A stretch of 64,000 bases of DNA, taken from NCBI GenBank assembly GCA_028696165.1, contig JAQVHQ010000011.1, forward strand, positions 1,866 to 65,865. The letters run 5' to 3'. A program made the position numbers and the translations under genes. Source of the stretch: Lachnospiraceae bacterium (lineage in GTDB: Bacteria; Bacillota; Clostridia; Lachnospirales; Lachnospiraceae). Every line of letters begins with the position of its first letter. Within the stretch, counting starts at the first letter, position 1. Under the pieces are notes generated by a model, which did not search any database, was not told the origin of the DNA, and saw nothing but the letters and a program-made list of their open reading frames with translations. This document shows, in pieces, positions 1 to 64,000 of the stretch.

Positions 1-924
1 CGCATCTTTCTTAAAAAAATATGTCAAAAATGGAATGGCACAGATTTCAGCAATTCCTGTCATCGTCAGAGTTCCTCCCATGACATAATCTGTAAGTGCC
101 TCTGTATCAGAAAGTCCCATAATACTGATTCCTATAAAAGAAAGAATCACTCCTCCAATAAGAGAAATAAGATTCAAAGCGCCGAAATGAATTCCCATTG
201 GATATAGAATTCGCCATACCTTATGAAACATTCCATCTTTTTTCTGCTTTTGTACATAGGTACGAATTGGTGGATTTTCAACAAAGAACTGCATCATCTC
301 TTCTACCGAATGTACCAGGTAATCAGCTCCTGCTGTGAGCAGTTCCACAGAACCGCCATAACCATAAGCAGCCCCCAAACAGGTTAGTCCGCTTTGCTTT
401 GCGCCGATTACATCTGCATCCCGATCTCCTACCATGATTACTTCATCACGATTCTGACTCATCCCCATCTTAAGCAGGGCCAGTTCAATCACATCGTGTT
501 TTTTCTCCCGGCTTCCATCCAATTCACTTCCCACAACCACATGAAAATACTGTCTGATATGAAAATACTCTAATACCCTGTTTACAAACACCTCCGGTTT
601 AGATGAAGCCACTCCCAGAAGAATCCCCTGGTTTCTTAGCTGTATCAGCATATTTTCAATATCCGGATACAGACGATTTTCATAAATTCCCACTGTAGAA
701 AAGCGTTCTCTAAACTTATCAACCGCTATGTTGCTCTGTTCCGGTGTCCATCCAGCATATTTTTCAAACTGTGCATGAAGCGGTGGGCCTACAAAACACC
801 GTAAATCCCGATAATCATCCACATGAATCCCATAAGCATCCAACGCATACTGAACACTTTTGGTGATTCCTTCTGCCGAATCCGTCAATGTCCCATCTAA
901 ATCAAATAAAACTGCCTTCCACAT
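1..924 (-). CDS. HAD-superfamily phosphatase (phosphoglycolate phosphatase-like) with hydrophobic C-terminal extension; C-terminus lies beyond the window edge
   Basis: Not in ORF track (no stop inside window). Manual minus-strand translation from ATG at 922-924: MWKAVLFDLDGTLTDSAEGITKSV (DxDGT motif), GVASSKPE, MVGDRDADVIGA; then membrane-like FHKVWRILYPMGIHFGALNLISLIGGVILSF; frame stays open to nt 1. Confidence 0.6.
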   Translation of the reverse strand, partial: MWKAVLFDLDGTLTDSAEGITKSVQYALDAYGIHVDDYRDLRCFVGPPLHAQFEKYAGWTPEQSNIAVDKFRERFSTVGIYENRLYPDIENMLIQLRNQGILLGVASSKPEVFVNRVLEYFHIRQYFHVVVGSELDGSREKKHDVIELALLKMGMSQNRDEVIMVGDRDADVIGAKQSGLTCLGAAYGYGGSVELLTAGADYLVHSVEEMMQFFVENPPIRTYVQKQKKDGMFHKVWRILYPMGIHFGALNLISLIGGVILSFIGISIMGLSDTEALTDYVMGGTLTMTGIAEICAIPFLTYFFKKDA

Positions 925-942
925 ATATTCTCCATTCGTTTT

Positions 943-1920
943 TTACTGAGCAAAATACTGATCAATTCCATTGGATATTCCCTGTACCATCTGATTCTGG
1001 TATGCATCATCCGCCATATTCAAATCATCTGAGGAATTGGTCATAAATCCCATCTCTACAATCGTAACAGGCATCTGTGCCCAATTGATTCCGCTCATAT
1101 TATTATACTGCTGTACTCCCAGGTTTTTAGCTCCGGTTGCTGCACAGAAGCTATCCACTACCATCCGGGATAAAGTATTGCTCTTTGCAATGATATCAGA
1201 AGACAGATAAGGATTGTCATTTCCCGGCGCCATAGTAAGCGTTCCACTCACCGAACTGTTGTCATCTCCATTGGCATGTATACGTACCAGGATTTCTGCA
1301 CCTGCTGCCGCAGCTATATCCGCACGCTCATGATTACTGATATTAACATCATGGGTCTCTCTGGTCATAACTACCTGATAGCCACGATTTGTCAGTTCAT
1401 CTCTCAATTTTAATGCTACCGCCAGATTCAGTTCATACTCATTCAATCCGGAAGCCGGTCCATAAGTTCCTGAGGACACCTTCGGTTTCGTAGTTCCTGC
1501 TCCAGGTCCGATTTCTTCCTGTTCACTGTTGCCATGAGCCTGATGTCCCGGATCTATGCAGACGATATGTCCACCTCCGGTAAGCGTAGTTCCCTCTGCT
1601 CTTGCAGCTGCACGTTCTTCAGCCTTAGCAGCAATATCATCCTGAGTTTCTTCTTCTGTCTCCGGTTCAGTAACTTCCGTTACCGGAACACTCTCCGGTT
1701 CTTCTACAGCTTCCGGTTTTGCTTCTTCCTCATGCTGGACAGTATCCGGCTGCTCATCTTTCGTCTCTTCTTCCACAGTCTCTGCCTGCTGCTCTTTCGC
1801 AGCTGCTGCTAATTCCTGGCTTCTCTTCTCCTGCTGCGTTCTCCAGAAAAACACACCGCCGCCAATTACTATAAGGGCGGCTGCGATACAGCCAATAATA
1901 ATTGCAATTTTCTTATTCAT
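943..1920 (-). CDS. N-acetylmuramoyl-L-alanine amidase (Amidase_3 type), membrane anchored
   Basis: 325-aa ORF; N-terminal TM helix, Glu/Thr-rich linker, C-terminal IDPGHQ, LNLAVALKLRDELTNRGYQVVMTR, RIHANG motifs typical of CwlD/AmiC-like amidases. Confidence 0.8.
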   Translation of the reverse strand: MNKKIAIIIGCIAAALIVIGGGVFFWRTQQEKRSQELAAAAKEQQAETVEEETKDEQPDTVQHEEEAKPEAVEEPESVPVTEVTEPETEEETQDDIAAKAEERAAARAEGTTLTGGGHIVCIDPGHQAHGNSEQEEIGPGAGTTKPKVSSGTYGPASGLNEYELNLAVALKLRDELTNRGYQVVMTRETHDVNISNHERADIAAAAGAEILVRIHANGDDNSSVSGTLTMAPGNDNPYLSSDIIAKSNTLSRMVVDSFCAATGAKNLGVQQYNNMSGINWAQMPVTIVEMGFMTNSSDDLNMADDAYQNQMVQGISNGIDQYFAQ

Positions 1921-1938
1921 AATAGCTCCTCATCAATC

Positions 1939-3702
1939 CTACATCCGCTCTGGGACTTCAAATCCCAGCACATCTACACATTTTTCCAAAATGTCGCGGC
2001 AGAGTATCAATAACTGGATCCATGATTTCTGCTGTTCTTCATTCTCCTCTGACAATATCTTAGTCTCATGATAAAAATGATTAAAAGCATTTGCCACATC
2101 ATAGATATAGGCACAAACCTTATGTGGAGCTTTATCTGCAAATGCACCTTCTATCACGCTTCCGTATTTCGCCATTTCCATCATCAGCGCTTTCTCACTG
2201 TCACTGGCTGCTGGTAAAATAGTACCTTCCGGCAGTTCTTTTGTCTCCATATATTTGTTTAAGATAGATTTAATTCTAACAGTTGTATATAAAATATATG
2301 GGCCGGTATCTCCCTCGAAAGAAGTGAACCGCTCAATATCAAAGATATAATCTTTTGATGCCTGGTTAGATAAATCGCCATATTTAATCGCCGCGAGTCC
2401 AACCATCTGTGCTGTCTTTCTGGCGTCTTCTTCCTTTACACTACGGTTATCTACGATTTTCTTGTACATCTCTTCGTTGATTTCTTCCAACAGATGTTCC
2501 AGACGCATGACACCACCTTCACGTGTCTTGAATGGCTTTCCGTCTTTGCCGTTCATAGTACCGAAGCCCAAGAACTGCAGTCTGGTATCCTCTTCTACTA
2601 ACTTGGTCTTTCTTGCACAGCGAAATACCTGTGTAAAATAAAGTTCCTGCCGTTTATCAACCACATAGCAGATCTCATCCGGATGGAACAATTTCATTCT
2701 CTCCACAATAGTCGCCAAATCTGTAGTATTATACAGAGACGCTCCGTCTGATTTTAAAATCATACAAGGTGGAATTTCCTTGGTATCCGTCTCTTCTTTT
2801 ACATCTACCACCAATGCACCCTGATCTAAATGCGCATAGTCATTATCCTTCATATACTGAACCATCTCAGGGATATATGGCTGAGCATCTGATTCCTTCT
2901 TCCATAAATCAAAGGAAACATTTAATTTCTCATAATTTTTCTTCAAATCATTCACAGAAACTGTCATAATATGATTCCAGAGAGCCATGTAGCCTGGTGT
3001 TCCCTGCTGTAAAAGATGCGTGGCTTCCATCGCCTGCGCCTTATACTCTTCATCCACTTTTGATTTTGCACTGGCTGCCGGATAGATTTCCTCTAATTCA
3101 CTGATAGTGAATGGAGCTTCCTTTGGATACTCACCGCTAAAATCCTCCTGAAAATAAACCAGTTCCGGTTTTCTCAACTTCAATTCTGTGATAATCAATC
3201 CCATCTGCAGACCCCAGTCTCCCAGATGCACATCACCAATCATCTTATGTCCCACTGCACGGCCCAGACGTTTGATACTTTCTCCGATAATAGCAGAACG
3301 CAGATGGCCTACATGAAGTGGTTTTGCAACATTCGGTCCACCATAATCCAGCATAATCGTCTGTGGATTCTCTGCCTGAGTTACAGACAGGTAAGTATCT
3401 GCTCTCATTTCATTTAAGTAGGCACTTACAAATGCTTCTTTTAATTTTAAATTAATAAATCCCGGATTTACTGCTTCCACACTGGAAAATACTTCGCTGT
3501 CAGCTAACTGTGCTACAACATCATTTGCTATCATAATAGGTGCTTTCTTGTATGCTTTTGCAGCTGCCATCGCTCCGTTACACTGATATTCACACAAGTC
3601 AGGTCTGTTTGAGATACCAACCTTTGCAAACTTTTCATCATATCCTGCTTTTTGAAAAGCGGCAATCATTTCACTGGTGATTTTTTCGCTGATTTTTTTC
3701 AT
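1939..3702 (-). CDS. argS: arginine--tRNA ligase
   Basis: 591-aa ORF with class-I synthetase HIGH-like PLHVGHLRS and ArgRS-wide similarity; start moved to second ATG (3702) because GGAGG lies inside the first codons of the longer ORF. Confidence 0.93.
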   Translation of the reverse strand: MKKISEKITSEMIAAFQKAGYDEKFAKVGISNRPDLCEYQCNGAMAAAKAYKKAPIMIANDVVAQLADSEVFSSVEAVNPGFINLKLKEAFVSAYLNEMRADTYLSVTQAENPQTIMLDYGGPNVAKPLHVGHLRSAIIGESIKRLGRAVGHKMIGDVHLGDWGLQMGLIITELKLRKPELVYFQEDFSGEYPKEAPFTISELEEIYPAASAKSKVDEEYKAQAMEATHLLQQGTPGYMALWNHIMTVSVNDLKKNYEKLNVSFDLWKKESDAQPYIPEMVQYMKDNDYAHLDQGALVVDVKEETDTKEIPPCMILKSDGASLYNTTDLATIVERMKLFHPDEICYVVDKRQELYFTQVFRCARKTKLVEEDTRLQFLGFGTMNGKDGKPFKTREGGVMRLEHLLEEINEEMYKKIVDNRSVKEEDARKTAQMVGLAAIKYGDLSNQASKDYIFDIERFTSFEGDTGPYILYTTVRIKSILNKYMETKELPEGTILPAASDSEKALMMEMAKYGSVIEGAFADKAPHKVCAYIYDVANAFNHFYHETKILSEENEEQQKSWIQLLILCRDILEKCVDVLGFEVPERM

Positions 3703-3940
3703 CTTATCCTCCATATTTTATCCTATTTTTATTTTAATAATTTTACATTTTTATACATCCTGTCATTCATACTTCTGAATCCAGTCTATCTTACAGTATA
3801 ACATTTTCTTATTCTATTGAAAAGTATTTCGTTTTAGTGATTTTGCATCAATTTTATCAGAATTCTCATTCCGGTCTGCATAAATTGCATTTTTTCAAAG
3901 GCTTCCTATATGCAGGCACCTAAAAAATGCATAGCAACTT

Positions 3941-3978
3941 AAAAGACGTCCATACCATTTAGGGGTATAAACGTCTTG
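3941..3978 (-). terminator. putative intrinsic terminator after degV-like gene
   Basis: minus-sense hairpin AAGACGT...ACGTCTT followed by short U run. Confidence 0.45.
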
Positions 3979-4028
3979 ATATCAAAATCATATATTATTC
4001 AAATACACTTTGACATAATACATCCGAA

Positions 4029-4901
4029 CTAATCTGCCAGTTTCTTCGTACAGGTTATGGCTATCGCGCCAGGTCCTATATGGCAGGAGATGCTCAGAGA
4101 CAATGGATTAACCACGATATCATGCTGTGGATAGAGCTTTTGCACTTCCTCTTTCCAGCTTTCTATCTCTGTACGGTCTGTTCCTGAAAATGCCATGGCA
4201 ATATGCATATTATCAGCATTCTCAGTTGCCTGGAACCGCTCTGTCATATCCTTGTGAATCGCATCTAACATGGTAGACTTTGCTGCCTTTAAAGTTCTGC
4301 TCTTTGCATAAGCATCAAGTTTTTCTCCCTGTATCTGTAAAACCGGCTTCAAACGAAGCAAAGTTCCCAGTGCTGCAGCTGCCGGTGTGATTCTTCCGCC
4401 TTTTTTTAAATAATACAGCGTATCCAATGTAATATAAATGCTTGAATCAGCGGCGGTATCTTCCAGATATCGGCGGATTTCTCTGGCGCTTGTCCCTGCA
4501 TCCGCCATGGTTTTCGCATCTATGGCCGACTGTCTCTGAGTGACAGATATACGCTTATTATCCACTACCTGAATTTTCCCATCGTAATCCTGAGCCAGCG
4601 CAATAGCTGTCTGACAGGAACTGCTCAATCCACTGGACATAGGGATATGAACGATTTCATCATATTCCTTTAACAAATTTTCCCACAATTCTGTCACATC
4701 TGCAATTGAGGGCATAGATGTTGAAATCTCAGCATTTTCACCTAGGTATTTATAAAACTCTTCCTGAGATAATGTAAGTTCCTCATAAAATAATTCTTCA
4801 TTAATATAAAATGGCATCGGTATTACATAAATGCCTAATTCTTTCGCTTCTGCCTGTGTGATTCCGCTATTGCTGTCTGTTACAATTGCTATTTTCCCCA
4901 T
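4029..4901 (-). CDS. DegV family fatty-acid-binding protein
   Basis: 290-aa ORF starting MGKIAIVTDSNSGITQAEAKELGIYVIPMPF, typical DegV N-terminus and length. Confidence 0.85.
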   Translation of the reverse strand: MGKIAIVTDSNSGITQAEAKELGIYVIPMPFYINEELFYEELTLSQEEFYKYLGENAEISTSMPSIADVTELWENLLKEYDEIVHIPMSSGLSSSCQTAIALAQDYDGKIQVVDNKRISVTQRQSAIDAKTMADAGTSAREIRRYLEDTAADSSIYITLDTLYYLKKGGRITPAAAALGTLLRLKPVLQIQGEKLDAYAKSRTLKAAKSTMLDAIHKDMTERFQATENADNMHIAMAFSGTDRTEIESWKEEVQKLYPQHDIVVNPLSLSISCHIGPGAIAITCTKKLAD

Positions 4902-4982
4902 CAGTTCCTCCTGGTTTTTTCATCCTTTAACTATAACATATATTAAGGATAGCCGCAATTACATTATTCTGGAAATCCTCTC

Positions 4983-5011
4983 TTGACATCTCTTAACGAA
5001 CACCTTATACT
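4983..5011 (+). promoter_or_regulatory. sigma-A type promoter of the TPP riboswitch-thiT unit
   Basis: TTGACA (4983-4988), 17-nt spacer, TATACT (5006-5011). Confidence 0.6.
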
Positions 5012-5021
5012 GTTCAAAGAA

Positions 5022-5176
5022 ACACGCTAGGGGCGCTTTTAGCTGAGATTGTTAGATAAATTAACAGACCCTCATTACTTGAACCGGATAATACCGGCGT
5101 AAGGAAGCTTATTGATAAAATATCCATTATCAAAAAGTCAAAGCACCCTCCACGTGAAAACGAAGGAGGTTTTTTT
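5022..5176 (+). promoter_or_regulatory. TPP (thi-box) riboswitch with terminator/RBS-sequestering hairpin
   Basis: CTAGGGGCGC...GCTGAGA...ACCCTCATTACTTGAACCGGATAATACCGGCGTAAGGAAGC matches thi-box core; expression platform CCTCC(5147-5151)/GGAGG(5165-5169) plus T7 run directly before ATG 5177. Confidence 0.85.
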
Positions 5177-5842
5177 ATGTTTTCATTTCTTGTTAACGTA
5201 GACGGCGGATTGACCACAGCCGGTTATGCCGTATCCATCATCGCAGCCATCGTGCTGCTGCTTGCTGCATGTTTTCTTGCAGGCAAGGTATCTAATTCTA
5301 AAAAGATGAGTGCCAAACAGATTACTTTCTGTGCGGTTGCCCTGGCACTGGCATTTGTCACTTCTTATCTGAAAATTTTCCCGCTTCCTTTTGGCGGCAG
5401 TGTGACTTTATTCAGCATGCTGTTTATCGTACTGATTGGTTACTGGTATGGGATTAAAGTTGGTATTCTTACCGGTTTTGCTTATGGTATCCTGCAGTTT
5501 GTCCAGGAACCCTATGTACTATCACTGTTCCAGGTATGCTGTGATTACCTTTTGGCATTTGCTGCACTGGGATTATCCGGACTCTTTACTAAGTCTAAAA
5601 ATGGACTTTTGAAAGGATATCTTGTGGCGATTTTTGCCCGCGGGTTCTTCCATGCTTTAGGCGGCTACCTGTACTGGATGTCCTATATGCCGGAGAACTT
5701 CCCAAAATCGCTGACTGCTGTATATCCTATCGTTTACAATTACAGCTATATCCTGGCAGAAGGAGTTATAACCATTATTGTCATCAGTATACCTGCAGTT
5801 AAGAAAGCATTGGAACAGGTAAAACAGACTGCACTTAGTTAA
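5177..5842 (+). CDS. thiT: thiamine transporter, ECF S-component ThiT-like
   Basis: 221-aa polytopic membrane ORF directly behind TPP riboswitch; GGSVTLFSML motif resembles ThiT/YuaJ family. Confidence 0.7.
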   Translation: MFSFLVNVDGGLTTAGYAVSIIAAIVLLLAACFLAGKVSNSKKMSAKQITFCAVALALAFVTSYLKIFPLPFGGSVTLFSMLFIVLIGYWYGIKVGILTGFAYGILQFVQEPYVLSLFQVCCDYLLAFAALGLSGLFTKSKNGLLKGYLVAIFARGFFHALGGYLYWMSYMPENFPKSLTAVYPIVYNYSYILAEGVITIIVISIPAVKKALEQVKQTALS

Positions 5843-5866
5843 TATTTCTTCCCCATATAAACTTTC

Positions 5867-5916
5867 GGACAGGACACAACAGTCACCTGCTGTTGTTGTT
5901 CCTGTCTGTTTTTTTA
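5867..5916 (+). terminator. intrinsic terminator after thiT
   Basis: GACAGGACACAACAG...CTGTTGTTGTTCCTGTC hairpin followed by TGTTTTTTTATTTTTT. Confidence 0.7.
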
Positions 5917-6157
5917 TTTTTTCTATTTTTCTTTCAAACTTTCCCCTTCATCTTTTTTCACTCAGAAAAATTTCTTCTATTCACCACTGGCAGGAGTAAA
6001 AGTTTTCTCTTCTTCCAAAACAAATCGCCAGGGACTTTTTCTTAGAAGAAGAAAAATGTATACGGTCAGATTACAGATTTACAGTTGTCAAGCAAATCAA
6101 GAAATGATATGATTACGATAGTTATTTTATATTATTATAAGTGATATTAATATAGCA

Positions 6158-7333
6158 ATGAATCAGGAAAGGTATGGTAAACACATGACTACAAACGAAA
6201 AAGCATTACAACTCCATGAAGAATGGAATGGGAAATTAGATACTACTTCCAAGGCTCCAATTAAAAGCCGCGAAGATCTGGCATTAGCTTACACTCCAGG
6301 AGTTGCAGAACCCTGTAAAGTAATCGCCAAAGATCCGAAAGCAGCATATAAATACACAATAAAGTCCAACACAGTAGCTGTTGTCTCTGACGGAAGCGCA
6401 GTTCTTGGGCTTGGCAACATCGGTCCGCTGGCTGCTATGCCTGTTATGGAAGGAAAAGCAGTACTCTTTAAAGAACTTGGCGGAGTAAATGCATTCCCTA
6501 TCTGTCTGGACACTCAGGATACCGAAGAAATCATCAAGACCGTTGTCAACATCGCCCCGGCATTTGGCGGTATCAACCTGGAAGATATCTCCGCTCCCCG
6601 CTGCTTTGAAATTGAAAGCCGTCTGAAAGAGCTTCTGGATATCCCGGTATTTCATGATGACCAGCATGGAACTGCTATCGTAGTATTAGCAGGAACTATC
6701 AATGCTATGAAGGTCACAGGACGCACAAAGGAAAATTGCCGTGTTGTAGTAAATGGTGCCGGTTCTGCCGGAATCGCCATCACGAAACTTCTGCTTACCT
6801 ATGGTTTTAAAAATGTTATCATGTGTGATAAATCAGGCATTTTAAATAAAAAATCTGCTGACTTAACATGGATGCAGAAGGAAATGATGGATGTCACTAA
6901 CTTAGCTCAGGAAGAAGGCACTCTTGCCGATGCACTGGTAAATACAGACATCTTCGTAGGTGTTTCCGCTCCTGGTATCGTAACTGCTGATATGGTAAAA
7001 ACCATGGCGAAAGATGCTATTATCTTTGCAATGGCCAATCCGGTACCTGAAATCATGCCTGATGTTGCCCGCGAAGCCGGAGCTGCTGTGGTTGGAACCG
7101 GACGTTCTGATTTTCCAAATCAGGTCAATAATGTTATGGCATTCCCTGGCATCTTTAAGGGTGCTTTAGAAGGTCGCGCAAAGCAGATTACAGAAGATAT
7201 GAAGCTGGCAGCTGCACTGGCCATCGCTTCCCTTGTACCGGAAGAAGAATTATCCACAGAAAATGTAATGCCAGCTGCACTGGATCCACGTCTTCGTGAT
7301 ACCGTTGCACAGGCTGTAAAGGATTTGATCTAA
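6158..7333 (+). CDS. NAD(P)-dependent malic enzyme (oxaloacetate-decarboxylating malate dehydrogenase)
   Basis: 391-aa ORF; LALAYTPGVA, VVSDGSAVLGLGNIG, FHDDQHGTA, VVNGAGSAG motifs of short bacterial malic enzymes; true start may be ATG 6185. Confidence 0.88.
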   Translation: MNQERYGKHMTTNEKALQLHEEWNGKLDTTSKAPIKSREDLALAYTPGVAEPCKVIAKDPKAAYKYTIKSNTVAVVSDGSAVLGLGNIGPLAAMPVMEGKAVLFKELGGVNAFPICLDTQDTEEIIKTVVNIAPAFGGINLEDISAPRCFEIESRLKELLDIPVFHDDQHGTAIVVLAGTINAMKVTGRTKENCRVVVNGAGSAGIAITKLLLTYGFKNVIMCDKSGILNKKSADLTWMQKEMMDVTNLAQEEGTLADALVNTDIFVGVSAPGIVTADMVKTMAKDAIIFAMANPVPEIMPDVAREAGAAVVGTGRSDFPNQVNNVMAFPGIFKGALEGRAKQITEDMKLAAALAIASLVPEEELSTENVMPAALDPRLRDTVAQAVKDLI

Positions 7334-8287
7334 TTGATAAAAAAATGGGGTGAAAAGCCATATTATTCCTTCAGCTATATGCTGAAGGAACGATTTGGTG
7401 AAAAGATATATAAACTGGCGCTAAATGGCGGTATGAGCTGTCCAAACAGAGATGGTACACTGGGACACAGAGGCTGTATCTTCTGCAGCATGGGTGGTTC
7501 CGGAGATTTTGCCGGAAACGCTGCTGATTCTATCACTGCGCAAATCGAATCACAGAAACAACTGATTTCGCAAAAACGTCATGCAGGAAAATATATTGCA
7601 TATTTTCAAGCTTACACAAACACTTACGCTCCGCTTCCCTATCTGGAGCGTATTTTTACGGAAGCGCTCAATCATCCGGACATCGCTGCTATTTCTATAG
7701 GCACGCGTCCAGATTGCTTAGATTCAGATATTATTCAGATGCTTTCCTGTCTAAATGCCCAAAAGCCTGTGTGGGTGGAACTCGGACTTCAGACCATTCA
7801 TCCTCAAACAGCAGCATATATACGACGCGGCTATGACCTGGCATGTTTTGAGCAGGCAGTCAGTATGCTTCGGCAGCATAATCTGGAAGTTATTGTCCAC
7901 ACCATCATCGGACTTCCTGGCGAAGGTCGAAAAGAACTTCTGGAAACTATTGACTATCTTAATCATGCAGACATACAGGGAATCAAACTCCAACTGCTGC
8001 ATGTGCTGAAAGATACTGATCTGGCCACAGATTATTTGAATGGCAAGTTCGAAGTTCTTACAAAAGAGGATTACCTGCAACTGGTTATAGATTGTCTGGA
8101 ACATCTCTCACCTGAGATTGTCATCCACCGGGTTACCGGAGATGGACCAAAGAATCTACTGATTGCGCCAACCTGGAGCAGTGCCAAGAGAAGTGTACTA
8201 AATGATCTGCATCGGAAAATGAAAGAAGAAAATGCCTGGCAGGGCAAACACTATGCAATGGAGGAAACATCATGGCAGAACCTTTGA
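7334..8287 (+). CDS. TIGR01212-family radical SAM protein
   Basis: 317-aa ORF; CPNRDGTLGHRGCIFC cysteine motif and N-terminal YYSFSYMLKERFGEKIYKLALNGG; only in-frame start that keeps the conserved N-terminus is TTG at 7334, abutting the malic enzyme stop. Confidence 0.8.
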   Translation: MIKKWGEKPYYSFSYMLKERFGEKIYKLALNGGMSCPNRDGTLGHRGCIFCSMGGSGDFAGNAADSITAQIESQKQLISQKRHAGKYIAYFQAYTNTYAPLPYLERIFTEALNHPDIAAISIGTRPDCLDSDIIQMLSCLNAQKPVWVELGLQTIHPQTAAYIRRGYDLACFEQAVSMLRQHNLEVIVHTIIGLPGEGRKELLETIDYLNHADIQGIKLQLLHVLKDTDLATDYLNGKFEVLTKEDYLQLVIDCLEHLSPEIVIHRVTGDGPKNLLIAPTWSSAKRSVLNDLHRKMKEENAWQGKHYAMEETSWQNL

Positions 8288-8784
8288 CTTTATATAAATT
8301 AATGGTGCTTTATATGCTGGATAAAGTTACATTTCCACTGACTAATAATCAAATTTCCGAGTTTATCCTGACCCAGGGATACACCGACTATTTTCATGTA
8401 CAGCAGGCATTATCCGACCTGGTAGAAACCGAATTGATTCATATGGACACCATCCGCAACACGTCCCAATACCGTCTCACTGAAAACGGAGCGGAAACTT
8501 TGTCTTTCTTCGGCAAGGAAATATCTCCTGACATAAAAAAAGACATAGATAATTTTCTCCAGGAAAACGCATATGAATTGCGCAACGAAGTCAATACAAC
8601 TGCTGACTACTATCTAAATTCCGAACAGGAATATTGCGTTCGCTGCAAAGTACACGAACGCAATCAGGACTTAATCGACCTGACAATAACCGTGCCTACA
8701 GAAGATGCAGCAATACACGCCTGCGATAACTGGAAGAAAAACAGTCAGAAAATCTATGCAAGTGTGATTGCCAATTTATTATGA
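8272..8784 (+). CDS. DUF4364 family putative transcriptional regulator
   Basis: 170-aa ORF overlapping upstream gene by 16 nt; LYKLMVLYMLDKVTFPLTNNQISEFIL resembles DUF4364 winged-helix proteins commonly paired with TIGR01212. Confidence 0.65.
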   Translation: MAEPLTLYKLMVLYMLDKVTFPLTNNQISEFILTQGYTDYFHVQQALSDLVETELIHMDTIRNTSQYRLTENGAETLSFFGKEISPDIKKDIDNFLQENAYELRNEVNTTADYYLNSEQEYCVRCKVHERNQDLIDLTITVPTEDAAIHACDNWKKNSQKIYASVIANLL

Positions 8785-8870
8785 TTTTATATTAATCTAT
8801 ACATTTTTTCTAAAAAAGGAAAATCATATCTTTAAAATCCACTTCGTCATCTTAGATATGTAAGTATTTA

Positions 8871-8919
8871 AAGACATGCCAAAAGAAGTCTGCCTGACTC
8901 CTTTTGGCATGTCTTTTTG
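8871..8919. terminator. bidirectional intrinsic terminator between convergent DUF4364 gene and rarA
   Basis: AAGACATGCCAAAAG / CTTTTGGCATGTCTT 15-bp stem flanked by A run and T run. Confidence 0.75.
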
Positions 8920-8949
8920 TATTTCTTATTGCCAATGTAGTTCACAATG

Positions 8950-10278
8950 CTAAATCTCTCCCGGTCTATTCCTCAGATGTTCCAGACGTTCTTTTATCAC
9001 CTTCTCATATCCATTCTCAGAAGGTTCATAGAATACAGCATCTGCAATTTCATCCGGCAGATACTGCTGTTTCACATAATGTTCCGGATAACTGTGGGCA
9101 TACTGGTACCCAATACCATGTCCAAGCTTCGCAGACCCCTTATAATGGGAATCCTGCAGATGAACCGGTACACTGGTCTTCTTCGTTCTTACCGACTCCA
9201 TAGCCGCAAATACAGCCTCACAGGCAGCATTGCTCTTAGGTGCAGATGCCACATAAGACACAGCCTGCGACAAAATAATCTGAGCCTCCGGCATACCGAT
9301 ACGCTCCACAGCCTGAGAAGCCGCCACAGCCACCTGCAGCGCCTGAGGATCCGCATTCCCCACATCTTCCGAAGCGCAAATCATAATACGGCGCGCGATA
9401 AACTTAATATCTTCACCCGCATACAACATCTTCGCCAGATAATACACCGCCGCATCCGGATCGGTCCCCCGCATACTCTTAATAAACGCTGAAATCGTAT
9501 CATAATGCTGATCCCCGGTCTTATCATAACGTACAACCCTCTTCTGAATACACTCCGAAGCAGTGGCCAAATCAATCCGAATCTTCCCATCAGCCCCCGG
9601 CTTCGTAGACAAAACCCCCAGCTCAATCGCGTTCAAAGCCGCTCTCGCATCCCCACCGGCAACATCCGCCAAAAACTCCCTGGCATCCGGTTCCAAGACA
9701 GCCCCATAGGCCCCCAGCCCTCTCTCTTTATCCGTCACCGCACGGTCAAGCAGAGTCATAATCGCATCTTTATCCAAAGACTTCAACTCAAAGATAATAG
9801 ACCTGGAAATCAAAGCCCCATTCACCTCAAAATAAGGATTCTCCGTAGTAGCTCCAATCAAAATCAAAGTTCCATCCTCCACAAAAGGAAGCAGATAATC
9901 CTGCTGTCCCTTGTTAAAACGATGAATCTCATCAATAAACAAAATCGTCTTCTTCCCATACATCCCCAGCGAATCCTGAGCCTCTTTAACCACAGCCTCC
10001 ATATCCTTCTTCCCAGCCACCGTAGCATTCAGCTGCGTAAAATTAGCACTGGTAGTATTTGCAATCACCTTAGCCAAAGTAGTCTTCCCCGTCCCCGGAG
10101 GTCCATAAAAAATAATAGAACTAAGCTTATCCGTAGTAATTGCACGATACAGCAGCTTATCCTTCCCAATAATATGCTCCTGCCCCACAACCTCTTCCAA
10201 AGTCCTTGGTCTAATCCTTGAAGCCAAAGGAGATTCATTCTCCAACTTCGTCTCTTTCATATAATCAAACAAATCCAT
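8950..10278 (-). CDS. rarA: replication-associated recombination protein A (AAA+ ATPase)
   Basis: Walker A GPPGTGKTT, FIDEIHRFNK, MgsA C-terminal similarity; start set to MDLFDYM (10278) which has a GGGAGAA RBS. Confidence 0.9.
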   Translation of the reverse strand: MDLFDYMKETKLENESPLASRIRPRTLEEVVGQEHIIGKDKLLYRAITTDKLSSIIFYGPPGTGKTTLAKVIANTTSANFTQLNATVAGKKDMEAVVKEAQDSLGMYGKKTILFIDEIHRFNKGQQDYLLPFVEDGTLILIGATTENPYFEVNGALISRSIIFELKSLDKDAIMTLLDRAVTDKERGLGAYGAVLEPDAREFLADVAGGDARAALNAIELGVLSTKPGADGKIRIDLATASECIQKRVVRYDKTGDQHYDTISAFIKSMRGTDPDAAVYYLAKMLYAGEDIKFIARRIMICASEDVGNADPQALQVAVAASQAVERIGMPEAQIILSQAVSYVASAPKSNAACEAVFAAMESVRTKKTSVPVHLQDSHYKGSAKLGHGIGYQYAHSYPEHYVKQQYLPDEIADAVFYEPSENGYEKVIKERLEHLRNRPGEI

Positions 10279-10426
10279 AATTTCTCCCTTACCAAAACTA
10301 CAATATAACAATAAAATCATATGTAACCATTCTCATGATAAGCTCATACATAATATAAACTTTCATCCAACTTCCACTCTATCTTACAACGAAACAAACG
10401 TTCGCACAAGCATTTTCTAATATTAA

Positions 10427-10795
10427 CCCCCATACTCCCTCAATCCCCGTGCCATTAAAATGGCACGCGCCCTCACTGCCACCCACAATCCAAGCCCCTA
10501 ACCCCCATGCTCCCTCAACCCCCGTGCCATCAAAATGGCACGCGCCCTCACTGCCACCCACAATCCAAGCCCCTAACCTCCATACTCCCTCAACCCCGTG
10601 CCAAAATGGCACGTGCCCTCACTGCCACCCACAATCCAAGCCTCTAACCCCCATACTCCCTCAACCCCCGTGCCATCAAAATGGCACGCGCCCTCACTGC
10701 CACCCACAATCCAAGCCCCTAACCCCCATACCACCTCAACCCCCGTGCCATCAAAATGGCACGTGCCCTCACTGCCACCCACACAACCTCCCTCA
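10427..10795. repeat. 75-bp tandem repeat, 4 full plus 1 partial unit, C-rich on + strand, each with an internal 8-bp hairpin
   Basis: units at 10427, 10502, 10577 (71 bp), 10648, 10723; unit CCCCCATACTCCCTCAACCCCCGTGCCATCAAAATGGCACGCGCCCTCACTGCCACCCACAATCCAAGCCCCTAA. Confidence 0.95.
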
Positions 10796-10828
10796 ACCAC
10801 CACAACCCCGCCTCCAGCCCGAACCCAG

Positions 10829-11107
10829 CCAGCCAGAAAGCCTTACTAAGTAGCAAAACAGGCGGTGTTTATGGATATCAGAATCAGCTGATGAGTATCT
10901 TAGTGCGAAGGCACCCAAGTTTATGGGACGAAATGGTGCTTACAAAGCACCATTTCGAAGGCATCCTGAGGCAGGTATGCATCAGCATACCTGCCGAATA
11001 TGCCTGATTCCCATAAACTTGGGTGCCTTCACACTTAGATACTCACAGCGCAATGACCTATCCATAAACACCGCCTGCTTTGCTACTTAGTAAGGCTTTC
11101 TGGCTGG
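10829..11107. ncRNA. unclassified ornate structured element, family copy 1 of 3 (strand unresolved)
   Basis: 49-bp outer helix with one mismatch, GCTG/CAGC mini-helix, 35-bp second helix, two inner hairpins, invariant GTATGCATCAGCATAC at 10975-10990; same architecture at 21170 and 52907. Confidence 0.55.
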
Positions 11108-11122
11108 CGTCCCTCCCCCCAT

Positions 11123-11794
11123 TCACCGAAACACCATCTCCTCCACCGTAACAAACTCATACCCCCCTTCCCACAAATCCCTCACAATACGCACTGCCGC
11201 CTCCACCGAAGTCTCAAAAGAATCATGCATCAAAATAATATCCCCACCCTCCACCTGTCTCTCCACCCGTTCCACAATCGCCTCCGTATTCTGAAGCTGC
11301 CAATCCATAGAATCCACACTCCAAAAAACAGGCACCATACACACCGTATACTCCAAATCCTCCTTCCACTCCCCATAAGGCGGCCGCACAAAGCAAGGAT
11401 ACTGCCCCGTAATCTCAAAAATCTGATTACCCGTCCGTTCAATCAATTCTACAGCCTTTTCATCGCCCACCGCTTTCATAGAAACATGCTCATAAGTATG
11501 ATTGCCAATCAAATGTCCGTCCGCCTTCATTTGACGAATCACCTCTTCGTGTCCGGTAATATTTTGCCCAAGCAAAAAGAAGCTGGCTTTTACGCCAAGC
11601 TTCTTAAGTTCTGTTAACAATTCACTTGTATAAACACTGGGACCATCATCAAAAGTAAGAGCAACCTGCATATTCTCTCTCGTAACGGTCATTCCATCTG
11701 TCTGTTCCGTCTTCTGTCCGTAATATCCCGACATATAACATATAAATCCAACTAAAAAAGCCAAAAAGGTTTTATACAAAACGCTCCTCTTCAC
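11123..11794 (-). CDS. polysaccharide deacetylase family protein (NodB domain)
   Basis: 223-aa ORF, N-terminal TM, VALTFDDGP, GNHTYEH, LMHD motifs. Confidence 0.85.
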   Translation of the reverse strand: MKRSVLYKTFLAFLVGFICYMSGYYGQKTEQTDGMTVTRENMQVALTFDDGPSVYTSELLTELKKLGVKASFFLLGQNITGHEEVIRQMKADGHLIGNHTYEHVSMKAVGDEKAVELIERTGNQIFEITGQYPCFVRPPYGEWKEDLEYTVCMVPVFWSVDSMDWQLQNTEAIVERVERQVEGGDIILMHDSFETSVEAAVRIVRDLWEGGYEFVTVEEMVFR

Positions 11795-11815
11795 ACAAAT
11801 ACTCTTTTGTTTTCT

Positions 11816-12487
11816 CTATTCATCTATATGCGGTTCCAATGGATGATAGAATTTCTGCATCTGTTTTTCCAGATTATACAGACGTTTCGAATATCTTTTC
11901 ATCTCATCCGAACGAAGCGCTTCTTCCTCCCCATCAAGCGGCTTATAGCAAAGCTGATGTTCCATGCTCGCCCACCAGTCCATACCTATTGTACGAATCT
12001 GAATCTCCACCGGAAGATAGGTTGCTTCCTCTTGTGTTGGGATTTTAGAACCTATTACCATGTGATAACTGCGATATCCATTTCCTTTGGGGTTCTTCAC
12101 ATAGTCCTTCTCTTTTAACACAATCACATTTTTTAATTTCTTAATATCTTCTACGATTGCATATATCTCTTCTATATAAAAGCAGATAACACGAACTCCA
12201 GCCAAATCACCAATTCGATTAACCGCATTAATGCAGGTTGGCTCTAAGTTCTTTCTTTGCATTTTATCCGCAATACTTGCATAGCTCTTAACACGAGCCT
12301 CTATACTATGTATCGGACTTCTGCCGTTTCGTTCTTTGTAATTTCCATCCAGCTGGCGCAGACGATTCTCCATCGATTTGCACACCCGCTCATATGGTTC
12401 TATCAGATTGTCATAGCTTTCTTTGGAAAAATTACTTTTTCGATATTCCTCCGGGATATTCAATCTGCATTTCTTCATTATCTTCAT
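11816..12487 (-). CDS. small alarmone synthetase (RelA/SpoT-domain GTP pyrophosphokinase, RelQ/RelP type)
   Basis: 223-aa ORF; DLAGVRVICFY, GYRSYHMVI, VEIQIRTIGMDWWASMEHQLCYK. Confidence 0.85.
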   Translation of the reverse strand: MKIMKKCRLNIPEEYRKSNFSKESYDNLIEPYERVCKSMENRLRQLDGNYKERNGRSPIHSIEARVKSYASIADKMQRKNLEPTCINAVNRIGDLAGVRVICFYIEEIYAIVEDIKKLKNVIVLKEKDYVKNPKGNGYRSYHMVIGSKIPTQEEATYLPVEIQIRTIGMDWWASMEHQLCYKPLDGEEEALRSDEMKRYSKRLYNLEKQMQKFYHPLEPHIDE

Positions 12488-12768
12488 ATTAATTGATTAC
12501 CTTCTTTGTTTCCCTTTCTTTCCTTATCCCATTTTCTATTTTCATGGAATCCTATCCTGCCAGTAAATTCAAGTACGCATTGGCATACGTATATTATAAT
12601 AGCAGTCTTTTGTAAATCCCCCATTACATTATTGTTAAATCCATGAAAAATCCCCTGAAACATCAAGTCTCAGGGGTCTCTTACGTAGTATATGAAAGTG
12701 CATCTGCACTCTCTCACAAAATCCGTTTAACAAATCCTGTGTATACAATATATCAATACAGTTAAAAA

Positions 12769-13125
12769 TTAAGCTATTTTGCTTTTAGCTAATTCTGCAA
12801 GTGTTGCGAATCCTTCTGCATCATTTACAGCCATTTCAGCTAACATTTTTCTGTTCATGTCGACATCAGCTAATTTTAATCCATACATAAATTTGCTGTA
12901 TGATAATCCGTTGATACGAGCTGCTGCATTAATACGAGCAATCCATAACTGTCTGAACTGACGTTTTTTCTGTTTTCTTCCAGCATATGCGCTTGTTAAA
13001 GCTCTCATAACTGACTGTTTTGCTACTCTATACTGTTTTGATCTGGCACCTCTGTAACCTTTAGCCAGTTTTAATGTTCTGTTATGTCTTTTTTTAGCGT
13101 TTAATCCGCCTTTAATTCTTGCCAT
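12769..13125 (-). CDS. rplT: 50S ribosomal protein L20
   Basis: 118-aa [32 protein letters not shown]. Confidence 0.97.
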
Positions 13126-13150
13126 TCTTATTATCCTCCTTCACTCTATC

Positions 13151-13348
13151 TTATAAATAAGGTAAAATTTTTCTCATGTTTCCTGCGTTTGTTGCATCGA
13201 TAACGGTAGATTTTCTAAGATTTCTCTTTCTCTTCTGAGATTTCTTTGTTAAGATATGGCTCTTATAGGCTTTATTTCTTACTAATTTACCTGTACCTGT
13301 CTTTTTGAAACGTTTTGCAGCAGCTCTGCTTGTTTTAATTTTTGGCAT
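13151..13348 (-). CDS. rpmI: 50S ribosomal protein L35
   Basis: 65-aa [25 protein letters not shown]. Confidence 0.97.
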
Positions 13349-13383
13349 TTTATATTTCCTCCTTAAATTATAATCATTCTATT

Positions 13384-13890
13384 TTAACGTTTTACAGTTA
13401 AAAACATCATCATGCTTCGGCCTTCCATCTTAGGAGCCTTCTCCATCACTGCAATGTCTGACAATTGTTGCGCAAACTCATCTAAGATGTGTCTGCTGCT
13501 TCCAATATGAGCCATCTCTCTTCCACGGAAACGCAGGGTAACTTTTACTCTGTCTCCCTTGGTTAAAAACTTACGGGCAGCACTTACTTTTGTGTTTAAA
13601 TCATTACTGTCGATGTTTGGTGAAAGTCGTACTTCTTTGATCTCGATGGTTTTCTGCTTTTTCTTTGCTTCTTTTTCTTTTCTGGCTAATTCATATTTGT
13701 ATTTGCCATAATCAATAATCTTACAAACCGGTGGTTTTGCGTTTGGGGCAATTTTTACCAGGTCTAATCCTGCGTCGATTGCCATCTGCATAGCTTCTTT
13801 TGACGCAACAATTCCAAGCTGTTCTCCATCTGCGCCGATCAGGCGAATCTCACGGTCTCTAATTTGTTCGTTAATCATTAAATCGCTAAT
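13384..13890 (-). CDS. infC: translation initiation factor IF-3, probable AUU start
   Basis: ORF INEQIRDREIRLIGADGEQLGIV...; GGAGGTG (13898-13904) sits 7 nt before ATT at 13888-13890 but 19 nt before the first ATG (13878). Confidence 0.9.
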   Translation of the reverse strand: MSDLMINEQIRDREIRLIGADGEQLGIVASKEAMQMAIDAGLDLVKIAPNAKPPVCKIIDYGKYKYELARKEKEAKKKQKTIEIKEVRLSPNIDSNDLNTKVSAARKFLTKGDRVKVTLRFRGREMAHIGSSRHILDEFAQQLSDIAVMEKAPKMEGRSMMMFLTVKR

Positions 13891-13904
13891 AGTAGTGCAC
13901 CTCC

Positions 13905-14048
13905 ATAAATTAAGAAATTAAAAATAGGTAGATAGTCAGACTATCCACCTAGTATATGTTTAAGATTTCTCTTATAATCATTACTTTATTAACCCGAGTC
14001 GCTTTGTGCGCTAAGGTGAGAGTGGATACTCTACTTTCTTTACCGAAC
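13905..14048 (-). promoter_or_regulatory. infC-rpmI-rplT leader, probable L20-type autoregulatory leader with attenuator hairpin
   Basis: about 145-nt leader between promoter and infC RBS; attenuator AGGTGGATAG-TCTGA-CTATCTACCT plus ATTTTTA at 13918-13950 (minus sense); position matches Firmicute L20 leaders. Confidence 0.5.
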
Positions 14049-14054
14049 TGTTGT

Positions 14055-14084
14055 ATCTTATCATGGATTGTGGGGTGTTGTCAA
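14055..14084 (-). promoter_or_regulatory. sigma-A type promoter of the infC operon
   Basis: minus sense TTGACA (14079-14084), 18-nt spacer, TAAGAT (14055-14060). Confidence 0.55.
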
Positions 14085-14122
14085 GGGGTGATTTTAAAAA
14101 TATTTTTTTTCCAAGGCGGACG

Positions 14123-14303
14123 CAGCGGTTCCATACGGGCGAAAGTTGCGGAACGTGGGCAACGCCAGGGTGAACTATCTGTTAACTTCGACTAAGACGC
14201 TCGGGAACGCCCTCGCGCCTAAGTCTTCGTAAACAGAGGATTTCACCCTGGCTAAGAGCGCCCACTGAATTGTTCCGCGACTTTCGCCCGTATGGAACCG
14301 CTG
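14123..14303. other. 181-nt nested imperfect palindrome (possible structured RNA, + sense favoured)
   Basis: outer arms CAGCGGTTCCATACGGGCGAAAGTTGCGGAAC / GTTCCGCGACTTTCGCCCGTATGGAACCGCTG (32 bp, one T.G), inner arms GTGGGC..GCCAGGGTGAA / TTCACCCTGGC..GCCCAC. Confidence 0.5.
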
Positions 14304-14413
14304 CTGATTTTGGTTGGGACTTTATTTTTTTCTTTCCTTTGTGGTTATATTTAACGGTTATATTTATTGCTTATTTCCTTATTGCTCTTATATTTTACAA
14401 TTTTTCGTTATAT

Positions 14414-14478
14414 TTATTCTTTACGCCTATTCTTTACGCCTATTCTTTATATCTATTCTTTATATCTATTCTTTATAT
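14414..14478. repeat. 13-bp tandem repeat x5 (CTATTCTTTACGC / CTATTCTTTATAT) in T-rich leader region
   Basis: direct reading of consecutive 13-mers. Confidence 0.9.
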
Positions 14479-14629
14479 TTTATTATTTTTATTTTTTACA
14501 GTTGTATTTTTTGAATGGTATGTGGGGGTACTTTTTTTATCTGATATATGGTATACTGATAGTCTCTGGTATGGTTTTATTTTTACTTGTGTGCAGAGAT
14601 TAACTTTTTTTATTTTTAGGAGGATTATT

Positions 14630-15352
14630 ATGAAGAGAACTTTTTTAGTGCGATATATGGTACTTCCGCTGTGTATATCTGCTTTGTTATTTGGTGGATG
14701 TGGCAATGTTGAGGACGGTAAGAAGGATGATACTGCTGTAGTTGCGGAGAATACGGATAAAACTACGGATGGCGGGAAAGACGATACAAAGGATGATTCT
14801 ACATCAAACAGTGAGACGAAGGCTGAAGAAAAGAAAGATGTTCCTTCTAATTCTGATTTGAATCTGGAAGAGACGAATCCGGATGTTTTGACTATGGGAG
14901 AAGGAAGTAACATCACTGAAGTGGGGGAAAAGATTGATGGCAGTACTGCTTCTGTTCATAAGGTTGGCGATGTGATTTCTTTTGAGAAGGACGAAGTTGT
15001 TCAATATACTCTTACGATTAATTCCATTGCTGTTACTGACCGCAGAAATGATTATGCAGATACAAATCCGGAGAAGGTTGTTTTGATTGATTATACTTAT
15101 AAAAATGTTGCTTATGAAAGCGAAGTTTTTTTAGATAATATGAGTTTTAAACTGGCTGACACTGCGGGTGGTGCCTGCCTGTATTATGCTATTGGTTCTG
15201 ATAAGCAGGCGCTTCCGGTTGCAGTTGGTGCTGATTGTAATATGGAAATTGCTTATGGAGTGAGTGCTTCAGATACAAAAGTAACCTTATACTATACTGA
15301 TTTGTTCTGTGGTAGTAATGAGATGGTTGCTGTAGAAGCTGATTTGAAGTAG
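14630..15352 (+). CDS. putative lipoprotein, function unknown
   Basis: AGGAGG RBS 6 nt upstream; MKRTFLVRYMVLPLCISALLFGGCGN lipobox; Asp/Thr/Lys-rich linker then beta-rich domain. The 14270 start in the ORF track is read-through of the repeat region. Confidence 0.75.
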   Translation: MKRTFLVRYMVLPLCISALLFGGCGNVEDGKKDDTAVVAENTDKTTDGGKDDTKDDSTSNSETKAEEKKDVPSNSDLNLEETNPDVLTMGEGSNITEVGEKIDGSTASVHKVGDVISFEKDEVVQYTLTINSIAVTDRRNDYADTNPEKVVLIDYTYKNVAYESEVFLDNMSFKLADTAGGACLYYAIGSDKQALPVAVGADCNMEIAYGVSASDTKVTLYYTDLFCGSNEMVAVEADLK

Positions 15353-15480
15353 CTGGGACAGTCTCACAGTCTCACCAGAAAATCTAGCTCTGCCCTCACG
15401 TAACTATCAACATATCTTATATCAGTTTTTTCTGTTTGCGCAAAACTTGAAACAGTCCCGTATAACCACTAAACTCTAAA

Positions 15481-15518
15481 AACCAGGTTACACTAAACTG
15501 CTGTGACCTGGTTTTTTG
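15481..15518. terminator. bidirectional intrinsic terminator between lipoprotein gene and DUF1540 gene
   Basis: AACCAGGTTACA...TGTGACCTGGTT stem with TTTTTT downstream and AAAAA upstream. Confidence 0.75.
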
Positions 15519-15576
15519 TTCTTTCCATATTGTCGTGTATACGTAAAGTTGTTCATTAAGATCAATTTATTTAATC

Positions 15577-15888
15577 TTATTTATACGTACCACACTTAGT
15601 TTCCATGCAGTCGCAGGCATTGCAGCCACAGATATCGATAGCATCTGCATGGCACTCTTCCTGGTCATTGTGGACGCAGGTACAGGCTTCACACTGTACT
15701 TGTGTGTAGGCGCTGGCGGTCTCTCCTGTGCTGTTGGATGCAGAATCATGACCGCGTTCTTTGAAACTTGCGCAGCAGGTTTCGTCAGATGTCTGTGCAT
15801 CTTCTCCGCCCACCTGGATATCTGCTTTGGAACAATATTCATTTTTGTTATACACACATTTAACTGCGGAACAATTTAATAATGGCAT
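15577..15888 (-). CDS. DUF1540 domain-containing cysteine-rich protein (two repeats)
   Basis: MPLLNCSAVKCVYNKNEYCSKADIQVGG and VQCEACTCVHNDQEECHADAIDICG match the DUF1540 pattern; GGAGG 7 nt before ATG 15888. Confidence 0.7.
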   Translation of the reverse strand: MPLLNCSAVKCVYNKNEYCSKADIQVGGEDAQTSDETCCASFKERGHDSASNSTGETASAYTQVQCEACTCVHNDQEECHADAIDICGCNACDCMETKCGTYK

Positions 15889-15967
15889 ATACAAACCTCC
15901 TTTTTTTAATTTCCCGGTTAGTATATGCCATTATTTTTATTCTATTCGTATTGTACTTTATACGCTT

Positions 15968-17935
15968 TTATTTTTTTGTTTCTTCTTCCTGCATTTCCTG
16001 ACGGATTTCCTTGGTTCTGATTTCCTTACAGATTGCATCAATGAATTCATCTAAGTTCTTCTGTCCTTCATCTCCTAAGAAACGGCTTCTGACAGATACT
16101 ACATTCTGCTCTTCTTCCTGTGCTCCTACTACAAGCATGTATGGAAGTTTTGCAAGACGTGCTTCACGGATTTTATAACCAATTTTCTCAGCTCTCTCAT
16201 CCATTGTAGCTTTGATGCCATTAGCTCTTAACTGTTCTAATACTTTTGCTCCATAATCATGGAATTTTTCTGAGATTGGAAGAATACGTACCTGTTCAGG
16301 ACACAGCCATGTAGGGAATTTACCAGCGTATTTTTCAATTAACCATGCAAGGGTTCTCTCATAGCATCCCATAGATGTTCTGTGAATGATGTATGGACGT
16401 TTTTTCTCGCCGTCTTTATCTACAAATGTCATATCAAAACGTTCTGCCAGGAACATGTCCAGCTGAATCGTAATCATAGTATCCTGTTTTCCGTATACAT
16501 TCTTAGCCTGAATATCTAATTTCGGTCCGTAGAATGCTGCTTCTCCTGTTACTTCTGTATAATTGATGCCGATGTGATTTAAAATCTGGCGCATCTTATC
16601 TTCTACCTGATCCCAGAGTTCACGATTTCCCATGTATTTATCCATGTTATCCGGATCTGCTAATGATAATTCATAAGTTACGTCTTCCTCAAGCCCTAAT
16701 GTTTCCAGACAATATTTGGCCAAATCAACGCATCCCCTGAATTCATCTTCCACTTGGTCCGGACGAACAATCAGATGTCCCTCAGAGATAGTAAACTGAC
16801 GCACACGAGTCAATCCATGCATTTCTCCTGATTCTTCATTTCTAAATAAAGTAGATGTCTCACCATAACGGCATGGTAAATCACGATAGCTCTTTGGTGA
16901 CTGTTTGTATACATAGTACTGGAATGGGCATGTCATAGGACGGAGTGCAAATACTTCTTCGCCTTCCTTTTCCTCATCCCCTAATACAAACATTCCTTCT
17001 TTATAATGATCCCAGTGATCTGAGATTACATACAAATCTTTTTTCGCCATAAGTGGAGTTTTCGTTCTCATATAACCACGGCGTTCTTCTTCATCTTCTA
17101 TCCATCTTTGAAGTGTCTGAATCATAGCAGCACCCTTAGGCATCAGTAACGGAAGTCCCTGTCCGATTACATCAACTGTAGCAAACAGTTCCATCTCTCT
17201 TCCTAATTTGTTATGGTCTCTTTTCTTTGCTTCTTCCATCTGCTGCAAATATTCTTTTAATTCATCCTTTTTCGAAAATGCAGTACCATAAATACGTGCA
17301 AGCATCTTATTCTTCTCACTGCCTCTCCAGTAAGCTCCTGAAGAAGAAGTCAGTTTAAATGCCTTGATTCCCTTGGTGCTCATCAGATGCGGTCCTGCAC
17401 ACAAATCTGTGAAATCTCCCTGTGAATAAAATGAAATGGTTGCATCTTCCGGTAAATCCTGAATCAGTTCAACCTTATATGGTTCACCTTTTTCTTCCAT
17501 AAATGCAATTGCTTTTTCTCTAGGGAGTTCAAATCTTTCAATCTTTGCTCCTTCTTTGATGATTTTTTTCATTTCTTTTTCAATTGCATCTAAATCATCT
17601 CTTGAGAAAGATTCGCTCTCAAAATCATAATAAAATCCAGTATCAATAGATGGACCAATAGCAAGCTTTGCATTTGGATACAATCTTTTAACAGCCTCTG
17701 CCAGCACATGGGAAGTAGTATGACGAAGTGCAGCTAAGCCAGCGGGATCATTGGCAGTTAAAATGCTTAATTCACAGTCAGCATCTACTACTGTTCTTAA
17801 ATCCACTACTTCTCCATTTACTTCTCCAGCGGTCGCAACACGTGCCAGACCTTCGCTGATATCCTGTGCAATCTCATATACAGACATTGCCTGTGCGTAT
17901 TCTTTTACTGATCCATCTTTTAATGTAATCTTCAT
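15968..17935 (-). CDS. thrS: threonine--tRNA ligase
   Basis: MKITLKDGSVKEY TGS start, HTTSHVLAEAV, class-II motifs; start set at 17935 (GGAGAA RBS); longer ORF in the track runs into the T-box leader. Confidence 0.95.
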   Translation of the reverse strand: MKITLKDGSVKEYAQAMSVYEIAQDISEGLARVATAGEVNGEVVDLRTVVDADCELSILTANDPAGLAALRHTTSHVLAEAVKRLYPNAKLAIGPSIDTGFYYDFESESFSRDDLDAIEKEMKKIIKEGAKIERFELPREKAIAFMEEKGEPYKVELIQDLPEDATISFYSQGDFTDLCAGPHLMSTKGIKAFKLTSSSGAYWRGSEKNKMLARIYGTAFSKKDELKEYLQQMEEAKKRDHNKLGREMELFATVDVIGQGLPLLMPKGAAMIQTLQRWIEDEEERRGYMRTKTPLMAKKDLYVISDHWDHYKEGMFVLGDEEKEGEEVFALRPMTCPFQYYVYKQSPKSYRDLPCRYGETSTLFRNEESGEMHGLTRVRQFTISEGHLIVRPDQVEDEFRGCVDLAKYCLETLGLEEDVTYELSLADPDNMDKYMGNRELWDQVEDKMRQILNHIGINYTEVTGEAAFYGPKLDIQAKNVYGKQDTMITIQLDMFLAERFDMTFVDKDGEKKRPYIIHRTSMGCYERTLAWLIEKYAGKFPTWLCPEQVRILPISEKFHDYGAKVLEQLRANGIKATMDERAEKIGYKIREARLAKLPYMLVVGAQEEEQNVVSVRSRFLGDEGQKNLDEFIDAICKEIRTKEIRQEMQEEETKK

Positions 17936-18039
17936 TTTTTCTCCTTTTCTTATAAAAGCATTTACAATTGTTCTCTTAAATTTAAGCTGAGGAACTGTTT
18001 CCGCAGACATTTATCTCTTATAAAATTATTTATCCTGAG

Positions 18040-18343
18040 AGAAGATAAAGCCTCCAGCGGATTGCATTCAACATAAAAAACGCCCCTCCCTGCATTAAAT
18101 ATATACAGGAAGGGGCGACAAATTCGCGGTTCCACCCTTCGTTGTCCTTCATTACCAAAGACATCTCAATTGCGATTATAACGGCATCACCGGACCTGAT
18201 TAAAGGTCACTCCGAGGTGGTCTTCCACTGCTTCCCATCAAGATACTTTCACCATATGTACCTCTCTCTGGTATGTTCCACAACTTACTTTCCTCATCCT
18301 TGTGTTAGCTTATTGAAATATATTATCTATGTTTCTCATCTGT
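18040..18343 (-). promoter_or_regulatory. T-box leader of thrS
   Basis: minus sense AAGGGTGGAACCGCGAATT (T-box sequence, 18131-18149) overlapping terminator GTCGCCCCTTCCTG...CAGGGAGGGGCG plus TTTTTT (18075-18129); stem I with AGAGA and GTGA motifs; candidate specifier ACC (Thr) in GAGUGACCUUU. Confidence 0.85.
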
Positions 18344-18349
18344 ATGTTC

Positions 18350-18378
18350 ATTATAGATGTGTATTTTTAGATTGTCAA
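18350..18378 (-). promoter_or_regulatory. sigma-A consensus promoter of the thrS T-box leader
   Basis: minus sense TTGACA (18373-18378), 17-nt spacer, TATAAT (18350-18355). Confidence 0.75.
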
Positions 18379-18406
18379 GGCACTTTTCGCAGTATTTCCC
18401 AATGGG

Positions 18407-18497
18407 ATTTCTCACGGGTATTTCTCATGGGTATTTTTCATGTACATTTCTCATGCACATTTCTCGCACACATTTCTTGCACATGTTTCTCACGCAC
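18407..18497. repeat. 13-bp tandem repeat x7 (ATTTCTCAYGNRY)
   Basis: ATTTCTCACGGGT ATTTCTCATGGGT ATTTTTCATGTAC ATTTCTCATGCAC ATTTCTCGCACAC ATTTCTTGCACAT GTTTCTCACGCAC, abutting the HD gene stop codon. Confidence 0.9.
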
Positions 18498-18498
18498 A

Positions 18499-19251
18499 TT
18501 ATTTGTAAAAAAGTATGTTACGAATATTTTCCAGAATTTCTATGGTACTAGAATTATCTGATTTAAAACATGCCAATTTCCACATATACCCCTGTTCCAT
18601 TACCATCATCTGGCTTTCCGGATATACAAGTCCGAAAAATAAGGATAAGTGTCCTATCAAATGATCCACCGGTGTCTTCTTCAAACTTCTAAGAACCGTA
18701 TGCCCTTCCAAAAAAGCCTCATACACAGCTGGCGTTACAGATGCCTGTTTTAATTCCTCTGATGTCACATTATATATGTTCTCCATCCCCGTCTCATAAT
18801 TAGCCCGAAAGATATCTATCTTATCCGCATCGCGAATAACCTGAGCAAACAATTTTTCTCTGTTATTCAAATTTACAGGAATCTCATAGCGATTATGACA
18901 GCGTATCGCCATTTCCATCAATTCGTATTTAGAGGTATCCGGTTCAAACCATTCAATCAGGCCCTCTTTAAAAAGAAGATCCGCGCCAAATTCCGCATGG
19001 TCAATCGATTCTGAATCCATAAAAGTATCATATCTTTTCAGCTGTTCGAACCGTCCAATATCATGCAGCATCCCGATCTCCCAGTTTAACTCACAATCAT
19101 CCCCGGAAAGCTTCAGCGACCTTGCAATTCTAGCTGCATTTTCTGCAACTTTCTTTGTATGAATATATTTCAATTGTATCTTAGCATCAGACAAATCATA
19201 CGCCGCAGTATAACTATCAAATGCCTGTTCCACATGCCCTCTTGTATCCAT
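18499..19251 (-). CDS. HD domain-containing phosphohydrolase
   Basis: H..(LHDIGR)..DHAEFGA..RDADKID metal-binding pattern; start at MDTRGH (19251) preceded by GGAGGAAGA. Confidence 0.75.
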   Translation of the reverse strand: MDTRGHVEQAFDSYTAAYDLSDAKIQLKYIHTKKVAENAARIARSLKLSGDDCELNWEIGMLHDIGRFEQLKRYDTFMDSESIDHAEFGADLLFKEGLIEWFEPDTSKYELMEMAIRCHNRYEIPVNLNNREKLFAQVIRDADKIDIFRANYETGMENIYNVTSEELKQASVTPAVYEAFLEGHTVLRSLKKTPVDHLIGHLSLFFGLVYPESQMMVMEQGYMWKLACFKSDNSSTIEILENIRNILFYK

Positions 19252-19327
19252 TCTTCCTCCATCTTGACATAGGAGCAATCAACATAAACAATACGAACAG
19301 TCGAAATCTGCCTCGTTGCTTTTGCTA

Positions 19328-19432
19328 CTACTACTTTTATATCTACTACTTTTATATCTACTACTTTTACTCCTGTTGCTTTTACTCTTGTTGCTTTTAC
19401 TCTTGTTGCTTTTACTCTTGTTGCTTTTTCAC
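19328..19432. repeat. 15-bp tandem repeat x7 (CTACTACTTTTATAT drifting to TTGTTGCTTTTACTC)
   Basis: seven consecutive 15-mers read directly. Confidence 0.9.
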
Positions 19433-19689
19433 CATAACCACATTCATGATACAACAAGCTGCCCCACCTTTCAGCAAAAATACTCCTGTTCTCAATAAAA
19501 TTTTTATTACTTTTCATTAGACGTCTTAAGCACCTACATCATCAAACGAACCAAGTATATCATCCATAATAAAATTTTTCAACACCACCAACTCACCTCA
19601 GATAAGTTAGCGGTTTAACTGCATACTTCTTATAATTCACAACTCCGCTTTTTACCTTTCGCCTTATATCATACAGCTTAACTCTGCAC

Positions 19690-20760
19690 ATGAACTTCCC
19701 ATCCACCACTACGTATCATATTGGATATTTTTTCTTCTACATATGTACTTTTCTCTGGCCTTTACGTATCAAATTAGACAAACTTGCTTCTGTGCACGTA
19801 CTCCCCACCGGCTTTTACGTATCATATTAGACAAACTTGCTTCTGGATACGTACTCCCCGCCGACTTTTACGTATCATTTCGGCATTTCTTACTTCTGAA
19901 TACGTACTTGCATCCTGAATTTACGTGTCATTTCGGGCTTTTTTGCTTCTAGATACGTACCTGCAGCCTGAATTTACGTATCATTTCGGACTTTCTTGCT
20001 TCTGGATACGTACCTGCAGCCTGTATTTACGTGTCATTTCGGACTTTCTTGCTTCTGGATACGTACCTGCAGCCTGTATTTACGTGTCATTTCGGACTTT
20101 CTTGCTTCTGGATACGTACCTGCAGCCTGTATTCACGTGTCATTTCGGACTTTTTTGCTTCTGGATACGTACCTGCATCCTGAATTTACGTATCATTTCG
20201 GACTTTCTTGCTTCTGGATACGTACCTGCAGCCTGAATTTACGTGTCATTTCGGACTTTCTTGCTTCTGGATACGTACCTGCAGCCTGTATTTACGTGTC
20301 ATTTCGGACTTTCTTGCTTCTGGATACGTACCTGCAGCCTGTATTCACGTGTCATTTCGGACTTTTTTGCTTCTGGATACGTACCTGCAGCCTGTATTTA
20401 CGTGTCATTTCGGACTTTCTTGCTTCTGGATACGTACCCGCACCCTGAATTTACGTGTCATTTCGGACTTTCTTGCTTCTGGATACGTACCTGCAGCCTG
20501 TATTCACGTGTCATTTCGGACTTTTTTGCTTCTGGATACGTACCTGCAGCCTGAATTTACGTATCATTTCTATATTTTTTGCTTCTGGATACGTACTCCC
20601 ATCCTGTTTATACGTATCATTTCGACATTTTTCATTTCTGGATACGTACTCCCATCCTGTTTATACGTATCATTTCGACATTTTTCATTTCTGGATACGT
20701 ACCTGCATCCTGAATTTACGTATCATTTCGGACTTTCTTGCTTTTGGATACGTACTCCCA
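19690..20760. repeat. 53-bp satellite, about 20 units, 18 well-phased units from 19796 to 20749
   Basis: unit ACGTACCTGCAGCCTG[T/A]ATT[T/C]ACGT[G/A]TCATTTCGGACTTT[C/T]TTGCTTCTGGAT; degenerate units at both edges. Confidence 0.97.
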
Positions 20761-20937
20761 TTCAATATTCACCTATCAAACAGCCAACTTCCTTATATGT
20801 ACATGCAAGAACAATCTTTTTTCATAGCAATAGCTATACAAACCTTCCAATTCCCACATTCACCCACAAACTCAGCTTTTAACCATCCTACATCCACAGG
20901 CCCCGTGCCCACGGCACGCGATTTTCCACCACAACCT

Positions 20938-21140
20938 AATCCCCTCGCACAACACAAATCCCCCTCTCAACACAATCCTCTTCACAACACAAATCCCCCT
21001 TCACACCGCAATCCCCTTCACACCGCAATCCCCTTCACACCGCAATCCCCTTCACACCGCAATCCCCTTCACACCGCAATCCCCTTCACAACACAATCCC
21101 CTTCACACCGCAATCCCCTTCACAACATATATCCCTCCCC
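20938..21140. repeat. 18-bp C-rich tandem repeat, about 10 units (CACACCGCAATCCCCTTC)
   Basis: five perfect units 21002-21091 flanked by degenerate ones; GGGG every 18 nt on the minus strand. Confidence 0.9.
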
Positions 21141-21169
21141 ACCACCACAGCCAACACCGTCCATCCCAT

Positions 21170-21460
21170 CCGTAAGACTTTACAGCCGGCCAAAAGGATG
21201 GGGAAACTGCTGCTTTTCCCGGTCATAAAATGCGCTGATGAACTTCTTAGGGCGAAAGAGCCGACTACACAGGAATGAAAGGTGTTTACCAAAACACCTT
21301 TCAAAGGCACCCTGAAGGTTGTATGCATCAGCATACAGCCTGAATGTGCCTGGCTTCCTGCGTAGTCGGCTCTTTCACCCTTAGAAGTTCACAGCAAATG
21401 TTCCTGACCGGAAAAAGCAGCAGCTTCCCCATCCTTTTGGCCGGCTGTAAAGTCTTACGG
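21170..21460. ncRNA. unclassified ornate structured element, family copy 2 of 3
   Basis: 35+21-bp outer helix, GCTG/CAGC, 35-bp P2 with T.T and C.A mismatches, hairpin loop TTACCAAA, invariant GTATGCATCAGCATAC at 21321-21336. Confidence 0.55.
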
Positions 21461-21490
21461 ATGAACACACCCCACCTAACCTTCAACCCA

Positions 21491-22042
21491 CTACTTTCTC
21501 AAATAAGCCTCGCGCCCCTCTTCATAAAGATTCCTACCCTCGCAGTCAATAATAACCACCAAAGGCATATCCTCCACATAAAGCTTCCGCAAAGCCTCCG
21601 CACCCAAATCCTCATAAGCAATCAACTCACACTTCTTAATGCACTTTGCCAACAAAGCTCCCGCTCCGCCAATTGCACCAAAATAAACACCACTATACTT
21701 CTTCATGGCATCCACCACTTCCGGCAATCTTGCTCCTTTTCCAATCATTCCTCGGGCACCAACAGACATCATCGTCGGTGCATAAGCATCCATACGCCCG
21801 CTGGTAGTAGGTCCAGCTGATCCAATCACCTGACCCGGTTTTGCAGGTGTCGGTCCCACATAATAAATCGTAGCATCCGCAGGATCAAAAGGAAGCTTCT
21901 CCCCTCTCTCCAATGCCTCACACATCCTCTTGTGCCCTGCATCTCGAGAAGTATAAATAGTCCCTGTCAGATAAACACTATCCCCTGCATGCAGTGTCTT
22001 TGCCAACTCTTCCGTCAATGGAAGCTGTATATGTCTCTCCAT
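21491..22042 (-). CDS. class-I (Fe-S) fumarate hydratase / L(+)-tartrate dehydratase family, beta subunit
   Basis: 183-aa ORF, GTIYTSRDAGHKR, GPTTSGRMD, GKG motifs of FumA C-terminal domain proteins. Confidence 0.85.
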   Translation of the reverse strand: MERHIQLPLTEELAKTLHAGDSVYLTGTIYTSRDAGHKRMCEALERGEKLPFDPADATIYYVGPTPAKPGQVIGSAGPTTSGRMDAYAPTMMSVGARGMIGKGARLPEVVDAMKKYSGVYFGAIGGAGALLAKCIKKCELIAYEDLGAEALRKLYVEDMPLVVIIDCEGRNLYEEGREAYLRK

Positions 22043-22885
22043 TTAAATCACCTCCGTCTTATGTCTTGTAACATGACAATTAATATTAATCGCACATGGC
22101 ATACCCGCAATATGGGTCGGCAATGTTTCAATATTTAACCCAATCGCAGTAGTTTTTCCCCCAAATCCCTGCGGTCCGATACCAAGTTCATTAATTTTCT
22201 CAAGCATCTCTGTCTCTAAATCTGCATAATAAGGATCTTCATTAGAAGAATCAATCGGACGCATCAAAGCTTTCTTAGCCAGCAATGCAGCCTTATCAAA
22301 TGTTCCTCCAATACCAACTCCCACCATCATAGGCGGACACGGATTAGGTCCGGCTGTTTCCACTGTCTCAATGATAAAATCTTTAATTCCCTGAAGTCCT
22401 GCAGAAGGTTTGAACATACGGATTGCACTCATGTTCTCACTTCCAAAGCCTTTCGGTCCCAATGTAATCTTTATCTGTTCACCTGGCACAATTTCTGTGT
22501 AAACCATAGCTGGTGTATTATCCCCAGTATTCCCCCGGCGAACCGGATCTTTTACCACTGATTTTCTCAAATATCCTTCTTCGTATCCTTTACGCACACC
22601 TGCATTGATAGCCTCAGTCAAATCACCGCCTGCGATATGCACATCCTGTCCAATCTCTAAGAAAACGCATGCCATACCTGTATCCTGGCAAATCGGTACA
22701 CACTGCTCATCAGCAATTTCAAAATTCTCAATGATTTTATCCAGAACACCTTTCGCGATTTCTCCATCTTCACAGTCTCTGCATTTTTTTATCGCACATT
22801 TCACATCCTCCGGCAAATGTTCGTTTGCCTCGATACAAAGTCTTGCTACAACTTCAGTAATCTGACTTGCTTGAATTTCTCGCAT
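22043..22885 (-). CDS. class-I (Fe-S) fumarate hydratase family, alpha subunit
   Basis: [27 protein letters not shown] motifs; start at MREIQ (22885) with GGAGG RBS; abuts the beta subunit gene. Confidence 0.85.
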
Positions 22886-23060
22886 AGTAACCTCCATATA
22901 GTTCACATTTTATTTGCATATATTCCTAAATTTGAAATATGACTTTAACATTTAAAACACATCTTTATCGTATTCACCACAAGTTATCTGCGCACCTTTA
23001 CCTTACACAAGCATTCTGGTATAAGTAAACACTTCTGTACATTTACCGCAAGATGACACA

Positions 23061-24875
23061 TTAATCGAATTTTATCTGCCGACATCGATTTAAACAGGCC
23101 ATCATCTCCTGTTTTCGCGGCCAGGCCAGATTTGCTGTCTGACGATTTTCATCAGCTAACACAGACAGACCTTCTGTCTCCATTTTACTCTGAATTTCTT
23201 CCACAACCTCTTGCAGCGTTCCAGTTGGATGTTTCTTTATCATCCACATCAGAAGATAGCCTAATGCAGACACCTGTTCTGAATCCACCAATTGTTCTAC
23301 ATAGCGAAGGTCAGTAACCTCATGCTGAATCATTACTCCATCCAGCCCCATCGTCTTCATCTTCACACGGGAATCTCTGTCTGAACCTCTTGATGAACCT
23401 CTGACAGACCCTCTTGATGCATCCATATACCTTGGTTTTCCCGTAAACTTCGGCATAACAAACTCCTGCTCTGATGTTGCGCACAAAATATCAGAAGCAT
23501 AGGCCGCAGCCTTCTCCTTCGCAAATTCTGTAATATCCTTCGGCTTATAAGATTCCATTTGTATAATCTTATCTGCCTTATAAAAATATGCGCCGGAACT
23601 TCCTGCGACCAGAACAGTCGAAATCCCACACTTCTTAGATAAATCTTCAATGCGGTCTAAAAACGGAGTAATTGGTTCCGCCTCCTGACAAACCACCTGC
23701 TGCATCAATCCATCCCGAATCATAAAGTTTGTAGCACTGGTATCTTCATCCATCAACAGTGTCTTTGCTCCCGCTTCCATGGCTTCCACAACATTCGCAG
23801 CCTGTGATGTACTTCCACTGGCATCTTCGCTCACAAATTCTACTGTATTTTTTCCATTCGGCAGATGTGAAATAAACAGTGAAATATCATCCTTATGTAT
23901 ACATCGTCCATCCTCTGCGCGAATCTTGACAGCCGTATCATCCGTAACTATATACTCACGCCCATCGCCTGGAATATGCGTATATACGCCTAATTCCAAA
24001 GCTTCCAGAAGTGTGGATTTTCCGTGATACCCGCCACCCACAATTAATGTAATTCCCTGTGGAATTCCCATTCCGCATATCGTTCCACGATTTGGAAGAT
24101 CTAGTTCTATTTCCATAGACTTAGGACTCTCAAATAAAACAGCCTCCTTCATGGGGCGGGATGAAACACCCGTTTCTCTAGGTAATATTGAACCATTTGC
24201 CACAAAAGCAGTAAGTTTTTTCTTCTTTAATTCCTGACGAATGGTATATACATCTACAGTAACACCAATCCATGATTTAAGTTTTGGTTGATTTACATTC
24301 TTATATAAAAGTGCCTGTTCCACACATTTAGGAAGATAGTCATAAAAAATCTTTTGTAATTCTTTAGAATCTATTGTACGGCCTCTTGCAGGGAATCCCA
24401 CTTCCATCTGCATCCGTACCGTTCCATCTTTTGCAGATACCTGGCAGGCTGTCCGTTCTAATATCTCCTGTCCGCAATGGCTTATCTGCATGGCTCCGCT
24501 TTTTCCGGAACCCTTTGCCTTACGCTGAAACTTTCCAATCTCCTGAGCAAAAGCCCGCAGGATAAAATCTTGAAGTGCCACACGTTTTTGTTTACTTAAA
24601 AGCACACCATTCTTTTCTTCATCGTATGTCTGACCGCTTAAACCATCCTTGTTCTGACTCTGAACAACCCGATAATAATCTTCCGGGAAACCCGCTCTAG
24701 TACCATTAACAGTCACACTAACCTTTGATGGTGCGGCAAACGGGTCACCCTGTACGTGATCTATGTTCAGGATAAACATGCCAAAATCATAACTACCACG
24801 CGTATCTTTATATGCCGGATAACTCTTACGGTCTATCCTGTCTAATAAATTTCTTAAATCTTCCTTCGATTTCAT
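23061..24875 (-). CDS. ABC-ATPase domain-containing protein (COG3044-type predicted ATPase of the ABC class)
   Basis: 604-aa ORF; N-terminal LLDRIDRKSYPAYKDTRGSYDF...IDHVQGDPFAAPS and Walker A GGGYHGKST. Confidence 0.65.
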   Translation of the reverse strand: MKSKEDLRNLLDRIDRKSYPAYKDTRGSYDFGMFILNIDHVQGDPFAAPSKVSVTVNGTRAGFPEDYYRVVQSQNKDGLSGQTYDEEKNGVLLSKQKRVALQDFILRAFAQEIGKFQRKAKGSGKSGAMQISHCGQEILERTACQVSAKDGTVRMQMEVGFPARGRTIDSKELQKIFYDYLPKCVEQALLYKNVNQPKLKSWIGVTVDVYTIRQELKKKKLTAFVANGSILPRETGVSSRPMKEAVLFESPKSMEIELDLPNRGTICGMGIPQGITLIVGGGYHGKSTLLEALELGVYTHIPGDGREYIVTDDTAVKIRAEDGRCIHKDDISLFISHLPNGKNTVEFVSEDASGSTSQAANVVEAMEAGAKTLLMDEDTSATNFMIRDGLMQQVVCQEAEPITPFLDRIEDLSKKCGISTVLVAGSSGAYFYKADKIIQMESYKPKDITEFAKEKAAAYASDILCATSEQEFVMPKFTGKPRYMDASRGSVRGSSRGSDRDSRVKMKTMGLDGVMIQHEVTDLRYVEQLVDSEQVSALGYLLMWMIKKHPTGTLQEVVEEIQSKMETEGLSVLADENRQTANLAWPRKQEMMACLNRCRQIKFD

Positions 24876-25026
24876 TGCTCATACACCTTCATTTCTTTTT
24901 GTTTAGTAAATGTTCGTGATTATCGTTCTTTTTTATTTTCAACCCTTATCAATTTCAACCTCATACTATTTCAGTCTATACCGATTGCAGCCATATATCA
25001 ATTCTCTGTCTATATTAGCTTCAAAT

Positions 25027-25884
25027 CTATTTTCTTTCAAGGTAGCTTTTCAGCTGGTCACATACCTCTTCATACTCCGTAAACAATAATGTCTGAAAGC
25101 CAAATTTCTTTGCTGCATCAAGATTGTCCTGTAAATCATCCATATAAAGTGCATGCTCCGGTTCTATTCCATACTCCTTTATCAATGTCTGATAAATATA
25201 CGGTTCCGGCTTAATCTGCTGCCACTGATAGGACCAGATACATCCGTCCATCAGTTTTATAAAATTCATGCTATCCTTTGTCTTCTCAAAAGTACTTCTT
25301 GCATAATTCGATAATATGTAGGTCTTATATCCTCTCTTTTTCAAAGAGTCAATCCAGCCATATGCATAGTCCCTCACCCGTATTGTCTTCTCTAACTGAT
25401 GAAATACCTGTGTGATTTCTTCTCGTCTTGAAGGATTATTCTTTACAAAGCTTTCTAAAAGTTCTTCATCTGTTAATATTCCCCTGTCCATCTCGTTCCA
25501 CTGTGGACTTAAGAACATTGCTTTCGCTACATCCCGAATAGTATCCTCATCATACTTTAATTCATCTCTAAGCAGGGTATCCCACTCAAAATCAACCAGC
25601 ACTCTACCCACATCAAATATCAAACATTTAATTTCGGGCATCTCGTTCATATTTCTCTGAATGGTCTCCTTCATCTCATCAACTTCTTTATTCTTCTTTA
25701 TGTAATTCGCCACCATAGTAAGTGCATATAGAAATACCGGCACAGCTATTGTACAAAACAGCGATGCCATAAACCATTGGGATGCATTTGGCTTATTGCT
25801 CATGGCAAAAAACAATGTAGACCCATACATAATAAGCAGCAGTGCTACTCCAACCAGTGCCAAAACCTGTTTTACTTTCTTCAT
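25027..25884 (-). CDS. HAD-IA family hydrolase with two N-terminal TM helices
   Basis: LIFDVGRVLVDF (DxG motif I variant), ILSNY, MDDLQDNLDAAKKFG. Confidence 0.65.
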   Translation of the reverse strand: MKKVKQVLALVGVALLLIMYGSTLFFAMSNKPNASQWFMASLFCTIAVPVFLYALTMVANYIKKNKEVDEMKETIQRNMNEMPEIKCLIFDVGRVLVDFEWDTLLRDELKYDEDTIRDVAKAMFLSPQWNEMDRGILTDEELLESFVKNNPSRREEITQVFHQLEKTIRVRDYAYGWIDSLKKRGYKTYILSNYARSTFEKTKDSMNFIKLMDGCIWSYQWQQIKPEPYIYQTLIKEYGIEPEHALYMDDLQDNLDAAKKFGFQTLLFTEYEEVCDQLKSYLERK

Positions 25885-26369
25885 CTAGGTAATTCTCCTT
25901 TTTCTTCTGCTTTCGCTATTTCTTCCACTATATCTTTCGGCAGCTGTGTCTTTTGGGCTGTATCGGATATACTCATACCCTGTTTTAGAAATCTTCTTGC
26001 CACATAAGACAGGGACTCGCCCACTTCTATGACATGGTTATCCGGGTCATAAATCCGCACAACTCTCTGGCCCCAGTCATGTTCCATCAGCTTATTTACG
26101 TAGCTGATATTCCAGGTGCTTTTATCTAATCGTTCGAGAAAAGTATCCATATCATTTTCCTCAAAATAAAGTTCGGCATCATGGTTTCCATATTGAATCG
26201 TCTGTTTTATAAATGTTTCCCACACATTCTGCTCCTGAAGCACCAAGCCTTCGGTTAATATCACATTTTCGCCGAAATCCGTAACTATATCCAACCCAAA
26301 TAATTCTTTGTAAAACCGTTTGGATATCTGAATGTCTTTCACAACAATAAGAATATTTTTTAACTTCAT
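25881..26369 (-). CDS. VOC/glyoxalase family protein
   Basis: MKLKNILIVVKDIQISKRFYKELFGL typical VOC start; GGAGG RBS before ATG 26369; 4-nt overlap with the downstream gene. Confidence 0.6.
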   Translation of the reverse strand: MKLKNILIVVKDIQISKRFYKELFGLDIVTDFGENVILTEGLVLQEQNVWETFIKQTIQYGNHDAELYFEENDMDTFLERLDKSTWNISYVNKLMEHDWGQRVVRIYDPDNHVIEVGESLSYVARRFLKQGMSISDTAQKTQLPKDIVEEIAKAEEKGELPR

Positions 26370-26497
26370 ACTCAATTTTCCTCCCCACATATGTGAATTG
26401 TATATGTGAATTGTATTGATATGCAAATTACATTATCACGATAAGTGAATACAGGCAACATTGTTCACAGCTTGCTCATATTCAGGATTTCACGCTT

Positions 26498-27205
26498 TTA
26501 CTTTTGAAAATTGTTTTCTAAAATCAATTGGCTTAATTGGGTGAACTCAGCTGCGGACGGAATATCATGAGATTTTTTCTCATATTTTGCATATTTTTCA
26601 AATAACACACCATGCATTCCGCACTCCCGGGCACCTGCTACATCTTTGTCTGGATGATCGCCAACAAATATGCATTCACTTGGCAAACAGCCTGCTTTTT
26701 CCAGACAAATTTCAAAGAAATGTAAATCCGGCTTTTCTACCCCGGTCTCTTCACTGGTCACCAGGTAGTCAATATATGGAAATAATTCTAGACATTCAAT
26801 TTTCTTATACTGCACTTCCGCAGTCATATTCGTACCTATTCCAATGGAAAATCCCGCTTCCTTAAGTCCCTGCAGAAATTCGGTAACCTCCTGCATTGGC
26901 TTCATATTTTCATAGAAGAAATCCCAATACATATCGAACATCACTCTGGCATGAGGGTATATGGGCTGTTCTAACAATTCAAGCATAGTTTGATAACGAA
27001 TCAACCGGTTATGAAGAGCTGCCTCCTCATGGTTAATTCTCCTACGTATTAGTTGCTGCGCACGCCGAAAGCAAGTGTAGAATTCGTCCGCTGATATATC
27101 AAAGCTATTTTCACAGTATTTCTGTAGTATATCTAATCCTGCATGATCTAAAGTATCATAGTCATATAGGGTATTGTCCAAATCAAAATATATGGTTTTA
27201 ATCAT
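26498..27205 (-). CDS. HAD-IA family hydrolase
   Basis: MIKTIYFDLDNTLYDY, GIGTNM, FVGDHPDKDVAGA. Confidence 0.75.
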   Translation of the reverse strand: MIKTIYFDLDNTLYDYDTLDHAGLDILQKYCENSFDISADEFYTCFRRAQQLIRRRINHEEAALHNRLIRYQTMLELLEQPIYPHARVMFDMYWDFFYENMKPMQEVTEFLQGLKEAGFSIGIGTNMTAEVQYKKIECLELFPYIDYLVTSEETGVEKPDLHFFEICLEKAGCLPSECIFVGDHPDKDVAGARECGMHGVLFEKYAKYEKKSHDIPSAAEFTQLSQLILENNFQK

Positions 27206-27581
27206 GTGTGTTCCTTCCAACATTTCTCCGCGAATGCAGTTTTCTGCTTATATTGTTCTTTGCACGTGTATTATTTTAACATATATTCAAGCTATTTTAA
27301 ATGATGTTTCTACTTCTATTTGCTTTGTTCCAATAAATTTACACTTACCTAGAACAAATAGTCTCATTTTATCGCTTTTGACCAAGAGGCGGGGCATATA
27401 GAAGCGAAAATGAAACAGTGCCCAATTAGTGGCAATATAGAGAATAACTTCGTGTGGACGGGGCATATACAGTACAAATAACTTCAGCTGCCCCTTTCTG
27501 AGGTCTATAGTGTACCCAATACAGTGGACACGGTAAAATCGGTTTTATTCCCATTATTCTCCATATACGTTTCTTAATCCT

Positions 27582-27636
27582 AAAAAATGCCACAGTAGAT
27601 TGCTTCTCCGAAAAGAAGTATCACTACTGCGGCATT
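27582..27636 (-). terminator. intrinsic terminator after GH13 gene 1
   Basis: minus sense ATGCCGCAGTAG...CTACTGTGGCAT followed by TTTTTT. Confidence 0.75.
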
Positions 27637-27718
27637 TATCTTATTATGTTTACATAATTTACATACACTTCACAACCAGTTTGACTCATCTTGTCCTTAA
27701 CTGCATTTTATATTTCTT

Positions 27719-29389
27719 CTATACATACAAATATGCAATCGCCTCATAAGGACGCAGCATTTTGTCTTCCATTGTTCCATCATTTTCATAATTGGAAATA
27801 TACAGTTCAGACTTCTTAACTTCAATTTCCTTTGGAAGAGTAAACTTCTGCTCTTCTTTGGTAAAATTCAATACCACAAGCATCTTCTGTTCTCCCAACT
27901 GTCGTGTGTATACATAAAGATCTGGATTTTCTTTATCATATTCACAAAATGAACCATATACCGCCACATCATATTTATGACGCTGCTGAATCAATTTCTG
28001 CATATAATGGAAAATCGAGTCCGAATCAGCCCTGGATTCTGCTGCATTAATCTCGCGATAATTTTCATTCATCTTAAGCCAAGGTTTGCCGGTGGTAAAT
28101 CCACCGTTAGCACTGTCATCCCACTGCATTGGAGTTCTGGCATTATCTCTGCCAATATATTCAATTGCTTTCATCAATTCATCCGGATTAGCATTGCCGT
28201 TGACTACTCTGTCATCCCAGGCGTTTCGTATCTGGATGTCCTGATAATCTTCAATGGAATCATACTTCACATTTGTCATGCCCAGTTCTTCACCCTGATA
28301 GATGTAAGGCGTACCCTGCATAGTCATAATCATGGTATAAAGCATTTTAGCACTTTCCTTGCGATACTTTTTGTCATCACCCCAACGGGATACACTTCTT
28401 GGCTGGTCATGATTGGCAAGATAGAGACTGTTCCATGCCAATCCTTCCAATTCTGTCTGCCATTTACTCATAATCTTCTTAAATGCCACCAGGTCAAATG
28501 GTCTCAGATTGAATTTATCTCCGTTAATATACTCCATAGTAACATGTTCAAATTGAAAAACCATGCTCATCTCACTGCCATCTGCAGCTGCATATTTCTT
28601 TGCTTCTTCTACGGTCACTGCAGAAGTCTCTCCAACAGTCATCATGTCTTTATATTTTGACATAACCTTCTGGTTCATCTCATTGAAAAATTCATGAATT
28701 CTTGGTCCATTTTGATAATGTTCTTCACCTATGTTTGCTCGGTCTGTCTTTCCGTCCGGAAGTCCTGGTGTCTTAGAATACATACTTGCCACATCAAGTC
28801 TGAATCCATCTACACCTTTCTGCATCCAGAAGTCCATGATATCATATACTTCATCTCTTACTACCGGATTTTCCCAGTTTAAGTCTGGTTGTTTCTTAGA
28901 GAAGATATGCAGGTAATACTGGTCTGTATTCTCATCATATTCCCATGCACTTCCGGAGAATCTTGAGGTCCAGTTGTTTGGCTCTTTACCATCTTTTCCA
29001 TCGCTCCACATATAGTAGTCACGATATGGGTTATCTTTTGATTTTCTGCTCTCTACAAACCATTTGTGTTCATCTGACGAATGATTCACAACTAAGTCTA
29101 CAATCAGGCGAATCCCACGTTTGTGCATTTCTTCCTGCATCTCATCAAAATCTTCCATGGTTCCAAATTCTTCCATGATGCCTCTGTAATCAGAGATATC
29201 ATAACCATTGTCGTCATTTGGCGATTTGTAATGAGGAGACAGCCATACTGCGTCAATTCCTAATTCCTGTAAATAATCCAGACGGGAAGTAATTCCCTTT
29301 AAATCTCCGATTCCATCACCGTTGGAATCCTGAAAACTCCTTGGATATATTTGATATACTACCGCTTCTTTCCACCATTTTTTGTCCAT
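27719..29389 (-). CDS. GH13 oligo-1,6-glucosidase / alpha-glucosidase (paralog 1)
   Basis: 556-aa ORF; WWKEAVVYQIYPRSF, DLVVNHSSDEH, GFRLDVA, VGE, NHDQPR conserved GH13 regions. Confidence 0.9.
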   Translation of the reverse strand: MDKKWWKEAVVYQIYPRSFQDSNGDGIGDLKGITSRLDYLQELGIDAVWLSPHYKSPNDDNGYDISDYRGIMEEFGTMEDFDEMQEEMHKRGIRLIVDLVVNHSSDEHKWFVESRKSKDNPYRDYYMWSDGKDGKEPNNWTSRFSGSAWEYDENTDQYYLHIFSKKQPDLNWENPVVRDEVYDIMDFWMQKGVDGFRLDVASMYSKTPGLPDGKTDRANIGEEHYQNGPRIHEFFNEMNQKVMSKYKDMMTVGETSAVTVEEAKKYAAADGSEMSMVFQFEHVTMEYINGDKFNLRPFDLVAFKKIMSKWQTELEGLAWNSLYLANHDQPRSVSRWGDDKKYRKESAKMLYTMIMTMQGTPYIYQGEELGMTNVKYDSIEDYQDIQIRNAWDDRVVNGNANPDELMKAIEYIGRDNARTPMQWDDSANGGFTTGKPWLKMNENYREINAAESRADSDSIFHYMQKLIQQRHKYDVAVYGSFCEYDKENPDLYVYTRQLGEQKMLVVLNFTKEEQKFTLPKEIEVKKSELYISNYENDGTMEDKMLRPYEAIAYLYV

Positions 29390-29472
29390 GATTTTTCCTT
29401 TCTAATCGCACAATATTTTATTCAATCACACCCCGGTGCATTATACCCTCAGTTCATCACACATACTAATAA

Positions 29473-29625
29473 CATACAGATACCGATAGCATACACATAC
29501 CGATAGCATACAGATACCGATAGCATACACATACCAATAGCATACAGATACCAATAGCATACACATACCAATAGCATACACATACCAATAGCATACACAT
29601 ACCAATAGCATACACATACTAATAT
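29473..29625. repeat. 17-bp tandem repeat x9 (CATACA[G/C]ATACC[G/A]ATAG) between the GH13 paralogs
   Basis: units phased from 29473; the first six alternate CAG/CAC giving a 34-bp higher-order period. Confidence 0.9.
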
Positions 29626-29700
29626 AGTACATCTAAACTGCTTCATAATCCACCGAAAGCCACATATTTTTTAAGATAATATTTTACGCATACATAGTAA

Positions 29701-29731
29701 CGAAAAGGATGGATATTTCCATCCATCCTTC
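29701..29731 (-). terminator. putative intrinsic terminator after GH13 gene 2
   Basis: minus sense AAGGATGG...CCATCCTT followed by TTCG; weak U tract. Confidence 0.45.
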
Positions 29732-29734
29732 CGC

Positions 29735-31405
29735 TTATTCATACAAATATACAACAGCTTCATAAGGCCGAAGACATTTATCCCCTATTTTCCCATCATT
29801 TTCATAGTTCGATATGTATAATTGTGATTTATTATATTCTATTTCTTTTGGTAAATGAAATTCTTTTTCTTCACCTGTAAAGTTCAATACAACAAGCATT
29901 TTCTGACCATCAAGCTCACGTGTATACACATAGAGCGATTCATTTTCCTCATCATACTCGTGAAAAGAGCCATATACAGCCACTGCGTTTTGCTTTCTCA
30001 GTTTTATCAATTTCTGCATATAATGGAAAATAGAATCTGGATTATCCAGTGATTCTTTTGCATTAATCTCTGTATAATTCCTGTTCATCTTCAGCCAGGG
30101 AGTTCCTGTCGTAAATCCACCATTCTTACTGTCATCCCACTGCATTGGTGTCCTGGCATTATCCCGTGAGATGACGCTGAGTGTATCCAGCATTTCTTCC
30201 GGCGACACCATACCAGTTAATACGCGTTCTTTCCAGATAGTCCGGACATTTATATCCTGATAGTCTTCAATGGATGTATACCCTGCATTGGTCATTCCCA
30301 GTTCCTCTCCCTGATAAATATAGGGTGTTCCCTGCATGGTCATTATCATCGTATACAGCATTTTAGCACTTTCATTTCGATACTTCTTGTCATCGCCCCA
30401 TCGGGACACACTTCTTGGCTGGTCATGATTTGCCAGATACAGGCTGTTCCATGCCAGACCGTCTAATTCAGTCTGCCACTTACTCATGACTTTTTTAAAT
30501 TCGCTCATCTTAAATGGTTTCAAGCTGTATCTGTCACCGTTTTTATATTCAAGATTAACATGCTCGAACTGAAAAATCATTCCCAATTCCTGCCTGTCTG
30601 TTCCAGAATACTTTTTGGCATCCTCTACAGTTACCGCTGCAATCTCACCAACTGTCATAATGTCATCATATTGAGATAACACTTTTTCATTCATCTCTTT
30701 AAAATATTCATGAATTCTTGGTCCATGGAGATAATATTCCGCTCCCACGTTAACATTATTCAAATCTCCATCAGGCAGTCCCTCGGTTTTAGAATAAGAA
30801 CCTGCGGCGTCTAATCGAAATCCATCCACACCTTTTTCGATCCAGAACTTCATCATATCATAGATTTCATCTCTGACTTTAGGATTTTCCCAATTCAAAT
30901 CAGGCTGTTTTGGAGAATATAAATGCAGATAGTATTGATTTGTCTCCCCATTATAATCCCACGCTTTTCCAGAAAATCTGGACACCCAGTTGTTCGGCTC
31001 TTTTCCATCCTTGCCATCACGCCATATATAGTAATCTCTATATGGATTATCTTTGGATTTCTTGCTTTCCACAAACCACTCATGCTCATCTGAAGTATGA
31101 TTCACCACTAAATCAATGACCAGATGAATACCACGTTTACGCATTTCCTGCTGCATCTCGTCAAAATCTTCCATCGTACCAAATTCGTCCATGATATCCC
31201 GGTAATCCGAGATATCATAGCCATTATCATCATTTGGCGACTTAAAATGCGGAGACAACCACACAGTATCAATACCTAATTCCTGCAAATAATCTAATCT
31301 GGAAGTAATTCCCTTCAAATCTCCAATTCCATCTCCGTTGGAATCCTGAAAACTTCTTGGATATATTTGATATACAACTGCTTCTTTCCACCATTTTCTG
31401 TCCAT
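29735..31405 (-). CDS. GH13 oligo-1,6-glucosidase / alpha-glucosidase (paralog 2)
   Basis: 556-aa ORF colinear with paralog 1, same length, long identical peptide stretches. Confidence 0.9.
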   Translation of the reverse strand: MDRKWWKEAVVYQIYPRSFQDSNGDGIGDLKGITSRLDYLQELGIDTVWLSPHFKSPNDDNGYDISDYRDIMDEFGTMEDFDEMQQEMRKRGIHLVIDLVVNHTSDEHEWFVESKKSKDNPYRDYYIWRDGKDGKEPNNWVSRFSGKAWDYNGETNQYYLHLYSPKQPDLNWENPKVRDEIYDMMKFWIEKGVDGFRLDAAGSYSKTEGLPDGDLNNVNVGAEYYLHGPRIHEYFKEMNEKVLSQYDDIMTVGEIAAVTVEDAKKYSGTDRQELGMIFQFEHVNLEYKNGDRYSLKPFKMSEFKKVMSKWQTELDGLAWNSLYLANHDQPRSVSRWGDDKKYRNESAKMLYTMIMTMQGTPYIYQGEELGMTNAGYTSIEDYQDINVRTIWKERVLTGMVSPEEMLDTLSVISRDNARTPMQWDDSKNGGFTTGTPWLKMNRNYTEINAKESLDNPDSIFHYMQKLIKLRKQNAVAVYGSFHEYDEENESLYVYTRELDGQKMLVVLNFTGEEKEFHLPKEIEYNKSQLYISNYENDGKIGDKCLRPYEAVVYLYE

Positions 31406-31433
31406 TATTGTTGTTCCTCTCGCTTTGTAAGTG

Positions 31434-32264
31434 CTACTCTTTTACAGCTCCATTAGCAATACCTGCAACAATCTGCTTCTGGAATAATAAAACTATAATC
31501 AAGGTAGGAATAATTACCACAATCGCGGCAGCCGTAATCTGACTCCAGAAGATACTATATTCATCTCGAAGATATCCGATACGAACAGGTACAGACTGCA
31601 TACTTTCTGTAATGTTCAATGTACAAGATAACAAATACTCATTCCATGCTGCGATGAATGTAATGATTCCTGTTGCGAAAATACCTGGTGCTGAAATCGG
31701 GAAAATAATTTTCCACAAGATACCCCATGCAGAACATCCATCCAATTTTGCTGCTTCTTCCAGTGACAACGGAACCTGTTTAAAATGTGTTACCATAATC
31801 CATACAGCACTTGGCAATGTAATTGTACAATACGCCAATGAGATGAAGTATGAGTTCAACCAGCCCAATTGATAATACATATTAAAAATAGGACCAATAA
31901 CAATCATCTGTGGGAACATAGATACTGCAAGGATAAGTCCCATCAAGATGCTCTTGCCTTTAAATTTAAATCTTGCGATAACATAAGCTGACATAGACGC
32001 AACAATAACAACATATAATGTAGTCAATGATGCAATAACAAAACTGTTTCTGATAGCTCTAAAAATATGTTTTTCAAAAATTACTGTAATATAGTTCTCT
32101 ATCGTTGGATTGTTTGCAATAATATTATATGCTCCAGCTCCGTGAATCTCAACTTCCGGTTTAAATGAAGTAATCAAAATCCAAAGGAACGGGAAGATAC
32201 TAATTAATAAAAAGACAATGATGAAAGCCCAGCAAACAACATTAAATACTTTACTCTTACTCAT
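31434..32264 (-). CDS. carbohydrate ABC transporter permease (MalG-like)
   Basis: 276-aa six-TM ORF with EAAKLDGCSAWGILWKIIFP EAA loop. Confidence 0.88.
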   Translation of the reverse strand: MSKSKVFNVVCWAFIIVFLLISIFPFLWILITSFKPEVEIHGAGAYNIIANNPTIENYITVIFEKHIFRAIRNSFVIASLTTLYVVIVASMSAYVIARFKFKGKSILMGLILAVSMFPQMIVIGPIFNMYYQLGWLNSYFISLAYCTITLPSAVWIMVTHFKQVPLSLEEAAKLDGCSAWGILWKIIFPISAPGIFATGIITFIAAWNEYLLSCTLNITESMQSVPVRIGYLRDEYSIFWSQITAAAIVVIIPTLIIVLLFQKQIVAGIANGAVKE

Positions 32265-32278
32265 TATGTTCTCCCCTC

Positions 32279-33502
32279 CTAATCATTTTTCAAAACATCT
32301 GCGCCAAGAACTTTGACATATAGAATTGCAATAGCCGCAACACAGACAAACATACCGATAACAATAGTTGAACCGTAACCATAATTACTCTGGTTGAACA
32401 TTAACTTATATGCATATACAGATAAAGTCTCTGTACCATTTCCAGGTCCACCATTTGTCAAAATTGCGATCAAATCATATACTCGGAATGCATCCAGTGT
32501 TCTGAATAATAAAGCAACCAGAATACTTGGTTTCATCAAAGGCAGTGTAATAGAGAAAAATGTCTTAACCGGTGAAGCGCCATCGATAGAAGCACTTTCA
32601 TATAATCCTCTGTCAATAACCTGCAAACCTGCTAACAGAAGCAGTGCCATATATGGTGTTGTCTTCCATACATCGGAAAGAACTGCTGATGCCATAGCTC
32701 CATTAACGGTCAGAAGCATGCTGGCCTGACTTGAAATCAATCCAATTGACTCAAATGCCTTAGAAATAATACCATAACTACCATCGTACAAATAACTCCA
32801 GATCAAAGCAGAAACCGCTGTTGGTATCGCCCATGGAATCAAAGCAATGGTTCGAATAATACCAATTCCTTTCATCGCCTTATTCATAATCAATGCCAGA
32901 CACATACCTAATACAAATTCAATCGATACAGACAATGCCATAAAGATCAATGTATGTGCTAATGCCGCCCAGAAACGGCTGTCCTGGAACAATTTTGCAA
33001 AGTTTGCAACACCCGTGAAGTTACTTTCAACAATACAGGTAGACAAGTTTTGAAGAATCGTATCTATATTCTCTCGATTATAGAACTCAACGTCCGGGTA
33101 CTTATCATATATCGCCTTGACATCCACGGTGGTTTTTTCAATAAAGCCTTTAATCGTTTCGGTTTCTTCTGCACTCATATTACGAGTGGTAGTCTCACCG
33201 TCATACTGATTCATTACCTCAGTTACACTATCCATAATTTCAGTAAATGCAGCCTGATCTTCTTCTGAGACCATAGTAATATCTGCACTTATGAAATAAT
33301 TTACATATTGACAATCCTCTACAAGTAAAGATGTATTTAATTTTTCATTCATATAAAAACTGTTGTATTCCTGATCATTGGTCCGGTAATCAAACAATGT
33401 ATACATACACGAAGTGATAATTGGATAAATGGAAAACACACCAATAAAACACAGCAAAGGTATGATAAATATGAATTGCTTAAAAGTCATTCTCTTAACC
33501 AT
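32279..33502 (-). CDS. carbohydrate ABC transporter permease (MalF-like) with large extracytoplasmic insertion after TM1
   Basis: ESASIDGASPVKTFFSITLP EAA loop; start at MVKRMTF (33502) with GGAGG RBS. Confidence 0.85.
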   Translation of the reverse strand: MVKRMTFKQFIFIIPLLCFIGVFSIYPIITSCMYTLFDYRTNDQEYNSFYMNEKLNTSLLVEDCQYVNYFISADITMVSEEDQAAFTEIMDSVTEVMNQYDGETTTRNMSAEETETIKGFIEKTTVDVKAIYDKYPDVEFYNRENIDTILQNLSTCIVESNFTGVANFAKLFQDSRFWAALAHTLIFMALSVSIEFVLGMCLALIMNKAMKGIGIIRTIALIPWAIPTAVSALIWSYLYDGSYGIISKAFESIGLISSQASMLLTVNGAMASAVLSDVWKTTPYMALLLLAGLQVIDRGLYESASIDGASPVKTFFSITLPLMKPSILVALLFRTLDAFRVYDLIAILTNGGPGNGTETLSVYAYKLMFNQSNYGYGSTIVIGMFVCVAAIAILYVKVLGADVLKND

Positions 33503-33576
33503 GTAAACCTCCTTTAAATTTAAATAGGGATTGTTACAGTTAATATACAGTAACAATCCCTAATATAATTTACTAT

Positions 33577-34875
33577 TTATTGATATTGATCAAGTAAACT
33601 CTGAACCTCTGTAGCGGTAGAATCTAAATCAGCTTCATCAGACAGATATTTATGAATTGAAATCTGTAATGCATCAGATAATTCTGCATAATTTCCTGAA
33701 CTTGGTCTTGCAATGGTGTTTTCCAAAGCTTTTAAGAATCCAGGTTTAGATAAAAGTTCATTATTTGCTAAGATATTTTCATTAGTAAGATAATCATTGT
33801 ATCCAGGTACATAACCACCAGTTGAACAGAATGCATCCTGACCTTCTGTAGCTGCATATTTCAGGAATTCCCAAGCGCCTTCTTTGTTCTCACTGTTAGA
33901 GTTAATAGCGAGTAACCATCCACCGATACAAGAACCACCTGGAAGTGGAGCGATGTCAACCTGATCAGCTTTAACTGTAGTTTCATCAGTTAATAATCCC
34001 CAAGCTCCTGGCCATCCTCTATCAAATACTGTAGTACCATTAATCAAAGCGTTGTTACAATCTTCTTCTTTATATAACAGAATGTCTTCTGGTGTATAAT
34101 CAGAATCTGCAGCTGTCTTCATTAATTCTAAACCATGAGAGATATCTGTGAAGTTTGATGTCCATTCATTACTGTTACAGATAAGACCTTCGTACTGAGC
34201 TGACTGATAAGTTAAACCATATTCAGTTCCGCCCTGGCCTTTATATTTCTCTGCCATAGCAAGTAAATCTTCAAATGTATAATCGCCAGCTACAAGTTTT
34301 GCTGAATCTTCAGCGGATACGATATCATTTCTGAAATATAAGCATCCGAAATCTGGGAACAGCGGAACTGCATAGCTCTTAGCATTGTATGTACCAGCCT
34401 GCATAGAACCTGCATTAAAGTCTGCTGCTGTTAATCCAGCGTCCATCAAATGAGTATCTAATGCTTCCAGGTAACCTGCACCTGCTAAATCTCCTGCCCA
34501 AACTGTATCAATACAAACAACATCATAATCTGAACTTCCTGCCTGGAATGATGTAATCATCTGACTCTTAACATCACCAGAATCCTTAGGAGCGATTACC
34601 CAGTTAACTGTATATTTATCCTGAGAAGCTTCAAATGCTTCAATAAGTGCTTCTACTGCACCGTTACCACCATCCTGTTTGTAGAATGTGATTTCTGTCT
34701 TTCCTGAATCATCTGCTGATTCCTCTTCGCCTTCTGCTGGAGCTTCCTCTTCTGCGCCTTCTTCTGCAGCTGGTTCTGTGCTTGCCTCTGAGCTTGATGC
34801 ACTACTTCCACAACCAATAATTGTAGAAGATACCATGATCATTGCTAACGTAAATGCAAGATACTTTCTTTTCAT
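33577..34875 (-). CDS. ABC transporter extracellular sugar-binding lipoprotein
   Basis: MKRKYLAFTLAMIMVSSTIIGCGSS lipobox, Glu/Ala-rich linker, SBP family-1 like body. Confidence 0.85.
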   Translation of the reverse strand: MKRKYLAFTLAMIMVSSTIIGCGSSASSSEASTEPAAEEGAEEEAPAEGEEESADDSGKTEITFYKQDGGNGAVEALIEAFEASQDKYTVNWVIAPKDSGDVKSQMITSFQAGSSDYDVVCIDTVWAGDLAGAGYLEALDTHLMDAGLTAADFNAGSMQAGTYNAKSYAVPLFPDFGCLYFRNDIVSAEDSAKLVAGDYTFEDLLAMAEKYKGQGGTEYGLTYQSAQYEGLICNSNEWTSNFTDISHGLELMKTAADSDYTPEDILLYKEEDCNNALINGTTVFDRGWPGAWGLLTDETTVKADQVDIAPLPGGSCIGGWLLAINSNSENKEGAWEFLKYAATEGQDAFCSTGGYVPGYNDYLTNENILANNELLSKPGFLKALENTIARPSSGNYAELSDALQISIHKYLSDEADLDSTATEVQSLLDQYQ

Positions 34876-34989
34876 GTTGTTTCCTCCTTTTATGTTCGAA
34901 TACGTTCATATAATATTTTATTGAATTTGCTTATTCCATTAATTTATTTTTTATGTTTTTATATGAACTTTATTCGTGTTTATGAATTT

Positions 34990-35018
34990 ATAATACCTCT
35001 TTAGTTTCTTTTTGTCAA
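34990..35018 (-). promoter_or_regulatory. sigma-A type promoter of the sugar ABC/GH13 operon
   Basis: minus sense TTGACA (35013-35018), 17-nt spacer, TATTAT (34990-34995). Confidence 0.6.
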
Positions 35019-35090
35019 TATTCCATTGTTTTTTTAGAATCTTTTCGTTACTTTAACTAAATTGTAATTGATTTCATTGTGAATTAACAC

Positions 35091-35150
35091 AAGAATACGG
35101 ATGATTTTATGAACGTTCATTCATAAAATCATCCGTATTCTTTCTTTTTA
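35091..35150 (+). terminator. strong + strand intrinsic terminator (23-bp perfect stem) with no annotated + strand gene upstream
   Basis: AAGAATACGGATGATTTTATGAA (35091-35113), loop CGTTCA, TTCATAAAATCATCCGTATTCTT (35120-35142), then TCTTTTTATTATTTTTTT. Confidence 0.65.
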
Positions 35151-35190
35151 TTATTTTTTTCACGAAAATCACATGGATTATATCCATTTT

Positions 35191-35979
35191 TTATTTTGAC
35201 AATTCCTCATCTGCAAGAACAACTTCAACCCCGGCATTCCTTATTTTCTCCAATTCATCAGGATTGGCAGCTGACGTTGTCACCAACATATCAATTCTTC
35301 CTATATCCACGCTTTTATAGTTTTTCACGCGGCCAACTTTACTTCCGTCTGTTACTACAATCTTCAATCCTCTGCAGCGTTCCAGCATCATAGAAAAGAT
35401 TGTGGTTTCCTGAAATGCCGATGTTGTAATCCCATACTCGGCACTGATTCCATTTACACCCATAATTGCCATCTCGGCAAAGATCTCTTCTATCAGCCTT
35501 GTAGAAAACTCTCCCAAATAAGATTTAGTTACATTATTAAACATGCCGCCGGTACAAAGCAGGTCACAATTGCTGTTCTCAAGAATTCGTCCTGCAAATG
35601 CATTATTGGTTATCAACACAATATTTTTGTCCGTCAGATTCTTCAGCACTTCCAAAACAGTAGTTCCCGAATTCATGAAAACACTTGTCTTTTCTTTTAC
35701 TAATCCAGCCACATATTCTCCGATTGCTTCTTTTTCTTCACGATGTATCACTGTTTTCTCTTCAAATTTCTGCAATGCATTATTTTCTTTAATCTTAGCT
35801 CCTCCAAAGAATCTTGTAACTTCTCCTTTGGCTTCCAGGAATTCCAAATCACGTCTTATAGTCAATTCAGAAACTTCAAAATAATCGCTTAGTTCTTTTA
35901 CCTGCACCTGTGTATTTTCCTTCAGCATTTTTAAGATACAAGTTCTTCTTCTCTCAATAACATGCCTGCTCTGTTTCAT
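35191..35979 (-). CDS. DeoR/GlpR family transcriptional regulator
   Basis: 262-aa ORF; N-terminal HTH VKELSDYFEVSELTIRRDLEFLE and C-terminal DeoR sugar-phosphate sensor domain. Confidence 0.88.
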   Translation of the reverse strand: MKQSRHVIERRRTCILKMLKENTQVQVKELSDYFEVSELTIRRDLEFLEAKGEVTRFFGGAKIKENNALQKFEEKTVIHREEKEAIGEYVAGLVKEKTSVFMNSGTTVLEVLKNLTDKNIVLITNNAFAGRILENSNCDLLCTGGMFNNVTKSYLGEFSTRLIEEIFAEMAIMGVNGISAEYGITTSAFQETTIFSMMLERCRGLKIVVTDGSKVGRVKNYKSVDIGRIDMLVTTSAANPDELEKIRNAGVEVVLADEELSK

Positions 35980-36260
35980 ACGCTAAACTCTTACGAATAA
36001 AAAATCCGCCCTTTCTTTTTTATAATGTGTCTATTTTAATATGAATTTAATTCATTTTTCTGTCTTTGATATGGCTTATTATAGCATGTTTTCCCATTTA
36101 TTGTAACATTTTCATAGGTTTCGTCCTTTAATGTGTTTGATTTTTATATTTTATGAATTTTATGTTGTAATCACTTTTTTCTTATGATATTCTTAGGTTG
36201 TTTAAACCATTCTTACATATTGAATTTGCTTATTCTATTATCCAAAGGAATGGTGAAATT

Positions 36261-37745
36261 ATGAATTATTTAGTAATCGATGTTGGTACATCCAGCATGC
36301 GTGGAGTCCTTTATAACTGTGATGGAAAAGTCTTGTATTCCCATCAGCTTACCTATCATGTAATTTATCTAAACGATATACTTGCCGAGCAAAATCCCCA
36401 GGACTGGGAATCCGCTTTATATAGCATTATTGCTAAAGTATATGGCTATTGCCAGACCTCCGGTCTTAGTATCTCTGCTATTTCTCTCACTTGCCAGCGT
36501 TCTTCCATCATCCCTGTAGACAAAGATGGAACTCCTCTTTCCAATGCCATCATGTGGATGGATAAAAGAAATCAGGATATTTGTCAGGAATTATCCTCTA
36601 TAAACTCATTTATCTTCCAGAAAACCGGTGCGACCTTAAATACTGTATTTTCAGGAAGCAAGATGACCTGGGTTAGAAGAGCTGAGCCTGAAATCTACAA
36701 ACGCACGTATAAATTTCTCACTATAGCAGATTATCTGACCTATCTTATGACTGGCGAGTTTAAAACAGATCATACCTATGGTGGCCGTTCTTTGCTCATG
36801 AATCTTTACAGTAAAAAATGGGACCCCGAATTGTTGGACATTTTCGAAGTAGACGAATCGAAGCTATGTGAACTCGTTTCACCTGGCAGTATCATCGGAT
36901 ATACCACTTCCGGTTTTCTTTCTAAAACCGGAATTCCTGTTGGCACACCTTTAATAAGTGCCGGTGGTGACCAGCAGTGTGCTGCTTTAGGACAAGGTTT
37001 ATCTTCACAGGGTACTTTAGAAATCACAGCCGGCACAGGTGCATTTATCCTCGCATACAGTGATTCGGTTCCATCAGATTTAGCGATGAATACCATATGC
37101 GGGCCGCATGCAATACCGGGTAAATATGTATTAGAATCCAGTATTCTCTCATGTGCTTCGCTTTATAACTGGTGTATCAATGCATTTCTGGATTCATCTT
37201 CAAAAGATTCCAAGACAGCCATCAAGCAGTTGAATGTTCTGGTAGAAAATACCCCGGCTGGTTCCAATGGATGTATATCTCTTCCATTTTTCCAAGGCAG
37301 AGGGACCCCTGACTGGAATTCAAAAGCCACTGGTTCATTCATGAATGTAACTCTAAAAACCACAAAAGGAGATTTCGTCCGTTCTATCCTTGAGGCAATT
37401 GTATATGAGTTATCCCACAACATCAACATTCTGGAATCTTATTTAGGCGAAGCAAAACAAATATATTTAGGCGGCGGCCTTTCCCGTTTTTCTCTGTTCA
37501 ACCAGATTCAGGCCGATGTATACGAAAAAGAACTATTGCTAAATGACAACGGCGAACAAACAGCCTTAGGTGCCTATCTCAGTGCTGCAGTTACTATGCA
37601 TCGTTTCTCCACTTATGAGGAAGCAGTTTTATTCATTCAGCAAGAGCAGCATTTTGAAAAATATGTACCTGATTCAGCGAACAGTATCATTTATCACGCT
37701 CAGAAAGAAAAATCCACAAGATACTACAATATATTGTACAAATAA
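36261..37745 (+). CDS. FGGY-family carbohydrate kinase (xylulokinase/L-xylulokinase-like)
   Basis: MNYLVIDVGTSSMRG N-terminal ATPase motif, GGDQQCAALG, GGLSRF; start at 36261. Confidence 0.85.
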   Translation: MNYLVIDVGTSSMRGVLYNCDGKVLYSHQLTYHVIYLNDILAEQNPQDWESALYSIIAKVYGYCQTSGLSISAISLTCQRSSIIPVDKDGTPLSNAIMWMDKRNQDICQELSSINSFIFQKTGATLNTVFSGSKMTWVRRAEPEIYKRTYKFLTIADYLTYLMTGEFKTDHTYGGRSLLMNLYSKKWDPELLDIFEVDESKLCELVSPGSIIGYTTSGFLSKTGIPVGTPLISAGGDQQCAALGQGLSSQGTLEITAGTGAFILAYSDSVPSDLAMNTICGPHAIPGKYVLESSILSCASLYNWCINAFLDSSSKDSKTAIKQLNVLVENTPAGSNGCISLPFFQGRGTPDWNSKATGSFMNVTLKTTKGDFVRSILEAIVYELSHNINILESYLGEAKQIYLGGGLSRFSLFNQIQADVYEKELLLNDNGEQTALGAYLSAAVTMHRFSTYEEAVLFIQQEQHFEKYVPDSANSIIYHAQKEKSTRYYNILYK

Positions 37746-37823
37746 ATTAGTCTTATATCAAAATAGAGGAAATAGTGTGACTTACATGTTTACACCTTTT
37801 CCTCTATTTATTATCTCTTTTCT

Positions 37824-40208
37824 TTATTCTGCTGTCACGAACTCCGTCAAACATCCTAACAGTTCTTCATCAATCTCCATAGCCTGAAGCTGACTAAGTA
37901 CTGACAGTCTGTTTTTATTCTTACATACCAGACTATATATCTCATTCTTCACAGCAAATGCAATCTCTGCCTGATTCAGGAAATCAAATAATCTCTTTTC
38001 CATCTCATTATCCGTTCTCTGAACCGGTTTTGCAAAGGAAATGCAGATTTCTTTCTTTACATCACAGTTATCCACTGATATTTCCAGTACATTATTCGAC
38101 AGATCATATTCCACCGCTGCATCCATCTTCTCCTGTCCACAGGCAACAGATACTTCGCTGCCTTTGCAGTTATGAACACGTACCTTGTAGCTTCTCTTAG
38201 CCGGAAGCAGATTTGTATCACCTGCTGCAGGCAGGATTACAACCGTGGAAGTTTCCTGATTCCATTTAAATTCTGTAGTTACGCACTGGTTCTGTTCGTA
38301 TTCTTTCGTCTCATTATCGTCCTCATACATAGTAAAGCCGGCATCTGCGCCCGGATAGATATCCAGTACAAGGCTCTTTGGATTCTCCAGTGCATCTGTG
38401 CCAAATATTTCCTTCGTAGTCGGAATGATTGTACCATCTTTTACCAGAACAGGAATCGTTTCCAGGGAACGATACATGGTGATATAGCGACCACCAATAT
38501 ATTGCATACCGGTAAAGATATCTGTATAGTGTCCCTCCGGAAGCCATACTTTAACCTTGGCCACATTCAAGTCTTTGATACAGCTCTCCGTAATAGGCGC
38601 TACGATCATCTCTGTACCAAAATAATACTGGTTTTTCACTTCATAGCTTTCCGGCGCTTCCGGATATTTATAGTACATTGGCTGTACCAGTGGTTTATTT
38701 TCCTTATATGCCAGATAATTCATGGTATATAAGTACGGAATCATCTCATGGCGCAGGCGCAGGAAGCGATTCATCATCTGATGAACCTGCTGGTTGTATC
38801 TCCATGGTTCTTTGCCATTGAATTCATCCTTTGTACTGTGCAGACGATTAATAGGTGAGAATACACCATACTGCAGCCATCTTGCAGCCATCTCATCATT
38901 CTTATAGCCCTTCATATGTCCGCCGATGTCATGACTCCACCATCCATATCCGATGTTAGATGCAGTATTGGTAAAATATGGCTGAAAATCAAGAGATTCC
39001 CATGTCATATGGGTATCGCCTGAGAATCCTACCGGATATCTGTGGGAACCTGGTCCTGCATATCTTGAAAATGTAATTGGTCTCTTTCCATCTCTTCCGC
39101 TGTCCAGGAAATGATAATGATTCAGCATCCACAGAGGATCCAGACCTTCGATTTTACTGTTAGATCCCTGCTGCCAGTCCAGCCACCAGAAATCAACACC
39201 TGCTTCTTCATTGGGATGATGAAGCACATCAAAATAAGCCTTCATAAATTCCGGTGATGACACGTCAAAGTTAATGGGCTCTTCCTTACTTGCATCCACA
39301 TGAAGCGCCTCAGCCATCTGTTCATACATTTCTTCATAAGCTCTTACCCCGTCAGCAGGATGCACATTTAATGTGATTTTCATGCCGCGCTTGTGAAGCC
39401 ATTCCATAAATCGTTTGGGATCCGGGAAAAAGTCCTTGTTCCATGTGTATCCGGTCCATCCGCTTCCGTATTTTGGGTCCACGTCAACCAGATGCCAGTC
39501 CATATCTACCACAGCTACGGAAAATGGAACTTCTTCTTTTTCAAAACGGTTCATCAGCTCCATATAGCTGTCTTCGGTATATTCATAATAGCGTGCCCAC
39601 CAGTTTCCCATAGCATAACGTGGAAGCATAGGTGTCTTGCCGCACAAATGATAGAAATCATTCAGACATTTCAAATAATCGTGTCCATATCCAAAGAAAT
39701 ACACATCCTGGATATTTTTCTTTCTAGGCTCTACCCAGCCATCTTCTGTAATAATCAGTGATTTGCTGTCATCTAATACAGAGAATCCAAATTGTGACAT
39801 CAGTCCATGTTCTAATTCACAGGCACCATCCACATGATCCAGTGTACGTGCGGTACCGCCTAAATCATGGATTTCTTCCCCATAATGCCAGATGCTGTGG
39901 TAATTACTGATATTCCCCATAACCTGAATAGATAAACCGTAAGACTTAAACTCCTGCTTATTATAATTCAACTGTAATGAATTAGTTCTAATCTGCAGTT
40001 CATCCTCAGTCTCGATAATCTTATATGCAACCGGTGCAAAGTCTCGATTTAATACTGACTGGGTTGCGCGGTCTTCAAATACTCCGTCCTCACTGTACTC
40101 CAAACGAATAAGCTGTTCGGTCAGTAATGTAATTCTGTATTTCTCCCCCTGAATTACATTTTCCGGATTGCATTGCGGTGCTGTTTTTAGCTGATAGATT
40201 TTGTCCAT
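37824..40208 (-). CDS. GH31 alpha-glucosidase/alpha-xylosidase family protein
   Basis: KITLNVHPADG, DFWWLDWQQG, GFSGDTHMTW, WSHDIGG motifs; start at MDKIYQL (40208) with AAGGAGAAGG RBS. Confidence 0.88.
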   Translation of the reverse strand: MDKIYQLKTAPQCNPENVIQGEKYRITLLTEQLIRLEYSEDGVFEDRATQSVLNRDFAPVAYKIIETEDELQIRTNSLQLNYNKQEFKSYGLSIQVMGNISNYHSIWHYGEEIHDLGGTARTLDHVDGACELEHGLMSQFGFSVLDDSKSLIITEDGWVEPRKKNIQDVYFFGYGHDYLKCLNDFYHLCGKTPMLPRYAMGNWWARYYEYTEDSYMELMNRFEKEEVPFSVAVVDMDWHLVDVDPKYGSGWTGYTWNKDFFPDPKRFMEWLHKRGMKITLNVHPADGVRAYEEMYEQMAEALHVDASKEEPINFDVSSPEFMKAYFDVLHHPNEEAGVDFWWLDWQQGSNSKIEGLDPLWMLNHYHFLDSGRDGKRPITFSRYAGPGSHRYPVGFSGDTHMTWESLDFQPYFTNTASNIGYGWWSHDIGGHMKGYKNDEMAARWLQYGVFSPINRLHSTKDEFNGKEPWRYNQQVHQMMNRFLRLRHEMIPYLYTMNYLAYKENKPLVQPMYYKYPEAPESYEVKNQYYFGTEMIVAPITESCIKDLNVAKVKVWLPEGHYTDIFTGMQYIGGRYITMYRSLETIPVLVKDGTIIPTTKEIFGTDALENPKSLVLDIYPGADAGFTMYEDDNETKEYEQNQCVTTEFKWNQETSTVVILPAAGDTNLLPAKRSYKVRVHNCKGSEVSVACGQEKMDAAVEYDLSNNVLEISVDNCDVKKEICISFAKPVQRTDNEMEKRLFDFLNQAEIAFAVKNEIYSLVCKNKNRLSVLSQLQAMEIDEELLGCLTEFVTAE

Positions 40209-40342
40209 ACCTTCTCCTTTTCTATTAACCATTGTATTTCTGCGCCATATTGAGGTTATTTTATTCTACGGCGGCTTTCTTTTACAGATATTATACTATA
40301 GCATGATTGATATCTGTGAGGTTTTGTTGAATACCATTAGCC

Positions 40343-40381
40343 AAAAAGTCATGCATTTCATACCTCCATGAAAAACATGAC
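40343..40381 (-). terminator. intrinsic terminator after the ula-like operon
   Basis: minus sense GTCATGTTTTTCAT..ATGAAATGCATGAC followed by TTTTT. Confidence 0.65.
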
Positions 40382-40397
40382 TCTCTGGGGAGTGGAA

Positions 40398-41447
40398 TTA
40401 TTTTGTCAATGTATACATTGCAATTTCATCTATCTCTCTGTTTGTGGAAACCAGTATATCCTTGCCGTCCTTTACATAATGATAAACATTTGCCGGACCA
40501 CAGTCTTTGTCCAGGATTTCGCACTGATAGGCAGCATTATCCTTATTATAGGTAAAGCAAAGCAGATTACGTTCTCCTTTTCGATGGCCTACAACCAGCG
40601 ATGGCTGTCCACAAAGCATTCCACCGAAGATAGCGTGGGTAAACTCAGCAGATTTTTCATACTCATATACCTTTTGGTAACTGCCGGCGATTTTTTTATA
40701 AATGCGAATAGCCGGTCCGTGAAACGGTGCAAGTACGGCCAGTTCTTTCTCTCCATCCTCATCAAAATCAACTAAAACTGCATCGCTTGCAGGAGCATCA
40801 ATCAACTGTGTAATCGTCCACTTCTCTCCTTTAGATGCCGGAGGCACAAACTGGAATACTCCATTATCAGAAGAAATAATGCTTGTCTCAATACCGTTGT
40901 CCATCACTTTATAATAGCCATGATTTTTTAGCATATTCTCTTTAATCACTTCAAGTTCAAGTGGATGCTGTTCGTCAAAAGTACTTAAATCATCCGGAAG
41001 TACAGCTGCATATACTTTCCCCGGTGTTCTCCAATCGTCTTTATATTCATGGTCAGATTTAAGGGCGCATGCGATTAAATAGCGTGTGTTATTGCGCGTA
41101 ACGATATCGAATCTATGTACAAATGGCAGATTTACCAATGTCTGCACGTCCCATTTTCCAGCTCCATCTGGTGTAACAACCACGATTTTAGCTTCTTTCG
41201 AATCATTTGGCGAATAGAACTTGTGCGTTGCCAAAAACTGGCCGTCAGTACCTGGTACATAGACCATACTCATAACTCCGCCCGGTTCTTCCCATACGGT
41301 ATCTTCTTCTTTTCCTTCTTCGTCAAATAAAATACAGCGGTCCACTTTCTCTGCTGCCACTAGAAAATGTTTCTTTCCGCCATAAGTAAGCGGTGCAACA
41401 GAGTAGCATTTATTTAAATTTGCTATTACCTTTTTCTCAACGTTCAT
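40398..41447 (-). CDS. hypothetical protein, repeat-rich beta-strand (propeller-like?) fold, no recognisable family
   Basis: 349-aa ORF, last gene of the ulaG-like/ulaE-like operon; no signal peptide, no motif I can name. Confidence 0.6.
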   Translation of the reverse strand: MNVEKKVIANLNKCYSVAPLTYGGKKHFLVAAEKVDRCILFDEEGKEEDTVWEEPGGVMSMVYVPGTDGQFLATHKFYSPNDSKEAKIVVVTPDGAGKWDVQTLVNLPFVHRFDIVTRNNTRYLIACALKSDHEYKDDWRTPGKVYAAVLPDDLSTFDEQHPLELEVIKENMLKNHGYYKVMDNGIETSIISSDNGVFQFVPPASKGEKWTITQLIDAPASDAVLVDFDEDGEKELAVLAPFHGPAIRIYKKIAGSYQKVYEYEKSAEFTHAIFGGMLCGQPSLVVGHRKGERNLLCFTYNKDNAAYQCEILDKDCGPANVYHYVKDGKDILVSTNREIDEIAMYTLTK

Positions 41448-41480
41448 ATTTTTATAAACCTTCCTTTTAGAATATGATTT

Positions 41481-42341
41481 TTATGCCAGCCACTCTGCAA
41501 CTTGCTGCTGCATCAGTATCTCTGTCATCATATTATTGGCAAAAGACAAATCCTCTTTCCATTTTGGACTGCCAGTGTACCAGAACTCTGTGACATATTT
41601 TCTCACGCCTAATTCCCACGCCTTTTCAATAGCCTTCTGGAAATTCACATGACCAGTTCCAAATGGAATTTCACGGAATTTTCCTGGAACTGTCTCTTTA
41701 AGATGCATAGCAACCAGATGTCCTCTGCCCGTTTCCAGGTCTTCCAACACATCTTTGCCCTCCGCCAGTGCAGCATTGGTAATATTACCGATATCCGGAT
41801 ATACATTCAGATAGCAGGAGCTCATTTTATTTACGTACTTCATAGCTTTTGCCACGCTGTTCATAAACTCGGTTTCCATGGTTTCAAATCCCATCACGAT
41901 ACCTGCAGTCTCTGCCATCTCCACTGCTCTGGCAAGATTTTTAGCAAAACGTTCCTTTGTAGTTTCGTCAGAATTTTCATAATATACATCATACCCTGCC
42001 AACTGAATAATGCGGATACCCAAATCATCTGCCAGGCAGATAGCCTTCTCCATGATTTCCATACCTCTTTTCCAGACCGCTTCCTCGCTGCTTCCCAGTG
42101 GATACTTTCTATGTCCGCTCAGACACATGGTCCGAATGGGCATCTGATGTTTCTGCATTAACTGCACCAGCTTAAGTCGTTCTTCCTGAGACATGTCCAG
42201 ACGAGATAATTTCTCATCACTTTCATCAATACTTATTTCAATAAAATCAAATCTGGCCTCTTTTGCTGCCAGCATTTTTTCCTCCCATGACAACTCCGAT
42301 GGCATGGACTTTTCATATAAACCCAGTGAATATGATTTCAT
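41481..42341 (-). CDS. L-ribulose-5-phosphate 3-epimerase family (UlaE/SgbU-like, xylose-isomerase TIM barrel)
   Basis: LGLYEKSMPSELSWEEKMLAAKEARFDFIEISIDESDEKLSRLD closely parallels the UlaE/SgbU N-terminus; 286 aa. Confidence 0.8.
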   Translation of the reverse strand: MKSYSLGLYEKSMPSELSWEEKMLAAKEARFDFIEISIDESDEKLSRLDMSQEERLKLVQLMQKHQMPIRTMCLSGHRKYPLGSSEEAVWKRGMEIMEKAICLADDLGIRIIQLAGYDVYYENSDETTKERFAKNLARAVEMAETAGIVMGFETMETEFMNSVAKAMKYVNKMSSCYLNVYPDIGNITNAALAEGKDVLEDLETGRGHLVAMHLKETVPGKFREIPFGTGHVNFQKAIEKAWELGVRKYVTEFWYTGSPKWKEDLSFANNMMTEILMQQQVAEWLA

Positions 42342-42356
42342 AATTATCCCCTCTGT

Positions 42357-43460
42357 TTATAAGCAAGATCTAAAAGGAATGTTCTGAGGAGCCTCGAAGC
42401 AGTCTTCAAAACCTCTTCTGTGATGATATGCACGTTTATCCTTGTCTGTAGGATATACATATTTTCCGCCAACTTCCCAGAAAAATGGATGGAACTTATA
42501 ATCCAGACGATCTTTCTTCATATCATAAAGAACACGAATTTCATTTACATCTGCCATAAAGTTAGACCATACATCATAGTGAATCGGAATAACAACCTTA
42601 GTTCTTAAAGCTTCTGCCATACGAAGGATATCACAGGAAGTCATCTTGTCAGCCATACCAACCGGATTCTCTCCATAAGAACCAAAAGCCACATCGATAT
42701 CATAATCTTTGCCATGTTTAGCAAAATAGATAGAATAATGAGAATCCCCACTATGATAAATATTTCCTCCTGGAGTTTTGATTAAGTAGTTAACAGCCTT
42801 CTCATCCATATCAGTAGGACAGATACCGGTAAGTTCTTCTCTGTCAGCTGTCGTCACATCTGTTGTAACTAAACAGGTTCTGTCAAAAGAATCCAAAGCA
42901 ACAATCTCAATATCCTTAATTTTAATCACATCACCCGGTTTAACCACAACACAACGGTCGGCCGGAACGCCCCACTTCATCCATAAATCTACAGACTTCT
43001 GAGGTCCGATGAATGGTACTGGAATAGTCTCACCCTTCTCATTTACTGTAGTCATACCACTTTTGATAACATGAGAAGCATATTCAGCGCTCATGTGATC
43101 CTGATGATAATGAGTAGCCAAAACAGCATCTACCTGTTTCACAGCAAAAGGATCCAGAACAAAAGGAACCGCTCTTAAGTTAGGCTGCATAGCACGGGCA
43201 CCACACATATTTGCCATCTGATGACCTTCTGCCATCTTGCCATTGCCATGAGTACGTTTACCATTACCGCACCATAAATCCACAGTAATATTGCATCCTC
43301 CCGGAGTCTTAAACCACATACCGGTACAACCCAGCCACCACATAGCCACAGTTCCCGGAGCAACAACCTCCTGCTCAATCTCCTCATTCAACCAGGTACC
43401 CCATTCAGGGAAAGTACCTAATACCCAACTCTCCTTAGTAATTTCATCAATTTTACTCAT
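42357..43460 (-). CDS. UlaG-like metallo-beta-lactamase (L-ascorbate-6-phosphate lactonase family)
   Basis: [47 protein letters not shown] and [16 protein letters not shown], colinear with E. coli UlaG as I recall it. Confidence 0.85.
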
Positions 43461-43679
43461 TTTACGTCCTCCATAAGATTTATTCTTGTTCTTTTTAGAT
43501 GTTTAATCATCCTTAAGTATTCATATAAAGTTCTATAGTTGCATATTACCATGTTTTATGATTGTTTTCAATGCTTTTATTATCGTTTTTAAATTATTTT
43601 GTCTTATAAATGAACGTACAGTGTTGTTTTACGAACTTTATTATTCTTATATCGGACCTTTTTACGCATGTATAGCAGC

Positions 43680-43727
43680 AAAAAAGAACCTTGTGCAGGA
43701 AATATCTCCACACAAGGTTCTTTTTTG
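43680..43727. terminator. bidirectional intrinsic terminator after purA
   Basis: AGAACCTTGTG...CACAAGGTTCT flanked by an A run and a T run. Confidence 0.75.
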
Positions 43728-43745
43728 TTTTTTGATTTTATAATT

Positions 43746-45023
43746 CTAACGATAGATAATGTCTTCTCTGCCAGGTCCATTAGAAACCATAGTAATCGGG
43801 AATCCGATTCTTTCTTCGATAAATTCCACATATTTTCTACAGTTTTCAGGCAGATCTTCATACTTACGAATACCACGAATATCCTGATTCCATCCTGGCA
43901 GAACCTCGATAACCGGTTTTGCTTTTTCTAACTGGCTGGTTGTTGGAAATTCCGTAGTAACTACTCCGTCGATTTCGTATCCAGTACAAACCGGAATCTC
44001 TTCCAGGTATCCCAATACGTCTAATACGGTAAATGCTACATCTGTAGTACCCTGCATTCTGCAGCCATACTTAGAAGCAACAACATCAAACCATCCCATA
44101 CGTCTTGGACGTCCGGTAGTTGCACCGTACTCTCCGCCATCTCCACCACGTCTTCTCAACTCATCAGCTTCATCGCCGAAGATTTCAGATACAAATGCAC
44201 CTGCTCCAACAGCGCTTGAATAAGCCTTACATACTGTGATGATTTTTTTGATTTCATATGGTGGTACACCTGCTCCGATAGCACCATAAGCTGCTAAAGT
44301 AGAAGAAGAAGTTACCATTGGATAAATACCATGATCCGGGTCTTTCAAAGAACCGAGCTGGCCTTCCAGCAAGATTTCTTTTCCTTCTTTCAGTGAATTC
44401 CACAGATATAAAGAAACATCATCCACATATGGCTCAACCATTTCTTTATATGACATTAATTCATCATAAATCTTAGCTGGCTCTAATAATGGCTTATGAT
44501 ATAAATGTTCCAACATAACATTCTTAGTCTCGCAAACACGAGCCACTTTCTCTTTTAACGCAGCTTCCTCAGCAAATAACTCACTTACCTGGAAACCAAT
44601 CTTTGCATATTTATCAGAATAAAATGGAGCAATTCCTGATTTGGTAGAACCAAAGGATTTTCCAGCCAGACGCTCTTCTTCATACTGATCAAATAAAATA
44701 TGATAAGACATAACCATCTGTGCACGATCCGATACTTTAATCTTTGGCATTGGCACGCCCTTATCTACAATACTCTGAATCTCGTTAAATAAAACCGGGA
44801 TATTTAATGCCACACCATTGCCGATTACACTTGTGGTATGGTTATAAAATACTCCTGAAGGTAACGTATGCAACGCAAATTTACCATAGTCATTTACGAT
44901 GGTATGTCCTGCATTTGCTCCACCCTGGAAACGGACGATAATATCAGCTTCTTTAGCCAGCATATCAGTAATCTTACCTTTACCTTCGTCTCCCCAGTTT
45001 GCTCCTACTACTGCTTTAATCAT
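43746..45023 (-). CDS. purA: adenylosuccinate synthase
   Basis: MIKAVVGANWGDEGKGKITD P-loop start, GGANAGHT; start at 45023 with GGAGGAA RBS. Confidence 0.95.
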   Translation of the reverse strand: MIKAVVGANWGDEGKGKITDMLAKEADIIVRFQGGANAGHTIVNDYGKFALHTLPSGVFYNHTTSVIGNGVALNIPVLFNEIQSIVDKGVPMPKIKVSDRAQMVMSYHILFDQYEEERLAGKSFGSTKSGIAPFYSDKYAKIGFQVSELFAEEAALKEKVARVCETKNVMLEHLYHKPLLEPAKIYDELMSYKEMVEPYVDDVSLYLWNSLKEGKEILLEGQLGSLKDPDHGIYPMVTSSSTLAAYGAIGAGVPPYEIKKIITVCKAYSSAVGAGAFVSEIFGDEADELRRRGGDGGEYGATTGRPRRMGWFDVVASKYGCRMQGTTDVAFTVLDVLGYLEEIPVCTGYEIDGVVTTEFPTTSQLEKAKPVIEVLPGWNQDIRGIRKYEDLPENCRKYVEFIEERIGFPITMVSNGPGREDIIYR

Positions 45024-45238
45024 ATGAATTTCCTCCACACATTTTATGCTATTTCATTCGTGCGAAAATGAAGTCTCTTACGCACTTACCTGTATAGTAT
45101 ACTACATTTTATAACATAAGTACAATTAATATTGTTTATGTTTGATATAATTTCATCTTATGTGTATTATCATCTGAACAAGATACCCTATGTCATACAA
45201 CTTAATATATCAAAAAATCCATATTCGCTGCAATATCC

Positions 45239-46123
45239 TCACAAAATCATGAGTGACATCAGTTTCTGCGCTGCTGTGGACATCTTATTTCTGCCTTCAC
45301 TTACAATACAAAAGCTTCTTTTAGGAATCGCTTCTTCAAATTCCAATTGAAATAATTCGCCACTTTCCAGATATGGCAAAGCAAAGTCCTTGACCACACT
45401 GGCCACTCCCAGATTTCTCAAAGCAAACTGAACTAACATATCGCTGGTTGCCAGCTCTATCTCTGAATTTACAGATACTCCATGCTTTTTAAGGAAGTTC
45501 TCCACATATCTTCTGGTACTGGTGTTACCCTCCAGAGAAATCAGCGGCAGTTCTTTCAATTTTTCATAGGAAAGGATTCTTCCCTGTAAGTCTCGAAACT
45601 TTTCTCCTGCCACATAGATATCTTCTATTTCCCGTACTTTTGTTATCTGAAATTCATGTTTGCTGCTGACAGGTGAACTGACTACTCCAAAATCAATCTT
45701 CCCATTTTGCAAAAAGCGAAGAGTCTCCGGGGTTGGCGCATTGGTTACCTGAATCTTTATTTTGGGATATTTTTCATGAAACGACTGTAGAAACGGAAGC
45801 AAATAAAACTGCAGCGTCATATCACTGGCACCGATGCGTAATTCGCCTGCCTCTAAGTTCATCATCTCCATCAACTTATTTTCTCCGTTTTTGATTGTTT
45901 CATACCCTTGTTCTACATAAGAGAAAAGCTGTTCGCCGGCTATTGTATGAGATACCCCCTTGGGAGTCCTCACAAAAAGTGTAGTTCCCAATTCCGATTC
46001 CAATTGCTTGATAGCCTGACTGACTGCAGGCTGTGAGACAGATAAAGCTTCAGCCGCCGATGTGATACCGCCAGTCTTTGATACATAGTAGAAAATCTTA
46101 TAATATTCCAGATTAATGTTCAC
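45239..46123 (-). CDS. LysR family transcriptional regulator
   Basis: 294-aa ORF; N-terminal HTH GGITSAAEALSVSQPAVSQAIKQLE. Confidence 0.88.
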   Translation of the reverse strand: MNINLEYYKIFYYVSKTGGITSAAEALSVSQPAVSQAIKQLESELGTTLFVRTPKGVSHTIAGEQLFSYVEQGYETIKNGENKLMEMMNLEAGELRIGASDMTLQFYLLPFLQSFHEKYPKIKIQVTNAPTPETLRFLQNGKIDFGVVSSPVSSKHEFQITKVREIEDIYVAGEKFRDLQGRILSYEKLKELPLISLEGNTSTRRYVENFLKKHGVSVNSEIELATSDMLVQFALRNLGVASVVKDFALPYLESGELFQLEFEEAIPKRSFCIVSEGRNKMSTAAQKLMSLMIL

Positions 46124-46257
46124 TTTATAGAAGTTCCTTTCTTCTAGAGGACAATGTTATTTTCCATAAATCAAGGCAGGCAGAAATCATAAAAACACTT
46201 CGTTTTTTACCATTTCTGCCTGCCCATTTACTATTTATTCATCAAAAGTTCAAATCA

Positions 46258-47691
46258 CTAGACATTAATCTCTGCGGTCATGCCAAGGAGGTCTTTATTT
46301 TCTTCCAGCATTGGATTAATTACGTTCTTTAAGAAGGTATCTACCTGTTCTTTTGCTCTTCCTACATATTTGCTTGGATCCATTGTTTTCTGAAGATCTT
46401 CTAAGCTCAAGTTAAATGCAGGATCTGCTGCGATTAATTCCAGAAGATTATTGTCTTTTCCTTCTACTTTTACGTTCTTGCCTGCTTCCATAGAAAGTTC
46501 GCGAATTCTCTCATGAAGTTCCTGTCTGTCTCCGCCAGCTTTTACGGCATCCATCATAATATTTTCTGTTGCCATGAATGGAAGTTCTGACATAAGACGT
46601 TTTTCGATAACTTTTGGATATACAACCAGGCCGTCAACAACATTTAAACATAAGTCTAAAATTCCGTCGATTGCAAGAAATCCTTCCGGAACGCTGAGAC
46701 GCTTGTTGGCAGAATCATCTAAGGTTCTCTCAAACCACTGGGTTGCTGATGTAATAGCCGGGTTCATAGCGTCTACCATCACATAACGGGATAAGGATGC
46801 GATTCTTTCGCTTCTCATAGGATTACGCTTGTAAGCCATAGCGGATGAACCAATCTGGCTCTTTTCAAATGGTTCTTCTACTTCTTTAAGATGCTGAAGC
46901 AGACGAATGTCATTAGAGAATTTGTGTGCGCTGGCTGCGATTCCTGCCAGTACATTTACCACTCTGGTGTCTACTTTACGGGAATAGGTCTGTCCGGATA
47001 CCGGATAGCACGCTTCAAATCCCATCTTCTGTGCGATCATTGGATCAATCTTATCGATAGTCTCCTGATTGCCGTCGAATAATTCAAGGAAGGAAGCCTG
47101 AGTTCCAGTAGTACCTTTAGAGCCCAATAATTTCATAGTAGAAATCACATGATCTAAATCTTCTAAATCCAGCATAAACTCCTGCATCCAGAGGGTTGCT
47201 CTCTTACCAACTGTTGTTGGCTGTGCAGGCTGGAAATGTGTAAATGCCAGTGTTGGAAGTGCTTTGTGCTCATCTGCAAATTTTGCTAATTCTGCAACTA
47301 CATTTACTAATTTCTGTTTCACTAATTTTAAAGCCTCAGTCATAATGATAATATCAGTATTATCGCCTACATAGCAGGAAGTAGCTCCCAGATGAATAAT
47401 TCCTTTTGCTTTCGGACACTGTACTCCATATGCATATACATGAGACATAACATCATGACGCACTTCTTTTTCTCTCGCTTTAGCCACATCATAATTGATA
47501 TCTTCTGCATGAGCTTTTAACTCGTCGATCTGTTCCTGGGTAATAGCAAGTCCCAATTCTTTCTCTGTCTCTGCCAGGGCAATCCAGAGTTTTCTCCATG
47601 TACGGAATTTCTTATCCGGTGAAAATATATACTGCATCTCCTTGCTGGCATAACGCTCAGACAATGGACTCTGATATCTATCTGTACTCAT
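46258..47691 (-). CDS. purB: adenylosuccinate lyase
   Basis: 477-aa ORF; YQSPLSERYASKEM start, fumarate-lyase signature GSSAMAYKRNP. Confidence 0.95.
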   Translation of the reverse strand: MSTDRYQSPLSERYASKEMQYIFSPDKKFRTWRKLWIALAETEKELGLAITQEQIDELKAHAEDINYDVAKAREKEVRHDVMSHVYAYGVQCPKAKGIIHLGATSCYVGDNTDIIIMTEALKLVKQKLVNVVAELAKFADEHKALPTLAFTHFQPAQPTTVGKRATLWMQEFMLDLEDLDHVISTMKLLGSKGTTGTQASFLELFDGNQETIDKIDPMIAQKMGFEACYPVSGQTYSRKVDTRVVNVLAGIAASAHKFSNDIRLLQHLKEVEEPFEKSQIGSSAMAYKRNPMRSERIASLSRYVMVDAMNPAITSATQWFERTLDDSANKRLSVPEGFLAIDGILDLCLNVVDGLVVYPKVIEKRLMSELPFMATENIMMDAVKAGGDRQELHERIRELSMEAGKNVKVEGKDNNLLELIAADPAFNLSLEDLQKTMDPSKYVGRAKEQVDTFLKNVINPMLEENKDLLGMTAEINV

Positions 47692-47716
47692 GGTTTTCTC
47701 CTTTTAACTTATCATA

Positions 47717-49159
47717 TTATTTGTCGTAATCTCCACGGATATCTTCCGTTGGCGGTTCCATCGGATACTTTCCGGTAAAGCATCCCTTACAGATTGGAAG
47801 GCCTTTGACCAGTTCTTCTAAGCGTTCCACACGCAGATAACCCAATGTATCTGCACCAATAATCTGACGAATATCTTCGATAGAACGATTATATGCAATC
47901 AGCTGCTCTCTTGCCGGCACGTCGGTACCAAAATAGCAAGGCCACAAAAATGGTGGTGAACTTACTCTCATGTGTACTTCTTTAGCACCTGCATCTTTTA
48001 GCATGCTGACAATACGGTCACTGGTTGTTCCACGAACAATGGAATCATCAATCATGATAACACGTTTTCCGGCTACCGCTTCTTTTAAAACATTTAATTT
48101 TACCTGAACACTGGATTCACGGCTGCTCTGCTTTGGTTTAATAAATGTACGTCCTACGTAACTGTTTTTTACAAATGCAGTACCATAAGGAATCCCCGAT
48201 TCCAGTGCATATCCCATAGCTGCTGCATTACCTGATTCCGGGACGCCTACAACCAAATCCGCATCCACCGGTGAATCCTGTGCAAGGAATCTTCCTGCCT
48301 GAATACGTGATGCATAGACACTCACTCCATCAATATGACTGTCTGGTCTTGCGAAATAAATGTATTCGAAGATACATCTTGCTTCCTGCTCCTGTGGCAG
48401 ACAAAGGCTGGTATCTGACTGAATACCTTCCTTCGTGATAGATACGATTTCACCCGGACGCACATCACGCACGTATTCTGCACCGATGGTATCCAGTGCA
48501 CAAGTCTCTGAAGTAATGATATAAGCATTATCTCTCTTACCAATTACCAATGGTTTGAATCCATAAGGATCTCTTGCACCAATCAGTTTTCTTGGTGACA
48601 TAACAATGAGGGAATATGCGCCCTTCATCTTGCGCATAGCTCTTCCTACCGCTTCTTCAACAGTCTTTGACTTCACACGTTCTCTGGCGATATGATAAGC
48701 AATTACCTCTGTATCAATCGTAGTCTGGAAAATAGCACCATCATATTCTAACTCCTTGCGAAGTTCCAGTGCATTAATCAGATTACCATTATGAGCCAGC
48801 CCTAAGGTACCTTTGATATAGTTCAATACTAAAGGCTGTGCATTTTCGCGGGTACTGGCACCGGCAGTGGAATAACGCACATGACCCACACCGATATCGC
48901 CCTTTAACTTAGCAAGTTCATCTCCGACAAAGACTTCATTGACCAGGCCCATTCCTTTATAGGAACTTACTTTACCTTTAGGTCCTAGTGTATCGCTTAC
49001 GGCAATACCGCAGCTTTCCTGGCCTCTGTGCTGCAGAGCCAGCAATCCATAGTATATACTGGAGGCTACGTCATTTCTATCCATATCATAGATACCGAAG
49101 ACGCCACACTCTTCTTTGATTTTATCTGTTACTTCTGTCTGTTCATATATATTGTTCAT
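47717..49159 (-). CDS. purF: amidophosphoribosyltransferase (start uncertain; propeptide before Cys)
   Basis: CGVFGIYD Ntn active-site Cys, PRT motif VIMIDDSIVRGTT, C-terminal Fe-S cysteines; alternative starts at 49195 and 49210. Confidence 0.92.
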   Translation of the reverse strand: MNNIYEQTEVTDKIKEECGVFGIYDMDRNDVASSIYYGLLALQHRGQESCGIAVSDTLGPKGKVSSYKGMGLVNEVFVGDELAKLKGDIGVGHVRYSTAGASTRENAQPLVLNYIKGTLGLAHNGNLINALELRKELEYDGAIFQTTIDTEVIAYHIARERVKSKTVEEAVGRAMRKMKGAYSLIVMSPRKLIGARDPYGFKPLVIGKRDNAYIITSETCALDTIGAEYVRDVRPGEIVSITKEGIQSDTSLCLPQEQEARCIFEYIYFARPDSHIDGVSVYASRIQAGRFLAQDSPVDADLVVGVPESGNAAAMGYALESGIPYGTAFVKNSYVGRTFIKPKQSSRESSVQVKLNVLKEAVAGKRVIMIDDSIVRGTTSDRIVSMLKDAGAKEVHMRVSSPPFLWPCYFGTDVPAREQLIAYNRSIEDIRQIIGADTLGYLRVERLEELVKGLPICKGCFTGKYPMEPPTEDIRGDYDK

Positions 49160-49213
49160 CAACGAATTAACCTTTCTTCCTGCAGCTGCTGCCATCTGTT
49201 CTATTCGCAACTA

Positions 49214-49924
49214 TTATGCTAAGCCTAAACGTTTGAATACTTCGTTATAAGCTTCTTCTACATTACCTAAATCACGACGGAAACGGTCTTTGTCAAGTTT
49301 TTCATTAGTTTCTACATCCCACAGTCTGCAGGTATCCGGTGAAACTTCATCTGCTAAGAGGATTTTTCCATCTTTATCTTTACCAAACTCGATTTTGAAA
49401 TCAATTAATTTCATTCCTGCATTTAAGAAATACTCTTTTAAGATTTCGTTTACTTTCAATGTATATTCTTTAATGGTGTCAATCTCTTCCTGGGTAGCCA
49501 GTCCTAAAGCTAAAGCATAAGAGTCATTGATAAATGGATCGCCTAAATCATCATTTTTGTAACTGAACTCTAAGATAGGGCAAAGAAGTGCAGTTCCTTC
49601 AGCAACTCCCATTCTCTTAGAAAAGCTTCCTGCTGCAACATTACGCACAATTACTTCCAATGGAACGATGCTTACTCTCTTAACAGCGGTCTCACGGTCA
49701 CTTAATTCCTCAACCAAATGAGTTGGAACGCCAGCTTTTTCAATCATCTTAAATACATGGTTAGTCATACGGTTATTGATAGCGCCTTTTCCTACGATAG
49801 TACCTTTTTTCTCGCCGTTAAATGCTGTTGCATCATCCTTATAATCAACGATTACTACCTCAGGATCCTCTGTTGTCCAAACCTTTTTTGCTTTGCCTTC
49901 GTACATTAACTCTTTTTTCTCCAT
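49214..49924 (-). CDS. purC: phosphoribosylaminoimidazole-succinocarboxamide synthase
   Basis: 236-aa [14 protein letters not shown]..., [22 protein letters not shown]. Confidence 0.95.
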
Positions 49925-49988
49925 GGATTGTCACCTGTCCTTTTCTTCATTTTATATGTTAACTCTATGTTAAACGTATTCCTTATAA

Positions 49989-50017
49989 ATTATAATACAT
50001 CCACATGTGAAAAGCAA
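49989..50017 (-). promoter_or_regulatory. sigma-A type promoter of purC-purF-purB
   Basis: minus sense TTGCTT (50012-50017), 17-nt spacer, TATAAT (49989-49994). Confidence 0.55.
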
Positions 50018-50042
50018 TAATATGGAATTTAGAAGTTTACAC

Positions 50043-50082
50043 AAAAAATGCCGGTGAAATCTTACATTCACCGACATTTTTT
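50043..50082 (-). terminator. intrinsic terminator after the amino-acid ABC operon
   Basis: minus sense TGTCGGTGAA...TTCACCGGCA followed by TTTTTT. Confidence 0.75.
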
Positions 50083-50760
50083 CTAAAACTTTCCGAGGAA
50101 CTCATTCAATCTTTCATGGTGAGAAGAAAATACTTCTTCCGAAGTTCCTTCAACAGCAATCAGCCCACCATCCATAAAGATTACATGATCTGCCACATTC
50201 TTAGCAAAATTCATCTCATGGGTAACAATCACCATGGTCATCTTCTCTTCTGCCAGCTGACGGATAACTTTTAAGATTTCTCCAGTCAGTTCCGGATCCA
50301 AAGCCGACGTCGGTTCATCAAAAAATAAGATATCCGGTTTCATAGCTAATGCTCTGGCAATAGAAACCCTCTGCTGCTGTCCACCAGAGAGCTGATATGG
50401 ATAAGCTTTTTCTTTATCCTCAAGTCCCATCTTCTTCAACAATACTCTGGCCTCTTCCATCACCTCAGATTTTTTTCTCTTCTGAACCCGAAGCGGTGCA
50501 TCTGTAATATTCTTCAACACAGTATAATGAGGAAATAAATTAAAGTTCTGAAATACCAGCCCGAAAGTACCATTATACAGAATCTCACCCTCATCCTGGG
50601 TCTCCAAACCGGTAGCACAGCGAAGTAAAGTGGATTTTCCTGAACCGGAAGGTCCGATAATTCCCAATACTTCTCCCTCTTCAACCGTCAGCGAAATATC
50701 TTTCAGTACACTTAAACCATCAAAACTTTTTTTGATATGTCTCATTTCCAATAAACTCAT
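50083..50760 (-). CDS. amino acid ABC transporter ATP-binding protein
   Basis: GPSGSGKST Walker [16 protein letters not shown] signature, [12 protein letters not shown]. Confidence 0.92.
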
Positions 50761-50770
50761 GATATTCCTC

Positions 50771-51421
50771 CTAACGATAATAGTTTAATTTTCTCTCAAT
50801 AGTATTCATCACAACAGCCACCAGCAGATTAAATATGTAATAGAAAAGTGCTGCCACCACAAATGGCATCATTGTTGTCTGCGAACTGGCGATCTGCTTT
50901 GCAATAGTAAACATCTCTGATACAGCCAGTACAAATGCCAGTGATGTATCTTTAACCAGTGTGATTACTTCATTGGTAATGGATGGAAGAATTCTCTTGA
51001 CTACCTGGGGAAGTATAATATGTATAAAAGTCTGGGCTTTACTATATCCCAATAATTTTGCAGCCTCATACTGTCCCACTGGCATAGATTCTATTCCGCC
51101 ACGATATATTTCAGCAAAATAAGCTGCATAATTAATAGCAAATCCAATAAGTACTGCTATAATACTGTATGATTTTGTAATACGAACGCCAAATATAAAA
51201 TATGGTCCGAAGTATACCACCATCAGCTGCAGCATCAACGGGGTTCCTCTCATAATTGAAATGTATGCGCTGGAAAGCCACCGAAGCACAGTAATCTTCG
51301 ACATTCTTCCAAAGCATATCACCAATCCCAACGGCAGGGAAAAGACCAGCGTCAGTACAAATATTTCTATAGACACCAGCATTCCACTGGAAAGCTGCTG
51401 CAACATAACTGATAAATTCAT
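50771..51421 (-). CDS. amino acid ABC transporter permease (HisM/GlnP type)
   Basis: 216-aa ORF with [23 protein letters not shown] loop. Confidence 0.88.
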
Positions 51422-51561
51422 GGTTACCTCCTTTAGACAAAAAAGCCGAGTGCCTTACAACAGAAAATGAAAATACCTGAACGGTATCTTCATTTTCTAT
51501 GACACATTATATTCTTGTAATTGCTGTCTTTTATAATTTGTATAAACTTATAATAATTCTT

Positions 51562-52446
51562 TTACTTACCTAAGCAAAGCATCGCTGGATCGATTCCGTA
51601 TTTAACTGCAATCTCTTCAAATTCTCCGCTTTCTACCATCTTCATCAGTTCTGCCTGAACAGCATCTTTTAAAGCCTCATCACCTTTACGGAATCCGATA
51701 CCATACTGTTCTGTATAGAATGGCTCGTCAAGGATTACATATGCGCCTTCTTCTCTCTGTTCCAGCTGATACTGTGCAACACCGATATCAATAGCAACAG
51801 CATCTGCAGCACCTGATTCCATGTTCATAAATGCTGTATTGTAATCCGGGTTCTCAGTTAAAGAAGCGAAACTTGCTGTCAAATCAGCACAATCTTCTCC
51901 ATTTAAAGCTTCCAAAGCTGCTGAAGCTGCCTGAACTACTACATTCTTACCTGCTAAATCTTCCAGAGAAGTAATTCCGGAATCAGCAGCAACCACCATA
52001 ACCTGAGTATTATCTACATATGGATCAGACCATGTATACATATCCTCACGATCCGGAGTAATCGAAAATCCATTCCAGATACAATCTATAGTTCCAGATT
52101 CTAATTCCATATCTTTAGAATCCCAGTTAATAGGTTTCTTTTCTAATGTCCATCCCAATGCATCACAAACTGCCTGAGCACAATCTAAATCAAAACCAAC
52201 ATACTCTCCTGAATCATCCATATAACCATATGGTGGATATTCTGCATCAAAACCAACAATAAAAGTATCACGCTCAGCAGATGTATCTTCAGCTGCCGCT
52301 TCTTCTGTTGCTTCCTCTGACTCTCCTTCTGAAACCGGTGCTGTCTCTGAAGTGGTTGTCTTTGCACTATCACTGCTTCCACATCCCATAACCATGACTG
52401 AAACCATCGTTGCTGATAATAATATACTAATCACTTTTTTCTTCAT
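51562..52446 (-). CDS. amino acid ABC transporter substrate-binding lipoprotein
   Basis: AAGGAG RBS then MKKKVISILLSATMVSVMVMGCGSS lipobox; SBP family-3 body (FIVGFDAEYPPYGY). The 503-aa ORF in the track is read-through of the upstream non-coding DNA. Confidence 0.88.
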   Translation of the reverse strand: MKKKVISILLSATMVSVMVMGCGSSDSAKTTTSETAPVSEGESEEATEEAAAEDTSAERDTFIVGFDAEYPPYGYMDDSGEYVGFDLDCAQAVCDALGWTLEKKPINWDSKDMELESGTIDCIWNGFSITPDREDMYTWSDPYVDNTQVMVVAADSGITSLEDLAGKNVVVQAASAALEALNGEDCADLTASFASLTENPDYNTAFMNMESGAADAVAIDIGVAQYQLEQREEGAYVILDEPFYTEQYGIGFRKGDEALKDAVQAELMKMVESGEFEEIAVKYGIDPAMLCLGK

Positions 52447-52520
52447 AATCCTACTCCTTTTCTTCCTGGTAATCTTTAATACAAAAATAGACTTTGTGTT
52501 TATCACAATGTCACTCTGCC

Positions 52521-52550
52521 ATTCTATCACACTAAAGTCGAAAGTGTCAA
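52521..52550 (-). promoter_or_regulatory. sigma-A type promoter of the amino-acid ABC operon
   Basis: minus sense TTGACA (52545-52550), 18-nt spacer, TAGAAT (52521-52526). Confidence 0.55.
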
Positions 52551-52605
52551 TGAGAGACGGACATTTCGGGAAAAATGTTAGAAGCGGGGGGGATGGCAGG
52601 GGGAC

Positions 52606-52752
52606 GCAGGAGAAGAGACGGGGGCGGGGCAGAAAACGCGTCGTCCTCCTCAGCTGCCGAAACCCCGGGCATGCGGCTCCCGCCTTTGCCCGGCGGCGAT
52701 CTTCGGACTCCTTTGGCTTGACTTTCTGCCCCGCCCCCGTCTCTTCTCCTGC
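52606..52752. repeat. GC-rich 30-bp perfect inverted repeat with 87-nt GC-rich spacer
   Basis: GCAGGAGAAGAGACGGGGGCGGGGCAGAAA (52606-52635) / TTTCTGCCCCGCCCCCGTCTCTTCTCCTGC (52723-52752); spacer holds the nested hairpin CCGGGC...GCCCGG. Confidence 0.9.
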
Positions 52753-52906
52753 TGTTTGTTGGCGATAACTGGGAAAGGCGAGATAACATTTGTTCCCTGG
52801 TGGGGATGCCCTTTGGGTGGTTGCGGGCGTGACTGTGTGGATTGTCTGTTTTTTATATTCGTGATATGTTGTGTTGATAAATATATGCGTACTTAACAAT
52901 AAGCAG

Positions 52907-53193
52907 CCGTAGCACGAAGAACACCCATCTGACTGCGGAAAAGTCGAGTTTTTATGGATATGGGATGAGCTGATATACATCTTGATGCGAAAGAACCGGT
53001 TACAGCCGGGCGACGGGTATTTACCAAAATACCCGTCGAGGACGCTCTGAGGCGTGTATGCATCAGCATACACACCGAATGCGGCCGCTCCCGGCTGTAA
53101 CCGGTTCTTTCACATCTAGATGTATACAGCAAAATCCCCCTATCCATAAAAACCGACTTTCCCGCAGTCAGATGGGTGTTCTTCGTGTTACGG
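52907..53193. ncRNA. unclassified ornate structured element, family copy 3 of 3
   Basis: about 57-bp outer helix, GCTG/CAGC, 36-bp P2 with T.T and C.A mismatches, hairpin loop TTACCAAA, invariant GTATGCATCAGCATAC at 53056-53071. Confidence 0.55.
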
Positions 53194-53198
53194 CGTCC

Positions 53199-54893
53199 TC
53201 ACTCCACCTTCTCCAATCGCCCCACAACAATCTTCCTAAGCATCTCCACCTTCTCTTCAGCCTCTGCTGCATTCTTCCCCCTGGTATAAATATAAATCTT
53301 AATCTTTGGTTCCGTTCCCGAAGGTCTGACTGCAAACCAGCTTCCATCTTCTAATAGAAACTTCAGTACATTTGAAGGCCCTATATCTTCATATCCGTTA
53401 ATATAATCAATTTCCTTTGCCACCTTAATCCCATCATATTCCATTAATGGATTCTCGCGATAGGAAATCATCATACGTTCAATTCTCTTAGCCCCCTCTA
53501 TTCCATCATAAATCAGTGAAATCTGAGCTTCTTTGTAGTATCCATATTGCCTGTAAATATCTTCCAGCACATCTAACAAACTTTTCCCCATCTTTTTATA
53601 ATATGCCGCAGCTTCACACACCAGCATAGAAGTACTTACTCCATCTTTATCTCTCACAGCTTCACTGGGAGCATAACCGATACTCTCTTCATAGCCAAAT
53701 AAATAACGATATCCTTCCTGTTCCATAACCGGAATTTTTCCACAGATATTTTTAAATCCTGTCAGGGACTCATACATCTTTACTCCATGCTGTTTTGCTA
53801 TTTCTTTTCCCAAATCTCCCGTTACGATAGATTTTACCATTGCTCCATTATCAGGAAGACTTCCCTTGGTCAAAAGTCCTTCTAATATATAGTTAATCAG
53901 CAGTACCCCTGCCTGATTTCCATTAATCGGAACATAGTCTCCCTGCTTATTTCTTACTTCCATAGCAAAACGATCGCTGTCTGGATCGGTTGCAATAAGA
54001 ATATCTGCCGATTTTTCCCCGCCTAATTTTTCAGCATATTTGAATGCTTTTGTATCTTCAGGATTCGGATATCCTACCGTAGGAAAGTCTCCGTCCGGGT
54101 GCTCTTGTTCAGGAACCACAGATACATTAGCAAAGCCTCTTCTTTTTAATATCTTTTGCACAGGTATACTTCCAGCTCCATTTAATGGTGTATAGACAAT
54201 AGACACTGTCTTATCAAGATCTTCTTCTCTTGCCATAGCCAGTCCTTCCACCATTTTCAAATAAGCTTCATCCATTTCTTCGCCTAAGTACTCCAACAGA
54301 TTTTTCTCTGCTGCGCTGTCCAATGATATGCTTTTGATATCCTCAAACATATCGACCTGTGTGATTTCTTCTGTCATCCCATCTGCGATATACTCGGCAA
54401 CCTGTGCGCCGTCTTCCCAATAGACTTTGTACCCGTTATATTCTTTGGGATTATGGCTTGCCGTAATATTAATTCCCGCTGATGCACCTGTTTTTCTTAT
54501 GGCAAATGATAGTTCCGGTGTTGGTCTAAGGGATGGAAACAGGTAGACTTTTATGTTATTTCCAGCAAGAATCTGTGCGGCATACTCTGCAAATTCCCGG
54601 GAATGATGGCGGCTGTCGTATGCTATTACTACGCCTTTATGCATACAGTCTTCGCCCTGCTTTTTCATATAGTCAGCAATGCCCTGGGTAGCTTTTCCAA
54701 CGGTATACCTGTTCATCCGGTTAATTCCAGCTCCCATTTTTCCTCTAAGGCCAGCCGTGCCAAAGGATAAGGGTTTATAGAATCTCTCTTTAATCTCCTG
54801 CTCATCCTGCTTGATGGCAAGTAATTCTTTCTTTGTATCAGCATCCAAATTCTTGTTGTTCAGCCATTCTTCATATATCTTTACTGCATCCAT
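53199..54893 (-). CDS. phosphoglucomutase / phosphomannomutase family protein
   Basis: 564-aa ORF; active-site TASHNPKEYNGYK, metal loop ATDPDSDR, GYEESIG. Confidence 0.92.
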   Translation of the reverse strand: MDAVKIYEEWLNNKNLDADTKKELLAIKQDEQEIKERFYKPLSFGTAGLRGKMGAGINRMNRYTVGKATQGIADYMKKQGEDCMHKGVVIAYDSRHHSREFAEYAAQILAGNNIKVYLFPSLRPTPELSFAIRKTGASAGINITASHNPKEYNGYKVYWEDGAQVAEYIADGMTEEITQVDMFEDIKSISLDSAAEKNLLEYLGEEMDEAYLKMVEGLAMAREEDLDKTVSIVYTPLNGAGSIPVQKILKRRGFANVSVVPEQEHPDGDFPTVGYPNPEDTKAFKYAEKLGGEKSADILIATDPDSDRFAMEVRNKQGDYVPINGNQAGVLLINYILEGLLTKGSLPDNGAMVKSIVTGDLGKEIAKQHGVKMYESLTGFKNICGKIPVMEQEGYRYLFGYEESIGYAPSEAVRDKDGVSTSMLVCEAAAYYKKMGKSLLDVLEDIYRQYGYYKEAQISLIYDGIEGAKRIERMMISYRENPLMEYDGIKVAKEIDYINGYEDIGPSNVLKFLLEDGSWFAVRPSGTEPKIKIYIYTRGKNAAEAEEKVEMLRKIVVGRLEKVE

Positions 54894-55191
54894 AACTTTT
54901 CTGATACCTCCTGTAATATTTATAATCGGGAAAATTTGACAGTTCTTTCTACATATATTTGGTGATTTTAAATAATCGGTCTCTATTGGCCAAAAGCTGC
55001 CACTATTTTATCCTTTAGAACCATGTATATTTTCAAACATATAATACACTGATTTTAACTCTTATATCCTATAATTATTCCTATTATTTTTATCATATCA
55101 CAAATTTATAATATATATCACTGTAACTTTCATACGCTCAGAATTTTTCTGTTTTTCTTCATGCAATCATTCCAAATAATTCCCGAAATCG

Positions 55192-55231
55192 CAAAAAAGA
55201 GATTTGTCTACATCAATATAGACAAATCTCT
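55192..55231 (-). terminator. intrinsic terminator after crcB
   Basis: minus sense AGAGATTTGTCTA...TAGACAAATCTCT followed by TTTTTTG. Confidence 0.8.
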
Positions 55232-55242
55232 TTGCAAAATCT

Positions 55243-55611
55243 TTAAGCGGTAATCATCTCTCCTGCAAAAACTGCTAAGACTGACAGCGCAATACTACAT
55301 ATCATATATACAGCTGCCAAAAGGGTCTTCCCGGATGACATCATATTGGAACTTTCTAAAGCAAACGTGGAAAATGTTGTAAAACCGCCACATACTCCAA
55401 CTCTTAAGAACAAAGACAGTCGATCATCTATCTGATGCCCATGCACTGCTGCCCCTGCTATAAGCCCGATCAAAAATGCTCCCAGAATATTCGTGAGCAG
55501 TGTTGCGAAGGGAAATCCTCCTCTTCCCTGTATAGAAGACAGGCTTAAAAGATATCTTAAAACAGCACCTATTGCACCACCTGCACCTATGATACAGCAA
55601 TTTATAATCAT
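55243..55611 (-). CDS. crcB: fluoride ion channel CrcB/Fluc
   Basis: 122-aa four-TM ORF; GAVLRY, GGFTTFSTF motifs. Confidence 0.9.
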   Translation of the reverse strand: MIINCCIIGAGGAIGAVLRYLLSLSSIQGRGGFPFATLLTNILGAFLIGLIAGAAVHGHQIDDRLSLFLRVGVCGGFTTFSTFALESSNMMSSGKTLLAAVYMICSIALSVLAVFAGEMITA

Positions 55612-55651
55612 CAGACTTCCCTCCCCAGTAACCAGCTAATCTGCCGCTCGG

Positions 55652-56830
55652 TTAAATTTCTTTTCCTTTAGTAGCAATCGCATGAACAATAAATGGTACA
55701 AACAATGTTATAAATGCAGCATATCCCAGATAAGCATATCCTTTCTTAACTACAGCCATCAGACCAAACTGTGCAATAGCAAATGCAAGGAAGGTAAACA
55801 CTAAGGTAAAGATTGCATTTCGTACCAGATGACCTTGTTTTCTCTGGTCTTCTGTCGCCATACGTCTTTCGATGGCATTTACACAACGGGTTACAATTCC
55901 GGAAATCATATTAACTGCCGTTGATATAGCACCGAGGATGATTAAGATAGAAATAATTGGTGTTAAAATACCGGAAGCTACACCATTCTGTACAAGTACA
56001 AGCATAGGAACAGAGGCTGTCGCTAAATCTGCTACAAATGCAACAGCCAGCAGTCCAATAATAGACAATTCCATTGCTCCAAAGTTACATAAGAACATGG
56101 CAATTGCCGATTTATTAATCTGTTTTGGATCGGTTACTGGCTCCACATGCTGATACATAACTGACACAGAAGCCAGCTGGAAGAAGAAATACAGAACAGC
56201 CGACCACAGTGCAGGTCCAAAAGCACCTGTTTCTGAGGACAGCACCGCCATCTCTCCCGAAGTCATTTTTCCGATGGCATCTGTAATCGCGTCCCACTGA
56301 ACCACAATATTCGGAACCAGTACAACCACCAGACCGATAATAATTAACACACTTAAAGTAGAAGCACATTTTCGAACTACACTGGTGCCAAATAATGCAA
56401 TCACAAAAATAAATACTGCAATAATTAATGTACACATCCAATAAGGAATTCCAAATAAAGTATTAATGGTAGAACCGCCAGTTGCAAATGCCGCTGCCGA
56501 AGCTGTGCCAATCATAATCAGATAGCAGACCTCATATAAATTGGACATTACCGGACGGGTTTTGCCATACAGACTATCCGAAAAAGTTCGATAATCGTAA
56601 GTTTTATGCTTGTAGGCATAACGCATACCATACCAGAAAAACAGTGCGTATAATCCCTGTGTCAGAATTGGCAGAATCAAACACCAGATTCCGAAATTGA
56701 TAAAATACTGATAAATCTGAGCCCCGGAAGCAAATCCGCCTCCAAACTGGGTGGTAAATGCCACAAAAGCCATTCCCATCACCAGGGGCATCTTATTTTT
56801 GTCTACTAATAATGTTTTTTTCTCACTCAT
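55652..56830 (-). CDS. polytopic membrane protein, putative transporter (YkvI-like?)
   Basis: about 390 aa, 11-12 predicted TM segments, TTQFGGGFASGAQ near the N-terminus; family assignment tentative. Confidence 0.45.
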   Translation of the reverse strand: MSEKKTLLVDKNKMPLVMGMAFVAFTTQFGGGFASGAQIYQYFINFGIWCLILPILTQGLYALFFWYGMRYAYKHKTYDYRTFSDSLYGKTRPVMSNLYEVCYLIMIGTASAAAFATGGSTINTLFGIPYWMCTLIIAVFIFVIALFGTSVVRKCASTLSVLIIIGLVVVLVPNIVVQWDAITDAIGKMTSGEMAVLSSETGAFGPALWSAVLYFFFQLASVSVMYQHVEPVTDPKQINKSAIAMFLCNFGAMELSIIGLLAVAFVADLATASVPMLVLVQNGVASGILTPIISILIILGAISTAVNMISGIVTRCVNAIERRMATEDQRKQGHLVRNAIFTLVFTFLAFAIAQFGLMAVVKKGYAYLGYAAFITLFVPFIVHAIATKGKEI

Positions 56831-56932
56831 GTTTCTTCCCCTTTGTATCATTCGATTTTTGTAAATCTCTTTTCTATATTTTTTCTCAGTCAGATCCAGC
56901 GGATATTCTAAATCCGTTTCGCTGCATGACAG

Positions 56933-58351
56933 CTATTTATTATATTCAATCACCTTACCAGGATTTAATATGAGCTTATCATCAAAAGCCAGCTTTATCG
57001 CTTTATACAAGGCAATCATCCTTGGCCCTACGAATTCCTCTAAAAATTCCAGGCGACCATTTCCGATTCCATGTTCTCCTGACAATTGTCCGCCCAGTTC
57101 CTTTGACAGCGCATACAACTCTGTCAGACAGGCGTGGGTGGCACTTTTCCACTCTTCATCGCTCATCTTTGGACCACGAAGCATCTCTGTATGGATGTTT
57201 CCATCTCCGCAGTGTCCGCATGGTTCTACCCTGATTCCATGAGAAACAGCGATTCGCTTCGCTGCCTTAACATACTCTGCAATGCGTGCTCTTGGAACTA
57301 CCACATCACACTCTTCCTGAGATACCGAGTCTGCTTTCATGCCCTCTAAGATACCGCCACGTACTGCCCATATAGATGCTGCACGTTCCGGTGTTGCTGC
57401 GATACAGCAGTCGAAAGCGCCCTGAGCTAACGCTGCCTGAGCCGCTGCATCAACGGCACTGTCTAATTCCTGCTGACTAGAAGCATCGTACATGACAATC
57501 AACACTGCCTCTCCCTGTTTTACAGGGAAGAGTTTGTTCAAATTGCGTTCTACGATATCAATTAATTCCCTCTCCAGAAATTCAATTGCCGTAGGCACAA
57601 ATGGCAAATCCAGCACTTTGGGAACCATATCTGCGCAGGCCTCCAGACTTGGGAATGGCATAACCAGCGTTGCCGAACAGGTCGGTGCCGGAAGCAGTTT
57701 TAAGGTAACTTCCGTAAGAATACATAACGTTCCTTCTGAACCGATAATCAAATCTTTCACATCATACCCGGTAGTATTTTTCACAACATTTGATGAAAAA
57801 TTCATAATAGAACCATCGGGCATAACTGCTTCTATACAGCGTACAAAATCTCTGGTCAAACCATAGCGTACCGCTTTCATACCGCCGGCATTGGTGATGA
57901 CATTACCGCCAATGGATGCAGTCTTCTCTCCCGGGTCCGGTGGATAGAAGAGTCCTTCTGCTGCCGCTGCTGCCTGGATATCGATAAGCAACGCACCCGG
58001 CTGGGTAGTAACTGTCTGATTCTTATGATCGATTGGAAATATCTTATTCATACGCATAATGGACAACATGATACCACCATATTTACAGGTAGCTCCTCCT
58101 GCCAATCCGGTTCCTGCTCCACGACAGACAACCGGAATATTCTGCTCATAGGCATAGCGCATGATAGCAGATACTTCTTCTTTATTCACTACTTCTACAT
58201 ATAATTCCGGTGGAAATACCCCGTATTCAGGCATCTCATCTTTATAATACTCATTTGCGATTTCTTCTCCCACCCATACTCTATCTTTGGCAGTCACCGA
58301 ACGGATAAAGTCGAAATCTTCCCGGGTCATCTTCTTGTATGGATATGCCAT
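56933..58351 (-). CDS. FAD-binding oxidoreductase, GlcD/LctD-type (probable lactate dehydrogenase partner of EtfAB)
   Basis: 472-aa ORF; FAD_binding_4 region PVVCRGAGTGLAGG, C-terminal GEHGIG; directly downstream of etfBA. Confidence 0.8.
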   Translation of the reverse strand: MAYPYKKMTREDFDFIRSVTAKDRVWVGEEIANEYYKDEMPEYGVFPPELYVEVVNKEEVSAIMRYAYEQNIPVVCRGAGTGLAGGATCKYGGIMLSIMRMNKIFPIDHKNQTVTTQPGALLIDIQAAAAAEGLFYPPDPGEKTASIGGNVITNAGGMKAVRYGLTRDFVRCIEAVMPDGSIMNFSSNVVKNTTGYDVKDLIIGSEGTLCILTEVTLKLLPAPTCSATLVMPFPSLEACADMVPKVLDLPFVPTAIEFLERELIDIVERNLNKLFPVKQGEAVLIVMYDASSQQELDSAVDAAAQAALAQGAFDCCIAATPERAASIWAVRGGILEGMKADSVSQEECDVVVPRARIAEYVKAAKRIAVSHGIRVEPCGHCGDGNIHTEMLRGPKMSDEEWKSATHACLTELYALSKELGGQLSGEHGIGNGRLEFLEEFVGPRMIALYKAIKLAFDDKLILNPGKVIEYNK

Positions 58352-58355
58352 GACT

Positions 58356-59546
58356 CTACTCCTCCTTCTGCTTTCTGACCAATTCTGTCAATTGTGGTAC
58401 TACCTGATACAAATCATCTACGATGCAGTAATGCGCCACATTGAAAATCTGTGCATCCGCATCATTATTAATCGCCACAATACACTCAGAACCTGTCATA
58501 CAGGAAGTAAACTGGATAGCACCGGATACACCACAGGTAATGATTAATTTAGGACGTACCGTACGTCCGGAAAGACCAATCTGATGAGCGGTATCACCAT
58601 ATCCATTCTCCACCATAGGCCGTGTAAATGCCAACTGTCCGCCTAAAGCGTCAGCCAGTTCCTGACACATAGCCACATCTTTTTCATTTCTTACGCCTCT
58701 TCCGGCAACCACGAGAATATCTTCATCTTCTATATTCTTGCTCTTATCAATTACCCTGGAAGAAAGAATCTCAATGGCCGATTTTGTCATCTCTGCCGGA
58801 ATATCACACCGTACAATCTCCCCTGAAGGCTGTTTTACTTTCAATGCTTTATCCATAACTCTGTAACGCACGGTAGCAAATTGCGGTCTGGATCTTGTAA
58901 TGGCTATCTGTGCCATAATATTACCGCCAAATGCAGGTCGTATCTGCACCATGTCTGTATTGTCCTTGATGTCCAGGGTAGTGCAGTCAGCAGTCAACCC
59001 TGTGTGAAAACGGGTAGACAATCTGGGGGCCAGTGATCGTCCCAGCGCAGTCGCACCTATCAGTACAGAACTTGGTTTTGTTATGGCTATGCAATCTGCC
59101 ACCGCATCGGTATAACAGTCAGCCCGAAAACCTTCAAATCCTTCGTCTTCATAGACATACACTTTATCCGCTCCATAGGCGAGCAGCTTTTTCGCATTTT
59201 CCTCTGTTCCTGCGCCTCCAACGATGACACAATTCACTTTAAACTGAACCTTTTTTGCCATCTTGCGTGCTTCTCCCAGTAGTTCATAAGCAACCGGATG
59301 GATATCTCCACGTTCCTGTTCAACAAAAATCAGGAAATCTTTCCATTTACTCTTATCGAAAGAATTTGCTTTCTGTTCGAATTTAATGGCCTTTTCCGGA
59401 CACTGACGTACACACAGTCCGCACATACGGCATTTTTCATCTACAACGATGCCTTTTTCTTCTATCACTAATGCCCCAAATGGACATTTTTCCACACAGA
59501 TTCCGCACAGACTACACTTCTGTGCATCGAATTTCATTATCTCCAT
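58356..59546 (-). CDS. etfA: electron transfer flavoprotein alpha subunit with N-terminal 2x[4Fe-4S] ferredoxin domain
   Basis: CSLCGICVEKCP and CRMCGLCVRQCP clusters followed by an EtfA body (IVAINNDADAQIF). Confidence 0.88.
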   Translation of the reverse strand: MEIMKFDAQKCSLCGICVEKCPFGALVIEEKGIVVDEKCRMCGLCVRQCPEKAIKFEQKANSFDKSKWKDFLIFVEQERGDIHPVAYELLGEARKMAKKVQFKVNCVIVGGAGTEENAKKLLAYGADKVYVYEDEGFEGFRADCYTDAVADCIAITKPSSVLIGATALGRSLAPRLSTRFHTGLTADCTTLDIKDNTDMVQIRPAFGGNIMAQIAITRSRPQFATVRYRVMDKALKVKQPSGEIVRCDIPAEMTKSAIEILSSRVIDKSKNIEDEDILVVAGRGVRNEKDVAMCQELADALGGQLAFTRPMVENGYGDTAHQIGLSGRTVRPKLIITCGVSGAIQFTSCMTGSECIVAINNDADAQIFNVAHYCIVDDLYQVVPQLTELVRKQKEE

Positions 59547-59558
59547 CTTACCGTCCCC

Positions 59559-60347
59559 CTATAGTATCTTCTTATCCGTCAGGATAGTAAAAAGTTCTTC
59601 TGCTTTTTGGGCAGCATCACCTTCCAGATATACTTGTTTTTCTATTTCCGGCGGTGCGAACATACGCTCCACCGATGTAGGGGATCCAATCAGCCCATAA
59701 CGGGTCAGATCATGGTCCGGCATATCATCAAATCCTATGATTCTTACCGGACGTTCTTTCGTTGCACATTTCAAAAGATAAGAAGGCAGTCTTGGAACAC
59801 ACATATCTTTATCTACTGTTATCAGACATGGATATGGAAGTTTCGATACCTGTGATACACTGACTAAGTCCTGTCTCACACTGATTGCATGCTCATCTGC
59901 ATCCACAATCTCTGCCACCCAGGCTGCATGGGGAATACCCATATGTTCTGCGATTGCAGGACCTACCTGTGATGTATCGCCATCTGTGGTCTGCTTTCCA
60001 CATATAATCAAATCTGCTCCGCCTATGACCTGAATGCCCTGGGACAATGCATAAGAAGTAGCAAGTACATCGGCTCCTGCAAATTTCCTGTCTGACAAAA
60101 TCACTGCATCATCTGCACCCATAGTATAGGCATCACGCATCATTTCCTCTGCCTGAGGAGGCCCCATGGTCAATACGGTAACCGTTCCACCTGTTTTTTC
60201 TCTTAAACTGAGAGCTGCCTCTAAGGCAAATAAATCATAAGGATTCGTTCTTGTCTCTCCGGACAAACGTTTCATAGCACCTGTCTCCGGGTCAATGTCT
60301 ACCTTGGTCCCAGCCGGTACCTGTTTCATACAAACTACTATTTTCAT
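59559..60347 (-). CDS. etfB: electron transfer flavoprotein beta subunit
   Basis: MKIVVCMKQVP start, 262 aa, typical EtfB. Confidence 0.9.
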   Translation of the reverse strand: MKIVVCMKQVPAGTKVDIDPETGAMKRLSGETRTNPYDLFALEAALSLREKTGGTVTVLTMGPPQAEEMMRDAYTMGADDAVILSDRKFAGADVLATSYALSQGIQVIGGADLIICGKQTTDGDTSQVGPAIAEHMGIPHAAWVAEIVDADEHAISVRQDLVSVSQVSKLPYPCLITVDKDMCVPRLPSYLLKCATKERPVRIIGFDDMPDHDLTRYGLIGSPTSVERMFAPPEIEKQVYLEGDAAQKAEELFTILTDKKIL

Positions 60348-60461
60348 GTTTCCAGCTTCTTTCGTACTTTTTTGCTTTAAACAGTTAAAGCGCCGTAAAT
60401 TATTATAGCACTACGAATAAATGTTGTCGAGGTTTTTTTAGGTTTTTATGAATTAATGCAC

Positions 60462-60519
60462 AAAAAAAGAACTGAAATGGCAATATTATTAGTTAAATAA
60501 CATTGTCATTTCAGTTCTT
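60462..60519 (-). terminator. intrinsic terminator after the diguanylate cyclase gene
   Basis: minus sense AAGAACTGAAATGACAAT...ATTGCCATTTCAGTTCTT (18-bp stem) followed by TTTTTTTG. Confidence 0.8.
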
Positions 60520-60528
60520 TTTCGTCTT

Positions 60529-62067
60529 CTAGCGTTCTTCCAGCCTCTGATTTTTTATGGCATACATACGCTCATCCGCCAGTTTAAACAGTTCTCTCAC
60601 ACTGCCCGCTTCTGAATATTTACAAAATCCAATGGAAGTTTCCATATGGTGACCTGGAGCGAATGTGGCACAGTCTATGGCACTTATCGCCTCATGAATT
60701 CTATCTCCCATCTCTTCTGTGGTGATACTCTCCGGTGCATGCAAAACAATAAATTCATCTCCTGCCAACCGGGTGACCACATCGAATTTTGGTATACAGC
60801 TTTTCAATGCCTTTGCAGTCTCCTGAAGTGCCGTATCTCCAGCCGAATGTCCATAATAATCATTGATTCTTTTAAAGTGATTTAAATCCAGGAACAGAAT
60901 AGAGAAATCCCCGCCTTTCATTACGTATTTATGCTCCCAATTATCCAGAAGTTCTCCTAACTTTCTTCGATTAGGCAGCCCTGTCAGTTCATCATAATGG
61001 GCCAGATAATCTAACTTCTGCTGTGCATCTTTTAAAGTACTGGCATCATGCAGGGATAATATAAATACTTCATATTCCTGATTTCTCGTAGTAGTTCGGG
61101 TAATAGAACAAAAAAGCGGGATATGATTAGAAAGAATCAGGTCTAATCCAGAGCCTCTTTTTTTATTTGATTTTTCAAAATCTACTAATAATTCCCTGCC
61201 TTCCTGACATAAGTTATCAGTAAAGTAAGTTCCTTTTGCTTCTTCCAAATCCAGAATCCTTTTTGCCTCTTCATTTACATATAAGATACGCCATGAAATA
61301 TCCGTAATCAACATGGCATCCATACTGCTCTCGAAGATACTCCCCGGATCCATGGCCAGTTCAATATGCATCAAATCATGTTTGCTTAATTCATTCTGAT
61401 ATCCTATGAGAAACACCATCGTCGCTATAAAGCTAAGCGGCGGCCAGTACGTAGTAAAATGAGGGACTACATAGATAGTTAAAATGCCCACAAATACAGC
61501 TACGGCATCCAATATTATAAATTCTGTAGAAAGCATACGAACATCTTTGCCCTCCATGCGTCTCTGCCACAGATATAGCCGGATTAACGCAACTCCCAGA
61601 TATAATCCCAATTCCACATATAGCGCATATGGCCAGAAGCTGGTAAATGACTGCTGATAAGTCCAGCCCAGTCCGCTTGTACTTTGTACCAGTTCATCTG
61701 CAAGTGTATAAGAATTGCCAAAGACAGTCATACAAGTATACACAGCTGCCGGCGTCCACCAGAGCAACTTACGAATCCATGTGTTTAAATACTTTTGAGC
61801 ATCCTGACACATGACCAGAAAATAGTATGCTGTAACCGGAATAAATCCACTATAACCAAATCCGCCCAGTCTCAGCCAGAACCATGCCTGCTCCTTTGTC
61901 TCTGCCACGTAGAAGAAAGCATCACAGAAGGCCCACCACCCCAGGCATGCAAAAACTCCCAGAGAGACCTGAACCAGAAGATCATTCTTACATCCAACTG
62001 CCCGTCTTGCCAACAGGACAAAATATAAAATCCCTGTGATCACCGCTAAAAATGACACAATATTCAT
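60529..62067 (-). CDS. membrane sensor diguanylate cyclase, GGDEF domain with AGDEF active-site variant
   Basis: 512-aa ORF; about 7 N-terminal TM helices, PAS-like linker, YDELTGLPNRR, RLAGDEF (codons at 60751-60765). Confidence 0.85.
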   Translation of the reverse strand: MNIVSFLAVITGILYFVLLARRAVGCKNDLLVQVSLGVFACLGWWAFCDAFFYVAETKEQAWFWLRLGGFGYSGFIPVTAYYFLVMCQDAQKYLNTWIRKLLWWTPAAVYTCMTVFGNSYTLADELVQSTSGLGWTYQQSFTSFWPYALYVELGLYLGVALIRLYLWQRRMEGKDVRMLSTEFIILDAVAVFVGILTIYVVPHFTTYWPPLSFIATMVFLIGYQNELSKHDLMHIELAMDPGSIFESSMDAMLITDISWRILYVNEEAKRILDLEEAKGTYFTDNLCQEGRELLVDFEKSNKKRGSGLDLILSNHIPLFCSITRTTTRNQEYEVFILSLHDASTLKDAQQKLDYLAHYDELTGLPNRRKLGELLDNWEHKYVMKGGDFSILFLDLNHFKRINDYYGHSAGDTALQETAKALKSCIPKFDVVTRLAGDEFIVLHAPESITTEEMGDRIHEAISAIDCATFAPGHHMETSIGFCKYSEAGSVRELFKLADERMYAIKNQRLEER

Positions 62068-62186
62068 GATATATCCTCGTTTGCATTAAATATTTTATGA
62101 ATTATCGCACAAATCATTCATATATTTAATTATAGCGCACATTTTACTCTTATACAATGGTAAAACTTTTTGATCTTATTCCTATA

Positions 62187-62987
62187 TCAGATTGGCATAT
62201 TTTTTCTTTTGAACACCTGACCAGCTATTATATAGCAGAGGATGCCCACCCCATACATAATCCCGCAAGTTATCCACGCCATTTGCTCATTACTGATTAA
62301 ACCATCCACATTGAATAAGGTCATGGGTGTTGCATATTTTAACTTTTCAAATTTGTCTCCCACCTGGGAAATCATCTGTACTAGTAGAGCATAAATAACA
62401 ACAGCAGAACTAAAACCAAGCGTCACCTTCGTCTCATTAAATACACAGGAAGTCAAAAAACATACTCCCCCGAACATGACCCACAGGCCAAAGAGACCTG
62501 CATTGGCCCGGAGAAATCCCGGAATGTCCAAATCTCCCGGAAACATAAAGTGACTGGTGATTAAAACTACTGCCAACACAAATATTTCCAAAATCAACAG
62601 ACTGCTTACCATAAATATCATCTGAGTGCGTACTATCTTACTTCTCTTTTCCGGTACTGCCAGCAGATATACCATGGAGCCATTATCTATGTATTTGGCA
62701 ACCAGGCGGTTAGCTAATATGATAATGTAAACTGCCGGAAACGCTGTTAACAGAATCCCATATAGATAACCTGTAACAAATTCAAGAAGTGTAGTACCCA
62801 CATCTGCCATTCCAAATGCTGCAAATACCTCAGGCATACTCTCAGCCATGGTTCTCAAGCTGTCTCCCATCTCAGGGTCAAACATAGATATAATCATGAT
62901 TGCGTACATAGTTAATACTCCCATGAATATAATCAGCATAACCCAATTGCTCTTCCATTCTTTCTTATATAAAGTCAGATTAATCAT
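62187..62987 (-). CDS. ABC-2 type transporter permease
   Basis: 266-aa six-TM ORF overlapping the upstream ATPase gene by 8 nt. Confidence 0.75.
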   Translation of the reverse strand: MINLTLYKKEWKSNWVMLIIFMGVLTMYAIMIISMFDPEMGDSLRTMAESMPEVFAAFGMADVGTTLLEFVTGYLYGILLTAFPAVYIIILANRLVAKYIDNGSMVYLLAVPEKRSKIVRTQMIFMVSSLLILEIFVLAVVLITSHFMFPGDLDIPGFLRANAGLFGLWVMFGGVCFLTSCVFNETKVTLGFSSAVVIYALLVQMISQVGDKFEKLKYATPMTLFNVDGLISNEQMAWITCGIMYGVGILCYIIAGQVFKRKNMPI

Positions 62988-63873
62988 GCTTATTTCCTCC
63001 GTAAAAGTGTAAGAAGAAGTCTTCCAGGGACTGCGTATGAATAGACATATCTGTTATGGTGTAGACAGACGCCTTTTTTATAACCCTGTCTATATTCATA
63101 CCCACGTGAACACTCACCGTCCTATCAGCTATTTCGGTCTCTTTATCTTCAAAGTCATCACAAAATCCTCTCGCCATACTCGCATCAGCAAATGTAATCT
63201 CCATCTTTTTCTTCTTTCCAGAGCAAAGCTTTTCCATGGAATCTACTGCAACCAGTCGTCCCTCACGAATTATGGCTGCCCGGTCACAAGTACGCTCTAT
63301 CTCCTCAAATATGTGGGAAGACATCAATATGGTTTTTCCCCGTTTTTTCTCACTTAATATCAAATCCACAAAGCGATTCTGCATCAAGGGATCCAGACCG
63401 CTGGTGGGTTCATCTAATATTAAAATGTCCGGATCCTGCATGAATGCACAGACAATTCCGATCTTTTGCTTCATTCCCTTTGACATCTTCTTAATCTTGC
63501 CACTGGCATTCAGCTCAAATTGTTCCATAAGTTCCGGCGCCCTGCCCAGATCCTTCATTTTCTTCATCTTCGCTGAAAATCGGATAAATTCCATACCATT
63601 CATGGAATCCATAAATGTGATTTCTCCCGGCAGATATCCCAATGATTTCTGAATCTTATCTGCATGCAGGAAACAATCTTTTCCCAGTATCTTAACCTTC
63701 CCGCTGTCTGGTTTGATAAATCCTAAGAGCTGGCGAATAGTTGTAGTCTTGCCCGCCCCGTTAGGTCCTAAAAACCCTAGAACTTCTCCTTGTTCTACGT
63801 TAAAGCTCAAATCAAAGACTCCTCTGTTGTGTCCATAATCCTTGGTAATGTGATTGATTACAATAGTATTCAC
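62980..63873 (-). CDS. ABC transporter ATP-binding protein (ABC-2 exporter ATPase)
   Basis: GPNGAGKTT Walker A, MSKGMKQKIGI signature-like, ILILDEPTSGLD; start placed at GTG 63873 (AGGAGG 8 nt upstream) rather than the ATG at 63921. Confidence 0.85.
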   Translation of the reverse strand: MNTIVINHITKDYGHNRGVFDLSFNVEQGEVLGFLGPNGAGKTTTIRQLLGFIKPDSGKVKILGKDCFLHADKIQKSLGYLPGEITFMDSMNGMEFIRFSAKMKKMKDLGRAPELMEQFELNASGKIKKMSKGMKQKIGIVCAFMQDPDILILDEPTSGLDPLMQNRFVDLILSEKKRGKTILMSSHIFEEIERTCDRAAIIREGRLVAVDSMEKLCSGKKKKMEITFADASMARGFCDDFEDKETEIADRTVSVHVGMNIDRVIKKASVYTITDMSIHTQSLEDFFLHFYGGNKHD

Positions 63874-64000
63874 TATAGATACTCCTCCTTGTAAGTAAGC
63901 TGCCGTAACATGGTCATCCACTGTTTAAATTCCTTCATCATAGATTTTAACTCTATTGGCTGATTTATCATCTTAAGCTGGTGCATATATCCATCTGCCA
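63873..64000 (-). CDS. 3' end of an upstream co-transcribed gene (small regulator?), N-terminus outside the window
   Basis: manual translation ...ADGYMHQLKMINQPIELKSMMKEFKQWMTMLRQLTYKEEYL*, stop TAG overlaps the GTG start of the ATPase gene (TAGTG). Confidence 0.4.
   Translation of the reverse strand, partial: ADGYMHQLKMINQPIELKSMMKEFKQWMTMLRQLTYKEEYL

Follow-up and report, generated by a model that had tools for sequence, protein, structure and literature searches.

The window (the whole stretch of 64,000 nucleotides analysed here) carries, between two genes read from the minus strand, an intergenic region that contains a C-rich tandem array, a short C-rich spacer and a giant hairpin, called element copy 1 below (Table 1). 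The gene on the array side is rarA, encoding an AAA+ recombination factor, and the one on the hairpin side is a polysaccharide deacetylase-family gene. The start of rarA is most likely the ATG at 10278, since a Shine-Dalgarno-like AAGGGAGAAAT precedes that ATG; the longest rarA open reading frame begins at 10320. An earlier note on this DNA had placed the array between element copy 1 and the rarA start, and the coordinates of the giant hairpin (10828-11108) and of the rarA start agree with that. No intrinsic terminator is predicted on either strand in the array's intergenic region; the sole terminator-like prediction in the scanned stretch sits inside the rarA coding sequence. The one promoter-like site, at 10289-10317, is no more than would be expected by chance.

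Further along the window lies a second giant hairpin, copy 2, with inverted repeats of its own and a single tail module beside it. The related motif that the earlier note had seen here at 20901-20935 is real, comprising a small hairpin, CCGTGCC-CAC-GGCACG, at 20903-20918 along with a module-profile match at 20861-20909; the suggested homology of the flanking module between the two loci has held as well, and extends to 42 loci rather than two. The spacer between this module and its hairpin contains a 17-bp C-rich microsatellite, an indication that the tails breed tandem repeats.

Table 1. Features of the array locus, of copy 2 and of the RAYT-like gene (positions in the window unless a contig is named)
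Feature	Position	Strand	Description
rarA (AAA+ recombination factor)	8950-10278	-	start 145 nt beyond the array
Tail-module tandem array	10424-10795	+ (C-rich strand)	five units: 75, 75, 71, 75, 75 nt
Array units	10424-10498; 10499-10573; 10574-10644; 10645-10719; 10720-10794		third unit 71 nt
Small hairpin, unit 1	10448-10467	+	CGTGCCAT-TAAA-ATGGCACG
Small hairpin, unit 2	10523-10542	+	CGTGCCAT-CAAA-ATGGCACG
Small hairpin, unit 3 (71-nt unit)	10597-10613	+	CGTGCCA-AAA-TGGCACG, 7-bp stem, 3-nt loop
Small hairpin, unit 4	10669-10688	+	CGTGCCAT-CAAA-ATGGCACG
Small hairpin, unit 5	10744-10763	+	CGTGCCAT-CAAA-ATGGCACG
C-rich spacer	10796-10827	+	ends with junction motif ...CCGCCTCCAGCCCGAACCCA directly 5' of the giant hairpin
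Giant hairpin, element copy 1	10828-11108	+	50-nt outer arms, 37-nt inner arms, conserved core
G-rich leader, gene sense ATGGGGGGAGGGAC	11109-11125	-	preceded by TGA stop 11123-11125
Polysaccharide deacetylase-family gene	11123-11794	-	stop codon abuts giant hairpin copy 1
Single-copy tail module beside giant hairpin copy 2	20861-20935	+	small hairpin 20903-20918
17-bp C-rich microsatellite	20938-21135	+	within the module-to-hairpin spacer of copy 2
Giant hairpin copy 2	21167-21463	+	inverted repeats
RAYT-like gene	G000:C96 (L107 1111-1869)	minus	flanked by GCAGGCGAAAACCGTTTTCGCCTGC-type repeats

Using Tandem Repeats Finder, the array is delimited at 10424-10783, with a period of 75, 4.9 copies, 92% matches and a score of 629; the start-to-start spacings are 75, 71, 75 and 75, which confirms the 75-bp repeat with one 71-bp unit described earlier, and the fifth unit degenerates past about 10783. 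The four bases missing from the 71-nt unit are three at the top of its hairpin and one in the C run 5' of it; because three of the four fall in the hairpin top, the stem of unit 3 is only 7 bp long. The hairpin CGTGCC...GGCACG is present in all five units, so that the 8-bp CAAA hairpin claimed for each unit is found exactly in three of the five, the other two carrying close variants. The plus strand of the array is C-rich and G-poor, as had been noted (49% C and 11% G, a C/G ratio of about 4.4); the count of 38 C and 8 G given for a 75-nt unit is exact for unit 4, the units ranging from 33 to 38 C and from 7 to 9 G. Folded as plus-strand RNA, an array unit forms the small hairpin alone, with the rest unpaired (z = -4.0 against shuffles). 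The 75-base tandem repeat is real, but it does not stand alone: at this locus a small hairpin module, rich in C and found elsewhere in the genome, has been amplified five-fold.

Genome-wide, 36 distinct versions of the small hairpin were found, and in these the 6-bp foot CGTGCC/GGCACG is nearly invariant. Where the foot does change, both sides change together -- CGCGCC/GGCGCG, CGTGCTTT/AAAGCACG and CGTGCTGC/GCAGCACG -- the double compensatory changes falling at positions 3, 5 and 6, and at positions 7-8 all four pair types are seen. The small hairpin is under structural constraint. The loops range from 2 to 10 nt and the spacing of the half-sites differs by 8 nt between loci; because half-site spacing and loop length vary in this way, the small hairpin would act as a folded single strand, of DNA or RNA, rather than as a duplex binding site. 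At one locus an internal T.G pair in the small hairpin favours the C-rich strand as the folding strand.

The distribution of the module and of the hairpin core was determined with iterated nhmmer profiles seeded with the copies in the window. The genome (3.77 Mb in 112 contigs, 39.7% GC) is a short-read metagenome-assembled genome in which several contigs end within arrays, so the copy numbers that follow may be underestimates: 62 giant-hairpin core loci, 48 of them full length; 78 units of the ~75-nt module at 42 loci, 29 of these with a single unit (profile matches) and 13 with tandem arrays; and 211 units of a 53-bp satellite at 25 loci. The giant hairpins range from 270 to 420 nt in length. 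Thirty-five module loci lie within 1.5 kb of a core, and in 34 of them the module is upstream of the core and in the same orientation (as on the plus strand of the window), 70-320 nt away; at the exception, C67:12981-13263, the core is inverted with respect to its flanks. Measured to the giant hairpin itself, the distance is 20-270 nt at every locus that allows the comparison, with side and orientation constant. Six of the seven orphan module loci precede a giant hairpin whose core is of another type or absent, and the seventh is at the end of contig C94, beyond the reach of the neighbour check. The pairing of 34 of the 35 loci and of six orphans with hairpins makes the module a fixed companion of the giant hairpins, and it accompanies those of at least three core types.

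On the C-rich strand the module consensus reads CCACCCACAAAyyCAGCyyCTAACCTCCc-N8-CCACAAGCC-CCGTGCC-loop-GGCACGC-GCCyTCACTGCCAcc. It is followed by a variable C/T-rich spacer that ends ...CCGCCAACACCCA immediately 5' of the giant hairpin (in most copies ...CCAACACCCA and then GCC), by the hairpin itself, whose arms start with GCC and end with GGC, and by GTCCcCC. Read in gene sense, the composite begins with a stop codon, mostly TAG, and a short G-rich leader ending in GGAC; then come the giant hairpin, the junction motif TGGGTGTTGGCGG, a G-rich and almost C-free spacer, one to seven copies of the module, sometimes the 53-bp satellite, and the next gene. New here is the finding that the tail of this one composite takes in the array, the copy 2 motif, the spacers rich in C and, partly, the 53-bp satellite. 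What looked like a unique repeat is one instance of a species-wide composite with strict architecture, in which the giant hairpin, the 53-bp satellite and the array are now joined. A Mantel test of the pairwise divergence of modules against that of their adjacent cores gave r of about 0, with no signal of co-divergence; the joint propagation of tail and hairpin is for this reason inferred from the architecture and not from phylogeny.

The composites are found predominantly at gene ends. In 39 of the 48 full-length copies the gene next to the hairpin converges with the C-rich strand, so that its stop codon faces the hairpin; the two are 4-33 nt apart in 25 copies, with TAG enriched among these stops. 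Because the gene stop faces the hairpin in those 39 copies, the C-rich strand is antisense to the flanking genes and the G-rich strand is the gene-sense one. The G-rich strand is also the leading-strand sequence in 42 of the 48 copies; in two clear conflicts between gene and replication direction, the orientation of the element follows the gene. In this bacterium, gene ends of this kind hold large repeat composites instead of classical terminators, a point that matters for how its transcripts end; in a terminator census only 13% of ordinary gene ends score, a proportion that allows no fair comparison with the composite gene ends. A Chi-like or KOPS-like reading of the G-rich motifs is unsupported, every G-rich word being more than 90% leading-strand biased through the skew of the genome. 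The heptamer GCGCGTG is rare outside the elements.

Among all the collections searched, the module appears to be confined to one bacterial species. The array had no BLAST match in 60 relatives, one of them a same-genus metagenome-assembled genome, and searches of plasmids and phages with the array and the hairpin were likewise negative. An exact-pattern scan of 185,579 species genomes gave 89 single matches, all in high-GC genomes and close to the number estimated for chance, none of which fits the module profile; a stricter pattern run on the JGI metagenomes gave 5 chance matches only. The hairpin core had no match in 400 same-family genomes, in a search of low sensitivity in which two candidates per genome were scored. 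The other assemblies reached by exact-protein look-up are all near-identical: in GCA_028692155.1 there is 1 mismatch in 8278 nt and the array is unchanged, and a Logan contig of the locus breaks inside the array. In the same-genus genome, rarA comes directly after rplT, past an intrinsic terminator; the locus is not collinear, and the RelA_SpoT-domain gene, the deacetylase gene and the composite are absent from the rarA locus. The same-genus contig carrying the neighbour gene of copy 2 stops 25 nt past the stop codon. Composite repeats of this kind break short-read assemblies, several contigs ending inside them, and could serve as strain markers.

The 13 arrays contain 2.2-6.9 copies, with periods of 74, 75, 87, 92, 113, 114 and 145 nt, and each has its own hairpin loop. 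The median identity between units is 95.7% within an array versus 81.4% between loci, so that each array is an independent local amplification. The module-to-hairpin spacers often carry short tandem repeats of their own, and the occurrence of tandem repeats in both arrays and spacers marks the tail side of the giant hairpin as a hotspot of tandem duplication. Bracketing direct repeats of at least 8 nt are present at only 7 of 26 single-module loci, so that they are unsupported as a general trait of single modules, and the substrate of slippage would be mostly low-complexity C-rich sequence, not a defined repeat. The arrays are also non-coding, as several of the periods are not multiples of 3, the loop lengths vary, and none of the three open reading frames crossing the array at 10424-10795 has a Pfam match.

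From these observations the array is read, with a probability of roughly 0.8, as five non-coding copies, produced by local amplification, of the ~75-nt tail module that belongs to a species-specific composite interspersed repeat. Short direct repeats in the tail, rich in C, would give rise to such arrays by slipped-strand mispairing or unequal recombination, a process probably favoured by polymerase stalling at the neighbouring giant hairpin. On most copies the G-rich strand serves as the template of the lagging strand, whose synthesis would there reach the folded giant hairpin from the tail side; this direction of approach would account for repeats on just one side. Templates of this make, with direct repeats flanking a hairpin, are those used in in vitro slippage assays (PMC4134008), and the variable number of boxB in the pneumococcal BOX element has been attributed to slippage and unequal crossover, among other mechanisms (PMC3049150). 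One side of a long palindrome thus appears to be a natural birth hotspot for tandem repeats, a natural experiment on hairpin-induced slippage. The number of modules would itself probably be near-neutral; if the tail is of any use to the cell, its most likely role would be to make up, with the giant hairpin, part of a boundary at the gene end. As judged from sequence, then, this is a composite interspersed repeat with an unusual tail -- one-sided, strand-asymmetric and prone to amplification -- whose structure and evolution are now largely explained.

Its nearest analogues are the BOX and REP/BIME/REPIN composite repeats; the element works like these but belongs to neither family. BOX, in Streptococcus pneumoniae, is a dispersed, intergenic, non-coding composite of the form boxA-boxB(n)-boxC, about 100-300 nt long with conserved ends (PMC3049150). 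Both it and the element described here are composite, dispersed, intergenic and non-coding repeats of a Firmicute in which one module occurs in tandem in variable number (here 1 to 6.9 copies per locus, with 13 arrays), and in both there is extensive hairpin structure, the amplified module folding independently of the rest. However, boxB lies between two pairing ends whereas the module here lies outside the hairpin and always on one side; the hairpin here is 270-420 nt long with diverging arm sequences; and BOX has neither the extreme C/G strand bias nor the anchoring at stop codons. The element is thus set apart from BOX by its architecture, and the array and hairpin have no match in the 60 relatives, the plasmids or the phages.

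The REP, BIME and REPIN repeats, associated with RAYT transposases, are extragenic palindromes present at gene ends in high copy, a BIME being a mosaic of palindromic units and other conserved motifs and a REPIN a long hairpin that is kept paired (PMC3116915, PMC3337134). They resemble the present element in their many extragenic copies biased to gene ends (42 module and 62 core loci here, 39 of 48 convergent), and a single-copy RAYT-like gene is present in this genome too. But the GT(A/G)G-type tag at the foot is absent here as a rule (5 of 70), the RAYT-like gene of the genome is flanked by another palindrome, the giant hairpin is 3-4 times the length of a REPIN, and the REP, BIME and REPIN systems have no counterpart to the strand-asymmetric tail or to its tandem amplification.

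The array resembles a minisatellite or VNTR in being an intergenic, head-to-tail row of 75-nt units with 92% identity, but its unit is not locus-specific, being a copy of a module found at 42 loci. A MITE was rejected, as the hairpin arms vary from copy to copy instead of forming conserved terminal inverted repeats, and the hairpin flanks, ...ACCCA and GTCC..., do not repeat each other as a target-site duplication would; the tail has no defined outer end, so the latter holds for the hairpin flanks. So was a type III toxin-antitoxin system with ToxI-like repeats: the neighbours of the array are rarA and the polysaccharide deacetylase gene, with no ToxN/AbiQ-type toxin. Rfam, at gathering thresholds and at permissive E-values, gave no family for the array or for the giant hairpin, and the sub-threshold microRNA-precursor matches on the giant hairpin were set aside as generic long-hairpin artefacts.

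A somewhat different account of the same units deserves tentative consideration, namely that the module is itself a miniature element, with the same flanks and a hairpin of ~20 nt replacing the giant one, and the array a tandem row of such elements; in the tail, elements that are small or older would then trail the most recent, giant one. There is a clear parallel in layout, as the unit in gene sense reads TAG, ~29 nt of G-rich sequence and GGGC, the hairpin, then GGGGTTGAGG, and the composite reads stop TAG, 4-30 nt of G-rich sequence and GGAC, the giant hairpin, then TGGGTGTTGG. The right-flank profiles are also alike (GTCCcCCCtCC... against CGCCcTCACTGCC...; column-shuffle p about 0.04), with both cross-controls lower. 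However, the left flanks are not significantly similar (p = 0.34), and the foot CGTGCC is conserved between loci while the arms of the giant hairpins are not, from which it follows that the small hairpins are not independent collapses of giant ones. On balance this account is rather unlikely, and the units are treated below as modules of the tail.

The strand bias of the tail calls for separate discussion. In the C-rich orientation the modules have 50% C and 8.5% G, and the spacers, which are not homologous to one another, have 50% C and 4.6% G (C/G about 11); ordinary intergenic DNA in the same orientation has 20% C and 14% G. The bias is thus a family-wide property, shared by unrelated spacers. 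It may stem either from selection or from inheritance of C-rich seed motifs spread by slippage; its extremity in unrelated spacers could point to selection for a function that lies outside the amplification account, and, if the bias is selected, the element would be a mobile transcription boundary.

One such function would involve Rho. The sites at which Rho loads, termed rut, combine a high C and a low G content with a lack of structure, and the main task of Rho in Bacillus subtilis is to suppress antisense transcription. Antisense transcripts (plus strand in the window) could load Rho on the C-rich tail, pause at the giant hairpin and terminate before they run antisense into the gene beyond it, a larger number of modules making a longer rut, while sense transcripts, G-rich and nearly C-free, would be ignored. 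Since the C-rich strand is antisense to the flanking genes, any role of Rho would concern antisense transcripts and not the mRNAs. The likeness to Rho-dependent terminators is considerable: a tract of at least 75 nt that is C-rich, G-poor and largely unstructured, an array unit having just one 8-bp hairpin, precedes by about 45-270 nt a strong hairpin, the tail always coming before the hairpin in the plus-strand direction. The C/G ratios of ~4.4 in the array and ~11 in the spacers, with the bias reaching non-homologous sequence, are in keeping with this, as are the lack of a predicted intrinsic terminator on either strand of the array's intergenic region and the presence of a full-length rho gene (TIGR00767, 578 bits against a curated cut-off of 509). 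The tract differs from such terminators in being antisense to the flanking genes and repeated as part of a dispersed element. Moreover, the sole promoter-like site, at 10289-10317, is at chance level, and the bias may merely descend from the C-rich seed motifs spread by slippage, so that a boundary of this type seems unlikely. Still less likely is its fullest form, in which giant hairpin and C-rich tail make up a portable, strand-asymmetric transcription boundary carried on a stop-codon-homing repeat, Rho stopping antisense transcripts and sparing sense ones and module amplification tuning the strength; we know of no mobile, modular Rho-dependent insulator described in bacteria.

The complementary, G-rich strand had been credited in the earlier note with G-quadruplex potential. 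The G tracts of the minus strand are indeed present, but a canonical motif (four runs of G3+ with N1-7 between them) occurs only once in the array, at 10495-10523. As a function, the G-rich strand, as sense RNA or as lagging-strand template DNA, could form a G-quadruplex or an R-loop that pauses transcription or replication after the gene. In favour of this, the tails, which are less than 1% of the genome, hold 9 of its 21 canonical G4 motifs, and the G-rich strand is gene-sense in 39 and leading-strand in 42 of 48 copies. Yet the canonical motif is found at only 5 of 42 module loci and in 1 of the 5 array units, being freely destroyed by point differences from unit to unit, and the conserved feature of the module is a Watson-Crick hairpin and not its G tracts. 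G4Hunter gives the minus strand of the array a mean of 1.13, with a maximum of 2.04; the usual thresholds are 1.2-1.5, so the mean falls below them. Because the canonical motif is conserved neither across units nor across loci, the G4 potential is best regarded as a by-product of G-richness, and a G-quadruplex or R-loop element is improbable.

Equally doubtful is that the small hairpin is a REP-like substrate of a Y1 (HUH) transposase, recognised by a RAYT- or IS200-type enzyme that moves the composite as single-stranded DNA. The genome does encode one RAYT-like protein (252 aa, REP_Tyr_transpos 67 bits) in which the HUH and Tyr motifs can be seen, together with three identical IS200-type TnpA genes; the foot of the small hairpin is conserved and its top variable, and the orientation tracks the replication strand in 42 of 48 copies. 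Against this, the RAYT-like gene has another palindrome, GCAGGCGAAAACCGTTTTCGCCTGC, on its flanks, which is neither the module nor the giant hairpin, its match of 67 is below the NCBIfam cut-off of 80, and only 5 of 70 small hairpins have GTAG or CTAC within 12 nt of their foot. Of the hairpin copies seen in a BLAST search, the two most alike are only ~91% identical, which gives no sign of recent movement.

Finally, the regular spacing of the units with a palindrome in each, and a 134-aa open reading frame (10449-10853, plus strand, proline-rich) that stays open across the array, might suggest an iteron- or centromere-like array bound by a protein as duplex DNA, or a coding repeat, but both are very improbable indeed, as the half-sites of the palindrome vary in spacing by 8 nt between loci, the units elsewhere are 74 to 145 nt long and often not multiples of 3, and the reading frame, antisense to all neighbouring genes and without a Pfam match, is open because C-rich DNA lacks stop codons.

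The tail module, the C-rich small-hairpin unit of about 75 nt, is also found in front of giant hairpins whose conserved core is of another kind (type 2: ...CTTAG..GGTGAAATCC...TACTAAGACTTAGGTGCGAGG...). At the six loci where a module accompanies a non-standard core (see table), the core is shortened in one and absent altogether in another, while the flank motifs ACCCA|GC...GC|GTCC are common to all of them. At copy 3 of the giant hairpin the tail module is missing, which shows that giant hairpins can exist without one; neither the module nor the 53-bp satellite is present at 11 of the 48 full-length copies. Upstream of copy 3, where the module would be, lies a GC-rich island with a 30-bp perfect inverted repeat (window 52606-52752). 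One further giant hairpin, on contig C67 of the window's own genome, has arms that are complementary throughout (102 nt) and an asymmetric core in the opposite orientation to its own flanks and module; it looks as if its centre had been flipped, a state comparable to the flip and flop forms in which other hairpin DNAs occur.

At 25 genes, 4-33 nt separate the stop codon from a giant hairpin. Of these genes, 17 end in TAG, whereas the genome-wide share of TAG is 27% (p about 2e-5 in a binomial test), and their stop codon is followed by a G-rich leader with GGAC at its end. The stop codon may be a component of the giant-hairpin element, or else the element's target.

In the same-genus genome (locus L126, G001:C192, 4300-4480; compared with window 10279-13125), rplT is followed by an intrinsic terminator and then directly by rarA; at this locus the window's genome has two additional genes and the composite repeat. 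A promoter-like TTACCA-17-TAAAAT on the rarA side is directed into the C-rich array. The antisense transcript required by the model in which Rho loads on the tail would begin at this site, though a single such site is not above chance expectation.

Features and their coordinates (G000, the window's own genome)
Feature	Location	Detail
Module with non-standard core	G000:C44:10261-10830	
Module with non-standard core	G000:C57:81158-81860	
Module with non-standard core	G000:C71:37000-37544	
Module with non-standard core	G000:C108:5050-5500	
Module with non-standard core	G000:C59:6500-6873	
Module with non-standard core	G000:C28:8902-9240	
Giant hairpin, inverted core	G000:C67:12981-13263	
Hairpin-adjacent stop codon	window 11123-11125	TGA
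Hairpin-adjacent stop codon	window 21491-21493	TAG
Hairpin-adjacent stop codon	window 53199-53201	TGA
Additional gene	window 11123-11794	polysaccharide deacetylase
Additional gene	window 11816-12487	RelA_SpoT-domain
Promoter-like site	window 10289-10317	+ strand
RAYT-like Y1 transposase gene with its flanking palindromes	L107 1040-1960 (G000:C96, about 52440-53360)	single; 252 aa
Palindrome-unit array	G000:C67:40529-40745	10.9 copies

The whole genome shows an unusually strong GC skew; measured in 15-kb neighbourhoods, it is about 0.2. Tandem repeats with a period of at least 14 nt total about 42 kb. The 53-bp satellite contributes 25 loci to these repeats, nine of them in hairpin tails; contigs C7, C8, C11, C20, C94 and C110 start or finish inside such repeats, which therefore fragment the assembly. 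The RAYT-like transposase gene has GCAGGCGAAAACCGTTTTCGCCTGC-type palindromes on both sides, and their 20-bp unit also forms a tandem array elsewhere; with these palindromes the genome has a second REP-like family, separate from the first.

Follow-up and report, generated by a model that had tools for sequence, protein, structure and literature searches.

REP sequences, REPINs and BIMEs are dispersed extragenic palindromes at gene ends, which are non-autonomous, fold as hairpins and go together with RAYT proteins (TnpA-REP, HUH-Y1); the RAYT gene lies in the same genome and is usually flanked by the repeats. In the REP/REPIN system a single-copy enzyme acting in trans reads a hairpin with a mismatch or bulge; the elements are long-lived and lineage-restricted, and they affect termination and mRNA stability. 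Integron attC sites conserve structure and leave sequence free. The folded single strand that reacts is marked by conserved bases that are unpaired or extrahelical, the terminal structure varies and may be branched, and the sites lie just past the stop codon of a gene, with fixed polarity.

The PATEs of the IS200/IS605 family have asymmetric ends, no terminal inverted repeats and no duplication; they insert 3' of a conserved 4-5-nt target on one side, fold extensively and are recognised through mismatch hairpins. BOX, RUP, ERIC, Correia/NEMIS and RPE are modular, non-coding intergenic repeats of 100-300 nt that form hairpins and are co-transcribed. Quasi-palindrome template switching (Ripley; Lovett laboratory) copies arm onto arm and produces compensatory changes and mirrored indels in one step.

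Three loci in the 64-kb stretch of DNA analysed here (the window) are copies of an undescribed dispersed repeat, so far found only in a few uncultured Clostridia. They are members of a superfamily of quasi-palindromic, non-coding DNA elements, for which structure and not sequence is the defining feature. Their role is most likely that of folded single-stranded DNA (ssDNA) at the edges of gene units, not that of a classical regulatory RNA.

Fold of the three window copies

The three copies of the ornate type (W1, W2 and W3) are 281-297 nt long each and share a near-perfect hairpin made of an outer helix P1, a 4-bp helix, a helix P2 and a three-way junction with hairpins P3 and P4. The original prediction had placed one shared fold at these loci, and it was recovered there (z = -23 to -29), with full helix extents of 10828-11108, 21167-21463 and 52906-53194. 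RNA-parameter folding energies of W1, W2 and W3 were -206.9, -212.5 and -207.8 kcal/mol (z = -29, -27 and -23), and 0 of 200 shuffles equalled the real fold. With DNA parameters, the two strands of W1 gave -132 and -135 kcal/mol (z = -26 and -28).

10828..11108, + strand: W1, ornate copy 1, full hairpin from GC to GC (folds; termini CA/GC and GC/GTCC)
10828..10880, + strand: W1 P1 5' arm, pairing with 11054-11108
11054..11108, + strand: W1 P1 3' arm (complementarity and predicted structure)
10887..10890, + strand: W1 4-bp helix GCTG, pairing with CAGC at 11046-11049
10892..10928, + strand: W1 P2 5' arm with the CTTAG module, pairing with 11009-11045
10901/11036 and 10906/11031, + strand: W1 P2 mismatches T.T and C.A, respectively (fold)
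10929..10957, + strand: W1 hairpin P3, loop CTTACAAAG (predicted folds)
10959..11005, + strand: W1 hairpin P4, internal loop CCUGA/GAAU and invariant tip (folds, alignment)
10975..10990, + strand: 16-mer GTATGCATCAGCATAC, the P4 tip of W1 (exact match)
21167..21463, + strand: W2, ornate copy 2, with non-canonical termini (fold)
52906..53194, + strand: W3, ornate copy 3 (fold)

P1 of W1, expected to be near-perfect at about 49 bp, was 50 bp long with 98% complementarity. The arms of P2, predicted at about 35 bp, were 37 nt long and 92-95% complementary in all three copies, and the predicted three-way junction with P3 and P4 was recovered in the W1 fold. P1 arms had a mean pairwise identity between copies of 0.59, compared with 0.56 for shuffled partners, and P2b identity was 0.38-0.40. 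The P4 tip and P4 internal loop were 100% identical among the compared copies. Exactly three matches to the 16-mer of the P4 tip lie in the window, one per copy and 146-151 nt from its start; the chance expectation is 0.65 matches even with three mismatches allowed.

Two origins for the stems were considered and rejected. As copies of nearby or target DNA they had no significant match elsewhere in the window. An inverted duplication of flanking DNA was rejected for P1, as its outermost pairs are conserved along with both flanks, and variation also affects the internal helices.

Ends and related hairpins

On the + strand the unit reads 5'-CCAACAAACA/GC[long hairpin]GC/GTCC(C/G)CC-3', where slashes mark the boundaries, and its ends are sharp and asymmetric. 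The junctions CA/GC and GC/GTCC scored 2.0 bits in the 13 canonical copies, the right-junction score being computed after a one-base boundary correction for L003, and conservation dropped quickly outside. Left-tail positions -2 and -1 (CA) scored 2.0 bits in 13 of 13 canonical copies. On the gene-proximal side, GGAC stands before the element in 13 of the 15 ornate copies of the family and in three related hairpins (X1, X2 and X3); the other side is conserved too. The left (CA) tail is not a repeat, inverted or direct, of the GTCC(C/G)CC tail, which sets the elements apart from DDE-type MITEs.

10818..10827, + strand: W1 left tail (family consensus CCAACAAACA, invariant CA last; end alignment)
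11109..11122, + strand: W1 right tail GTCCCTCCCCCCAT (family consensus GTCC(C/G)CC; end alignment)
21146-21166, + strand: canonical-looking left tail CCACCACAGCCA, then ACACC and GTCC, just upstream of W2 (sequence)
52606..52752, - strand: X1, 147-nt hairpin with a 30-bp perfect P1 and CA/GC..GC/GTCC ends (inverted-repeat and end comparison)
14122..14304, - strand: X2, 183-nt hairpin whose interior is of a second type and whose ends are those of the ornate elements (end comparison)

X1, X2 and X3 differ from the ornate type in their interiors and have identical ends. X1 stands tail-to-tail with W3 across a 153-nt spacer, its GTCC side toward the promoter of an SBP gene, and X2 lies between divergent promoters, upstream of infC. 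X2 carries CTTAG/CTTAG with the T.T mismatch together with GAA/GAA loops, and both X2 and X3 have this CTTAG/CTTAG T.T plus the GCGAA module. Copies related to X2 were found at L003 7104-7287 and L002 6916-7032. Unit sizes across types range from 147 to 424 nt. A conserved mismatch is meaningful only in a folded single strand, and the mismatch module was therefore counted for a reading as ssDNA.

Wider family and covariation

Beyond the window, 12 further full copies were found in two other Clostridia MAGs, together with one cut copy and one internally deleted copy. The family alignment comprised 15 full copies from three MAGs made by different groups, all with the asymmetric core. Double compensatory changes occurred at 50 of the 68 core pairs (223 cells), and one-sided changes were few. 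Core cells paired in 95.3% of cases, compared with 74.7% in shuffles and 33-48% when the partner was slid, and none of 500 shuffles was as good. The further homologs and the covariation bear out the predicted fold. They also agree, with the near-shuffled identity of P1, with the earlier claim that helix sequences are replaced while complementarity is kept.

Several features called invariant on the strength of three copies were found to vary in the family. GCTG/CAGC is present in W1 as described, but the 4-bp helix covaries (ATTG/CAAT, ACTG/CAGT; columns GC:13/AU:2, CG:14/UA:1). The T.T and C.A mismatches, said to be always carried, are at the expected positions in W1, but the family keeps T.T in 13 of 15 copies and C.A in 9, the remaining 6 having Watson-Crick pairs (5) or G.T (1). 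The 16-mer has its three exact occurrences in the window, but a 17-nt variant, GTATGCATCAAGCATAC, stands in its place elsewhere in the family. The P4 loop columns were invariant in 15 of 15 copies, and P3 had double changes at 7 of 11 pairs.

P1 ranges from ~45 to ~120 bp across copies and is almost bulge-free, which indicates that indels are mirrored in both arms. The conserved modules of the ornate type lie 70-190 nt from the element ends, at variable distance. The internally deleted copy, in L001 (about 640-765), retains both ends and is taken for a decay product. No near-identical pairs were present among the family copies compared, so there is no sign of recent movement.

Searches and distribution

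Rfam 15, searched at the gathering threshold over the whole window, returned only a TPP riboswitch at 5019-5122 and nothing at the ornate loci, whether riboswitch, 6S, tmRNA, RNase P, SRP, ribozyme, HEARO/omega RNA or group II intron, in line with the earlier statement that the fold could not be matched to the RNA classes considered there. The best match of copy 1 in E-value mode was MIR9555 (36.5 bits vs a gathering score of 119); sub-threshold matches of this kind, such as miRNA precursors, are chance. Four related loci had no Rfam match.

BLAST searches of plasmids and phages with the core gave no match. In viral contigs the 16-mer had 29 matches, all without flanking motifs (chance), and the 17-mer alone had 7; the pattern with both flanking motifs, which covers the 17-mer tip, had none. 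A metagenome scan with CTGARG-N7-GCATCAGC-N7-CYGAAT, the tip stem left free, gave 11 chance matches, none with the hairpin; this pattern cannot match the GCATCAAGC tip variant (ATCAA loop), and the pattern used to scan the genome collection is blind to the same ATCAA-loop variant. Translations of the core (spurious ORFs) matched nothing in a protein collection at E <= 10. The 16-mer was found in no paper, and keyword searches of the literature turned up no description of the element. Short-read contigs break exactly at the hairpin centres, so the elements are under-represented in metagenome collections and easy to miss.

The ornate core is present in three distant lineages. The only close strains (99-100% identity) have the same copies, and no presence/absence polymorphism was seen; in these strains the element halves had 4 differences in 437 nt, vs ~0.3-0.4% in the flanks. 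A search for empty sites (CAGTCC in G-poor context) returned only coding-region coincidences, and no target-site duplication was found at the elements. In the nearest relative outside the species, which is non-syntenic and whose phosphoglucomutase (PGM) is only 64% identical, the homologous gene end has a plain terminator.

Comparison with described elements

Like REPs and REPINs, the ornate elements are dispersed extragenic hairpins at gene ends and are lineage-restricted. REPs measure 20-40 nt and REPINs ~100 nt, with sequence conserved within a genome and a GTAG-type 5' tetranucleotide, whereas the present elements measure 147-424 nt and have stems at shuffled identity (0.59 vs 0.56), CA/GC..GC/GTCC ends and a branched apex. 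No RAYT/HUH gene was found among the neighbours of the window and fetched loci.

With attC the elements share a conserved fold, free stems and conserved unpaired bases (T.T in 13/15; invariant loops), which is a working likeness and not membership. RYYYAAC/GTTRRRY core sites are absent, and the base of P1, GC(C)..(G)GC, has CA on one side and GTCC on the other. Conservation lies in the apex and a mid-stem module and not in the base alone. Among housekeeping genes the copies stand alone or as inverted pairs; they form no cassette arrays of one orientation beside intI, and they are three to five times longer. A possible likeness to PATEs is the conserved short flank on one side (GGAC here, cf. 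TTAC of IS608). PATEs have two separate subterminal hairpins at a fixed short distance from the cleavage sites and sequence-conserved ends, whereas here the ends are joined by one global hairpin and the modules lie 70-190 nt away, at variable distance.

BOX, RUP, ERIC, Correia and RPE repeats are recognised by sequence identity and mostly have terminal inverted repeats and duplications; in the ornate elements only the fold, loops, mismatches and ends are kept, with massive covariation. The few one-sided changes and the perfect long arms agree with template switching, but this is a mutational mechanism and not an element family, and it leaves the conserved mismatches, loops, junction and ends unexplained. 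An intrinsic terminator is a GC-rich hairpin with a U-tract directly after it on the transcribed strand; the outward tail here is U/G-rich in consensus (UGUUUGUUGG) and poor in W1 and W2, and the stems are 10 times the usual length. Retrons and other RT-linked ncRNAs differ in that no RT is adjacent here and the neighbours are housekeeping genes. A k-turn has a 3-nt bulge, then tandem sheared G.A pairs, and its C-stem starts directly after A1n; as read from the alignment, the P4 loop CCUGA/GAAU would permit tandem G.A beside the inner stem but has two extra nucleotides (AU) before the outer stem. Interpretations of the conserved loops as hammerhead, loop E or retron were considered and, on inspection, dropped.

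Genomic placement

The GTCC side faces the neighbouring gene at every element. It lies 5-47 nt past a stop codon in at least 12 elements and upstream of promoters in five (X1, X2, L005, L007 and L009a). W1 is 15 nt beyond the stop of a polysaccharide deacetylase gene (11123-11794, - strand), W2 is 28 nt beyond that of fumarase beta (21491-22042, - strand) and W3 is 5 nt beyond that of phosphoglucomutase (53199-54893, - strand). The window copies are spaced 10-30 kb apart among housekeeping genes. Neighbours over the family include deacetylase, fumarase, PGM, PhoU, P-type ATPase, ClpB, PFOR, transketolase, galactokinase and melibiase, and no functional theme was found among them at the window and MAG loci. 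Pfam scans covered 20 MAG flanking proteins and 30 window ORFs, all of which lie before about 35 kb or from about 51 to 56 kb. No transposase, recombinase or RT was found in these scans or next to any copy, and no integrase or HUH gene among the scanned window ORFs and element neighbours.

G-rich flanks and the ~50% GC of the elements contrast with AT-rich intergenic DNA. The left flanks are G-poor and C/A-rich, without a conserved promoter. A weak promoter-like TTGATA-18-AATAAG, read directly from the sequence, stands just upstream of W3. The outward tail consensus is U/G-rich, and intrinsic terminators of the ordinary kind close the other genes of the window. Six loci carry element pairs, and in 6 of 6 the CA tails face each other. 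Two repeat-rich spacers lie in the window; whether they are part of the element is uncertain.

10424..10783, no strand: spacer rich in repeats, on the side of the CA tail of W1: 4.9 copies of a 75-nt unit, every one with a CGTGCC..GGCACG hairpin
19836..21135, no strand: spacer rich in repeats, on the side of the CA tail of W2: 17 copies of a 53-nt unit and 10 of a 17-nt unit

Discussion

The original prediction had set a selected fold against a recently spread MITE. It was right that this is no recently spread, sequence-identical MITE, but the choice was a false one, because the family behaves like an old dispersed DNA repeat. This is indicated by sharp shared ends, the lack of a link to gene function, tail-to-tail pairs, the deleted copy, mixed positions and nearly pure Watson-Crick compensation. 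A conserved role at the level of ssDNA, which the prediction had kept as a fall-back, fits best.

We tentatively favour, at somewhat less than even probability, the reading that these are mobile elements of old origin, non-autonomous and structure-defined, whose ssDNA hairpins are recognised by a putative enzyme acting in trans. Their DNA, mobile now or in the past, would be processed in folded, single-stranded form. The trans-encoded enzyme, perhaps of the HUH/Y1 or integrase kind, would recognise three features: the fork-like ends, the CTTAG module with its mismatch, and the apical domain, which is invariant. This would leave the stem sequence free to drift. Complementarity of the arms would be kept mainly by intramolecular templated correction, that is quasi-palindrome template switching, which we infer from mismatch patterns alone, and selection would act only on loops, mismatches and junctions. 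A transcript that runs out of the gene would first encounter the very large hairpin and then the U/G-rich tail UGUUUGUUGG, so the elements probably double as terminators or insulators.

Counted for the DNA reading were the discrete ends, the ends and module common to several interiors, Watson-Crick compensation, neighbours without a theme, polarity with tail-to-tail pairs, the deleted copy, composition and distribution. Counted against mobile DNA was that no partner enzyme, empty site, target-site duplication or near-identical copies were found. The variable distance of 70-190 nt between ends and modules misfits the way in which cleavage sites are located by IS200/IS605 transposases. A role at RNA 3' ends would suit the polarity toward the gene and the distance of 5-47 nt from the stop equally well, and purine-rich tandem G.A loops (UGA/GAA twice) and the conserved tandem U.G/G.U of the MAG copies in P4 are typical of RNA.

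If the DNA reading is true, it would add a new example of elements recognised purely by shape beside attC and REPINs, with unusually rich features (three-way junction, T.T, fork-like ends), and would point to an ssDNA-acting enzyme still to be discovered in a branch of the Clostridia that is poorly sampled. The copies would also be a natural data set on the arm-to-arm correction of long quasi-palindromes. A bolder version, which we consider rather unlikely, is a new fold-specified class of mobile or boundary DNA. A putative ssDNA enzyme would read the CA/GC..GC/GTCC fork, the T.T module and the branched apex, the 50-120-bp stems would drift and be re-copied arm to arm, and the units would sit with fixed polarity at transcription-unit edges, often as inverted pairs around repeat-rich spacers. 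Such a class would be a new recombination or insulation system of Clostridia, like attC/IntI or REPIN/RAYT in principle and different in chemistry and architecture.

The main rival of the DNA reading is an RNA terminator or insulator at the gene 3' end, unlikely but with an appreciable chance. The unit would be transcribed as the tail of the gene, the hairpin and UGUUUGUUGG would stop or insulate transcription and block 3' exonucleases, and the apical domain and loops would bind protein or direct processing (e.g. RNase III, or a k-turn-binding L7Ae-type protein). If true, the elements would form a class of 3'-end or insulator RNA that is both new and very large. The at least 12 elements just after a stop codon all have one polarity and no other terminator there, the relative at 64% PGM identity has an ordinary terminator in the same place, the outward tail is U/G-rich and covariation is very strong. 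Five elements, however, lie upstream of promoters or between divergent ones, opposite to local transcription, and several copies have only a weak U-tract (W1: UGGGUUCGGG). A terminator also needs no 50-120-bp stem, three-way junction or invariant ends.

Mismatch patterns fall on both sides of this rival. W1-W3 gave 0-1 G.U when folded as the + strand vs 4-6 as the - strand, which favours the gene-sense strand, and the recurrent C.A position is U.G on that strand, alternating with C-G, A-U and U-A. On the + strand of the MAG copies, in contrast, G.T exceeds A.C (~50 vs ~26) whatever the gene direction. Choice of strand by G.U counts was dropped, as the window and MAG copies disagree. The RNA-like motifs lie on the strand antisense to the adjacent gene. 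They comprise a UGA/GAA loop at the 4-bp helix in most MAG copies, CUGA/GAAU in P4 (both of tandem G.A type) and, conserved among the MAG copies, a tandem U.G/G.U in P4. Few one-sided changes are of the G.U type, and mismatches of G.T and of A.C are comparable in number, with 45 G.U on the + strand and 55 on the - strand over 12 folded copies. This sequence pattern suggests upkeep of the hairpin at the DNA level.

The same tandem sheared-G.A-type loops and tandem U.G/G.U in P4, together with the sharp ends, would suit free-standing ncRNA genes on the + strand, with CA/GC and GC/GUCC as processing sites, P1 as a clamp and the apical three-way junction as functional core. This we regard as improbable. 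The promoter-like sequence upstream of W3 would agree with it, but the left flanks have no conserved promoter, and a hairpin followed by GUCCCC is no terminator. Perfect 50-120-bp duplexes would be RNase III substrates, which also counts against such RNAs, and no Rfam relative was found. Three copies in 64 kb extrapolate to about a hundred divergent copies per genome, unlike known trans-acting RNAs.

It is similarly doubtful that the hairpins are the two inverted ends of larger islands, GGAC/GC[hairpin]..repeat-rich spacer..[hairpin]GC/GTCC, with singles having lost one end. All six pairs do stand tail-to-tail with GTCC outward, whatever the neighbour; the outer flanks GGAC and GTCC are inverted complements, and the spacers are repeat-rich with a composition unlike normal intergenic DNA. 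Yet the two hairpins of a pair have stems of unrelated sequence and interiors that often differ in type, many elements are single, and no known transposition chemistry yields such ends. The spacers of pairs have no common sequence except a small CGTGCC hairpin, shared by two.

Assembly artefact or chance palindromes, to which the breaks of short-read contigs at hairpin centres might point, are extremely improbable and for practical purposes already refuted by the common asymmetric core of 15 full copies in three independently made MAGs, by the shuffle controls (0/200 and 0/500) and by a second assembly of the same organism (L062, L066), which runs through W2, X2 and the greater part of W1 and is identical there in sequence.

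Fold and sequence of the window copies

The three ornate copies in the window (W1, W2 and W3) were predicted to share one fold, and their RNA minimum free energies agree with this (-206.9, -212.5 and -207.8 kcal/mol, respectively, versus means of about -73 to -80 kcal/mol for shuffled sequences; z = -29, -27 and -23). With DNA folding parameters, the + and - strands of W1 gave -132 and -135 kcal/mol (z = -26 and -28, respectively). A repeat finder working without any folding model recovered the arm pairs of the three copies as well (six pairs, I1-I6). With the helix extended to its last pair, the copies are:

W1, window 10828-11108
W2, window 21167-21463
W3, window 52906-53194

The replacement of helix sequences described in the original prediction was borne out, as P1 arm identity was 0.59 versus 0.56 for shuffled partners; P2b identity between the window copies was 0.38-0.40. 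The P4 tip and P4 internal loop were 100% identical among them. The 16-mer GTATGCATCAGCATAC has three exact matches in the window, one in each copy, where 0.65 matches at ≤3 mismatches are expected by chance.

Distribution of the family

The proposed Rfam search, run on the window with Rfam 15, returned a TPP riboswitch only. W1 itself gave chance matches below threshold, such as miRNA precursors, and four related loci gave none. The homologs sought in related Clostridia were obtained by a scan of species-representative genomes, which recovered 10 loci, nine in the MAG Clostridia bacterium INTA.CYC.029 and one in a Lachnospiraceae MAG; an upstream CTGARG motif, absent from the search pattern, was present in all 10. 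Viral, metagenome, plasmid and phage collections yielded nothing or chance matches only. The patterns of the genome and metagenome scans could not match a 17-nt tip variant, GTATGCATCAAGCATAC. Searching the retrieved loci with a profile brought in three more full copies, a cut copy and a fragment, and the window proved to hold three ornate copies and no more.

The ornate family is very rare, and the 15 full copies analysed come from three genomes only. The lineage of the window organism is poorly sampled: it is 99.95-100% identical to GCA_028692155.1, and the window phosphoglucomutase has at most 64% identity to anything in the protein collection outside its own species. Two outside copies are of particular form:

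L004 65-488, copy of the Lachnospiraceae MAG, 424 nt with a P1 of ~120 bp, 10 nt beyond the stop codon of a ClpB gene
L001 ~640-765, ornate copy with an internal deletion, retaining both ends, the outer P1 pairs and the 3' half of P2

The wider set modified several features first described as invariant. Newly added copies carry the 17-nt tip, so the 16-mer holds in the window copies and is not strictly invariant in the family. The GCTG/CAGC helix is ATTG/CAAT in L004. The T.T mismatch of P2 was found in 13 of 15 ornate copies, and the C.A mismatch, also said to be constant, in nine (the other six have five Watson-Crick pairs and one G.T).

Covariation and maintenance of pairing

The suggested covariation analysis was carried out on a core alignment of 15 copies, spanning the 4-bp helix through to its partner. 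RNAalifold predicted 68 pairs, 50 of which showed double compensatory changes. Pairing was possible in 95.3% of cells as compared to 74.7% in column shuffles (0/500 reached the observed value), and fell to 33-48% when partners were slid by 1-3 columns. Both sides had changed in 223 cells versus 62 expected. In P3, otherwise conserved in the MAG, three central pairs pass through eight Watson-Crick combinations. That the fold has been kept in the ornate family is beyond doubt.

In this alignment, one-sided changes of the G-C to G-U type were strikingly rarer than double changes. RNA under selection is normally rich in G.U intermediates on one strand and poor in A.C. In 12 copies, G.U pairs numbered 45 when the + strand was folded and 55 when the - strand was. 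Tallied per copy, the window copies had 2 G.T versus 9 A.C and the MAG copies ~50 G.T versus ~26 A.C, whatever the gene direction. P1 ranges from ~45 to ~120 bp with hardly a bulge, and length changes are therefore mirrored in both arms. We infer that the mismatch pattern is that expected from arm-to-arm copying of DNA, in which quasi-palindrome template switching would keep the arms complementary and selection would be limited to the parts remaining unpaired. Element halves from close strains had 4 differences in 437 nt, too sparse for testing arm-to-arm correction.

Shared ends and other interior types

When 13 canonical copies were aligned at the P1 base, the ends were invariant (CA, boundary, GC on the left; GC, boundary, GTCC on the right). 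The left tail has the consensus CCAACAAACA (longer form CTTTTCCCTCCCC..CACCACCAACA) and the right tail is GTCC(C/G)CC; G is very scarce in both (8-10%). Scanning for hairpins bearing these ends gave further elements:

X1, window 52606-52752, - strand, 147 nt, 30-bp perfect stem with an interior unrelated to the ornate type
X2, window 14122-14304, - strand, 183 nt, a second interior type with GAA/GAA loops
X3, L003 7104-7287, hairpin element with ornate-type ends
A fourth different-interior hairpin element in L002, truncated where the locus ends

X2 and X3 have a common architecture of their own, and X2 has relatives in L003 and L002. Both carry CTTAG opposite CTTAG, with the T.T mismatch seen in ornate P2 and an adjoining GCGAA-like motif. 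That a mismatch is conserved in more than one type of element is understandable only in terms of a folded single strand.

Just upstream of W2, which is non-canonical, a canonical left tail runs directly into a right tail at 21146-21166 (CCACCACA, GCCAACACC, GTCCATCC). This junction may represent either a footprint or an element that has collapsed; its left tail closely matches that of L004.

Genomic placement

The neighbours are unrelated housekeeping genes (among others, polysaccharide deacetylase, fumarase, phosphoglucomutase, PhoU, P-type ATPase, ClpB, PFOR, transketolase, galactokinase and melibiase), and no mobile-element genes were found nearby. Elements lie with the GTCC side towards the gene they adjoin, and at least 12 of them start 5-47 nt past a stop codon. 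X1, X2 and the copies L005, L007 and L009a are found either 45-80 nt upstream of a promoter or in the gap between two divergent ones, X2 being of the second kind, upstream of the infC-rpmI-rplT operon. Elements are paired at six loci, in every case tail-to-tail, with ~90-440 nt of spacer between the two CA tails:

X1/W3
X3/L003
L009b/a
L010b/a
L002 ornate and L002 X-type
L001a and the internally deleted copy with both ends

Other window genes end in ordinary AT-rich intrinsic terminators, and the G-rich flanks therefore belong to the elements. In the 64%-identity relative, the phosphoglucomutase gene is followed by a plain terminator. Along the gene-sense (-) strand, the base of the W1 hairpin is flanked by G-tracts at 11109-11122 and 10800-10827 (GGGGGGAGGGAC, hairpin, UGGGUUCGGG), and four G3 runs could make a quadruplex there. 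Similar G-runs lie beside many copies, not all; W3 has none.

Interpretation

We tentatively favour the reading that the ornate and X elements form an old superfamily of non-autonomous DNA elements, which would be handled as folded single strands by a putative enzyme. It is suggested by asymmetric ends common to unrelated interiors and the shared mismatch module, by the lack of a functional theme in the neighbours, the decayed copy and the inverted pairs, and by the two kinds of genomic position together with Watson-Crick-only compensation. No partner gene, empty site or recent duplicate was found among the loci and strains compared. Termination or insulation is probably a secondary function of the elements, in which an outgoing transcript would meet the hairpin and then UGUUUGUUGG.

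The main rival, a genuine RNA element at gene 3' ends, is somewhat less likely; it is supported by the placement behind stop codons and by the bias of the window copies towards G.U, but it is weakened by the promoter-proximal copies and by the RNA-like purine loops and the P4 tandem U.G/G.U, both of which are antisense to the neighbouring gene. It is improbable that the elements are free-standing ncRNA genes, and equally so that they are the ends of larger islands. An assembly artefact is excluded, as a second assembly of the organism runs through W2, X2 and most of W1 without a sequence difference.

The most similar mode of working is that of attC sites and REP/REPIN, in which fold and unpaired bases rather than sequence are recognised, with gene-end positions and an enzyme acting in trans. 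However, attC has R''/R' cores and cassette arrays, both absent here, and REP is short, sequence-conserved and carries GTAG, unlike these elements. They also lack the twin subterminal hairpins of IS200/IS605, the terminal inverted repeats and duplications of MITEs, and the RT of retrons. Since each of these families has defining features that the elements lack, the elements are filed under no named family; they belong to the broad kind of extragenic palindromic repeat.

Contig ends, tandem repeats and other window features

Short-read assemblies of close strains (Logan, JGI; L052, L063-L065, L067-L069) stop exactly at the hairpin centres, so metagenome contigs from short reads systematically split these elements or leave them out.

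The spacers adjoining W1 and W2 are full of tandem repeats. At W1, a 75-nt repeat occupies 10424-10783 (4.9 copies), each unit with CCCC followed by the hairpin CGTGCCATCAAAATGGCACG, which is resembled by the hairpin CGTGCCCACGGCACG at 20904-20930 beside W2. The 1.6-kb non-coding stretch at W2 contains a 53-nt repeat (x17) and a 17-nt repeat (x~10) at 19836-20755 and 20930-21135; all units are alike, and a CRISPR array was therefore rejected. A 17-nt tandem repeat (29459-29624, 9.8 copies) lies between paralogous alpha-amylase genes (27719-29389 and 29735-31405). The TPP riboswitch (5019-5122, + strand, 68 bits, full length) has a YuaJ-type thiamine transporter downstream at 5177-5842.

Follow-up and report, generated by a model that had tools for sequence, protein, structure and literature searches.

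A 2.2 kb repeat island behind fumarate hydratase beta in a Lachnospiraceae genome: a probable mosaic of dispersed intergenic repeats

The stretch of DNA which we have studied (64,000 nt from a Lachnospiraceae bacterium, the window) contains a 2.2 kb island with no credible gene, between the stop codon of fumarate hydratase beta (fumB, 21491) and the start of an HD-domain gene (19251). It is probably a mosaic of lineage-specific non-coding intergenic repeats found at the end of fumB, and not a device dedicated to the HD gene. A first-pass annotation had interpreted the whole island as the leader or promoter of the HD gene; three of its modules have turned out to belong to genome-wide families. 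The exceptional size which it attributed to the gap is confirmed: this is the largest ORF-free gap in the window and the third largest of the 2,796 in the genome, which have a median of 80 nt and a 99th percentile of 1,253 nt. Repeats of the three families are present in 9 of the 12 largest gaps.

The flanking genes had been correctly named (Pfam Fumerase_C, 3.7e-57; HD, 3.9e-10); the public annotation of a near-identical assembly calls the HD product identically, with 250 aa. The absence of a credible ORF between them is also borne out. The long ORFs in the plus strand and one of 115 aa in the minus strand are repeat read-throughs, and no long ORF inside the island has a Pfam match above threshold. 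The satellite cannot be a repeat protein in a single frame, because its period is 53 nt. Rfam 15 (including ROOL, GOLLD, HEARO, OLE and raiA) gave no match in the island at the gathering threshold, and a permissive search (E up to 10) gave nothing above noise in positions 19000–21800. Elsewhere in the window Rfam matches just a TPP riboswitch (5019–5122). The island repeats have no match in phages and plasmids, and a look-up of one of the flanking proteins gave no result.

In the minus strand the order is ORN, a G-rich 17-bp array with a GC hairpin, 20 units of the S53 satellite, unique DNA and a 15-bp array. All the parts described in the first-pass annotation are present, close to where it had placed them. 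Its list passed over a unique stretch of 73 nt which separates the G-rich tail from the satellite; the array given as 18 bp has a unit of 17 bp, and the unique segment given as about 170 nt has about 270 nt. The features are:

21464..21490 (−): G-rich leader, from the fumB stop codon (21491–21493) to the hairpin foot; a variant of the usual ORN junction
21167..21463 (−): ORN, a 297-nt Y-shaped giant hairpin, from folding, nhmmer copies and covariance
20831..21166 (−): G-rich module with linker, 17-bp array, GC hairpin and G-rich tail; homologous arrays elsewhere
20758..20830 (−): short AT-rich unique spacer (73 nt) from the G-rich tail to the satellite, from sequence
19698..20757 (−): S53 minisatellite, 20 units of 53 nt with boxes A and B; 28 arrays in the genome
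19429..19697 (−): locus-specific unique segment (~270 nt) with a promoter-like site; no second genomic copy
19315..19428 (−): locus-specific 15-bp array, ~7 units, 64–177 nt upstream of the HD ATG; no second genomic copy
19249..19260 (−): ribosome binding site GGAGGA (19255–19260) and ATG (19251–19249) of the HD gene, from sequence

The secondary structure of ORN combines an outer stem of about 110 bp with two apical hairpins at a three-way junction; complementarity is 97% for the arms of 59 nt and 92% for those of 37 nt. Its folding energy is −233 kcal/mol in the minus strand versus −220 in the plus strand (z = −22.6). We found about 61 copies in the genome with nhmmer, 280–440 nt long. The best pair is only about 90% identical, yet the stems are 92–100% paired. 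Compensatory changes occur at 59 of 64 pairs, and the covariance model R1 gives the island copy 161 bits. Conservation is highest in the centre and lowest at the ends. Some copies are homologous through the outer stem and the flanks (85.8% over 353 nt), therefore the copied unit is the whole hairpin. The sense strand has 123 G.U pairs versus 44 in the antisense, and one U.G is retained in 33 of 40 copies.

The position of ORN is also characteristic: 45 of the 61 copies adjoin the 3' end of a co-oriented gene, with 76–190 nt from the stop codon to the ORN core. Most of the other copies have a G-rich sequence ending in GGAC in the 25 nt before the stem; on the 3' side most copies have TGG and G-rich sequence, not T runs. 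BLAST found no ORN in 40 relatives, phages and plasmids; its relatives were detected by the covariance model alone, in 5 of 150 other genera of the family, being multi-copy in two. In other genera too it lies mostly 3' of co-oriented genes, in 11 of 14 cases in one genome (G021), where the downstream genes are nevertheless opposite in 7 of 13. The stems in other genera are almost purely Watson-Crick, with scarcely any G.U pairs or one-sided changes. We do not consider ORN a Rho-independent terminator: most copies miss the T run. It is not a MITE either, given its poorly conserved ends and the limited identity of even its best pair. No target-site duplications were noticed in a non-systematic inspection.

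The G-rich module has about 10–11 copies of the unit GTGAAGGGGATTGCGGT (20930–21135), followed by a single GC hairpin, CGTGCC-GTG-GGCACG (20904–20918), and a tail which contains AGCTGAGTTTGTGGGTG. The complement of the array is C-rich and G-poor and has a folding energy of 0. There are about 40–42 G-rich arrays in the genome; in at least 13 other loci ORN is followed by a homologous array with the identical GC hairpin. At the other end of the island the 15-bp array is formed by variants AAAGCAACAAGAGTA and AAAGTAGTAGATATA; it shows no difference in four other assemblies over the part which they cover.

The 20 units of S53 are in perfect register with no indel; the edge units are degenerate, in particular the last 3–4. 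Each unit has two near-invariant boxes, A (AAGTACGTATC) and B (TGAYACGTAAA), about 33 nt apart. Both have 11 nt and a palindromic TACGTA core, and they are mutually inverted. In the genome there are 28 arrays with about 200 units, essentially none of them solitary. Different arrays share 86% identity in the boxes and 46% in the spacers; within arrays variant positions amount to 4.3% in the boxes versus 10.9% in the rest, with unbiased register slicing. Of the 188 GTACGTATC sites in the genome, 172 are within the arrays, and so are 43% of its TACGTA occurrences. A scan with the S53 pattern gave 175 matches in this genome, none in 40 relatives and just single chance matches in 185,579 species genomes and metagenome contigs.

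By its features S53 fits the descriptive class of MIRU-type minisatellites (VNTR), with 28 loci and 20 versus 15 units in two assemblies; it has no homology to MIRU. Other assignments were discarded. An RNA hairpin array does not agree with a sense fold at the level of shuffled sequences (z = −0.08), nor with boxes A and B, whose pairing position does not covary and often has A.C mismatches in the sense strand. In a CRISPR array the stretches between boxes would not be alike, as they are here within each array, and a period of 53 bp is too short. Comparison by eye with promoters and known operator motifs gave no convincing match, and the boxes have no similarity to IS200 ends.

Whenever these families occur together, their order is ORN, G-rich array and S53, on one strand. 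Of 26 S53 arrays, 23 have a co-oriented gene upstream and just 17 have one downstream, which speaks against the leader interpretation of the first-pass annotation. Many arrays face a convergent gene and therefore cannot be its leader. In their orientation the repeats follow the G-rich (leading) strand and the upstream gene about equally well; these two causes of polarity are inseparable, because 86% of the genes are on the G-rich strand.

A second, near-identical assembly has 1 mismatch in 8,488 bases and identical flanks. It has 15 S53 units at this locus versus 20 here, both being short-read assemblies. The order of units is ABC-QRST-HHKLMNOP in the second assembly versus ABC-DEFGEHIJE-HHKLMNOP here, and three units of the former carry private substitutions. 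Five other assemblies break 15–452 nt after fumB. In a genome of the same genus the fumB contig stops 20 nt past the stop codon, and the thrS upstream neighbour differs. Variability among relatives, which had been proposed as a sign of neutral junk, applies to S53, which changes between near-identical assemblies and is absent from the other species searched. Among the parts of the island only the unique segment and the 15-bp array are private to this locus.

Could the arrays, or their lengths, be an artefact of short-read assembly? We consider this extremely unlikely. Other assemblies do break in or beside the repeats, there is a run of 100 N inside one S53 array elsewhere in the genome, and a Logan contig with k = 31 shows ORN flipped. 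This contig does not demonstrate an inversion: ORN has an exact inverted repeat of 39 nt, longer than k, so that either path of the graph is valid. Against the artefact, ORN, the G-rich tail, the unique segment, the 15-bp array and both array edges are base-identical in two independent assemblies, and dozens of loci carry these families, each with its own unit variants. The repeat features are real; the exact unit counts are uncertain. A long repetitive leader which controls the HD gene is also very unlikely. The island does lie directly upstream of this gene on the same strand, and the private unique segment has a promoter-like site, TTGAAA-17-TGnTATACT (19582..19554, minus strand), which is a consensus match only, not enriched over shuffles. 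The three large modules recur behind unrelated genes, often facing convergent ones, and the S53 length differs between near-identical strains. The HD gene itself is poorly conserved among relatives, with a different neighbourhood in the same-genus genome. Judging from sequence, the unique segment (19429..19697) is likely to be the HD promoter region, and the gene's own upstream region plausibly comprises just the last 330 nt or so, that is, this segment and the 15-bp array.

The interpretation which we favour sees in the island the most complete local case of a genome-wide repeat mosaic, made of rapidly changing repeats linked to the end of the gene upstream. ORN would have reached the gene ends by copy-and-paste propagation; G-rich and S53 arrays would later have been seeded beside it, growing and shrinking by slippage and unequal recombination, which leave the edges conserved while the centre turns over fast. 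Some protein probably recognises the conserved boxes of S53: a DNA-binding factor of the host or a repeat-spreading enzyme. We found no mobilising enzyme linked to ORN, the G-rich array or S53, and saw no recent near-identical copies of ORN. The placement after stop codons, sense bias, maintained pairing and conserved boxes could equally well be compatible with a host function. One such function, which appears to us unlikely, would be an RNA-level module at the operon boundary: the island would form the 3' UTR of the fumAB transcript. As a 3'-end barrier or an RNase III processing site, ORN would guard the upstream message or separate it; antisense transcripts would acquire Rho at the C-rich complement of the G-rich array, with the arrays serving as insulation between neighbouring units. 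RNA which is C-rich, G-poor and unstructured is typical of a Rho loading site, as is this complement, and a rho gene is present in the genome. The location of ORN after stop codons in sense orientation, here and in other genera, and its G.U pairs point in the same direction, as does the terminator search: no terminator-like sites were predicted in the minus strand from ORN to the HD gene, nor any intrinsic terminator from fumB to the promoter-like site. But the Watson-Crick stems of other genera better suit a DNA palindrome than a selected RNA, the G.U excess could stem from the strong strand composition skew, the S53 sense RNA folds no better than shuffled sequences and its copy number is not conserved.

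A different host function, which we find improbable, is that a hypothetical lineage-specific DNA-binding protein uses the S53 boxes as operator-like sites, so that the 28 arrays would be platforms for it (such as roadblocks, nucleoid anchors or titration sinks). Their inverted palindromic cores, conserved while the spacers drift, and the concentration of GTACGTATC and TACGTA in the arrays agree with it. Within the 53-bp period the spacings are 33 and 20 bp; 33, 20 and 53 bp equal about 3, 2 and 5 turns of the helix, which would place all sites on one face. The lack of covariation between the boxes and their A.C mismatches also indicate sequence read-out rather than an RNA stem. On the other hand no isolated box sites were found near a regulator gene, the family is limited to one species with a unit number which varies among strains, and the conservation of the boxes could equally serve a spreading mechanism. 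Finally, ORN, G-rich array and S53 together might form a polar boundary cassette used by the host at the ends of transcription units, a combination for which we see little chance: ORN may be the 3' barrier or processing site, the G-rich array a one-way antisense Rho pad and S53 a phased array bound by a sequence-specific protein. If true, such a modular insulator system would have no counterpart described in bacteria. Modules functional at transcript ends would in any case represent a new kind of operon boundary.

Turning again to dispersed repeats, our preferred reading, there are several known systems to compare. The island resembles the BIME of E. coli, clusters of REP or palindromic units, in consisting of scattered non-coding repeats outside genes, mostly immediately behind them. 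Both show tandem amplification and a mosaic of palindromic units in alternating orientation with linkers; the inverted S53 boxes have linkers of 23 and 10 nt. Both have a conserved short motif at the hairpin foot (GGAC before ORN) and a RAYT-like gene in the genome. They differ in size: ORN has about 300 nt, ten times a REP, whereas the S53 boxes of 11 nt cannot fold on themselves. We do not classify ORN or S53 as REP, a GC-rich palindrome of about 20–40 bp with a 5' tetranucleotide, given the ORN length of 280–440 nt; GGAC is a resemblance only. Nor is the RAYT-like ORF a cognate RAYT: it scores 67 bits versus a cut-off of 80, and is flanked by a 20-bp hairpin repeat, GCAGGCGAAAACGGTTTT, not by ORN or S53. 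The BOX elements of S. pneumoniae, boxA-boxB(n)-boxC, are also modular intergenic repeats with a fixed module order, a middle module of about 45 bp in variable tandem number and more than 100 folded copies restricted to a lineage. The modules of the island are far larger (a hairpin of 297 nt, arrays of up to 20 units) and each type is also found alone. It has no sequence match to BOX in Rfam or elsewhere (E up to 10), so the analogy is architectural only. The NIME of Neisseria, RS units flanked by dRS3, have conserved inverted-repeat boxes which alternate with variable units of 50–150 bp at many intergenic loci of one lineage. dRS3 is a phage integration target; here the boxes are different and the phage and plasmid search showed no phage link.

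Both MIRU-VNTR of M. tuberculosis and the satellites of Leptospira interrogans are, like S53, families with units of ~50 bp over tens of intergenic loci, with strain-variable unit numbers. MIRU lie inside operons, with short ORFs joined to the flanking genes; S53, whose 53-nt unit is not divisible by 3, does not. Dispersed non-coding families with long units are rare in bacteria: among 119 reference species they were found in L. interrogans alone (PMC6749651), with 3–6 arrays per family versus 28 for S53. The latter are arrays of one family, absent from the other species searched and joined in fixed order to the patchily shared ORN. Repeat stacking shows the origin of the largest non-coding gaps in a genome of gut-type Clostridia, and the repeats account for assembly breaks behind certain genes in this species. 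The S53 boxes offer a concrete starting point in the search for a new protein which binds DNA or spreads the repeat, and the arrays are natural VNTR markers for strain tracking.

The gap between the fumarate hydratase beta gene (fumB) and the HD-domain gene is free of genes and filled with repeats, as the first-pass annotation had described it: the long ORFs in its interior are repeat read-throughs and match no Pfam family. A search of the island in Rfam also gave no match. The gap was rightly called exceptionally long, as it is the third in size among the 2,796 ORF-free gaps of the genome, which have a median of 80 nt. The modules that had been named are all present; two sizes had to be corrected, the array of 18-bp units, which has units of 17 bp, and the unique segment of 170 nt, which has about 270 nt. 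The 53-bp satellite is found as described, with a unit number which we have set at 20.

Features of the island, in minus-strand order
ends at 21491, minus: fumarate hydratase beta gene, fumB (Fumerase_C, 3.7e-57)
27 nt between fumB and ORN, minus: G-rich leader
21463–21167, minus: ORN, giant hairpin of 297 nt
21166–20831, minus: G-rich module, with a linker, about 10 units of 17 bp (GTGAAGGGGATTGCGGT) and a G-rich tail behind one GC hairpin, CGTGCC-GTG-GGCACG
73 nt between G-rich module and S53, minus: unique DNA
20757–19698, minus: S53 minisatellite, 20 units of exactly 53 nt each
about 270 nt between S53 and 15-bp array, minus: unique segment
19428–19315, minus: 15-bp array, about 7 units
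ATG at 19251, GGAGGA ahead, minus: HD-domain gene (HD, 3.9e-10)

The island follows a pattern that recurs across the genome. Tandem Repeats Finder, iterated nhmmer and a motif scan over all 112 contigs of the assembly (3.77 Mb) have given 61 copies of ORN, 42 G-rich arrays and 28 arrays of the S53 type. Sixteen of the G-rich arrays are longer than 150 nt and the majority have an identical CGTGCC...GGCACG hairpin; the S53-type arrays have periods of 53, 106 or 159 and all contain GTACGTATC and GAYACGTAA. Where the modules occur together their order is invariably ORN, G-rich, S53 on one strand (for example in contigs C32, C67, C21, C112 and C89). Members of these families are present in 9 of the 12 largest ORF-free gaps. 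The 270-nt segment and the 15-bp array each occur only once in the genome. A literature search found no description of the three families. Dispersed satellites with long units are rare in bacteria, and 4 satellites per Mb mark a "satellite-rich" species (PMC6749651); this genome has about 28 tandem arrays per Mb (TRF, periods from 10 upwards and 4 or more copies), far above that value, although the methods differ. Half of these arrays have a period which is not a multiple of 3.

The position of the repeats is related to the gene which precedes them. Of the 61 ORN copies, 45 directly follow the 3' end of a co-oriented gene, and several exceptions are spurious ORFs. The ORN core begins 76–190 nt after the stop codon, which places the start of the outer stem no more than a few tens of nt from the stop; the distance to the downstream gene is broad, 277–1963 nt. 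For S53 arrays the upstream gene is co-oriented in 23 cases out of 26, the downstream gene only in 17. By these counts ORN, G-rich and S53 go with the fumB end rather than the HD start. Most ORN copies have a common junction: G-rich leader, GGAC, a stem from GC... to ...GC, TGG and a G-rich tail. Since 86% of the genes are on the G-rich (presumably leading) strand, the polarity fits either the upstream gene or that strand, and the two are not separable. In the unique segment there is a promoter-like site at 19582..19554 (TTGAAA, 17 nt, TG-n-TATACT), which is a consensus match only.

The predicted fold of the island's ORN, a stem of about 110 bp capped by a three-way junction, has -233 kcal/mol (z = -22.6). 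The best pair of copies is about 90% identical and most pairs 75–85% across the central 200 nt; despite this divergence the stems are 92–100% paired, with compensatory changes at 59 of 64 pairs. Homology of certain copies extends through the outer stem and the flanks (85.8% over 353 nt), thus the copied unit is the entire hairpin. G.U pairs number 123 in the sense strand versus 44 in the antisense, and one U.G is retained in 33 of 40 copies; this excess may come from the strong composition skew. A separate palindrome of 183 nt (window 14122–14304), in the gap between infC and a neighbouring gene, has 33-nt arms which are 97% complementary; by nhmmer it is not of the ORN family.

A BLAST search with ORN in 40 relatives gave nothing. 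A covariance model built from 40 copies gave full-length matches: of 150 other genera in the family, 5 have ORN, and the genomes G021 and G057 contain at least 14 and at least 13 copies, respectively. In the former 11 of 14 copies are 3' of a co-oriented gene, and the downstream gene is opposite in 7 of 13. The latter has many inverted pairs, plus then minus, 330–500 nt apart (loci L250, L251, L254, L256), which recall REPIN doublets. Two inverted pairs are also found in our genome (C66:16919/17300 and C8:43065/43648). In the other genera 92% of cells are paired, versus 58% when shuffled and 33–47% with slid partners, while G.U pairs and one-sided changes are nearly absent. Such near-pure Watson-Crick pairing fits a palindrome at the DNA level at least as well as a selected RNA; it might be kept up, for example, by arm-to-arm correction, or by a function as folded single-stranded DNA. 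Close relatives are represented by one same-genus genome, 88% complete, in which neither ORN nor S53 was detected. Its fumB contig (G001:C23, L201) stops 20 nt past the stop codon, a hint of an unassembled repeat there too.

The consensus of 25 S53 arrays is AAGTACGTATC-MARAAG-(13 variable)-WWW-TGAYACGTAAA-(10 purine-rich). Between arrays the boxes are 86% identical and the remainder 46%. Within arrays, where units were cut by register only so that the motif leaves the sample unbiased, 4.3% of box positions are variant versus 10.9% elsewhere. The boxes are mutually inverted, each with a palindromic TACGTA core; as their spacings are 33 and 20 bp, all should lie on about one helix face. S53 arrays hold 172 of the 188 GTACGTATC sites. 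Where box A would have to pair with box B, covariation is absent and the sense strand often has A.C; shuffled sequences fold as well as the sense RNA of the array (z = -0.08). Conserved boxes with neither covariation nor an excess of folding look less like RNA stems than like DNA sites read by sequence. The pattern has 175 matches in this genome and none in 40 relatives; in the five genomes from other genera that have ORN it does not exceed the control, and 185,579 species genomes plus metagenome contigs have single chance matches only. Four arrays of one subfamily (C63:14886-15420, C95:38651-39115, C69:22453-22515, C112:83597-83661) have a common leader of about 70 nt directly upstream, and in two of the four the upstream homology covers about 500 nt, which indicates that flanking DNA was copied along with the arrays. 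An internal run of 100 N (C67, about 41916–42015), either a scaffold gap or withheld bases, shows that at least one array is longer than assembled.

A second public assembly, GCA_028692155.1, reached by exact-protein look-up, differs from the window by 1 base in 8,488 nt, a stretch which takes in ORN copy 1 and its 75-bp array. The island is found there on two contigs, and ORN, G-rich tail, unique segment and 15-bp array are identical. S53 has 15 units versus 20 in the window, as counted in short-read assemblies. The units read ABC-DEFGEHIJE-HHKLMNOP in the window and ABC-QRST-HHKLMNOP in the second assembly; Q, R and T each have a substitution absent from every window unit, which speaks against a simple collapse of units in assembly. 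Edges that are kept around a centre in rapid turnover are classically seen in minisatellites. Five further assemblies with an identical FumB all stop 15–452 nt past the stop codon: the island repeats routinely break assemblies. In a k=31 Logan contig (SRR22315505, L223) ORN is flipped relative to window 21167–21463 after an identical fumB flank, and the contig ends at a 39-nt repeat. We have not counted it as an inversion: the exact inverted repeat at the foot has 39 nt, so that at k=31 both assembly-graph paths are valid, and graph ambiguity is the most likely explanation.

On balance we lean towards the view that intergenic repeats specific to the lineage, similar in kind to BIME, BOX, NIME or MIRU, have accumulated behind fumB as a mosaic. 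In this view the older element would be ORN, a palindrome with a patchy distribution, and both minisatellites, G-rich and S53, younger additions restricted to the species, which may change size by slippage or unequal exchange. The S53 boxes might be required for recognition by some protein. We find it rather improbable that the arrays bind protein for a host function; a boundary module acting at the RNA level is somewhat less doubtful, if still unlikely. The latter would include the loading of Rho on antisense RNA by the complement of the G-rich array, which is C-rich and unstructured (MFE 0), and a rho gene is present in the genome. The reading of the whole island as leader or promoter of the HD gene, proposed in the first-pass annotation, has very little probability, because the three families go with the fumB end. 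An assembly artefact is hardly credible.

Coming back to the mosaic of repeats, no mobilising enzyme could be tied to ORN, G-rich or S53. The ends of IS200 are unrelated to the repeats, and a RAYT-like gene was discarded by its score below threshold and by the presence of another repeat at its flanks. At C96:52902-53231 (L208 1111-1869, minus) this gene (252 aa, REP_Tyr_transpos 67 bits, cut-off 80) has behind it a 20-bp hairpin repeat in two copies, GCAGGCGAAAACGGTTTT, which is also found as an 11-copy tandem array in C67:40529-40745. They may form a separate REP/RAYT system.

Other repeats are found in the window. About six 13-bp repeats take up the space from the HD stop to a perfect TTGACA-17-TATAAT promoter upstream of thrS (repeats and promoter at 18392–18500 and 18350–18378). 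Rfam gives no T-box leader for thrS in the window, although in the same-genus genome there is a long leader at this gene that looks structured. Two paralogous segments, 2,016 bp apart and 71–77% identical, are present in 27720–31066, and between them there is a 17-bp array, ACACATACCAATAGCAT, with about 10 copies (29459–29624).

Follow-up and report, generated by a model that had tools for sequence, protein, structure and literature searches.

A species-specific 53-bp minisatellite with two low-variability TACGTA-core sites per unit in the fumB-HD gene gap of a Lachnospiraceae genome

Bacterial minisatellites and VNTR/MLVA loci consist of head-to-tail units of ~10-100 bp in non-coding DNA, with a homogenized centre, degenerate edges and block duplications that point to unequal recombination or slippage, and their units are species-specific. 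Long, clean examples are seldom reported from bacterial chromosomes; one reason is that short-read assemblies are interrupted or collapsed at such repeats, which also happens at the locus considered here. Other regularly repeated loci act as platforms for proteins. In the sopC centromere of the F plasmid, 12 repeats of 43 bp each carry a short inverted repeat that is bound by SopB. Like the iterons, such arrays adjoin partition or replication genes on plasmids, and their units span whole helical turns, with one dyad site each and many sites on one face of the DNA. CRISPR arrays combine regularly spaced, partially palindromic repeats in a non-coding region with unique spacers and cas genes. Finally, MIRUs are intergenic units dispersed over many loci, some of them with 53-bp variants, and each carries a small ORF; because MIRUs sit at gene starts, this ORF is coupled to the neighboring gene, and the coupling has been described at a spacing of -4 nt (PMC12548453).

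The array described here lies in a 64-kb stretch of DNA from an uncultured Lachnospiraceae (the window) and is an addition to the known class of bacterial VNTRs and minisatellites. It is made of head-to-tail 53-bp units in a non-coding gap (Table 1), and it shares with that class the uniform centre, the degenerate edges, the block duplication and the species-specific unit. Unlike typical members, it is unusually long for a bacterial chromosome (~1.1 kb, ~21 copies), it is free of indels, and its internal dyad is better conserved than the rest of the unit. Its likeness to MIRUs extends to a similar unit size, an intergenic position, the orientation of the flanking genes and one small ORF per unit with a 4-nt ATGA stop/start overlap. 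However, the unit is found at a single locus within the 64 kb, it has no sequence similarity to MIRUs, whose host belongs to an unrelated phylum, and its ORFs lie several hundred nucleotides from both genes and overlap the start or stop of neither. The 8-bp dyad in each unit, with cores 21 and 32 bp apart and a period of 53 bp, recalls sopC and the iterons, but the array is chromosomal and stands amid housekeeping genes, with no ParA, ParB or Rep gene nearby. With CRISPR it has in common the regular spacing, the partial palindrome and the non-coding location. A CRISPR array was nevertheless rejected because the whole 53-bp period repeats without spacers, as had been noted in the original prediction, which was made from the sequence alone; neither unique spacers, cas genes nor a CRISPR-like repeat were detected.

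Table 1. Features of the satellite and of the gap that contains it (positions in the 64-kb window; strand "." where none applies)
Feature	Position	Strand	Basis
Whole recognizable satellite, 21 units	19678..20790	.	Single register, no indels, divergence rising towards the edges
18 exactly phased units, each starting at the ACGTAC core	19796..20749	.	TRF and cutting every 53 bp
Homogenized centre, 12 units differing from the consensus TTGCTTCTGGATACGTACCTGCAGCCTGTATTTACGTGTCATTTCGGACTTTC at 0-7 positions	19943..20578	.	Mismatch count
Duplicated 4-unit block	19943..20366	.	Unit-by-unit mismatches
Site A, example (GATACGTAC, recurring every 53 bp)	20005..20013	+	Motif count
Site B, example (TTACGT[A/G]TCA)	20027..20036	+	Motif count
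Eleven consecutive 18-codon mini-ORFs, M(T/I)R(K/E)(Y/F)R(L/M/V)(Q/R)VRIQKQ(E/K)SPK	19981..20567	-	ORF reading
HD / HDIG-domain protein, downstream flank	18499..19251	-	
Promoter-like site, TTGAAA-17-TATACT with TG, in the interval from array to HD gene	19554..19582	-	Consensus match only
17-bp tandem array, ~11 copies, C-rich on the + strand, same gap	20930..21135	.	TRF
Palindromic element of ~300 bp directly after the fumB stop, dispersed family, separate from the satellite	21167..21463	.	
Class I fumarate hydratase beta subunit, fumB (Fumerase_C), upstream flank	21491..22042	-	

At the scale of the neighborhood, the satellite sits in a 2.2-kb gene-free gap between fumB and the HD-domain gene. 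Around it, every large ORF lies on the - strand and the GC skew is negative throughout. The fumAB genes for class I fumarate hydratase span 22906-21491 on the - strand, and the HD gene is followed on the same strand by thrS, DUF1540 and infC-rpmI-rplT. Read along the - strand, the gap holds the palindromic element (21463-21167), the 17-bp array (21135-20930), the 53-bp array, the promoter-like site (19582-19554) and a 15-bp array (19428-19315). Inside the 53-bp array, no - strand ORF of at least 40 aa was found, and a promoter/terminator scan gave no hit. ORFs of up to 257 aa exist on the + strand because this strand is A-poor; coding there was rejected, as none reached the threshold of any Pfam or NCBIfam family and no relative of them was found among 5.8 billion proteins. 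Closer to the HD gene, and overlapping its start, a 115-aa ORF on the - strand (19170-19517) contains the 15-bp repeats, which it reads as the repeated pentapeptides KATRV and KVVDI. In a metagenome-assembled genome (MAG) of the same locus it is annotated as a gene, but it has no family match above threshold, and the repeat has probably given rise to a spurious call.

When the sequence is cut every 53 bp, 21 recognizable units share one register over 19678-20790 without any indel. Eighteen of these units (19796-20749) are exactly phased, being in perfect register when cut from 19796, and degenerate units flank this core on both sides. TRF reported the array at 19836-20755 (period 53, 17.4 copies, 90% matches, 0% indels, score 1339) and, in addition, a diverged left part at 19761-19908. 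Counted from left to right (register 19678+53k), mismatches per unit against the central consensus are 24, 21, 18, 11, 7, 3, 0, 0, 2, 3, 1, 0, 2, 0, 3, 2, 7, 11, 14, 6 and 21, a smooth gradient from 0 in the centre to 24/53 at the left edge and 21/53 at the right. Beyond the array, mismatches jump to 35-42, which is the background level of 53-mers drawn at random from the window (mean 39, sd 3.2). All 21 units together comprise 16 distinct types, and the 18 phased units comprise 12 in an ordered set. A 4-unit block of 212 bp is duplicated: its copies at 19943-20154 and 20155-20366 differ at 1, 1, 0 and 0 positions in the successive units, and lag 4 gives the lowest mean mismatch between units of the array. 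The original prediction of an intergenic 53-bp satellite of about 20 units, 18 of them exactly phased and decaying at both edges, is therefore borne out by TRF, the common register and the two-sided gradient. It had also proposed higher-order repeats of 4 and 6 units; the former were recovered as the sole higher-order periodicity, and a 6-unit period was looked for and not found. Its suggestion of recent unequal recombination fits the decay towards the edges. A uniform centre with decaying edges is the characteristic mark left by unequal recombination or by slippage during replication, here with a recent 4-unit duplication. Altogether, the array is a real, old, recombinationally homogenized and species-specific minisatellite in non-coding DNA.

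The distribution of the unit was explored in one genome per species (185,579 species) and in JGI metagenome contigs. Only 8 isolated matches to the unit pattern were obtained (2 + 6 singles); none is similar to the window and they were treated as chance, the unit being found nowhere else. A known mobile element had been named as another possible source. Plasmid (PLSDB), phage and viral collections contained no match to the array, and an origin from any of these was rejected. The next relatives of the HD protein are only 66-71% identical, the FumB orthologues of the relatives 93%, and both are found in different gene contexts. The neighboring gaps in these relatives, wherever assembled, are short (1-405 bp) and hold no array; the contig that carries the HD gene of one relative ends 29 bp upstream of that gene. 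An ancestral operator was rejected, as no TACGTA, ACGTAC or CACGTG motif was found upstream of the HD orthologues in relatives. Neither the locus nor the unit was present in any other genome or metagenome scanned, and cross-species conservation therefore cannot be invoked.

At the scale of the unit, variation is concentrated outside two short sites. Site A (GATACGTAC) has 17 exact copies in the 64 kb and site B (TTACGTRTCA) has 14, all of them on the + strand and in the array (19846-20755 for site A). The counts expected by chance are 0.12 and 0.17, respectively, and the observed counts were reached in 0 of 100 shuffles. Since the remainder of the 64 kb contains no copy of either motif, the signal is not compositional. 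From the ACGT of site A it is 21 bp to the ACGT of site B, and from there another 32 bp to the ACGT of the next site A; these spacings and the 53-bp period correspond to 2, 3 and 5 helical turns. The unit thus laid out contains an 8-bp inverted repeat, GATACGTA / TACGT(A/G)TC, with a 15-nt loop (GATACGTA-N15-TACGTATC), along with three 6-bp palindromes (TACGTA twice and CTGCAG once). Among the 16 distinct unit types, the number of variant units per position is 1.1-1.2 in the two sites and 3.2-4.6 in the spacers, and the ACGT cores are ~4x less variable than the spacers. When a pair of 6-mers 21 bp apart was placed at all 53 circular offsets, the pair covering the ACGT cores was the least variable, with 9 variant cells vs ~32 expected. 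Moreover, TACGTATCA is intact in three left-edge units despite their 18-24/53 mismatches to the consensus. Of the 21 units, 19 retain the TCAT in site B (ATGA when read on the - strand), and the other 2 have TCAA (- strand TTGA). From these patterns we infer that the two TACGTA-core sites and their exact spacing are under some constraint. The two ACGT cores and the 8-bp stem with its 15-nt loop had both been pointed out in the original prediction, and both are real features of the repeated units. The further idea, of protein-binding sites lying on one DNA face, receives indirect support: the ACGT cores rank first of 53 in low variability and are 21 and 32 bp apart, but no binder, other motif copy in the window or cross-species conservation could be shown.

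Our preferred reading, to which we lean tentatively, is that the locus is a lineage-specific, non-coding DNA minisatellite of the VNTR type, which would work, if at all, as a phased protein-binding array. A 53-bp unit has been amplified head to tail to ~21 copies, each of which would keep two TACGTA-cored candidate sites, GATACGTAC and TACGT(A/G)TCA, forming the 8-bp dyad. With centres 21 and 32 bp apart, ~40 candidate sites would be aligned on one DNA face, and the spacers would be free to drift, unlike the sites and the exact 53-bp spacing. The most likely working mode, if there is one, may be that of phased binding sites for a putative dimeric DNA-binding protein. Lying 100-1200 bp upstream of the HD gene's promoter-like site, the array could then serve as a protein sink or a nucleoprotein platform, a design that would be analogous to the sopC centromere of the F plasmid or to iteron arrays. 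The alternatives to a role at the DNA level are weak, given the negative outcome of the Rfam, covariation, internal promoter/terminator, - strand folding, + strand ORF homology and mini-ORF constraint analyses. Other observations speak against binding. No DNA-binding gene lies beside the array, whose neighbors are fumAB, the HD protein gene, thrS, infC-rpmI-rplT and similar housekeeping genes. Single copies of the motif elsewhere in the 64-kb window, which would be the sign of a regulon, were sought and not found. The helical phasing is a single observation that would arise by chance in ~1 of 10 cases by our estimate, and the conserved TCAT of site B has a second possible reading, as the stop/start overlap (ATGA) of the mini-ORFs. 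As to known binding motifs, a chromosomal parS was rejected, with no match to TGTTNCACGTGAAACA in the window at up to 3 mismatches, and so were Spo0A-box, cop-box, sigma-54 and LytTR-type motifs, which were compared by eye and fit only a few edge units. A stronger version, in which ~40 in-phase TACGTA-core operator sites form a functional chromosomal platform that loads or sequesters a dimeric DNA-binding protein, is unlikely, though it deserves mention. Such a platform might be a natural decoy, a centromere-like locus or a nucleoid-organizing locus in a gut or digester Lachnospiraceae; its dosage would be tuned by repeat copy number, and it would resemble sopC while being chromosomal and without linked partition genes.

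Several explanations compete with this preferred reading. That the array is an assembly artefact, by spurious expansion of a short repeat, is hardly credible. Short-read contigs from three other runs do stop at the neighboring repeats (19403 and 21355-21476). However, on contig JAQUXX010000044 (MAG GCA_028692155.1) the sequence continues from the 17-bp array across the satellite into the HD gene and beyond, with the same edge units and the same flanks. This independent assembly spans the array, with at least 13 units, between unique sequence on both sides, and the array is therefore not an artefact, a concern that had been raised in the original prediction. On the side of an artefact, the MAG has 13 phased units vs 18 in the window, and it differs from the window at 43 positions in the 53-bp array and at 2 in ~22 kb of unique flank, with 2 further differences in the 17-bp array, at the contig end. 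The lower count could be due to short-read collapse or to true hypervariability. Mis-assembly would not create the ordered variant types or the smooth gradient towards the edges. It has also been considered that the + strand yields a repetitive non-coding RNA, antisense to its neighbors, with ~20 hairpins of the form GAUACGUA-N15-UACGU(A/G)UC that might act, for example, as a sponge for an RNA-binding protein. We regard this as very improbable. Four units do fold better than their shuffles in the + sense (z = -4.6) and not significantly so in the - sense (z = -1.2), the A/G variant stays paired (U.G) in the + sense only, and a perfect TATAAT (19631-19636) and a small hairpin with a T-run (~20903-20925), both read by eye, bracket the array on the + strand. 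The better + strand fold is, however, what any tandem repeat with an internal dyad would give, whatever its function. As a conserved RNA structure the hairpin was rejected by covariation: 0 of 8 stem pairs are changed on both sides, the stem is paired in 92.2% of cells vs 92.7% in shuffled controls, and the T-to-C variant disrupts a pair. At the Rfam 15 gathering score, the only match in the window is a TPP riboswitch at 5019-5122; the interval 19200-21600 has none even at E <= 1, and a tRNA/tmRNA search returned nothing. No promoter passed the scan, and all surrounding genes are on the opposite strand. The original prediction had itself doubted the RNA hairpin, having noted both the U.G pairing and the broken pair, and its doubt was justified. 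A slightly better case, still improbable, can be made for a MIRU-like array acting at the RNA level on the - strand, the sense of both flanking genes, where a chain of mini-ORFs had been missed in the original prediction. Termination and reinitiation would hand ribosomes from unit to unit on a long transcript from fumAB to the HD gene and would keep the mRNA translated and protected. Each of the eleven successive 18-codon ORFs has a TGA that overlaps the next ATG as ATGA, as in MIRUs, whose ORF is coupled at -4 nt to the neighboring gene (PMC12548453). The period of 53 equals 3x18-1, as this overlap requires, and the overlap sequence is ATGA in 19 of 21 units and TTGA in the other 2. Each ATG is preceded at a distance of 6 nt by a purine-rich AAGAAAG, and 14 of the 21 frames run through without interruption. 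On the other hand, the remaining 7 of 21 units have premature in-frame stops, and the Shine-Dalgarno-like element is weak. The chain is joined to neither gene: it starts ~700 nt past the fumB stop and ends ~430 nt short of the HD start, with stops and gaps in between, and the long palindromic element between fumB and the array may block read-through. The unit is, in addition, not dispersed to other loci within the window. Variation per site is 3.3, 2.9 and 2.2 at codon positions 1, 2 and 3, without enrichment at third positions, and 13 of 57 distinct mini-ORF variants are synonymous vs 20% expected at random. A test for coding constraint on the mini-ORFs thus found none, and any role that they have would therefore lie in ribosome traffic and not in a peptide.

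The most serious competitor of the phased binding array, and one that is nearly as likely, is a satellite without a role in the cell, neutral or selfish, that would have arisen by slippage or unequal crossing-over and would simply be the largest of many arrays. The low variability of the ACGT cores would then reflect the history of the amplified variants or a mutational bias and not selection. Tandem arrays make up 3.4% of the window, nearly all of them in intergenic DNA; at least 6 arrays other than the 53-bp one are intergenic, and the units of 13, 15, 17, 53 and 75 bp are unrelated. This load is far above that of ~40 kb from two related Lachnospiraceae, where only tiny arrays were seen, which points to a lineage-specific propensity. 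So many unrelated arrays imply a genome-wide tendency to make arrays regardless of function, and in a lineage that evidently forms and retains such arrays between its genes a neutral origin becomes more likely a priori. The unit is confined to this species and is accompanied by neither a partner gene nor a regulon motif. The centre is almost clonal (0-3 mismatches), and much of the apparent conservation there is therefore recent copying. Against neutrality, variation is distributed very unevenly along the unit, also in the old, diverged units of the edges, and there are 0 indels across the 21 units despite a substitution divergence of up to 45%. Bacterial genomes have a deletion bias. A useless 1.1-kb array of direct repeats should vanish quickly, yet the edges of this one are old enough to have decayed.

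The locus documents an uncultured Lachnospiraceae lineage with many intergenic arrays, at least one of which shows conservation below the level of the unit that is suggestive of a candidate binding site. If it is bound by a protein, the array would exemplify a naturally occurring decoy or binding-site array, tunable by copy number, on a bacterial chromosome. If unbound, it would still be a hypervariable marker for strain tracking, and also a caution for assembly and annotation, as gene callers can put spurious ORFs on such an array.

Other repeats and RNA features were recorded in the window. A dispersed family of long palindromic elements of ~300 bp is represented at 10828-11108, 21167-21463 and 52906-53194, and a 183-bp palindrome at 14122-14304 is listed with it. 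The copies at 21167-21463 (fumB) and 10828-11108 (polysaccharide deacetylase) begin within ~30 nt of a - strand stop codon, and the copy at 52906-53194 begins just past an ORF that ends at 53199. The centre of the family is conserved (GTATGCTGATGCATAC and a hairpin with a TTTTGGTAAA loop); the long arms differ among copies yet are complementary within each copy. RNAalifold on the three copies gave 120 pairs, 53 of them changed on both sides, and for one copy the folding energy is -233 kcal/mol (z = -22.6). The elements, which match no Rfam family, could be foldback/MITE-like DNA elements or a large structured RNA. One of them is adjoined by a 75-bp array of 4.9 copies (10424-10783), C-rich on the + strand, that lies ~100 bp upstream of an mgsA-like gene. 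Its units each contain the hairpin GTGCCATCAAAATGGCAC and, on the - strand, TGGCACGGGGGTTGAG, which is close to the sigma-54 -24/-12 consensus; a related GTGCCCACGGCAC hairpin is found at ~20905, between the 17-bp and the 53-bp arrays. Two 17-bp arrays of ~10 copies each, with unrelated units, were detected at 20930-21135 and 29459-29624. The former has a GGGG run every 17 nt on the - strand, which may form a long-loop G-quadruplex, and the latter separates two tandemly duplicated alpha-amylase genes (27720-29396 and 29736-31412; 556 aa each, 75% DNA identity). Arrays of 13-15 bp units lie upstream of thrS (18392-18500), upstream of the HD gene (19315-19428) and between infC and a + strand ORF (14394-14478). 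In the thrS leader (18010-18500, - strand), a strong terminator-like hairpin is present at 18117-18081, but no T-box reached the Rfam gathering score, an unusual situation for a thrS of the Firmicutes. The TPP riboswitch mentioned above (RF00059, + strand, 68 bits) stands upstream of a + strand gene cluster that starts at 5177.
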